Shown piece by piece: positions 1-32,000 of a DNA stretch of 32,000 nt. Source of the stretch: Candidatus Saccharimonadota bacterium (GTDB lineage: Bacteria; Bacteroidota; Bacteroidia; Flavobacteriales; Blattabacteriaceae); assembly GCF_014251775.1 (NCBI RefSeq), contig NZ_CP059199.1, positions 360,001 to 392,000 on the forward strand. Direction: 5' to 3'. Below the pieces are notes generated by a model. The model was not told where the DNA came from, ran no database searches, and worked only from the letters and a program-made list of their open reading frames with translations. The position numbers and the translations under genes were made by a program. Position 1 is the first letter of the stretch. Each line of letters opens with the position of its first letter.

Positions 1-345
1 ATTTTTTTTTGCACTTTTATCTGACATTATTCCATGAGAAGTAGAAACAATAGCAATTCCTAATCCATTTAAAACCCTAGGTAATTTTTTATATTTACAA
101 TATATTCTTAATCCTGGTTTGCTAATTCTAATTAAATTTTTAATAACTGGTTTATTTTTATAATATTTTAATGCTAGTTTAATTAGATTTTTTTCTTTTT
201 CTATTTTATATCCTAATATATAACCGTTTTTCAATAAGACTATGGAAATATTTTCTTTAATTTTAGATAATTCTGTTACCAAAATTTTATGTCCAACATT
301 AGAGGCATTTCTAATCATAGTTAAAAAATTAGCAATTGAATCCAT
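1..345 (-). CDS. rpsH: 30S ribosomal protein S8 (uS8), 3' end truncated by window edge
   Basis: My reverse-strand translation from the ATG at 345-343 gives MDSIANFLTMIRNASNVGHKILV...STSHGIMSDKSAKKN, a typical S8 N-terminus and core. It lies upstream of rpsN as in spc operons. It is not in the ORF track because it runs off the window. Confidence 0.85.
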   Translation of the reverse strand, partial: MDSIANFLTMIRNASNVGHKILVTELSKIKENISIVLLKNGYILGYKIEKEKNLIKLALKYYKNKPVIKNLIRISKPGLRIYCKYKKLPRVLNGLGIAIVSTSHGIMSDKSAKKN

Positions 346-414
346 TTATTATTTTTAATTTATTTTTTTATAATATATATAAATTATATAAATAATCTAA
401 TAATATTATTAAAT

Positions 415-684
415 CTACCAACTAGCTTTTTTTATCCCTGGAATTAATCCTTGAGATACTAAACTTCTAAAAACTATCCTAGATACTCCAAACTTTCTAA
501 TATATCCTCTACATCTTCCAGATATAGTACATCTATTTCTTAAACGTACTGGAGATGCATTTCTAGGCAATCTTTGTAATAATTCATAATTTTTACTTTT
601 TTTTAAAAATTTTCTTTTTTCATAAAATTTTAATACCATTTTTTCTCTCTTTTTTTGTCTTGCTTTTACAGATTCTTTAGCCAT
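415..684 (-). CDS. rpsN: 30S ribosomal protein S14 (uS14)
   Basis: 89 aa, [15 protein letters not shown]...[17 protein letters not shown]...ASW. This is the S14 signature in the spc operon position. Confidence 0.9.
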
Positions 685-687
685 ATA

Positions 688-1263
688 TTAATTTTTTTTT
701 TTAAATGGAATTCCTAATAAAGATAAAAGACCTTTAGATTCCAAATATTTTGTTGTAGAAATTACAAATGTAATATTCATTCCCATATTTTTTCTAATTT
801 CATCTATATTTATTTCTGGAAAAATTATTTGTTCTTTAATTCCAATATTATAATTTCCACAATTATCAAATCCACTATTGGATAATCCATTAAAATCTCT
901 TACTCTAGGTAAATAAACTACAATAAGTCTTTCCAGGAATTCATACATTTTATCTCTTCTTAATGTTACTTTTACACCTATAGGGGTCCCTTTTCTTAAT
1001 TTAAATCCAGATTCGTCATGTTTAGAATAACAAATAATTGCTTTTTGTCCACTTATATTTGTTAATTCTTTTAAAGAAGAGTCTAATATTTTTTTATCAT
1101 TTAAATAAGTACTACCTATTCCCTGATGAATTACAATTTTTAATAATTTAGGAACTTCCATAATAGAATTATACCCAAATTTTTTCATTAATTTTTTAGT
1201 TACATTTTTTTTATAAAAATTATATAATTGAGGGGTGTAATCAGAAAAATTATTTAGATTCAT
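688..1263 (-). CDS. rplE: 50S ribosomal protein L5 (uL5)
   Basis: 191 aa with FGYNSIMEVPKLLKIVIHQGIG and GMNITFV motifs typical of L5. Position is between rplX and rpsN. Confidence 0.9.
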   Translation of the reverse strand: MNLNNFSDYTPQLYNFYKKNVTKKLMKKFGYNSIMEVPKLLKIVIHQGIGSTYLNDKKILDSSLKELTNISGQKAIICYSKHDESGFKLRKGTPIGVKVTLRRDKMYEFLERLIVVYLPRVRDFNGLSNSGFDNCGNYNIGIKEQIIFPEINIDEIRKNMGMNITFVISTTKYLESKGLLSLLGIPFKKKN

Positions 1264-1927
1264 TTTTATTAATCTTTTTTAGATTAGATAAATGTATATA
1301 ATATCTATTTTTTGATTCTTTATTAAAACTTTTTTTCAAATTATTATTAAAATTCTTTTTCAAATTTTTATTAAAATAATTTTTCAAATTATTATTAAAA
1401 TTTTTTTTCAAATTTTTATTAAGATAATTTTTTAAATTTTTATCAAAATAGTTTTTCAAATCTTTATCAAGATCATTTTTCAAATCTTTATCAAGATCAT
1501 TTTTTGAATCTTTATCAAGATCATTTTTCAAATCTTTATCAAGATCATTTTTTGAATCTTTATCAAGATCATTTTTTGAATCTTTATCAAGATCATTTTT
1601 TGAATCTTTATCAAGATCATTTTTCAAATCTTTATCAAGATCATTTTTTGAATCTTTATCAAGATCATTTTTTGAATCTTTATCAAGATCATTTTTTGAA
1701 TCTTTATCAGAATTATTTATATTTACATTTGTGATATCATTGTTTATATTGATATCACTGTTTACATTAGTGATATCACTAAACTTAGTGATATCACTAT
1801 TAATAATATCACTAAAAATAGCTTTATTTTTTTTTGTTAAAATTTTTAATACAATTCCTTTTTTCCCTTTGTGATTTCCAGATAATACAATTACTTTATC
1901 CCCTTTTTTTATCTTAAATTTTTTCAT
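1250..1927 (-). CDS. rplX: 50S ribosomal protein L24 (uL24) with a large internal low-complexity repeat expansion
   Basis: The N-terminal KOW region MKKFKIKKGDKVIVLSGNHKGKKGIVLKILTKKNKAIF and the C-terminal IHLSNL motif match L24, and the position between rplN and rplE is syntenic. The ORF is 225 aa, whereas bacterial L24 is usually about 100-105 aa. The middle is D/K/N/S-rich tandem repeats. Confidence 0.8.
   Translation of the reverse strand: MKKFKIKKGDKVIVLSGNHKGKKGIVLKILTKKNKAIFSDIINSDITKFSDITNVNSDININNDITNVNINNSDKDSKNDLDKDSKNDLDKDSKNDLDKDLKNDLDKDSKNDLDKDSKNDLDKDSKNDLDKDLKNDLDKDSKNDLDKDLKNDLDKDLKNYFDKNLKNYLNKNLKKNFNNNLKNYFNKNLKKNFNNNLKKSFNKESKNRYYIHLSNLKKINKNESK
1301..1459. repeat. Degenerate copies of the same 24-bp (8-aa) unit, partly organised as a 48-bp higher-order repeat
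   Basis: Encodes DKDLKNYF DKNLKNYL NKNLKKNF NNNLKNYF NKNLKKNF NNNLKKSF NKESKNRY. The segments at about 1336-1383 and 1384-1431 are near-duplicates. Confidence 0.8.
1460..1709. repeat. Near-perfect 24-bp tandem repeat, 10 full units plus a partial one, inside rplX
   Basis: Plus-strand units are atctttatcaagatcatttttcaa and atctttatcaagatcattttttga. They encode DKDLKNDL and DKDSKNDL on the minus strand. I read the units one by one, and they differ only at the caa/tga dinucleotide. Confidence 0.95.
1731..1813. repeat. Short in-frame repeat family built on the self-complementary core AGTGATATCACT
   Basis: GATATCA cores start at 1733, 1751, 1772 and 1790, with a degenerate AATATCA at 1805. Spacings are 18, 21, 18 and 15 bp. 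There is a perfect 16-bp palindrome ttagtgatatcactaa at 1767-1782. The region encodes SDIT/SDIN motifs. Confidence 0.8.
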
Positions 1928-1940
1928 ATTTTTTATTATA

Positions 1941-2315
1941 TTATAACACCTCTTGTGCTAAAGATATAATTTTCATATATTCTTTTTCTCTTAATTCTCT
2001 TGCTACAGGCCCAAATACTCTAGTTCCTGTCATTTCTCCTGAAGAATTAATTAATACACATGCATTATCATCAAAACTTATATAAGATCCATCTATCCTC
2101 TTAACTCTTTTTCGTGTTCTTATAACAACTGCTCTAGAAATTTGCCCCTTTTTTACAGCAATATTACTTCCAGAACTAGAATTTTTAATAGTGACAATTA
2201 TAGAATCACCTAATGTAGCATATCTTTTTTTTGATCCTCCTAATACTCTTATAATTAAAGCCTCTTTTGCCCCAGTATTATCCGAAACTTTACACATTGA
2301 CTCTTGTTGTAACAT
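1941..2315 (-). CDS. rplN: 50S ribosomal protein L14 (uL14)
   Basis: 124 aa, [19 protein letters not shown]...[20 protein letters not shown]. This is a classic L14. Confidence 0.92.
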
Positions 2316-2319
2316 ATCA

Positions 2320-2574
2320 TTAATATTTTTCTAATATTTTTAATAATCTCCAACATTTTCTTTTACTTAACGGACGGGTTTCCATAATACTTACTTTATC
2401 TCCATTTTTAGAAATATTTTTTTCATCATGAACTAAATATTTCTTCTTTTTTAGAATACCTTTTCCATAATATTTATGTTTAACTTTTTTTGTCTCACAT
2501 ACTACTATAGTTTTATTCATTTTATCACTTACAACAATTCCCTTTCTTTGTTTTCTAATTTTTCTCAACCTCAT
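2320..2574 (-). CDS. rpsQ: 30S ribosomal protein S17 (uS17)
   Basis: 84 aa with [19 protein letters not shown]...HDEKN...GDKV.I.ETRPLSK. It overlaps the rpmC 3' end by 20 bp. Confidence 0.9.
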
Positions 2575-2782
2575 TAGATTTTATTCTTTTATTTAATTCA
2601 GTTTTCAATTGAGCAATATATTTTCTAATATTACTAATTTTTGTAGTAATTTTTATTTTTTTTACAGAATGAGCAAATTTAATTTGTTGATATTTTTTTT
2701 TATTTTTTTTAATAAAATTTTCTAAATCATTAATAGATAATTTATTTAATCTTTTAAAACTAGATATTTTGAAATTTTTCAT
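2555..2782 (-). CDS. rpmC: 50S ribosomal protein L29 (uL29)
   Basis: 75 aa, helical and K-rich, with [22 protein letters not shown]. Position is between rplP and rpsQ. Confidence 0.8.
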
Positions 2783-2791
2783 AAAATAATA

Positions 2792-3202
2792 TTAATACTT
2801 TTTATAAATAAATTTCATTTTAATAGGCAACTTTTGAGCCGCTAATCTTAAAGATTCCCTAGCAATATTAAAATTAACTCCGTCTAATTCAAATAATATT
2901 CTACCTGGTTTAACTATTGAAACCCAAAATTCTACTGGACCTTTACCTTTTCCCATACGTACTTCTTGTGGTTTCTTAGTTGCTGGTTTATCTGGAAAAA
3001 TATTTATCCATAATTTACCTTCTCTTTTCATATATCTAGTAGCTGCTATACGAGCTGCTTCTAATTGTCTAGAAGTAATCCAAGCCTTTTCCATAGCTTT
3101 TATTCCATATAAACCTCTTGATAAAAAAAAACCTTTTTTAGAATTACCTTTAATTCTACCTTTTTGCATTTTTTTATATTTTGTCCTTTTTGGTTGTAAC
3201 AT
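2792..3202 (-). CDS. rplP: 50S ribosomal protein L16 (uL16)
   Basis: 136 aa, [19 protein letters not shown]...RMGKGKG.VEFWV. Confidence 0.92.
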
Positions 3203-3211
3203 CTAATCTTA

Positions 3212-3916
3212 TTATTTTTTTCTTCTATTATAAGAATAATTTTGCTTATTTTTTTTTCTATGATAATGTGTTTCTAATGATGGAAATAAGTTTTTTTTCC
3301 CATAAACTTCTCCTTTCATAATCCAAACTTTTATACCAATACTACCGTAAGCAGTATGAGCAATATCCATATAATAATCTACATTAGCACGAAAAGTTCC
3401 TAAAGATATTCTGCCTTCTTTATATGACTCACATCTAGCCATCTCAGATCCATTTAATCTTCCCGATACTTGTATTTTTATCCCTTGAACATTCATTCTT
3501 ATAGCAGATAAAATAGAAAATTTAATTACTTTTTTATAAGGAACTCTATTTTCTAAATGTCTAGCTAAAGCTTTAGCTACTAAAGTAGCATCTACTTCAG
3601 GTTTCTTTACTTCAGAGATATTTATTTGAACCTCTTTTTTCGTAATTTTTTTTAATTCTTTTCTAACAGAATTTACTTCTTCACCTCTTTTTCCTATAAC
3701 AATTGCTGGTCTCGATGTACGAACTGTTATCGTAATAAATTTTAAAGTTCTTTCTATAAATATTTTAGATATTATCCCTTTTGGAAATCTACCTTCAATA
3801 TATTTTCTAACTTTAAAATCTTCTTTAATTCTTTCCTTATAATTATTACACCAACTAGATTGCCAGCCTATTACAATACCTAAACGATTAACTATTGGAT
3901 TTGTCTTTCGTCCCAT
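3212..3916 (-). CDS. rpsC: 30S ribosomal protein S3 (uS3)
   Basis: 234 aa, [14 protein letters not shown]...KH-domain IGKRGEEV...[10 protein letters not shown], with a basic C-terminal tail. Confidence 0.92.
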
Positions 3917-3941
3917 AAGTTTATTATATAATTAATTTTAT

Positions 3942-4322
3942 TTATTTATTTTGGATACAAATCATTATGTGACTTGATTTCTTTTTTATCCTATGACCTC
4001 TTCCTTGAGGAGCAGGTTGGATCCTTTTCAAAACTTTTCCTTGATCCACTCTAATTTCTTTTATATAAATAAATTCATTTTTAGAATCATAATCTATTCC
4101 ACTTTTTTTAGTCCAATTGGATAATGAAGAAATTATCAATTTTTTAAAAATAATAGCTCCTTTTTTTTTACTATTTGATAGTATATTCAAAGCATTTTTT
4201 AATTCTTCATAACGAATTAAATCAGCAACTAATCTTAATTTTCTAGGAGAAATTGAAACTCCTTTTAAAGTGGCTGAAGCCATGATTTTATTTTTTTTAG
4301 CATAATTATTACTAATAATCAT
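3942..4322 (-). CDS. rplV: 50S ribosomal protein L22 (uL22)
   Basis: 126 aa with SPRKLRLVADLIR and QPAPQGRGHRIKKKSSHI. The start could instead be the internal Met 13 codons downstream. Confidence 0.88.
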   Translation of the reverse strand: MIISNNYAKKNKIMASATLKGVSISPRKLRLVADLIRYEELKNALNILSNSKKKGAIIFKKLIISSLSNWTKKSGIDYDSKNEFIYIKEIRVDQGKVLKRIQPAPQGRGHRIKKKSSHIMICIQNK

Positions 4323-4339
4323 ATAATCATAAATAATTA

Positions 4340-4627
4340 TTATTTACTTGGATTCTTTATCTTATTTTTAGATCCAGAATGCGCCCTAAAAACTCTGGTA
4401 GGAGCAAATTCTCCTAATTTTCTACCTATCATATTTTCAGTTATATAAACATTAATGAATTGTTTTCCATTATGAACTGCAAAAGTTTGACCGACAAAAT
4501 CGGGAAGAATAGTCGATGGTCTAGACCAAGTTTTAATAACTGTTTTTTTATTAGATTTTATATTTTTTAAAACTTTTCTATACAATTTATAAGATATATA
4601 TGGTCCTTTTTTTAAAGATCTTGGCAT
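4340..4627 (-). CDS. rpsS: 30S ribosomal protein S19 (uS19)
   Basis: 95 aa, [15 protein letters not shown]...[27 protein letters not shown]. Confidence 0.93.
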
Positions 4628-4636
4628 AATATTATA

Positions 4637-5467
4637 TTATCTCTTTTTTCTTCTTTGTAAAATATATTTATTAGAATATTTATTTTTTATTCTTGTTTTA
4701 AAACCTTTTGAATAATTACCTTTTCTATTTCTAGGAATTCCACCAGAAGCTTTTCCTTCTCCACCCCCCATAGGATGATCGACAGGATTCATAGCTACAC
4801 CTCTAGTTCTTGGTCTTCTACCTAAATGTCTTTTTTTTCCTGCTTTTCCATAAGTTTCTAATTGGTGATCAGAATTAGAAACTGATCCTATTGTTGCCAT
4901 ACAATTTGACATAATCATTCTAATTTCTCCTGATGGTAATTTTATTGTAACATATTTTCCCTCTTTTGCAAATAATTCTGCAAAACTTCCAGCACTTCTA
5001 GCTATTTTAGCACCTTGTCCTGGATTTATTTCTATGCAAGAAATAATAGTACCCAGCGGGATTTCACTTAAAAAAGTAGAATTACCTATTTGTATAGGAA
5101 TATTTTTTTCACCTGAAATTACTTTTTGCCCTATTTTTAATCCAGTTATTGCTATAATATAGCCTTTAGCTCCATCTACATAATTTAATAGTGCAATAAA
5201 AGAAGAACGATTTGGATCATATTCTATAGATTTTACAGTTGCAACAATAGAAAATTTTCTTCTTTTAAAATCAATTATTCTATATTTTTTTTTATGTCCT
5301 CCACCAAAATTACGTATTGTTCTACGTCCATAATTATTCCTTCCCCCAGTTTTTAATTTTCCTTTTGTTAATTTTTTTTCTGGAATAGAACTAGTTAAAA
5401 TTTTAAAATCATTCAAGATTCTAAACCTTTGTCCGGGTGTTGTTGGTTTTAATTTCTTTACTGACAT
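4637..5467 (-). CDS. rplB: 50S ribosomal protein L2 (uL2)
   Basis: 276 aa with [11 protein letters not shown] and [14 protein letters not shown] motifs. Confidence 0.95.
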
Positions 5468-5762
5468 TAATTATATTTTTTTTATTTGATAAATCTACAT
5501 TTTTATCTTCTTTAAATTGAATTTTTACTTTTTTAAAACTATTACTTCTTCCATAAAGAACACCTTTTTTAGTGAATTTTGATTTATTTTTTTTTGGATA
5601 AATCATCGTTCTAATATTTTTTATTGGAAAACCAAATAATTCAATTATTTCTTTCTTTATTTGATTTTTATTATATTTAATATTACTCACTATAAACGTA
5701 TAACAATGAAGATTTTTTTCGTCTTCAACAGTTTTTTTTGTTAAAAAATATTTAATTATCAT
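5421..5762 (-). CDS. rplW: 50S ribosomal protein L23 (uL23) with a C-terminal extension reading into rplB
   Basis: 113 aa, with a core matching L23 ([22 protein letters not shown]...[10 protein letters not shown]). The ORF continues about 17 codons past the usual end and overlaps rplB by 47 bp. Confidence 0.8.
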
Positions 5763-6402
5763 AATACTTTGATATAATTAAAAAATTTTTAATTTTTTCT
5801 ATAGAATTTTTTAATAAAATAACATAAGGATAATTTAGTAAAGAAAAACAATCTAATTCATTCACATGAATAAATTTATACATTTTAAGATTTCTAAATG
5901 AGAGATATAAAATTTTATCATATTTTCCAGTGATTATCAATGATTTTTTACCTATTAAATTTAAAGAATCTAATAATTTCAACACTAATTTCGTTTTTGG
6001 AATTTTTAATGATGAAATATCATCAACTATCTTTACTTTATTCTGTAATATTTTTTTTTCAATAATAAATTTTCTTATTATTGATTTAGTTGTTTTATTT
6101 ACTTTTATATAATATTTCCTCGGCCTAGGTCCAAAAACTCTTCCTCCCCCTCTAAAAATTGGATTTTTTATGCTTCCTTTTCTAGAATTTCCAGTTCCTT
6201 TTTGTCTATGCAATTTTCTAGTACTTCCAGATACTTCTCCTCTCTCTTTAGACTTATGTGTACCTTGTCTTTGAGCAAATAAATACCTCTTTATTTCCAA
6301 ATGTAAAGACTTTTCATAAGATTTCTTAAAAAAAATACTATCATCAAATTCTACTTTTTCATTTGTTAAATTTCCATTATTATCAAAAATTTTTAATTCC
6401 AT
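5752..6402 (-). CDS. rplD: 50S ribosomal protein L4 (uL4)
   Basis: 216 aa with QRQGTHKSKERGEVSGSTRKLHRQKGTGNSRKGSIKNPIFRGGGRVFGPRPR. Confidence 0.92.
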   Translation of the reverse strand: MELKIFDNNGNLTNEKVEFDDSIFFKKSYEKSLHLEIKRYLFAQRQGTHKSKERGEVSGSTRKLHRQKGTGNSRKGSIKNPIFRGGGRVFGPRPRKYYIKVNKTTKSIIRKFIIEKKILQNKVKIVDDISSLKIPKTKLVLKLLDSLNLIGKKSLIITGKYDKILYLSFRNLKMYKFIHVNELDCFSLLNYPYVILLKNSIEKIKNFLIISKYYDN

Positions 6403-6406
6403 ATTT

Positions 6407-7030
6407 TTAAAATTTCTTCTTATTAATAAATAAATATGAATTTTTATTTCCAGGAACTGATCCTTTTAATATCAATAAATTTTTATCAAAATCCATTTTT
6501 AGAATTTTTAGATTTTTTATAGTAACATTATGATTCCCCATTCTTCCAGCCATTTTTTTTCCTTTAAAAACTCTAGAAGGATCTGAACCAGCACCTATAG
6601 ATCCCGGTGATCTTAATCGATTATGTTGTCCATGACTTCGTTCTCCAACACCTGAAAAATTATGTCTTTTAATAACTCCTTGAAATCCTTTACCTTTAGA
6701 AATTCCTTTTACATTAACTAAATCACCTATTTTAAATATATCAATATTAACTACTTGACCTAATTTATAAGAATTTTTAAAACTTGTTTTAATTTCTAAT
6801 AATTTTTTCTGAGGATGTACTCCAGATTTTTTAAAATGACCTAATAATGGTTTATTAATATTATTATATTTATTATCAGTTCCTAATTGAATCGACGAAT
6901 AACCATCATTTTCTATTGTTTTTATTTGAACTACATAACAACGATTAATTTTTATAATGGTACAAGATATATTTCTATTGTATAAAAATATACTTGTCAT
7001 ACCCATATTTTTTCCTATTAATCCAATCAT
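6407..7030 (-). CDS. rplC: 50S ribosomal protein L3 (uL3)
   Basis: 207 aa, [15 protein letters not shown]...[16 protein letters not shown]...HRSPGSIGA. Confidence 0.93.
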
Positions 7031-7045
7031 ATTTTTATAATTATT

Positions 7046-7351
7046 TTATACCTTTATTTCTACCTCTACTCCGCTAGGTAATTCTAATTTCATCAAAACA
7101 TCAACCGTTTTAGAAGATGCATTTTGGATTTGTAAAAGTCTTTTATGTGTAGGTAAAAAAAACTGTTCTCTAGATTTCTTATTTACATGAGGTGAACGAA
7201 GAATAGTATATATTTTTTTTTCTGTTGGTAATGGTATTGGACCATTTAAAATTACTCCGGTAGAAATTACAGAATTCACTATTTTTTTTGCAGACTTATC
7301 TAATAAACTATAATCATAAGACTTTAATTTTATTTTAATATCATATCCCAT
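7046..7351 (-). CDS. rpsJ: 30S ribosomal protein S10 (uS10)
   Basis: 101 aa, [21 protein letters not shown]...[28 protein letters not shown]. Confidence 0.93.
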
Positions 7352-7354
7352 ATT

Positions 7355-9475
7355 CTATTTTTTTTTTATTCTTTCATTTTTATAAGTACTCTTTTTTTCT
7401 AAAATATTATCCACAATAGATCTAGGGACCACATCATAATGAGAAAATTCCATAATAGATGTTCCTCTACCTGATGATAAAGTTCGTAATATTGTAACAT
7501 ATCCAAACATTTCAGATAAAGGAACAGTAGCATGAATTATTTTTATGTTATTTTTACTTTCATCCATTTTTTGAATAAGTCCCCTTCTTCTATTGAGATC
7601 ACCGATTACATCCCCCATATTTTCTTCTGGAACAATTATTTCTAATTTCATAATAGGTTCTAGTAAAATCGGATTAGTTTTTTTTGCAGCTTCTCTAAAT
7701 CCAATTCTACTTGCCAATTCAAAAGATAATTGATCAGAGTCAACAGAATGATACGAACCATCTAATATAGTAACTTTAGCATTGTCTATTTCATAACCAA
7801 ATAAAGGACCGTTTTTCATCATATCTCTACAACCTTTTTCAATAGATGGTATATATTCCTTTGGAATATTTCCTCCTTTTATTTTATTAATAAATTCTAA
7901 TCCAGTTAATCTAGATTTTCTAGGTTCTAATCTAAATAAAATATCTGCATACTTACCTCTACCTCCAGTTTGTTTCTTATAAATTTCTCTATGTTCAACT
8001 AAACTCGTTAAAGCTTCTTTATATTCCACTTCTGGATTACCTTGATTAACTTCAACTTTAAATTCTCTTTTCATTCTATCTACAATAATTTCTAAATGTA
8101 ATTCTCCCATTCCAGAAATAATAGTTTGTCCAGTATAATCATCGATCCTTACTTGAAAGGTAGGATCTTCTTCCATCAATTTAGATAAAGCATTACTCAT
8201 TTTATCTATATCAGATTTATATTTAGGTTCAATAGCTAATCCAATTACAGGATCTGGAAAAGATATATTTTCCAATAAAATTGGATTTTTTTGATCACAT
8301 AAAGTATCACCAGTTTTAATATCTTTAAATCCAACTATAGCTGCTATATCACCAGCTCTAACTTTTTTAACAGGATTTTGTTTATTAGCATGCATTTGAT
8401 ATATTCTAGATATTCTTTCTTTATTTCCAGATCTAGAATTAAAACTATAAGATCCAGATTCGATATTTCCTGAATAAACTCTAAAAAAAGCTAATCTTCC
8501 AACAAACGGATCACTAGATATTTTAAAAGCTAATGCTGAAAAAGGTTCATTTTCTGTAGGTTTTCTAATTTCTTTTTTTTTACTAATTGGATTAATTCCT
8601 ATAACATCTTTAGTTTCAATAGGTGATGGTAAATAACAACAAATAGCATCTAATATTGACTGAACCCCTTTATTCTTAAAAGAAGAACCACATAGAATAG
8701 GAATAATTTTCATATTAATCGTATTTTCATGTAAAGAACGAATAATATCTTCTCTTGATAAAGAAGAATTATTATACAAAAATTTTTCCATTATATCATC
8801 ATCAAATTCAGATAAATTTTCAATAAGATTATTCCTATATTTTAATGTAAGATCTTTTAAATCATTCGGAATTGGAATATTTTTATAGCTCATACCATAA
8901 TCATTTTCATTCCAAACTATCGCTTGATTAGTAACTAAATCAACAACACCAATAAAATCATCTCCATATCCAATAGGAATCTGTAAAGGAACTGGATTAG
9001 CACCTAAAATATTTTTTATTTGTGAACAAACATCTAAAAAATCTGCTCCTTGACGATCCATCTTATTAACGAAAGCAATTCTAGGAATTGCATATTTATC
9101 AGCTTGTCTCCATACCGTTTCTGATTGTGGTTCTACACCATCTACTGCACTAAACAAAACTACCATTCCATCTAAAACTCTCATGGATCTTTCTACTTCT
9201 ACAGTAAAATCTACGTGACCAGGAGTATCTATAATATTGATTTGATATTTTTCATCATTACAGATCCATTCACAACATGTAGCGGCAGAAGTAATAGTTA
9301 TTCCTCTTTCTTGCTCCTGTAACATCCAATCCATAGTTGCAGTTCCATCATGGACTTCACCAATTTTATGATTTATTCCTGTATAAAATAGAATTCTTTC
9401 AGTAGTAGTAGTTTTTCCTGCATCAATATGCGCAGCAATACCAATATTTCTAATATATCTTAAATCTTTTACCAT
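7355..9475 (-). CDS. fusA: Elongation factor G
   Basis: 706 aa with GTPase motifs [17 protein letters not shown] and NKMD, plus EF-G domains IV and V. It lies directly between rpsG and rpsJ. Confidence 0.97.
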
Positions 9476-9480
9476 AAAAT

Positions 9481-9963
9481 TTAAAACCTAAAATGCGAAA
9501 ATGCTTTATTAGCTTCAGCCATTTTATGAATATTTTCTTTTCTCCTTATAGATTCTCCTTGTTCTCGAAATGCATCCCAAACTTCAAGAGCTAATTTATT
9601 TGCCATTGTTTTTTCTTTTCTAGCTGTTGCACAGGTTATTAATAATTTTATAGCCCTTGTAATTTTACTATGATTTGATATTGGAACAGGAATTTGAATA
9701 TTAGTTCCTCCCATTCTCCGACTTCTCACTTCCACATGAGGAGTAACATTTTTTAATCCTTCTTTCCATATATCTAATGCGGATTTTTCCTCCTTTTCCT
9801 TTTCTCTAATTAAATCAATTTTTTTCATTGAATTATAAAATATTTTATATGCTAAACCTTTTTTTCCACTTTTAATTAAATGATTTACAAAACGTGTTAC
9901 AAGAGAATCATTAAATTTAGGATCAGGTTGATATTTCTTAATTTTTTTTTTTATCTTCCTCAT
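9481..9963 (-). CDS. rpsG: 30S ribosomal protein S7 (uS7)
   Basis: 160 aa with [14 protein letters not shown] and [16 protein letters not shown]. Its ATG overlaps the rpsL TGA stop (ATGA). Confidence 0.93.
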
Positions 9964-10334
9964 TTATTTTTTATTTTGGTTCCATATTTACTCCTACTGT
10001 TTTTTCTCCCATCTACACCAGCTGTATCTCTAGCACCTCTTACTATCTTATATTTTACTCCAGGTAAATCTTTTACTCTTCCACCTTTAACCAATACAAT
10101 AGAATGTTCTTGTAAATTGTGCCCCTCACCTATTATATAACTAATAACCTCTTTTCCATTACTAAAACGAACTCTAGCTACTTTTCGCATAGCAGAATTA
10201 GGTTTTTTTGGCGTAGTTGTATAAACTCTAGTACATACCCCTCTTTTTTGTGGACAAAAATCTAAAGCAATAGATTTCCTTTTCTTAGGAAGAACAGTTC
10301 TACCTTTTCTAATTAATTGTTGTATAGTTGGCAT
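9960..10334 (-). CDS. rpsL: 30S ribosomal protein S12 (uS12)
   Basis: [12 protein letters not shown]...[15 protein letters not shown]...VRGARD. I chose the second Met (10334) because S12 proteins begin MPTIQQL. The ORF track starts 5 codons upstream at 10349. Confidence 0.93.
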
Positions 10335-10364
10335 AACAATAAAATTCAATTATTTTATTCACGT

Positions 10365-11177
10365 TTAAATATTAATTTTTTTATTTTGAAATAAAATATC
10401 TTCATCTGAAGATATTCCTAATTCCTTATAAATATAATTAAAAGTAGATAGAAGACAAGGTCCCCCATCAACTATAGCTACATTATGTTCATAATGAGCA
10501 GAATATTTTTTATCTAAAGTTGTAACAGTCCATCCATCTTTATGAAAGACTACATCAGAAGTTCCAATATTTATCATTGGTTCTATTGATAAAACTAAAC
10601 CTTCTTTTAACTTAAATCCTTTACCTGGTTTTCCAAAATTAGGAACTTGTGGAGATTCATGTATTTTTTTTCCAATACCATGTCCTACTAAATCTTTTAC
10701 TACAGAATAATTATGTTTTTCAACATGGGATTGAATGGAATATCCAATATCTCCTATAGTATTTCCTAATTTACATTGAGATATTCCTATATAAATAGAC
10801 TTTTTTGAACATGATAAAAATTTTTTTAATTCATCAGAAACTGTTCCAACTTCAAAAGTATAAGCATGATCACCATAAAAATTATTCATATATACACCAC
10901 AATCTACAGATAATATATCTCCATCATTTAAAATAATTTTATTAGGTAATCCATGAACTACCTGATAATTAGGAGATACACATAATGTATACGGATAATC
11001 ATACAATCCTAAAAAAGCGGGTTTTCCACCGTTATCATAAATAAATTCTCTAGCTAATTTATCTAAATATAATGTATTAATCCCTGGTTTTATTTCTTTT
11101 GCTAACATCCCTAGGGTTTTAGATGCTAGAATTGCACTTTTTTTTATTAGAATTATTTCCTCAATAGTTTTTATCAA
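10365..11177 (-). CDS. map: Methionine aminopeptidase type I
   Basis: 270 aa. The metal-ligand context is preserved (DCGVY...GDHAYTF, VGHGIG, LSIEP, HYEHNV). Confidence 0.9.
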   Translation of the reverse strand: MIKTIEEIILIKKSAILASKTLGMLAKEIKPGINTLYLDKLAREFIYDNGGKPAFLGLYDYPYTLCVSPNYQVVHGLPNKIILNDGDILSVDCGVYMNNFYGDHAYTFEVGTVSDELKKFLSCSKKSIYIGISQCKLGNTIGDIGYSIQSHVEKHNYSVVKDLVGHGIGKKIHESPQVPNFGKPGKGFKLKEGLVLSIEPMINIGTSDVVFHKDGWTVTTLDKKYSAHYEHNVAIVDGGPCLLSTFNYIYKELGISSDEDILFQNKKINI

Positions 11178-11233
11178 TATAAAATATAATTAATTGGTTA
11201 ATAGAGTAAACAAATATTTTTTTAAAAAAATAT

Positions 11234-12763
11234 TTATTTCATTATTTGTGGAATAGGTAGCTTCATCAATTCAAGAATTATTGGAGCTACATCAGATAGT
11301 GATCCACTATTTTTCATAGTTAAAAATTTATTTTTTATTAATTTATTATCATTTTCATCATCATTTAACAATATAAAAGGTACTAATGAATTACTATGTG
11401 TTGTATTAGGGGTTCCATCTACATTTATCATAAAATCAGCATTTCCATGATCTCCTACAATAACAACTTTATATAAATTATTTATAGCTTCATTAACGCA
11501 TAATTTTATGCATTTATCAACAAATTCACAAGCAATTATAGTCTTCTCCATATTTCCAGTATGTCCAACCATATCAGGATTTGCAAAATTAACGCAAAAA
11601 AAATCAAATTTTTTATTTTTCAATTCCAAAATTACTCTATTTGTAATTTCTTTTGCACTCATTTCTGGTTTTAAATCGTAAGTTTCTACTTTAGGTGATG
11701 GACATAAAATTCTTACTTCATTATCAAATGGTTTTTCTCTTCCTCCAGAAAAAAAGTAAGTAACATGAGGATATTTTTCCGTTTCTGCTATTCGAATTTG
11801 TTTTTTTCCTTCTTTTTCTAGAACATTGCCTAATGTATCAGGAATAATATCTTTTTTTAAAAGAGAAATAATATTTTTATATTTATCATTGAAACAAGTA
11901 ATAGTTAAATAATTATATAAATTAACTTTTTTTTTATTCAATAATTTCAAATCATTATAAATAAACAATTCTGTTATTTGTCTAGATCGATCTGGTCTAA
12001 AATTAAAACAAAATACTACATCTCCATTTTTTATTCTTGAAATAGGAATATTATTATCATCAACATTTATTAATGGGGGTAAAAATTCATCTGTTTTTCC
12101 TTGTTTATGATAATAATCTATGGATCTTAATATATTTTTAGTATAAATACCTTTCGAATTAACCATTGCATCATATGCTACTTTAGTTCTATTCCATTTT
12201 TTATCTCTATCCATAGAATAAAATCTACCAATTACAGAAGATAATTTTCCAACATATTTTTTAGTTATCTCCAAAAGTTTTTTTATATAAGAAATACTAT
12301 TTTTTATTCCAGAATCCCTTCCATCAGTAAAAACATGTATAAAAACATTTTTTAATCTATTTTCATAGGATAGTTTTAAAAAATAAAATAAATGATCCAT
12401 ATGCGAATGAACACCTCCATCAGAAAGAAGACCTATAAAATGAATTTTTCTATCCTGTTCCCTATAAATAGAGAATAACTTATTTAATTTTTTTTTAAAA
12501 ACATTATTTTTTATAGATTCATTAATTTTTTCTAAATTTTGAATAACTTTTCTTCCAGATCCTAAACTAATGTGTCCTACCTCAGAATTCCCCATTTGAT
12601 TATATGGCAATCCTACAAACGTACCAGAAGCGTTTAATTGAAAATTAGGATATTTTTTAATACAAAAATCTATAAATGGTGTGGATGCTCTTTCTATAGC
12701 AGAAATAGATTTATTTTTATTTATACCCCAACCATCCAATATTATTAACATTACTTTTTTCAT
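11234..12763 (-). CDS. gpmI: 2,3-bisphosphoglycerate-independent phosphoglycerate mutase
   Basis: 509 aa, MLIILDGWG...MGNSEVGHISLGSGR...ANPDMVGHTG...GDHGNAD. Confidence 0.93.
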   Translation of the reverse strand: MKKVMLIILDGWGINKNKSISAIERASTPFIDFCIKKYPNFQLNASGTFVGLPYNQMGNSEVGHISLGSGRKVIQNLEKINESIKNNVFKKKLNKLFSIYREQDRKIHFIGLLSDGGVHSHMDHLFYFLKLSYENRLKNVFIHVFTDGRDSGIKNSISYIKKLLEITKKYVGKLSSVIGRFYSMDRDKKWNRTKVAYDAMVNSKGIYTKNILRSIDYYHKQGKTDEFLPPLINVDDNNIPISRIKNGDVVFCFNFRPDRSRQITELFIYNDLKLLNKKKVNLYNYLTITCFNDKYKNIISLLKKDIIPDTLGNVLEKEGKKQIRIAETEKYPHVTYFFSGGREKPFDNEVRILCPSPKVETYDLKPEMSAKEITNRVILELKNKKFDFFCVNFANPDMVGHTGNMEKTIIACEFVDKCIKLCVNEAINNLYKVVIVGDHGNADFMINVDGTPNTTHSNSLVPFILLNDDENDNKLIKNKFLTMKNSGSLSDVAPIILELMKLPIPQIMK

Positions 12764-12765
12764 AT

Positions 12766-13581
12766 TTACATCAATACTCTTTTAAAAGAAAGAATATCTG
12801 AATTTTTACTATTTTCTTTTAAATAATCAAAAACTGTTATGTTATTATTTTTTATAAATTTTTGATTAAGAAGTGTATTCTCTAATATTAATTTTTTTAT
12901 TTTTCCTTTTATTATTTTATCTCTTAAATCTTTTGATTTATAGTATTGATTATTTTGTTGTTCAAAAACTTTTATTTCTTTTTTTAGAACAGATTTTGGA
13001 AAATCTTTTTCCGATATAGAAACAGGATTCATTCCTGCTACATGCATGGTAATATTTTTAGCTACTTTATAATCTAATTTTTTAGAAAATGCTACAATTG
13101 AAGCTAATTTGTTATTATTATGAGTATAACTCATGACAAATGGAGCTTCTACTTTCTCAAAAGTATTTAGATCTAATTTTTCTTTGAAAATACCTATTTT
13201 TTTATTTAAAATATTATTTACACTATCATTATTATGATATAAACTATTTAAAAATTCTTTTTTAGATGAATAAAAAAATGCTTTTTGAGATAAATCATTT
13301 AATAATTTTATAAATTCTGTACTTTTAGATAAAAAATCAGTTTCACAATTAATTCCAATAATTACTCCATAATTATTATTATTATCAACCTTAGCAATTA
13401 ATCCACCTTCTTTTGTTTCAAATTTTGATCGATTTAAAGCAATCTTTTCTCCTTTTTTTTTTAAAAAAAAAATTGCTTCTTCTATATTTCCGTTAGAATT
13501 TAATAATGCATTTTTACAATCAATTATTCCTACTCCAGTTAACTTTCTAAGTTTTTGAATTTCACTAATAGAAACTTTCAT
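12766..13581 (-). CDS. tsf: Elongation factor Ts
   Basis: 271 aa. N-terminal UBA-like region IQKLRKLTGVGIIDCKNAL, then NCETDFLSK. It lies downstream of rpsB. Confidence 0.9.
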   Translation of the reverse strand: MKVSISEIQKLRKLTGVGIIDCKNALLNSNGNIEEAIFFLKKKGEKIALNRSKFETKEGGLIAKVDNNNNYGVIIGINCETDFLSKSTEFIKLLNDLSQKAFFYSSKKEFLNSLYHNNDSVNNILNKKIGIFKEKLDLNTFEKVEAPFVMSYTHNNNKLASIVAFSKKLDYKVAKNITMHVAGMNPVSISEKDFPKSVLKKEIKVFEQQNNQYYKSKDLRDKIIKGKIKKLILENTLLNQKFIKNNNITVFDYLKENSKNSDILSFKRVLM

Positions 13582-13593
13582 AAAATTTTAATC

Positions 13594-14274
13594 TTAATTC
13601 TTTTTATTTTCTTTTATAAATTCTATGATATATTTTAATATAATATTGATAGATTTGGAAGAATCATCATTAGATGGAATAGGAAAATTAATATCTCTTG
13701 GATCAGTATTGGTATCTACCATAGCAAATATTGGAATTTTTAATTTTTTAGCTTCTGTTAAAGCAATTTTTTCTCTATTAGGATCTACTAAAAAAATTCC
13801 ATTAGGAATATGATTCATTGTGGAAATACTACCTAAATTTTTATAAAGTTTTGCATAAATTCTATTCATAAATAATCTTTCCTTTTTTGATAAAGTATCA
13901 AACGTTCCATTTTTTTTCATTTTTTCAATATTATTCATTTTTTTTATAGATTTCCGAATAGTACTGAAATTAGTTAATAATCCACCTAACCATCGTTCAG
14001 TTACACATGGCATATTTATACTTTTTGCATAAAAAAAAACTTTTTCTTTAGCCTGATCTTTCGTTCCAACTAACAAAACTTTTTTTCCATTTTTTATTAT
14101 ATCATTTAAACCTTTACATGCTTCTTTTAACTTTAAAATTGTTTTGGATAAATTTATAATATGGATTCCACTTTTTTTCATAAAAATAAAGGATTTCATA
14201 TTGGGATTCCATTTTCTAGTTATATGTCCTAAATGTACACCGGCTTTTAATAGTTCTTGAGTATTGATCTCCAT
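13594..14274 (-). CDS. rpsB: 30S ribosomal protein S2 (uS2)
   Basis: 226 aa, LLKAGVHLGH.TRKWNP.M...ERWLGGLLTNF...VDTNTDP. Confidence 0.93.
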   Translation of the reverse strand: MEINTQELLKAGVHLGHITRKWNPNMKSFIFMKKSGIHIINLSKTILKLKEACKGLNDIIKNGKKVLLVGTKDQAKEKVFFYAKSINMPCVTERWLGGLLTNFSTIRKSIKKMNNIEKMKKNGTFDTLSKKERLFMNRIYAKLYKNLGSISTMNHIPNGIFLVDPNREKIALTEAKKLKIPIFAMVDTNTDPRDINFPIPSNDDSSKSINIILKYIIEFIKENKKN

Positions 14275-14292
14275 AATAATATAAAAATAATA

Positions 14293-14673
14293 CTAACGTT
14301 TTGAAAATTGATATTTTTTTCTAGCTTTTTTTTGTCCATATTTTTTTCTTTCAACTTCTCTAGGATCGCGAGTCAATAACCCTTCATTTCTTAATTTTGC
14401 TGCATTGCTAGAATTAACTTTACAAAGTGCTCTAGATATAGCGAGACATATAGCTTCAGCTTGAGCACTAAATCCACCTCCGTTTACTCTAATTTTTATA
14501 TTAAATTTATCTTTTATTTCCAAAAATTTAATTGGATAAAATATTTTATGGTGAACATATTCTGGAAAATAATCTTCTAATTTTCTAGAGTTTACCGAAA
14601 TTATTCCATTTCCTATATTCATATAAATTCTAGCAATAGATCTTTTTCTTCTACCTATAGTATGATATATCAT
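14293..14673 (-). CDS. rpsI: 30S ribosomal protein S9 (uS9)
   Basis: 126 aa with GRRKRSIARI...VNGGG.SAQAEA...LTRDPREVERKKYGQKKARKKYQFSKR. Confidence 0.93.
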   Translation of the reverse strand: MIYHTIGRRKRSIARIYMNIGNGIISVNSRKLEDYFPEYVHHKIFYPIKFLEIKDKFNIKIRVNGGGFSAQAEAICLAISRALCKVNSSNAAKLRNEGLLTRDPREVERKKYGQKKARKKYQFSKR

Positions 14674-14692
14674 ATTATATTACATTTAATTT

Positions 14693-15136
14693 TTATTTTA
14701 ATAAAATAGGATTTTGAGCTAAATGTTTATGAAAAGAATCTTTATAAACATAAAGATTTTTTTTAAAAATTAATCGTCCTAAACGATTTTTTGGTAACAT
14801 TCTTTTTACTGCCTTATATATCAAAATTCTAGAATCTTTATTAAATAAATTTTTTACAAAAATTATTTTTTTACCTCCAGGATATCCTGTATAACTAATA
14901 TATTTTTTTGTATCCCATTTTTTTCCAGTAAGTTTTATATAATTAGAATTTATAACTATAACATAATCGCCACAATTTATATTCGGTGAATAATATGGTT
15001 TATTTTTCCCCATAATTATATAAGCTATTCTAGAAGAAAGTCGACCAAGAATCTGATTAGTTGCATCTAAAAGAACCCATGATTTTTTTACTAATTTTTT
15101 TTTAACTAAAGTAGTCTTAAAACTCAATGGATCCAT
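14693..15136 (-). CDS. rplM: 50S ribosomal protein L13 (uL13)
   Basis: 147 aa with WVLLDATNQILGRLSS.IA..IMGKNKP.Y.P...GDYV.VINS...TGKK...K.Y..YTGYPGG. Confidence 0.92.
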   Translation of the reverse strand: MDPLSFKTTLVKKKLVKKSWVLLDATNQILGRLSSRIAYIIMGKNKPYYSPNINCGDYVIVINSNYIKLTGKKWDTKKYISYTGYPGGKKIIFVKNLFNKDSRILIYKAVKRMLPKNRLGRLIFKKNLYVYKDSFHKHLAQNPILLK

Positions 15137-15344
15137 AAATTAAATATTTTTACTCTTTATCTTTTAAAGATAAGTATTTTTAAAAAAAAATAAAAAAAAT
15201 GACTTTTTGTCATAAAAAAAAAAATTTAACAATCATTTTTACTGTCATATATTATTAATTATATAGTTTTATTTAAATTATGGCATAATGATTGAAGATA
15301 CATTAAGTATAGTTAATTAAAATAAACCAATTTATTATAGAATC

Positions 15345-17261
15345 ATGAGTAAAATTATAGGTATAGATTTAGGAACAACGAATTCCTGTGTTGCTGTTAT
15401 GGAAGTTACAGATCCAGTAGTAATTCCTAATTCAGAAGGAAAAAGAACAACACCATCTATAGTAGCATTCGTAGATGGAGGTGAAAGAAAAATTGGAGAT
15501 CCTGCGAAAAGGCAATCTGTAACTAATCCACAAAAAACTATTTTTTCAATTAAAAGATTTATGGGAAGAAACTATTCAGAAATATCTGAAGAATTAAAAC
15601 ATATTCCTTATAAAATCATAAGAGGTGGAAATGATACGCCTAGAGTAGACATTGATAAAAGACTATATGCGCCTCAAGAAATATCTGCTATGATATTACA
15701 AAAAATGAAAAAAACTGCCGAAGATTACTTAGGGCAAGAAATAAAAAGAGCTGTTATTACTGTTCCTGCATATTTCAATGACGCTCAAAGACAGTCTACA
15801 AAAGAATCTGGAGAAATAGCTGGATTAAAAGTTGAAAGAATTATTAATGAACCTACTGCAGCAGCTCTAGCATATGGATTAGATAAAAGTAATCAAAATA
15901 AAAAAATAGTAGTATATGATTTAGGTGGTGGTACTTTTGATGTATCTATTCTAGAATTAGGTGATGGTGTTTTTGAGGTTCTTTCTACTAATGGAGATAC
16001 TCATTTAGGGGGAGATAATTTTGATCAAGTTATAATAGATTATCTTGCTAATTTTTTTAAGTCTAATGAAGGAGTAGATTTAAGAAAAGATCCGATGGCA
16101 TTACAACGTTTAAAAGAAGCATCTGAAAAAGCCAAAATTGAATTATCCTCATCAAATCAGACAGAAATAAATCTACCATATATTACAGCTACTGAATCTG
16201 GTCCAAAACATTTAGTAATTACTTTAACCCGATCAAAATTTGAACAACTTTCTGATAAATTAATTAAAAGATCTATCAACCCATGTTCTAAAGCTTTAAA
16301 AGATGCTAATTTAACTACTAACGATATCGATGAAGTAATTTTAGTAGGAGGTTCAACTAGGATTCCAAAAGTTCAAGACGAAGTAGAGAATTTTTTTAAA
16401 AAAACCCCTTCTAAAGGAGTTAATCCAGATGAAGTAGTTGCTATTGGAGCTGCAATCCAAGGCGGAGTACTAACTGGTGATGTTCAAGATGTTTTATTAT
16501 TAGATGTAACACCATTATCGTTAGGGATTGAAACATTAGGCGGAGTATATACCAAATTAATTGAATCTAATACTACAATTCCTACAAAAAAATCTGAAGT
16601 TTTCTCAACTGCAGCTGATAATCAATCTGCTGTTACTATTCGAGTTGGACAAGGTGAAAGACCTATGTTTAAAGATAATAAAGAAATTGGAAGATTTGAT
16701 TTAATAGATATTCCTCCTGCACCCAGAGGCGTACCACAAATAGAAGTTACATTTGATATAAATGCTAATGGTATATTAAGCGTTTCAGCAAAAGATAAAG
16801 GAACTGGAAAAAATCATTCTATTAGAATTGAAACATCTTCAGGATTAGATCAAAAAGAGATAGATAGAATGAAAAAAGAAGCAGAAATAAATGCCCAAAA
16901 AGATGAAAAAACCAAAAAAGAAATAGAAAAGTTAAATTTTGCAGATAACCATATTTTCCAATATGAAAAAAATATTAAAGATCATAAAGATAAATTATCA
17001 AAAGAAGATTTAAAAAATTTAAATGATTATCTAGATCAATTAAAAACTGCACGTTCTAAAAAAGAATTAGATTCTATTGATAATTGTATAAAAAAATTAA
17101 ATGAATTATGGATGAATTTATCTCAAAAGATATATAATACCACAAATAATTCAGAAAAATCTACTAATAATACTACAAATACTATAAATGATAAAAAACA
17201 AAAAAATGATAAAAAAGAAGAGGATAATGTACAAGATGTAGATTATGAAGAAGTAAAATAA
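15345..17261 (+). CDS. dnaK: Molecular chaperone DnaK (Hsp70)
   Basis: 638 aa, [40 protein letters not shown]-terminal DVDYEEVK. Confidence 0.98.
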
Positions 17262-17289
17262 ATTAATAAAATAAAGAATAAAGGGAGTA

Positions 17290-17955
17290 TTATTTTGGAA
17301 TAATGGAAATTTCAGTTATTCCTCCTACAACTTTTTCTCCCTTTTTTATTAATAATTTAGAATTTAATGGTATAAAAATATCTAATCTAGATCCAAATTT
17401 AATAAAACCTAATTCTTCACCTTTTTTTACAACTGTATTTTTTTTTGCATAAAAACTAATACGACGGGCTAATAATCCAGCAATTTGTCTTAATAAAATT
17501 TTTTTTCTTTTATTTTTATCTATTATAACTATTGTGGTATGTTCATTTTCTAATGAAGATTTTTCTAACCAAGCTACATAATATTTTCCAGGATGATGTT
17601 TAACATAAACAATTTTTCCTGAAATAGGATATCTATTTACATGTACATCAAATAACGATAAAAAAATAGATATTTTAATACATTTTTTTTTTAAATATTC
17701 ATTTTCAAAAATATTTTTTATATCTAAAATTTTTCCATCAGCTGGAGAAACTAAAACATTAGTTTTACTATCATCTAAAAAATTTCTTTTAGGATTTCTA
17801 AAAAAATAAATAACAAATGAATAAAATATTGAACATAAAAAAACTATTGAATAAAAAACTTTTTTAGAAAATAAAAAAAAAACTAAGATTAATATTATTA
17901 TTATAAATATTAATATATAAATCAATAATGGTATTCCTTCTTTGTGTATCATCAT
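17290..17955 (-). CDS. psd: Phosphatidylserine decarboxylase proenzyme (short, membrane-anchored type)
   Basis: 221 aa. It has an N-terminal hydrophobic segment, SPADGKI, FDVHVNR, QIAGLLARRI and the FGSR self-cleavage motif. Confidence 0.88.
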   Translation of the reverse strand: MMIHKEGIPLLIYILIFIIIILILVFFLFSKKVFYSIVFLCSIFYSFVIYFFRNPKRNFLDDSKTNVLVSPADGKILDIKNIFENEYLKKKCIKISIFLSLFDVHVNRYPISGKIVYVKHHPGKYYVAWLEKSSLENEHTTIVIIDKNKRKKILLRQIAGLLARRISFYAKKNTVVKKGEELGFIKFGSRLDIFIPLNSKLLIKKGEKVVGGITEISIIPK

Positions 17956-18427
17956 AAATATAATTTAAGATCAATATGAAAACACTAATTATTACTATGA
18001 AAACAATAAAAAATTATAAAAATAGAACTATTTAATTTATCCAAAACTAAAATAAGAATTATTAAATATTATTATATAAAATTTATAAATAAAACATAAT
18101 AAATAAATAAGAAATAATATAAATCCAAATATCTACTAATTTGAATTATTTTTTTATTTACTTAACTCTTCAGAAAAAAAATTAATCATAGAAAAAATAT
18201 AAATATTAATTTAATTAAATATTATAATATTCAAATTCATCAAAAAGTTAATTCAATAAATAATAAAAAGATTAATTATTCTAAATCTAAAACATTTTTT
18301 CTCCATTAAAAATGGATAAAAAATTAAAATAATATATATAAATCCAAAAAAAAATAATCTATTTAAAAAAATTAGAATTTTTAATAATTTTTATCTATGT
18401 TTAAAATATTTAATCAATATATTTTTG
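17956..18427 (-). other. 472-bp ORF-free, extremely AT-rich spacer; possibly the eroded remnant of a membrane-protein gene (cdsA is the syntenic candidate)
   Basis: This is by far the longest non-coding gap in the window; most others are 2-70 bp and the next longest are 208-210 bp (15137-15344 and 24982-25191). The plus strand is A-rich, so the minus strand is T-rich. That matches the hydrophobic N-terminus of psd and differs from typical minus-strand genes here. Minus-strand frames give broken stretches such as GFIYIILIFYPFLMEKK and IFGFILFLIYLLCFIYKFYIIIF. No conserved motif is recognisable. Confidence 0.3.
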
Positions 18428-20383
18428 TTAATTATCTTCAAGAAGATCACCAATTTCATCAGGAAAATCACGTTTTCCAAAAATTTTTTCTAAATCATCC
18501 CTAAATAATACTTCTTTATCTAATAATTCATTGGCTAAAATGATTAGTTTCTTCTTATTATCATTTAATATTTTTTTTGCTCTTTCATATTGTTCCGTAA
18601 TCATTTTAAATATTTCTTCATCAATAATTTGAGCTGTTTTTTCACTATAAGGTTTTGAAAAACTAAATTCATCTTGTCCAGTAGAATCATAATAAGAAAT
18701 ATTTCCAATTCTATCATTTAAACCAAAAATAGCTATCATCGATTGTGCTTGTTTTGTTACTCTTTCTAAATCATTTAAAGCACCAGTAGAAACTGTTTTA
18801 AAAATAATTTCTTCAGCTGATCTTCCTGCTAATAATGAACAAATTTCATCTTTCATTTGTTCTGGAGTTGTTAGTTGTCTTTCTTCAGGAAGATACCATG
18901 CAGATCCTAAAGATCGACCTCTAGGAACTATAGTAACTTTTACCAAAGGAGAAGCATGTTCTAATAACCAACTAATAGCTGCATGTCCAGCTTCATGATA
19001 AGCTATTCTCCTTTTTTCATTGGGTTTTATTATTTTATTTTTTTTCTCCAATCCACCTATTATACGATCTATTGCATCTAAAAAATCTTGATTTCTTATT
19101 TTATTTCTATTTTTTCTTGCTGCAATAAGAGCAGATTCATTACAAACATTAGCTATATCTGCACCACTAAAACCAGGAGTTTGTCTAGCTAAAAAATTAA
19201 TATCTATATTTTTAGATAAAACTAATTTTTTTAAATGAACACGAAATATTTCTTTTCTTTCACTTAATTCTGGGGGATCTACCAAAATAGTTCTATCAAA
19301 TCGTCCTGGACGCAATAATGCTTTATCTAAAATATCTGAACGATTGGTAGCAGCTAATACGATAACATTAGTTTGTGTTTCAAAACCATCCATCTCAGTT
19401 AACAATTGATTCAATGTATTTTCCCTTTCGTCATTAGATCCAGCTATACTGCTTTTTCCCCTAGCTCTTCCTATTGCATCAATTTCATCTATAAATATTA
19501 TACATGGACATTTTTCTTTGGCTTTTTCAAATAAATCTCTTACTCTTGACGCACCTACTCCTACAAACATTTCTACAAAATCCGATCCAGATAAAGAAAA
19601 AAATGGAACTTTTGCTTCACCAGCTACTGCTTTTGCTAATAAAGTTTTTCCAGTTCCTGGAGGACCAATTAACAATGCTCCTTTAGGAATTTTTCCTCCA
19701 AGTTTTGTATACCTATTATGATTTTTTAAAAAATCTACAATTTCTTGAACTTCTTCTTTAGCTCCTTCTAAACCAGCAACATCTTTAAATGTTATTTTTA
19801 TATCATCATTTTCATCAAATAATCTAGCTTTAGATTTTCCAATATTAAATATTTGACTTCCTGGACCACTACCAGTAGGACTTATTCTTCTAAAAATAAA
19901 AATCCAAAATATTATTAATAATAAAAAGAAAATTCCATAATCTAAAAGAAACTTAGTAAGTGTATATTCTTGTTGATTTTTAAAATCAATTAGAGTATCT
20001 AAATCATATTTAGTCTTTAATTTTTCAAATTTTCTTTGAAAAAATTGCAAATCTCCTATTTCAAATTCATATTGTAATGGTTTTTGTTGTATTAAAAATA
20101 TTTTTTTTTCATTTTCATTAAACCAGTTATTTTTATGATTTTTATCTTTTATTATTAAATCATTATTAAATTCTTTTTTTAGAAAAACATGAACAATTTC
20201 TTTGTGTTTGACAATAATTTTTTCTACTTTTCCTTTTGATAAAATTTCAAAAAATGTATCCTGATCTATTTTTTTAGGATTAGAAAAAAAAGATTTTAAA
20301 AAAAATATTCCCAAAAATATAGCAAGTATAACAGCATAAATCCAAAAAAAGTTATTTCTATTTTTTGCTTTTTTATTTATCAT
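18428..20383 (-). CDS. ftsH: ATP-dependent zinc metalloprotease FtsH
   Basis: 651 aa with two TM segments, Walker A GPPGTGKT, Walker B IIFIDEID, the SRH region and the zinc motif HEAGHA. Confidence 0.97.
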
Positions 20384-20457
20384 ACTAAAAATTTCTCCAT
20401 TTCTTTATTTTCTTTATTTTTAAAGAATTATTATACTAAAATAATAAAAATTTATCT

Positions 20458-20787
20458 CTATACATTATATAATATATCATTCCAAATACCTTCTATATTA
20501 TAATACGAACGAAATTCTTTTTGAAAGATATGAATTACAATATTAATATAATCCACTAATATCCAATTTTTATTTTTTAATCCTTCTATATGTCTAGGCA
20601 TTTGTTTAAATTCATTTTTAATAATTTTTTCTATTGATTGAAATATGGCATAAACTTGATTTCTGGATTTACCATCGCAAATAACAAAATAATCATATAT
20701 AAGATTTTCTTTTTTTTTAAAATTTAGTATAGATATATTTTCTCCTTTAACTTCTTGAATTCCCTTTATAATTTTTTTTAAAAACAA
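20458..20787 (-). CDS. rsfS: Ribosome silencing factor RsfS (iojap family)
   Basis: 109 aa with DYFVICDGKSRNQVYAI...IEG.....WILVDY.NIVIHIFQKE.R.YYNIE..W. Confidence 0.85.
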   Translation of the reverse strand: MFLKKIIKGIQEVKGENISILNFKKKENLIYDYFVICDGKSRNQVYAIFQSIEKIIKNEFKQMPRHIEGLKNKNWILVDYINIVIHIFQKEFRSYYNIEGIWNDILYNV

Positions 20788-20806
20788 AATGAATATTTTA
20801 AAATTT

Positions 20807-20814
20807 TAAATTTG
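20807..20814 (+). promoter_or_regulatory. Candidate Bacteroidota-type -7 promoter box (TAnnTTTG) for birA
   Basis: TAAATTTG lies 18 bp upstream of the birA TTG start. The motif class is known from Bacteroides and Flavobacterium promoters. Chance occurrence in AT-rich DNA is not negligible. Confidence 0.3.
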
Positions 20815-20822
20815 ATAAAAAA

Positions 20823-20830
20823 CAAAAATA
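20823..20830 (-). promoter_or_regulatory. Candidate Bacteroidota-type -7 promoter box (TAnnTTTG) for rsfS-ftsH
   Basis: The plus strand reads CAAAAATA, which is TATTTTTG on the minus strand, 36-43 bp upstream of the rsfS ATG. Confidence 0.3.
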
Positions 20831-20831
20831 A

Positions 20832-21593
20832 TTGAAAAATTTTATTTGGCCTATAAAAATAATTTATTTAAAAGAAGTAGATTCAACTAATAAATTTGCA
20901 AAATTATATATTAAACAAAAATTATATTCAACTATTCTCAATGAATGGATTGTTATTTTTTCTAGAAAACAATTCAAAGGCCTTGGGAAAAAAGGTTTTT
21001 GGTTATCAGAATGTAATAAAAATATAACATTTAGTATTATATTCAATCCTAAAAACATTTTAATCAAAAATATATTTTTAATAAATATTATTATTAGTAA
21101 TGCCATTCATAAAATATTATATGCAGAAATTAATTATCCTATTTGGATTAAATGGCCAAATGATATAATAATTAAAAATAAAAAAATAGGTGGAATACTA
21201 ATAGAAAACTATATTAGATCCAATACAATAAAATTTTCTATTATTGGAATAGGAATAAACGTTAAACAAAAGATTTTTAATGAAAAATGGAACGCTACTT
21301 CATTAGAAAAAATATTTAATGTAAAATTTGATATAGATTACTTAATTTTTAAGTTAGTCTTTTTTATTCAAAAAGAATATCTTATTTTTTTAAAATTCGG
21401 AACAAAAATAATAAAAAAATATTATATTGATAATTTGTATATGAAAAATATAACAAATAATTTTTTTTATCCTAAAAAAAAATTATTTGTTTTTGGAACT
21501 ATTCAATCAATAACAGATAAAGGATTTTTATTGATTGAAATAAATAACAAATTACATTCATTTTGGCAAGAAGATATAATATTAACTAATTAA
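20832..21593 (+). CDS. birA: Biotin-[acetyl-CoA-carboxylase] ligase, group I (no DNA-binding domain), divergent
   Basis: 253 aa with LKEVDSTN, KGLGKKGFWLSE (a degenerate GRGRxGRxW loop), IKWPNDI and IGGILIEN. There is no in-frame ATG until about codon 205, so the start must be TTG at 20832 or another non-ATG codon. Confidence 0.75.
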   Translation: MKNFIWPIKIIYLKEVDSTNKFAKLYIKQKLYSTILNEWIVIFSRKQFKGLGKKGFWLSECNKNITFSIIFNPKNILIKNIFLINIIISNAIHKILYAEINYPIWIKWPNDIIIKNKKIGGILIENYIRSNTIKFSIIGIGINVKQKIFNEKWNATSLEKIFNVKFDIDYLIFKLVFFIQKEYLIFLKFGTKIIKKYYIDNLYMKNITNNFFYPKKKLFVFGTIQSITDKGFLLIEINNKLHSFWQEDIILTN

Positions 21594-21612
21594 TTTAGTT
21601 AGTTTATTATAA

Positions 21613-23322
21613 CTATTTTATAGTTCTTATTCTTAAAAGAATTTTTTCTTCATTTAAAAGAAATTTTTTTATAATTATAAAAAATATAATATTAATTAAA
21701 TTAGATGTAAAATAGTACAAGGATAAAGCAGATGCATAACTATTAATAAATAATAACATAATAAAAGGCATTAAATATAACATAATATCAATATTAGAAA
21801 ATATTGAATCTTCATTATTATTATAAATTCCTTTTTCACTATTACTACTTATTTTGGTATAAACTAATAATGCAATAGAATATAGCAATGTTAATAAACT
21901 AACATGATTTCCATAAAAAGGAATAGAAAAAGGTAATTCTAAAATAGAATCATATGATGTCAAATCATCTACCCATAAGAATGATTCCCCTCTTAAATTA
22001 ATTAATGTAGGAAAAAATTTAAATAATGAATAAAAAATTGGAATTTGAAATAATGCAGATAAACAACCTGACATGGGGTTTATTCCAACTTTTTTGTATA
22101 ATTCCATAATAGCTTGTTGTTTTCTTATGACATCTTTATCTTTAAATTGATTATTTAATTTTTCTATATCTGGACGAATTAATTTCATAATTGCATTTAA
22201 CTTATATTGTTTATAAGTAATTGGATATAATAGTAATTTTACTACCATAGTCATTAAAATTACAATGATTCCATAACTAAAATTACTCTTTTCTAAAAAT
22301 TGAAAAATTGTTAAAAAAAAATATTTATTAATATATTTTAATATCCCCCATCCAAATGGAATAATATCTTCAAAATTATTTTCATATTTTTTTAAAATAT
22401 TAAAATTTAATGGACCAAAATAAAAATGAAAATAAAAATTAGATTCTTTATTTTTTTTTTTATTTAAAGGAGTACTTATATAAATTTTTTTTAAAATTTT
22501 TCCATCAAAATAATTTTTAGAATAAATAAATACATCTTTTAATATTTTATCTGAATAAATTATAGTGGAAAAAAACTGTTGTTTAGCGGCTATCCAATTT
22601 ATATTGGAAATATTCTTTTCTACTATATTTTTTTCAGATAAATTTTTAACAAAATTATTATCATCTTTATAAGAAGACAAATAATATAATTTGGTATAAG
22701 AATTTTCCCAATTTCTATCTTTTTCTACAGAAAATAAATATTGTTGAAAATCTAAACTTGATAAATTATATGGAATATTATTCATTTTAATAGAAAAATC
22801 TACGCTATAATATCTACCTTTTTTTATTTTATATACATAATATAAATTTCCTTTTTTTATATTAGGAAATATGGCTTTCATAACTAAAATAATATAATCA
22901 TCATTTTCTTTTCTAATAAAAGGTTTAAAAAATATTTTTTCTGTACTTAAAGTATTCTTACTATTTCTTGAATTAGAAAAAAATATTCTATGTAAAAAAC
23001 TATTTTTTTTTACTAAAAAAAGATTTTTTACATGAGAATTAGCTACTTTATCATAAGATTTATATTTTTTAAGAAATACCTTATCTATTATTCCACCAAT
23101 ATTTGAAATTCTTAATTTTAAAACATCATTTTCTAGATTAGAATATCTCTCTTTTATATTTCTTTTTCTAATTAAAAAATTAGCTTTCTGATTAAAAAAT
23201 TCATTTTCTTTTTTCTCTATAAAATTATTTTTATTCAAAAAAAATGTAAATACTATTAAAACAATAAGAATAAGAAAAAAACCTATTATAGAACTATAAT
23301 CTAAATTTCTATTGTTATTCAT
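21613..23322 (-). CDS. yidC: Membrane protein insertase YidC
   Basis: 569 aa with an N-terminal TM, a large periplasmic-type domain, and a C-terminal 60-kDa insertase core (PITYKQYKLNAIMKLIRPDIEKL...GINPMSGCL..L.QIPIF). Confidence 0.9.
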   Translation of the reverse strand: MNNNRNLDYSSIIGFFLILIVLIVFTFFLNKNNFIEKKENEFFNQKANFLIRKRNIKERYSNLENDVLKLRISNIGGIIDKVFLKKYKSYDKVANSHVKNLFLVKKNSFLHRIFFSNSRNSKNTLSTEKIFFKPFIRKENDDYIILVMKAIFPNIKKGNLYYVYKIKKGRYYSVDFSIKMNNIPYNLSSLDFQQYLFSVEKDRNWENSYTKLYYLSSYKDDNNFVKNLSEKNIVEKNISNINWIAAKQQFFSTIIYSDKILKDVFIYSKNYFDGKILKKIYISTPLNKKKNKESNFYFHFYFGPLNFNILKKYENNFEDIIPFGWGILKYINKYFFLTIFQFLEKSNFSYGIIVILMTMVVKLLLYPITYKQYKLNAIMKLIRPDIEKLNNQFKDKDVIRKQQAIMELYKKVGINPMSGCLSALFQIPIFYSLFKFFPTLINLRGESFLWVDDLTSYDSILELPFSIPFYGNHVSLLTLLYSIALLVYTKISSNSEKGIYNNNEDSIFSNIDIMLYLMPFIMLLFINSYASALSLYYFTSNLINIIFFIIIKKFLLNEEKILLRIRTIK

Positions 23323-23343
23323 AATAATAGAGAGAAATAATTC

Positions 23344-24981
23344 TTAAATATCATAAGATTTATATTTTTTAGAAAATAATACAAAAGAAATAAATAATGG
23401 ATGGGGATTAATTACTGTACTTTTATATTCTGGATGATATTGCACCCCTATAAAAAATATATGATTTTTTAATTCTAAAGCTTCTACTAAATTAGTTTCT
23501 GGATTTATTCCTACTATTTTCATTCCTGCTCTAGAAAAAATATCTATATATTTATTATTAAATTCATATCTATGTCTATGTCTTTCAACAATATATTTCT
23601 TTTTATAAATAGAAAATAATTTAGAATCTTTTACTAGACTACATTTCCAATCTCCTAATCTCATTGTTCCACCTTTATATAAAATATTTTTTTGTTTATT
23701 CATTAAATCAATAACTGGATTAGGGGTTAAAGGATTTACTTCAGAACTATCAGCATCTTTTATTCCTAAAACATTTCTGGCAAATTCTATTACAGAAATT
23801 TGCATTCCTAGACAAATTCCAAGAAATGGTATTTTATTTTCTCTAGCATATTTTACAGCTAATATTTTTCCTTTTACTCCTCTTTTTCCAAAACCTGGAG
23901 CTATCAAAATTCCAGAAATATTTTTAAAAATTTTTTGAATATTTTCTTCTTTTATAATATTTTCAGAATAAATCCATTTTATTTGAACGTAAATATCATT
24001 TATTGTTCCTGCGTGAATTAATGATTCTCTTATGGATTTATAAGAATCATGTAAAGTAACATATTTTCCAACTAATGCTATTTTTACTTTATATTTTGGA
24101 TTTTTATATTTTTTTATGAAAGATTTCCAATGTTCTAAATAAAAGTTTTTAGTTTTAGTTTTTATTGATTTTAAATTTAAAAAATTTAATACCATTTGAT
24201 CAAAATTTTGCATATGCAATAAATAAGGAATTTCATATATAATTTTTGTATCAATTGATTCAATTACATTTACAGATTGTACATTACAAAATAATGCTAT
24301 TTTTTTCTTAATATAATTAGATATATGACTACTAGTTCTACAAACAATTATATCTACTTGAATACCATTTTCCATTAAATTTCTTACCGAATGTTGAGTA
24401 GGCTTAGTTTTTATTTCTCCAGTAGCTGAAATAAATGGTAATAATGTTAAATGAATCATTAATCCATTAAATTTTTTTAATTCCCATTTTAATTGACGTA
24501 CTGCTTCAATATAGGGTAAAACTTCTATATCCCCTATTGTTCCCCCTATTTCTACTATAATTATATCATAACCAAATTTTCCAATTTTTTTTATATGTTT
24601 TTTTATTTCATCAGTTATATGAGGGATAACTTGAACAGTTTTTCCTAAATAAATTCCTTTTCTTTCATTATCTATAACAGTTTTATAAATGAATCCTGAT
24701 GTAATATTATTTTCTTTGGTGGTAGTTTGATTTAAAAATCTTTCATAATGACCTAAATCCATATCTGTTTCCAATCCATCTTTAGTTACAAAACATTCTC
24801 CATGCTCATATGGATTTAAAGTTCCCGAATCTATGTTTAAATAAGGATCTAATTTTAATAAAAAAATTTTATATCCTCTAGACTTCAATAACATTCCTAA
24901 TGAAGCAGTTACTACTCCTTTTCCCAAGGACGAAGTTACTCCACCAGTAACAAAAACATATTTCGTTTTTACTATAGACAT
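23344..24981 (-). CDS. pyrG: CTP synthase
   Basis: 545 aa, KYVFVTGGV.SSLGKG, the GATase domain GICLGMQ and YHPEY. Confidence 0.96.
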   Translation of the reverse strand: MSIVKTKYVFVTGGVTSSLGKGVVTASLGMLLKSRGYKIFLLKLDPYLNIDSGTLNPYEHGECFVTKDGLETDMDLGHYERFLNQTTTKENNITSGFIYKTVIDNERKGIYLGKTVQVIPHITDEIKKHIKKIGKFGYDIIIVEIGGTIGDIEVLPYIEAVRQLKWELKKFNGLMIHLTLLPFISATGEIKTKPTQHSVRNLMENGIQVDIIVCRTSSHISNYIKKKIALFCNVQSVNVIESIDTKIIYEIPYLLHMQNFDQMVLNFLNLKSIKTKTKNFYLEHWKSFIKKYKNPKYKVKIALVGKYVTLHDSYKSIRESLIHAGTINDIYVQIKWIYSENIIKEENIQKIFKNISGILIAPGFGKRGVKGKILAVKYARENKIPFLGICLGMQISVIEFARNVLGIKDADSSEVNPLTPNPVIDLMNKQKNILYKGGTMRLGDWKCSLVKDSKLFSIYKKKYIVERHRHRYEFNNKYIDIFSRAGMKIVGINPETNLVEALELKNHIFFIGVQYHPEYKSTVINPHPLFISFVLFSKKYKSYDI

Positions 24982-25045
24982 ATAATTAAAATATGAATAA
25001 CATAATTTTTTATATAAATTCGCAAAGAATTTAATGATTTTTTTT

Positions 25046-25053
25046 TATATTTG
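25046..25053 (+). promoter_or_regulatory. Candidate -7 promoter box (TAnnTTTG) for the SRP RNA gene
   Basis: TATATTTG ends 7 nt before the first base of the predicted SRP RNA closing helix (CGGG at 25061). Confidence 0.4.
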
Positions 25054-25060
25054 CCAAGTT

Positions 25061-25164
25061 CGGGTAAGTTCTATACAATCTGCTCCTTAATTTAAATCCC
25101 TAGGATGGGAACATAGCAAGGACAAAATGTAGTAGTAGCGATGTGATATAGTAAAGCTTGCCCG
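25061..25164 (+). ncRNA. ffs: Signal recognition particle RNA (small bacterial 4.5S type); ends uncertain by about 5 nt
   Basis: This is the only GC-enriched non-coding island in the window. The centre reads CCU-AGG-AUG-GGAA-CAU-AGCA-AGG. That is a GGAA tetraloop on a 3-bp stem, flanked by the conserved AGG/AGCA symmetric-loop residues and a CCU/AGG stem, like E. coli 4.5S ...AGG UCC GGAA GGA AGCA.... The termini pair (5' CGGGUAAGUU + CUAUA with 3' UAUAG + AGCUUGCCCG), giving one long hairpin. Confidence 0.75.
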
Positions 25165-25172
25165 TTTTTTTT
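25151..25172 (+). terminator. Putative intrinsic terminator: 3' arm of the SRP RNA closing helix followed by a T8 tract
   Basis: GTAAAGCTTGCCCG pairs back to 25061-25070 and is followed immediately by TTTTTTTT (25165-25172). Confidence 0.35.
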
Positions 25173-25191
25173 ATTCCTTATATATTTTCTT

Positions 25192-26385
25192 ATGGAAGAT
25201 TTACTAAAATGCACTTTTTGTGGAAAAAAAAAAGAAGATTTAATTATTTTAATATCAGGTATTGATGCACATATTTGCAATTTTTGTGTAGAAAAAAGTT
25301 ATTCTATTATTCACAATAATATGAGGTCTATTAAAGACAAATCTACTTTAAAAAAAATGAAAAATCCTAAAAAAATAAAATACTTCTTAGATCAAAATAT
25401 TATGGGGCAAGAAAGAGCAAAAAAAATTATTTCTGTTTCTGTATATGATCATTATAAAAAAATTAATTTTATTAATGAGTCCAATAAAGATGATTTGATT
25501 TTAGAAAAATCTAATATATTATTAATTGGAGATACAGGAACTGGAAAAACTTTATTTGCAAAAAGTATTGCAACATTATTAAATGTTCCTTTTGCAATAG
25601 CTGATGCTACTGCTTTAACTGAAGCTGGTTATGTAGGTGAAGATGTAGAGTCTATTTTAACTAGATTATTACAATCTGCAAATTATGATGTAAATTCAAC
25701 AGAAAATGGAGTTGTTTTTATAGATGAAATAGATAAAATAGCTAGAAAAAATGATAATCCATCTATAACCAGAGATGTATCTGGAGAAGGAGTACAACAA
25801 GCTTTATTAAAAATATTAGAGGGGACTATTGTATTTGTACCGCCTCAAGGTGGTAGAAAACATCCAGAACAAAAAATGATACCAATAAATACTGATAATA
25901 TATTATTTATAGCTGGTGGGACTTTTAATGGAATTAAGACTATTATTCGAAATAGAATTAATCAAAATACAATAGGTTTTTTAAAAAAAGAAAAAATTAA
26001 AAAAAATGAAAATATTATAGATAATATTTCTCCATTAGATCTAATAAAATTCGGATTAATTCCTGAATTAATAGGAAGATTTTCTATTATAACTCATTTA
26101 AATCCTTTGGATAAAAATATATTAAAAAAAATTTTGATTAATCCTAAAAATTCTTTATTGAAACAATATAAACAATTATTCTATCTAGATAAAATAAAAT
26201 TAGATATAACAAATGAAGCAATAGATATTATCGTAGAAAAAACTTTTAAACTAGGATTAGGAGCTAGAGGTTTACGTGTTTTTTTAGAAAAAATATTATT
26301 AGATTATAGATTTAATATAGAAGATACTCAAAATAATTTAAATATTACCAAAGATATAGTTATTAATAAGCTTTCTTCTTTTTAA
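25192..26385 (+). CDS. clpX: ATP-dependent Clp protease ATP-binding subunit ClpX
   Basis: 397 aa with an N-terminal zinc ribbon C.FCGKK...H.C.FC, Walker A GDTGTGKT, Walker [10 protein letters not shown] and an IGF loop (NTIGF). Confidence 0.95.
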
Positions 26386-27367
26386 TTAAATTATATAATT
26401 TATCTATTAATTCTTTTATTCCTTCTTTTTTCAAAGAAGAAATAAAAATGATATCTTCATTTAATTTTGAAAATTTGTATGAAATATCTTTCTTTAGATT
26501 ATCATTATCAATTAAATCTGATTTAGATATAGCTAATAAACGTTGCTTTTTTAATAAATTAGAGTTAAAATTGCCTAATTCATTTAATAACATTAAATAT
26601 TGTTCTTTCTCATTTCTTTTTTCAGGAGAAATCAAAAATAATAAAACCGAATTCCTTTCTATATGTCTTAAAAAATTTATTCCTAAACCTCTACCTTTAG
26701 AAGAATTTTTTATAATTCCTGGAATATCTGCTATTGTAAAATTATCAAAATTCTTTTTAATCACTCCTAAAATAGGTCTTATATTAGTAAAAGAATAAGC
26801 ACCTATTTTTGGTTTTGCATTTGTTATTACAGAAAGTAGGCTAGATTTTCCTACATTAGGAAGACCTATAATTCCTATATCAGCTAATATTTTTAACTCT
26901 AAAGTTATCCATTTTCCTTTTGTTTTTATTCCATTTTTAATTGAAGAACAGGCATGATTTTTTTTTTTATAAGAAAAAAAATTTATACCCTTTCCTCCTT
27001 GTCCACCTTTAAATAGCATTTTTTTAGTAGAAGATTTAATAAATTCGACAATTTTATTATTACTGGAATCTTTTACAATAGTACCTAATGGGACTTCTAT
27101 TAAAAGATTTTTACCATTTGAACCATTTTTATTATTTTTTCCACCTGGTTTTCCCGATTGAGCAATCCAATGTTTATGATATCTTAAATGAAAAAAATTA
27201 TTAATATTAGAATTTCCTTTTATAAATATATGTCCCCCGTTACCACCTGATCCTCTAGATGATTTTTTCTTCATAAAAAATTTATTTTTATAAAAACTTA
27301 CATATCCAGAACCACCATCTCCACTTTTGCAAAAAATTTTTATAAAATCTATAAAATCATTTTTCAT
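26363..27367 (-). CDS. obg: GTPase Obg/CgtA
   Basis: 334 aa with an N-terminal glycine-rich Obg fold (GDGGSG...GGNGG...GGQGGKG) and G-domain motifs GLPNVGKSS and DIPGII. Confidence 0.92.
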   Translation of the reverse strand: MKNDFIDFIKIFCKSGDGGSGYVSFYKNKFFMKKKSSRGSGGNGGHIFIKGNSNINNFFHLRYHKHWIAQSGKPGGKNNKNGSNGKNLLIEVPLGTIVKDSSNNKIVEFIKSSTKKMLFKGGQGGKGINFFSYKKKNHACSSIKNGIKTKGKWITLELKILADIGIIGLPNVGKSSLLSVITNAKPKIGAYSFTNIRPILGVIKKNFDNFTIADIPGIIKNSSKGRGLGINFLRHIERNSVLLFLISPEKRNEKEQYLMLLNELGNFNSNLLKKQRLLAISKSDLIDNDNLKKDISYKFSKLNEDIIFISSLKKEGIKELIDKLYNLIKKKKAY

Positions 27368-27951
27368 GATGTTTTTAATAAATTATTAATATTTTTTTCT
27401 ATTAAAATAGATATTCTATTAATAGAAATAGTAGCATCTATTTTTACTAAAAATTTTTTCCATTTTTTATTTTTCCAAATTAATGAAGTTTCTTTTTCGT
27501 ACTCATTAATTCTTTTTTTCACTATTAAAATATTAGTATCATCAATCCTATTACTTACTTTTCCTCTATTAATTAATCTATCGATAATTATTTTTTTTTT
27601 TATTAAAAATGAAAAAATTATATTTATTCTACCTAAAGATAAAATTTTTAAATTCTTTTCTAAAGAAAAAACTTGCTGAATCGTTCTAGGATAACCATCG
27701 TAAATTATTCCATTTTTTTTAAGATTTTTTTTTAATTCATTATTTAATATATTGGTAGTAATAGTATCAGGAACTAATTTTCCGCTTTTTATATAATAAT
27801 TAACTAAATTTCCTAATTTAGTATTTTTTTTCATATGAGATCTAAATATCATACCAGTAGATAAATGAATAAATCCAAATTTTCTTACTATCATTTTAGC
27901 TTGAGTCCCTTTTCCACATCCAGGTGGTCCAAATAAAACAATATTTATCAT
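27364..27951 (-). CDS. adk: Adenylate kinase
   Basis: 195 aa, NIVLFGPPGCGKGTQA..., HLSTG..FR, GKLVPD, DGYPRT. Confidence 0.92.
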   Translation of the reverse strand: MINIVLFGPPGCGKGTQAKMIVRKFGFIHLSTGMIFRSHMKKNTKLGNLVNYYIKSGKLVPDTITTNILNNELKKNLKKNGIIYDGYPRTIQQVFSLEKNLKILSLGRINIIFSFLIKKKIIIDRLINRGKVSNRIDDTNILIVKKRINEYEKETSLIWKNKKWKKFLVKIDATISINRISILIEKNINNLLKTS

Positions 27952-28008
27952 GATTGATTATTAAAATTTTCAAAATCTAAAAGATTATTTATTGATGAAA
28001 CTATATAA

Positions 28009-29415
28009 TTAAATATAATGAATAGGATTATTTCCATAAATCATAGAAATTGATTCTGAAATTGATTCATTTAATGATGGATGTGGATGAATTGAATTTA
28101 ATATTTCATAAGCAGTAGTTTCTAATTTTCTAGCTATCATTATCTCTGATATAATATTTATTACGTTTTCTCCTATTATATGACATCCTAACAATTCATC
28201 ATATTTAGCATCAAAAATTATTTTGATAAATCCATTTGAATTTGTTCCGGTAATTATTTTACTATTAAGAGAATTAAATGAATATTTAGATATTTTAACT
28301 TTGTAACCATTTTTTATAGATTCTTCTTCAGTATAACCTATGGAGGCAATTTCAGGATATGAAAGAATACATTTTGGAATATTATTATAATCTATTTTTT
28401 GTGGATATAAACCTTTTATGTATTCAATGCAATTAATTGCTTCTCTCATAGCAACACTTGCTAAAGGTGGCGTATTAATTACATCTCCAATAGCATAATA
28501 ACCAGGAATATTAGTTTGATAATTTTCATTTACAACTATATAACCATTATCAGTTTGAATTCCTATATCTTCTAATCCTAAAAATTTTGTATTTGGAATC
28601 ATTTGATCTGAATATATCACCATATCTGATTCTAATTTTATAGGATTATTATTTTCTTTTACTTTAAGAATAACAAATGTTTTATTATTTGTTCTATTTA
28701 TAGAAATAATAGATGAAGATACATATATATTTATTCCAATTTTTTTAAAATAATTATTAAGATAATTAGATATTTCATAATCTCCATTTGAAAAAATTTT
28801 TGGATTTGACTCTACAATAATTATTTTTATTCCCATAAAATGATAAAAACAAGCTAATTCTATTCCAATATAGTCTGAACCTATAATTATTATCTTTTTA
28901 AGATTTTTATTATATAAAGAAAATGCTTCTTTATATGTTATAATTCTTTTTCCATCATATAAATTTTTTTTTAAATTATGAGTTAATCCAGTAGAAATAA
29001 CAATATTTTTAGCATAAAATTCCAAATTTTTATTATTATTTTGTATGACTTCAATAGTTTTTCTATTCTTTAATTTAGCTTTTCCGTATATAACATGTAT
29101 TTTATTCTTTTTTATTAAAGAAAAAATATTATTCTTTATTTTTTTTATTATATTATTACTCTCTAATATTATTTTAGAATAATCAATATTAAAATTATCA
29201 TAATTTATTCCAAATAAATTTGGATTTTTCTTAATTAACTGTAAAATTTTTATTTTATTTAAAATAAATTTGATAGGAACGCATCCATAATTATAAGAAA
29301 TACCTCCAATAAAATTTTTTTCTATTATTGCAGTTTTCAATCCTAGTTGAGATGAACGTATAGATGCTACATAACCTCCTGGACCACTACCTAAAATAAT
29401 TACATCAAAATGCAT
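28009..29415 (-). CDS. lpdA: Dihydrolipoyl dehydrogenase (E3) homolog with substituted catalytic and cofactor motifs
   Basis: 468 aa with the FAD motif GSGPGGY and the C-terminal HPHPSLNE (His-Glu dyad region). The redox-disulfide motif reads GGISYNYGCVPIK instead of GGTCLNVGCIPSK. The NAD motif reads IGSDYIGIE instead of IGGGxIGLE. Confidence 0.8.
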   Translation of the reverse strand: MHFDVIILGSGPGGYVASIRSSQLGLKTAIIEKNFIGGISYNYGCVPIKFILNKIKILQLIKKNPNLFGINYDNFNIDYSKIILESNNIIKKIKNNIFSLIKKNKIHVIYGKAKLKNRKTIEVIQNNNKNLEFYAKNIVISTGLTHNLKKNLYDGKRIITYKEAFSLYNKNLKKIIIIGSDYIGIELACFYHFMGIKIIIVESNPKIFSNGDYEISNYLNNYFKKIGINIYVSSSIISINRTNNKTFVILKVKENNNPIKLESDMVIYSDQMIPNTKFLGLEDIGIQTDNGYIVVNENYQTNIPGYYAIGDVINTPPLASVAMREAINCIEYIKGLYPQKIDYNNIPKCILSYPEIASIGYTEEESIKNGYKVKISKYSFNSLNSKIITGTNSNGFIKIIFDAKYDELLGCHIIGENVINIISEIMIARKLETTAYEILNSIHPHPSLNESISESISMIYGNNPIHYI

Positions 29416-29550
29416 ATGATTATCATATTAAATTATTTTTTTGAAATTAAAAATAAAAGAAAAAATTAAAAATTTTTAATTATATAATAATGAAAAATAT
29501 ATTTTTTTTGTTGAACTTAGTTAAGCAAATGTGAAATAAAAATATTTTAA

Positions 29551-30216
29551 ATGAAATTCTTCTTAGACACTGCTAATTTAAAAGAAATTAAAGAAGCAAT
29601 AGAAATTGGTTTATTAGATGGAATAACTACTAATCCATCTTTAATTGCTAAAGAATCTATTTTCAATCGAGAACAAATAGAAAATCATTATATATCTATA
29701 TGTAAATTACTAAAAGAAAAAGAACAAAATATAAGTATTGAAGTTATTGGAAAAACATTTAATGATATTATAAAAGAAGGACAAAAACTATCTCTTTTAC
29801 ATCCAAAAATTATAGTAAAAATTCCTATGAATAAAGAAGGAATAAAGGCTCTTAATTTTTTTTATTCTCAAAAAATAAAAACTAATTGTACTCTAATATT
29901 TTCTGTAGGACAAGCGTTATTAGCTGCTAAATTAGGTGCTAATTATATATCTCCATTTATAGGGAGATTAGATGATATTTCTTATAATGGAATAGAATTA
30001 GTAAAAGAAATTAAAAATATTTATGAAAAATATAATTTCAATACTAAAATACTAGCTGCATCAATAAGAAACCCCATACATATTATAGAATGTGCAAAAA
30101 TTGGTGTACATGCAATTACATCTCCTTTAAAAGTAATTTATTCATTATTAGATCATCCTTTAACAAAAATAGGATTAAAAAAATTTTTAAATGATTTTAA
30201 TCAAAAATTTCTTTAG
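29551..30216 (+). CDS. tal: Transaldolase, short type 3B / fructose-6-phosphate aldolase family
   Basis: 221 aa, MKFFLDTANLKEIKEA...DGITTNPSL...VKIP...NCTLIFS..QALLAAKLGANYISPFIGRLDDI. Confidence 0.88.
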   Translation: MKFFLDTANLKEIKEAIEIGLLDGITTNPSLIAKESIFNREQIENHYISICKLLKEKEQNISIEVIGKTFNDIIKEGQKLSLLHPKIIVKIPMNKEGIKALNFFYSQKIKTNCTLIFSVGQALLAAKLGANYISPFIGRLDDISYNGIELVKEIKNIYEKYNFNTKILAASIRNPIHIIECAKIGVHAITSPLKVIYSLLDHPLTKIGLKKFLNDFNQKFL

Positions 30217-30243
30217 AATTTTAAATTCAATACTAATGTTAAA

Positions 30244-30570
30244 TTAAATTTTTACTTTATTATCTAATAAATATTGAATTGCTATCGATGTAGGTTTAGG
30301 AAGATTTTCATAAAATTTAGATAATTCTATTTGTTCTTTATTTTCAAATATTTCTTCCAAAGAACCATTATCCCTATCTGTAAAATTAAAGTCTTCTAAT
30401 TTTTTATACAAATCTGATTTTATTAAATTATCTATTTTTTGACTTATCTTATCTAAGATACAAATTGTACAAAATATATTTTTTCCAGTTAATTTTTCTA
30501 AATAAATTTTATCTATTATTTCAGTATTTAACGGTGCCTTACTAATATAATCTATATTTAGATCATTCAT
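30244..30570 (-). CDS. rpoZ: Probable DNA-directed RNA polymerase omega subunit, Bacteroidota type
   Basis: 108 aa. The C-terminal SLEEIFENKEQIELSKFYENLPKPTSIAIQ resembles the flavobacterial omega-like protein as I recall it, and a position directly downstream of bamD is the usual flavobacterial arrangement. I recognised this from memory, not from a search. Confidence 0.5.
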   Translation of the reverse strand: MNDLNIDYISKAPLNTEIIDKIYLEKLTGKNIFCTICILDKISQKIDNLIKSDLYKKLEDFNFTDRDNGSLEEIFENKEQIELSKFYENLPKPTSIAIQYLLDNKVKI

Positions 30571-31171
30571 TTTCGATTAATTTTTTATATAAATATCTTA
30601 ATTCCTTAGCATTAGCAGAATTAGGATAATTTTTTATATATTCTTTATAAAATTCAAAAAAATCTTTAACCTTATCAAGGTTATATTTAGATATACAAAT
30701 TTTATATAAAATTTCTTCTTTAAAAATACTATGAGGAAAATAAATTAAAAAATTTTGAAAATAAATAACAGCTGATTCATAACGATGTAAAGAAAAATAT
30801 AATTTAGATCTATTATATTCTTCATTTTCTAATTTATAATATAAATTATAAATCATTCTATTTACTTCTTGAAATTTACTACTATTTGGATAACTTTTCA
30901 AAAAAAAATTAAATTTTTTAATTGCTACTCTCATATAAATTAAATCTAAATCATTATTTAATAAATATAAATAGTAATTTAATACATTTCTAAATAATAA
31001 TTTTTCGTTTTCTTTATTTACTTTATTTTTTTTATCTATTATATTATCAGTATTAGTATTAGAATGATTATTGATCCTTTTCAATTTTTTTTTATTCATT
31101 ATTAAATAATAAATAATATAAAAAAATAATAAAAATATAAATAACAATAATATTATTAATTTTGAATTCAT
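30563..31171 (-). CDS. bamD: Probable outer membrane protein assembly factor BamD (ComL/YfiO-like, TPR), shortened
   Basis: 202 aa with an N-terminal hydrophobic segment and then repeated helical F..F...YP.S....E..Y modules (FLKSYPNSSKFQE, FLIYFPHSIFKEE, YIKNYPNSANAKE). There is no lipobox Cys. Confidence 0.5.
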   Translation of the reverse strand: MNSKLIILLLFIFLLFFYIIYYLIMNKKKLKRINNHSNTNTDNIIDKKNKVNKENEKLLFRNVLNYYLYLLNNDLDLIYMRVAIKKFNFFLKSYPNSSKFQEVNRMIYNLYYKLENEEYNRSKLYFSLHRYESAVIYFQNFLIYFPHSIFKEEILYKICISKYNLDKVKDFFEFYKEYIKNYPNSANAKELRYLYKKLIENE

Positions 31172-31176
31172 TATAT

Positions 31177-31680
31177 TTATTTTTTAAAATTAGATTTTAC
31201 TTCTTGGTCAAAAATATATAATCCAGTTTTAGAATCTCCTATTAATTTAATCTTATCTAAAAAACTTTTAATTAATATTTCTTCTTCCATTTGTTCTTTT
31301 ATATACCACTGTAAAAAATCATATGTAAAAAAATCTTTTTCTTGTAAAGATAATTCAACAAGAAAATTAATATTTTTAGATATTATTCTTTCATGATAAA
31401 AAATTTCTTGAAAAATTTCTTCTAAAGAATTAGAATTATTATTATTGTTAATAACAATATTATTTATTGTAACTAAACATCCTCTTTTATTAAGATATTT
31501 CATTAATTTTAACATATGTTTTCTTTCTTCTTCTGAATGATCATATAAAAAACATGATATTCCTTCAAATCCATTTACTTCTGTCCATGAAGCCATATTC
31601 AAATATAATTGGGATGATTCTAATTCTTTATTTAATTGTTTAATTAATTCTATTCTTATTTTTTCTTTTAATTTAAACAT
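31177..31680 (-). CDS. ftnA: Ferritin (non-haem, bacterial Ftn type)
   Basis: 167 aa with LNKELESSQLYLNMASW and SEEERKHMLKLMKYLNKRG (ferroxidase Glu/His residues), and QWYIKEQMEEE. Confidence 0.85.
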   Translation of the reverse strand: MFKLKEKIRIELIKQLNKELESSQLYLNMASWTEVNGFEGISCFLYDHSEEERKHMLKLMKYLNKRGCLVTINNIVINNNNNSNSLEEIFQEIFYHERIISKNINFLVELSLQEKDFFTYDFLQWYIKEQMEEEILIKSFLDKIKLIGDSKTGLYIFDQEVKSNFKK

Positions 31681-31691
31681 TACTAAATAGC

Positions 31692-32000
31692 TTAATGATT
31701 ATAATGCAAATTAATTTTTTTTAAATAATTTCGCATATTTTTTTCTAATGTACATGACCCTATTAATAAAGGTAATCTTACATAAGGATTACATATTCCT
31801 ATTATATTTAATAAAGTTTTTATTCCAGTTGGATTTCCTTCTTTATAAATTAAGTCAATTATATCTATCAATTTATAAAAAATTGAAAAAGATTTATTTA
31901 TTTTATTTTCTATAGCTAAATTAATCATTTCAGATATCTGTTTAGGGAAACCTTGAGCTATTACTGATATTACACTATCTCCTCCACCTAAAATAATAGG
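31692..32000 (-). CDS. dapA: 4-hydroxy-tetrahydrodipicolinate synthase, C-terminal part (5' end outside window)
   Basis: The frame stays open to the window edge. My translation of 32000-31929 gives PIILGGGDSVISVIAQGFPKQISE, followed by ...NPTGIKTLLNIIGICNPYVRLPL, typical of the DapA C-terminal half. Confidence 0.8.
   Translation of the reverse strand, partial: PIILGGGDSVISVIAQGFPKQISEMINLAIENKINKSFSIFYKLIDIIDLIYKEGNPTGIKTLLNIIGICNPYVRLPLLIGSCTLEKNMRNYLKKINLHYNH

What the first reader, a model, noticed from the sequence alone, without database searches (positions are those of the whole stretch)
1301..1813. Ribosomal protein uL24 doubled in length by about 0.5 kb of in-frame tandem repeats
The rplX ORF is 225 aa, whereas bacterial uL24 is normally about 100-105 aa. 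The N-terminal KOW region (residues 1-38) and the C-terminal IHLSNL motif are recognisable. The roughly 25 residues that normally link them (the EGVN..KH.KP....GGI hairpin region) are replaced by about 165 aa of D/K/N/S-rich repeats from three repeat families. The usual C-terminal tail is also shortened.

Every repeat period is a multiple of 3 (24 and 48 bp; spacings of 15, 18 and 21 bp). The frame also stays open through the degenerate copies, in DNA where stop codons are otherwise very frequent. That argues the gene is still translated rather than being a pseudogene.

uL24 sits at the polypeptide exit port with uL23 and uL29. A large charged, disordered insertion there could affect docking of SRP, YidC or chaperones. 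That part is speculation. Tandem-repeat expansion inside an essential ribosomal protein in a minimal, otherwise streamlined genome is unexpected.
Basis: partly seen in the sequence, partly recalled or inferred. Interest (0 to 1): 0.8.

Follow-up and report, generated by a model that had tools for sequence, protein, structure and literature searches.

The report
Repeat-swollen ribosomal protein uL24 gene
In one cockroach endosymbiont (Blattabacterium), about 170 amino acids of in-frame tandem repeats have replaced the finger of ribosomal protein uL24 that sits at the ribosome's protein exit. This triples the protein's length while its RNA-binding core stays conserved, and it is most likely tolerated DNA-slippage baggage rather than a new function.

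Summary
The window comes from a Blattabacterium cuenoti strain with a 561.7-kb chromosome. Between rplN and rplE lies a 225-aa ORF (1250-1927, minus strand). It has a KOW core (aa 1-38), two in-frame tandem arrays (aa 39-72, units of 15-21 bp; aa 73-208, 17 units of 24 bp with no indels), and the strand IHLSNLKKI.

- Blattabacterium uL24 is normally only 70-81 aa, because the genus lacks the C-terminal domain. This protein is therefore tripled, not doubled.
- The open frame through the degenerate copies is weak evidence on its own (P about 0.13-0.3 under a simple neutral simulation).
- Repeats in rplX are not a one-off in this genus. B. punctulatus strains carry 1-4 copies of a 33-bp unit, and strain CP059214 carries 9-bp arrays.

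This strain is the only one I saw that has lost the conserved hairpin (GINxxKKHxKPxxxxPKGGI). That hairpin corresponds to E. coli uL24 residues 43-57, whose deletion is viable.

The core is as conserved as in normal homologues, and AlphaFold pairs the distant C-terminal strand with the N-terminal strands. My best reading is a still-functional uL24 carrying slippage-generated baggage at the tunnel exit. The pseudogene and copy-number misassembly readings remain open. No expression data exist.

The parts
1250..1927 (-). rplX (uL24) ORF, 225 aa, 26.2 kDa, pI 9.4
   Evidence: ORF listing. Lies between rplN and rplE, as in relatives. KOW E 1.3e-7. TIGR01079 scores 39 bits over residues 4-42 only. 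Mass and pI.
1814..1927 (-). KOW / SH3-like core, aa 1-38 (strands 1-4 of the barrel)
   Evidence: 51-69% identical to seven other Blattabacterium uL24 cores, which average 52% among themselves. AlphaFold with alignment gives pLDDT 87-90 and strands at 11-14, 23-30 and 35-40. Foldseek top hit is 7jil_U, Flavobacterium johnsoniae uL24 (39 columns, rmsd 2.3 A).
1712..1813 (-). Repeat array A, aa 39-72: SDIIN / SDITKF / SDITNVN / SDININN / DITNVNINN. Units of 15-21 bp seeded on AGTGATATCA, with a 39-bp higher-order repeat.
   Evidence: TRF periods 18 and 39. The repeat finder families D1 and D2 with spacings 18, 15 and 39. Codon layout. Net charge -4. pLDDT below 50.
1472..1711 (-). Repeat array B, young part, aa 73-152: 10 near-identical 24-bp units encoding (S/L)DKD(S/L)KND. 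Only two variants occur (TCA or TTG at codon 5), in the order S S S L S S S L S L.
   Evidence: Acidic; units 1-11 together carry net charge -10. Two antisense frames are also open here, so the open frame is uninformative in this part.
1304..1471 (-). Repeat array B, old degenerate part, aa 153-208: 7 units in the same 24-bp register (LDKDLKNY, FDKNLKNY, LNKNLKKN, FNNNLKNY, FNKNLKKN, FNNNLKKS, FNKESKNR). Basic, 10% GC.
   Evidence: There are 0 stops in frame against 2-17 in each of the other five frames. Units differ from the perfect unit at 4-9 of 24 positions, with no indels. aa 161-208 carry net charge +12. Predicted helical.
1250..1303 (-). C-terminal segment, aa 209-225 plus stop: YY-IHLSNLKKI-NKNESK. 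It contains the strand that normally follows the hairpin and closes the barrel.
   Evidence: IHLSNLKKI is 9/9 identical to strain CP059211 (locus L082) and 7-8/9 to others. It aligns to the C-terminus of all Blattabacterium uL24. AlphaFold gives strands 208-212 and 216-218 with pLDDT 89 for residues 211-220.
688..1263 (-). rplE (uL5). Its ATG (1263-1261) lies 14 nt inside the 3' end of rplX.
   Evidence: 100% identical to WP_185864851.1 of Blattabacterium cuenoti, on a 561,716-bp contig. Similar overlaps occur in L081, L085, L086 and L088.
1941..2315 (-). rplN (uL14), immediately upstream of rplX with a 13-nt spacer
   Evidence: 73-81% identical to other Blattabacterium uL14.

Best explanation
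This is the single-copy orthologue of rplX in a genome-reduced Blattabacterium cuenoti strain.

**How it arose (inferred).** Replication slippage in extremely AT-rich DNA created and repeatedly expanded two in-frame tandem arrays inside the segment that encodes the beta-hairpin of uL24. The 24-bp array is old at its 3' end, where the units have diverged and are basic. It is young at its 5' end, where ten units are nearly identical and acidic. Expansion has therefore gone on for a long time and is probably still going on.

**What the product looks like (shown from sequence).** The conserved hairpin motif is gone. It corresponds to E. coli residues 43-57, the finger that partly blocks the tunnel exit port. 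A roughly 170-aa low-complexity loop now separates strands 1-4 of the KOW/SH3-like barrel from the strand that closes it.

**How it most likely works (inferred).** The two ends of the insert meet where the two arms of the hairpin used to meet. The barrel can therefore still form, bind 23S rRNA and serve in 50S assembly. The insert projects from the exit-port face into solvent. It is part disordered and part possibly helical.

**Why it persists (inferred).** The insert is most likely non-adaptive baggage. It is tolerated because the hairpin is dispensable, because selection is weak in a vertically transmitted endosymbiont, and because a stop or frameshift would also uncouple translation of the overlapping essential rplE.
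For: **Identity and position.** Gene order and ORF. KOW hit. tblastn finds the two halves of a normal Blattabacterium uL24 at 1894-1805 and 1297-1271, and no second copy in the window.

**Hairpin loss.** Every other Blattabacterium uL24 examined and about 70 free-living Flavobacteriales keep GINxxKKHxKPxxxxPKGGI. The window protein has no G or P after residue 24.

**Core under constraint.** aa 1-38 are 51-69% identical to relatives, which average 52% among themselves. This is comparable to uL5 (61-73%) in the same genome pairs. IHLSNLKKI matches 9/9.

**Fold.** AlphaFold with an alignment gives pLDDT 87-90 for residues 11-40 and 89 for 211-220, with beta strands at both ends. Foldseek finds uL24 of F. 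johnsoniae first.

**Slippage origin.** All units are multiples of 3 bp with 0% indels and show a divergence gradient.

**Tolerance.** E. coli uL24 with residues 43-57 deleted is viable (PMC6298777). A solved ribosome with truncated uL23 and uL24 loops exists (7zq5).

**Recurrence in the genus.**
- A 33-bp unit is present in 1, 2, 3 or 4 copies among B. punctulatus strains (81/92/103/114 aa), all annotated as L24.
- CP059214 carries 9-bp arrays of 5 and 12 copies.
- CP059217 and CP059218 carry small 18-21-bp duplications.

**Context.** Blattabacterium genomes under 600 kb have mostly lost the DNA polymerase III sliding clamp and evolve fast (PMC8382890).
Against: - No expression or proteomic data are available.
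- The exact 225-aa product is not in the 15-billion-protein collection. The 129-aa product of CP059214 is absent too. Proteins of neighbouring genes in the same genomes are present. This suggests the public annotation treats these genes as pseudogenes or leaves them uncalled.
- The hairpin is conserved in all other strains, so its loss may well carry a cost.
- The open frame through the degenerate units is only weakly improbable under neutrality (P about 0.13-0.31).
- The array is longer than a short read and built from two unit variants, so its copy number may be misassembled. No independent assembly was found.
- Only 32 kb of the genome could be checked for a second rplX.
Confidence: 0.6

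Rival explanations
1. The gene is a pseudogene or a gene in the process of being lost. uL24 function has gone or is going. The frame is open only because the expansion is recent, because in-frame slippage does not create stops, or because ribosomes must read through to reach the overlapping rplE start.
For: - No protein record exists for this ORF or for the repeat-bearing CP059214 homologue.
- The hairpin conserved everywhere else is missing.
- The neutral simulation does not exclude a stop-free frame by chance.
- rplE overlaps rplX by 14 nt.
- From my own knowledge, not checked here: E. coli mutants lacking L24 are viable but temperature-sensitive.
Against: - The core (aa 1-38) and the closing strand are as conserved as in intact homologues, despite about 30% divergence of neighbouring proteins. 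This would not be expected after long relaxation.
- The gene contains 27 A-runs of 5 or more bases and none has caused a frameshift.
- The degenerate part of the array shows the insert is old, yet the flanks did not decay.
- rplX was intact in all 8 other Blattabacterium loci fetched, and annotated L24 proteins exist for about 40 further Blattabacterium chromosomes.
Confidence: 0.2
2. The array is an assembly artefact, either wholly or in its copy number, produced by short-read assembly of a low-complexity tract.
For: - Ten near-identical 24-bp units (240 bp) with only two variants are hard to resolve with short reads.
- No second assembly of this strain exists in the collections.
Against: - About 270 bp of the insert (array A and the seven degenerate units) is unique sequence that cannot arise from collapse or expansion.
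- The hairpin codons are absent regardless of copy number.
- Any error in units of 24 bp keeps the frame.
- Comparable rplX arrays occur in independently assembled genomes and differ in copy number among B. punctulatus strains.
Confidence: 0.07
3. The insert is adaptive. A charged arm at the exit port, acidic in one half and basic or helical in the other, changes how nascent chains, SRP, YidC, methionine aminopeptidase or chaperones engage the ribosome, or it contacts a host factor.
For: - The insert sits exactly where the uL24 finger shapes the exit port (PMC6298777).
- The insert has been kept in frame for a long time.
- The basic half has L/F every fourth residue and is predicted to be helical with pLDDT up to 88.
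- Exit-port clients are encoded nearby: SRP RNA 25055-25167, yidC 21613-23322, map 10365-11177.
Against: - No other strain or organism has this architecture.
- The composition simply mirrors the AT-rich codon bias (K, N, D, L, F, I, S).
- Repeats elsewhere in rplX in the genus differ in sequence and position and vary in copy number, as expected of neutral slippage.
- Long single helices are a common AlphaFold output for low-complexity sequence.
Confidence: 0.07

Closest known systems
E. coli uL24 delta-loop ribosomes (strain HDB144, residues 43-57 deleted; Peterson 2010 / Kudva 2018, PMC6298777; solved structure 7ZQ5 with truncated uL23 and uL24 loops)
   Same: The same structural element is removed: the beta-hairpin finger at the tunnel exit port. 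The barrel and the following strand are retained, and the cells are viable.
   Different: That is an engineered clean deletion of 15 residues. Here the natural loss comes with a roughly 170-aa repeat insert at the same place, in a protein that also lacks the C-terminal domain.
In-frame rplX repeat polymorphism in Blattabacterium punctulatus
   Same: Same gene, same genus and same region of the gene. The unit length is a multiple of 3 and the origin by slippage is evident. NCBI annotates the proteins as L24.
   Different: The unit duplicates the closing strand and lies after an intact hairpin. It has at most 4 copies (+33 aa) and no degenerate old copies.
Lineage-specific extensions of ribosomal proteins in genome-reduced Mycoplasma pneumoniae (Xue et al. 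2022, PMC9534751)
   Same: A reduced-genome bacterium whose ribosomal proteins carry extra, mostly disordered sequence on the ribosome surface. This includes proteins near the exit port such as L22 and L29.
   Different: Those are N- or C-terminal extensions, not tandem repeats. They do not replace a conserved internal element, and uL24 is not mentioned in the main text of that paper (0 occurrences of 'L24').
Organellar uL24 (mitochondrial and chloroplast uL24 of 159-234 aa, e.g. 6xyw_Au, 6z1p_Ay, 28jw_U)
   Same: Descendants of endosymbionts in which uL24 has grown to twice its bacterial size around the same KOW core.
   Different: The growth is by terminal extensions that are structured and integrated. 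The hairpin region still aligns (query residues 3-71 are matched).
Low-complexity Asn/Lys-rich insertions in conserved proteins of AT-rich genomes such as Plasmodium falciparum (from my own knowledge, not checked here)
   Same: An AT-biased genome, slippage-generated N/K/D-rich inserts placed in surface loops of otherwise conserved proteins, and an open frame.
   Different: That is a eukaryote with genome-wide inserts. Here it is the only large array in 32 kb of a bacterial endosymbiont genome.

Membership tests
Bacterial ribosomal protein uL24 (rplX) | N-terminal KOW motif | tested here: met
   PF00467 matches residues 8-37, E 1.3e-7, 31.5 bits against a cutoff of 22.3.
Bacterial ribosomal protein uL24 (rplX) | Position in the spc operon between rplN and rplE | tested here: met
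   rplN 1941-2315, rplX 1250-1927 and rplE 688-1263 are all on the minus strand. The order is the same in eight other Blattabacterium loci.
Bacterial ribosomal protein uL24 (rplX) | Full-length match to the equivalog model TIGR01079 at its curated cutoff | tested here: not met
   39.1 bits against a cutoff of 53.7. Only residues 4-42 align to model positions 2-40 of 104, because the insert splits the match. There is also no PF17136 hit, whereas the precomputed Pfam hits list PF17136 for every Blattabacterium L24 protein in the table. I therefore call it the positional orthologue of rplX with a disrupted domain, not a canonical family member by model score.
Bacterial ribosomal protein uL24 (rplX) | Conserved beta-hairpin motif (G[IV]N..K[KR]H.KP....P[KQ]GGI) | tested here: not met
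   Absent. There is no G, P or H between residues 25 and 211. The motif is present in all relatives.
Bacterial ribosomal protein uL24 (rplX) | Strand after the hairpin, IH[ILM]SN[LVI] | tested here: met
   IHLSNLKKI at residues 211-219 is 9/9 identical to CP059211. It is predicted as a beta strand with pLDDT 89.
Bacterial ribosomal protein uL24 (rplX) | C-terminal domain after the barrel (about 35 aa in free-living bacteria) | tested here: not met
   Absent, but it is absent from the whole genus (70-81 aa against 101-108 aa in Flavobacteriales). This is a clade trait, not a peculiarity of this gene.
Bacterial ribosomal protein uL24 (rplX) | Incorporation into the 50S subunit next to 23S rRNA domain I at the exit port | not testable with these tools
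   Needs proteomics or cryo-EM of symbiont ribosomes.
Phase-variable simple-sequence contingency locus | A repeat unit whose copy-number change shifts the reading frame and switches the gene on or off | tested here: not met
   All unit lengths are multiples of 3 (15, 18, 21, 24, 39, 48, 72 bp). Copy-number change alters length, not frame.
MSCRAMM Ser-Asp repeat adhesins (SdrC/SdrD/ClfA/ClfB) | Whole-protein score at the curated cutoff, with an A domain and an LPXTG anchor | tested here: not met
   24-36 bits against cutoffs of 999-2500. The match is confined to the D/K/S-rich repeats and is compositional.

The most novel reading that the evidence does not exclude
The insert is not inert. The ribosomes of this strain would carry a roughly 20-kDa arm at the mouth of the exit tunnel in place of the uL24 finger. 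The arm has an acidic half and a basic, helix-prone half. It would change nascent-chain handling, for example by acting as a built-in holdase or electrostatic gate, or by altering SRP, YidC or MAP access. Its length would be tuned by ongoing copy-number change. That would make rplX a naturally hypervariable ribosomal protein gene that generates heritable ribosome heterogeneity in an endosymbiont.
Probability: 0.07. Interest if true: 0.85.

Novelty: new variant of a known kind. Interest (0 to 1): 0.55.

Why it matters
- **A natural counterpart of an engineered mutant.** This is a natural, and more extreme, counterpart of the uL24 loop deletion used to study how exit-tunnel shape affects co-translational folding. 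An obligate symbiont appears to live without the finger and with a 20-kDa appendage in its place.
- **A hot spot in a core gene.** Together with the rplX repeat polymorphisms found in other Blattabacterium strains, it shows that a core ribosomal protein gene in a 'static' minimal genome can be a hot spot of in-frame expansion. This bears on how drift and loss of replication fidelity reshape essential machinery.
- **Annotation.** Pipelines that drop such genes as pseudogenes would wrongly score rplX as lost.
- **A possible strain marker.** The array could also serve as a fast-evolving strain marker.
- **If it is a pseudogene.** It would then be a rare case of ongoing loss of an assembly-initiator ribosomal protein.

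Tried and rejected
1. **Whole-protein homology search.** It returned nothing because low-complexity words swamped the candidate list. I replaced it with a search using the neighbouring uL5 and a profile of repeat-free uL24.
2. **Exact look-ups of the 225-aa product and of this strain's uL5 contig.** The window's genome is not in the contig index, so its own annotation could not be read.
3. **Exhaustive phmmer against 1.84 billion representative proteins.** It gave 235 hits. Among the 150 best listed, nearly all are compositional matches of the D/K/N repeats to unrelated large proteins, and a handful are short L24-like proteins matching residues 1-72 at most. None shares the architecture. P0301 looked similar just after the KOW motif (…KAIVSDINN…), but it comes from a 1.2-kb TARA ocean scaffold and is unrelated.
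4. **Alternative history.** HMMER aligns aa 39-72 colinearly with the hairpin and strand of Bacillus uL24. That would make array A a decayed hairpin and the terminal IHLSNLKKI a duplicated copy. I did not adopt this. The stretch adds only about 1-2 bits, and array A is built from internal duplications (14-nt exact and 39-bp repeats). The history does remain unresolved, and either way the hairpin motif is gone.
5. **Origin of the 24-bp unit.** I considered the two L-K-[NK] motifs that lie 8 codons apart on the distal hairpin arm of relatives (ELKNPKGK-ILKKES). This is only 4/8 residues of similarity, and KES in the last unit is displaced by 3 codons. It is suggestive, not demonstrable.
6. **Single-sequence AlphaFold.** It put IHLSNL into a long helix (pTM 0.23). 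I discounted this in favour of the alignment-based model. MAFFT first misaligned the C-terminus. Adding two window fragments as anchor rows fixed that.
7. **Two metagenome scans for the core/array junction and for a dimer of the perfect unit.** Both returned zero hits.
8. **Literature.** I found no paper mentioning rplX or L24 repeats in Blattabacterium. The supplements of Kinjo 2021 are not held, so the host species of the 561,716-bp strain could not be identified.
Full report
**Source and setting.**
The window is very AT-rich (17-30% GC per kb). It carries the S10/spc ribosomal protein cluster on the minus strand. Its uL5 is 100% identical to WP_185864851.1 of Blattabacterium cuenoti, encoded on a 561,716-bp contig. 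The source is therefore one of the genome-reduced strains of the cockroach fat-body endosymbiont (Flavobacteriales). The other uL5 sequences closest to it are only 70-73% identical by global alignment, so no close sister genome is available. This strain's contig is not in the contig index.

**Check of the observation.**
- ORF 1250-1927 (minus strand) is 225 aa.
- Tandem Repeats Finder reports an array at 1307-1718: periods 24/48/72 bp, 16.7 copies of 24 bp, 90% matches, no indels, score up to 518.
- A second array lies at 1722-1798 with periods 18/39 bp. Nothing else in the 32 kb scores above 88.
- Read codon by codon, the protein has four parts:
  - aa 1-38: MKKFKIKKGDKVIVLSGNHKGKKGIVLKILTKKNKAIF.
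  - aa 39-72: units built on SDI[IT]N, with 15-, 18- and 39-bp spacings.
  - aa 73-208: 17 units of exactly eight codons.
  - aa 209-225: YYIHLSNLKKINKNESK.
- The first ten 24-bp units are nearly identical (LDKDSKND or LDKDLKND). Units 11-17 are progressively diverged (…FNKNLKKN, FNNNLKKS, FNKESKNR). Units 11-12 are intermediates, so this is one array with an age gradient rather than two families.
- The insert is 170 aa and 19.9 kDa. Array A carries a net charge of -4, aa 73-160 carry -10, and aa 161-208 carry +12.

**Is it uL24?**
- Pfam KOW matches residues 8-37 (E 1.3e-7).
- TIGR01079 aligns residues 4-42 only and stays below its cutoff (39.1 against 53.7 bits).
- PDB searches hit uL24 chains through residues 2-41.
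- The gene sits between rplN and rplE, exactly as in eight other Blattabacterium loci.
- A tblastn search with a normal Blattabacterium uL24 finds its two halves at 1894-1805 and 1297-1271 (9/9 identical). It finds no second copy in the window.

It is the positional orthologue of rplX. It fails the model-score criterion because the insert splits the domain.

**What is normal in this lineage.**
- Free-living Flavobacteriales uL24 proteins are mostly 100-110 aa.
- Blattabacterium uL24 proteins are 70-89 aa in about 45 strains. They end shortly after IH[ILM]SNLKK, so the genus as a whole lacks the C-terminal domain.
- The window protein is therefore three times the lineage norm, and the 'shortened tail' is ancestral.
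- Every one of these homologues keeps G[IV]N..K[KR]H.KP....PKGGI..KE.P between the core and the IHxSN strand. The window protein has no G or P after residue 24 and no H before residue 212.
- In the anchored alignment the insert sits inside this hairpin.
- The hairpin corresponds to E. coli residues 43-57. [quoted passage not shown] Its deletion (strain HDB144) is viable (PMC6298777), and a ribosome structure with truncated uL23 and uL24 loops exists (7zq5).

**Functional or decaying?**
- In the near-perfect units two antisense frames are open as well.
- In the degenerate units the coding frame has no stops, against 2-17 in each of the other five frames.
- A simple simulation applied the observed number of substitutions to the consensus units. 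It leaves the frame stop-free in 13-31% of trials.

Better evidence comes from the flanks.
- aa 1-38 are 51-69% identical to seven other Blattabacterium uL24 cores. Those cores average 52% among themselves. uL5 is 61-73% and uL14 73-81% identical in the same genome pairs.
- The closing strand is identical to that of CP059211.
- The degenerate units show that the array is old, so a dead gene should have lost these flanks.
- The gene contains 27 A-runs of five or more bases and none has shifted the frame.
- AlphaFold with an alignment predicts strands at 11-14, 23-30 and 35-40 (pLDDT 87-90) and at 208-212 and 216-218 (pLDDT 89 for residues 211-220). Residues 43-122 fall mostly below pLDDT 50, and a long helix spans 130-205 at pLDDT 56-88.
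- Foldseek ranks F. johnsoniae uL24 first.
- The helix may be a low-complexity artefact. The basic units do place L or F at every fourth residue.

Against function:
- Neither this product nor the repeat-bearing product of CP059214 exists as a protein record, although their neighbours do. This hints that the public annotation treats them as pseudogenes.

**Recurrence in the genus (found here).**
- B. punctulatus strains encode uL24 of 81, 92, 103 and 114 aa. They differ only in having 1, 2, 3 or 4 copies of KKEAPIHISNL. This is a 33-bp unit with 98% matches, and all are annotated as L24.
- CP059214 has an intact hairpin followed by nine-bp arrays of 5.0 and 12.4 copies (protein: FEE x4, GTE x12), both 100% matches.
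- CP059217 and CP059218 have small 18-21-bp duplications at the 3' end.
- No comparable array occurs in the neighbouring ribosomal protein genes of these loci, nor elsewhere in the window.

The 3' half of rplX is thus a recurrent site of in-frame slippage in Blattabacterium. The likely reason is that the region after the barrel became unconstrained once the C-terminal domain was lost. The window strain is the extreme case and the only one in which the hairpin itself was overwritten.

For context, Kinjo et al. report that Blattabacterium genomes under 600 kb have mostly lost the DNA polymerase III sliding clamp and evolve faster (PMC8382890). Whether this particular strain lacks it could not be checked.

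**Mechanism proposed.**
- Shown: the anatomy, the loss of the hairpin, the conservation of the core, and the recurrence in the genus.
- Inferred: origin by slipped-strand mispairing; continued expansion at the 5' side of the array; a barrel that still closes because the insert's ends meet where the hairpin arms met; an insert that projects from the exit-port face; and tolerance because the finger is dispensable and selection is weak.
- A further inferred constraint comes from rplE. Its start lies 14 nt inside rplX, so read-through may be needed for efficient uL5 synthesis. That would select against stops whatever the insert does.
- Any effect on SRP, YidC, methionine aminopeptidase or chaperones is untested. 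The partners are present in the window: SRP RNA at 25055-25167, yidC, map and dnaK.

**Comparison with what is known.**
Ribosomal protein extensions are known in Mycoplasma pneumoniae (11 proteins, terminal, mostly disordered; PMC9534751) and in organellar uL24 (159-234 aa). The hairpin deletion is known as an engineered E. coli mutant. No database protein combines a uL24 core with such an insert. I found no paper that mentions it. I therefore rate it a new variant of a known kind: a lineage-specific, slippage-driven expansion of a ribosomal protein. It is notable for being internal, very large, and located at the exit-port finger.

**Verdict.**
The feature is real.

| Reading | Confidence |
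|---|---|
| Functional uL24 carrying tolerated repeat baggage | about 0.6 |
| Pseudogene or gene being lost | about 0.2 |
| Adaptive exit-port appendage | about 0.07 |
| Wholesale assembly artefact | about 0.07 |

A copy-number error is quite possible but does not change the conclusion.

Noticed in passing
L088 762-877 (CP029811.1, Blattabacterium punctulatus); proteins P0391, P0392, P0395/P0139, P0397: rplX carries a 33-bp in-frame tandem unit (KKEAPIHISNL). It is present in 1, 2, 3 or 4 copies in different B. punctulatus strains (uL24 of 81, 92, 103 and 114 aa). This is a copy-number polymorphism that duplicates the barrel-closing strand of an essential ribosomal protein.
   Followed up: yes
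L081 2842-2994 (CP059214.1, 561,052-bp Blattabacterium cuenoti): rplX has an intact hairpin followed by two perfect 9-bp arrays (protein: FEE x4, GTE x12), giving a 129-aa product. This exact protein is absent from the protein collection, like the window's.
   Followed up: partly
L085 1467-1518 and L086 1477-1528 (CP059217.1, CP059218.1): Small 18-21-bp tandem duplications at the 3' end of rplX (…ISNLKKISNSKNEISN) extend uL24 to 82 and 90 aa.
   Followed up: partly
All Blattabacterium uL24 (P0121-P0167, L082-L087): The whole genus lacks the C-terminal domain of uL24 (70-81 aa against 101-108 aa in free-living Flavobacteriales). The tails after IHxSNLKK are short and highly variable.
   Followed up: partly
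Proteins P0047-P0120 (marine Flavobacteriales metagenome contigs): Many uL5 homologues are 220-301 aa instead of about 183. Some have Pfam hits to extensin-like repeats (PF02095) or PF12815. This suggests repeat-rich extensions on uL5 in free-living marine Flavobacteriales.
   Followed up: no
window 1250-1263: The rplE start codon lies 14 nt inside the end of rplX. Similar overlaps of 17-35 nt occur in the strains whose rplX is extended (L081, L085, L086, L088), whereas strains with a 72-73-aa uL24 have a gap of 0-12 nt. This suggests that tail extensions arise by read-through or expansion into the rplE start region.
   Followed up: partly
window 25055-25167 (+): The SRP RNA matches the 'Bacteroidales small SRP' model (RF04183, 64.9 bits). 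It lies between the CTP synthase gene and clpX. yidC (21613-23322) is close by, so the exit-port partners of uL24 are retained.
   Followed up: no
window 2555-2782 (-) and L081-L087: uL29 is by far the least conserved protein of the cluster (29-50% identity between strains, against 61-89% for its neighbours). One homologue has no Pfam hit on record (L084 459-677). uL29 is another exit-port protein.
   Followed up: no
L089 234-461 (TARA ocean scaffold, P0301): A 75-aa ORF has a good uL24 KOW core followed, right after …KAIV, by unrelated sequence (SDINNDLQLNVLDIV…) instead of the hairpin. The scaffold is only 1.2 kb, so it may be a frameshift or a chimera.
   Followed up: partly
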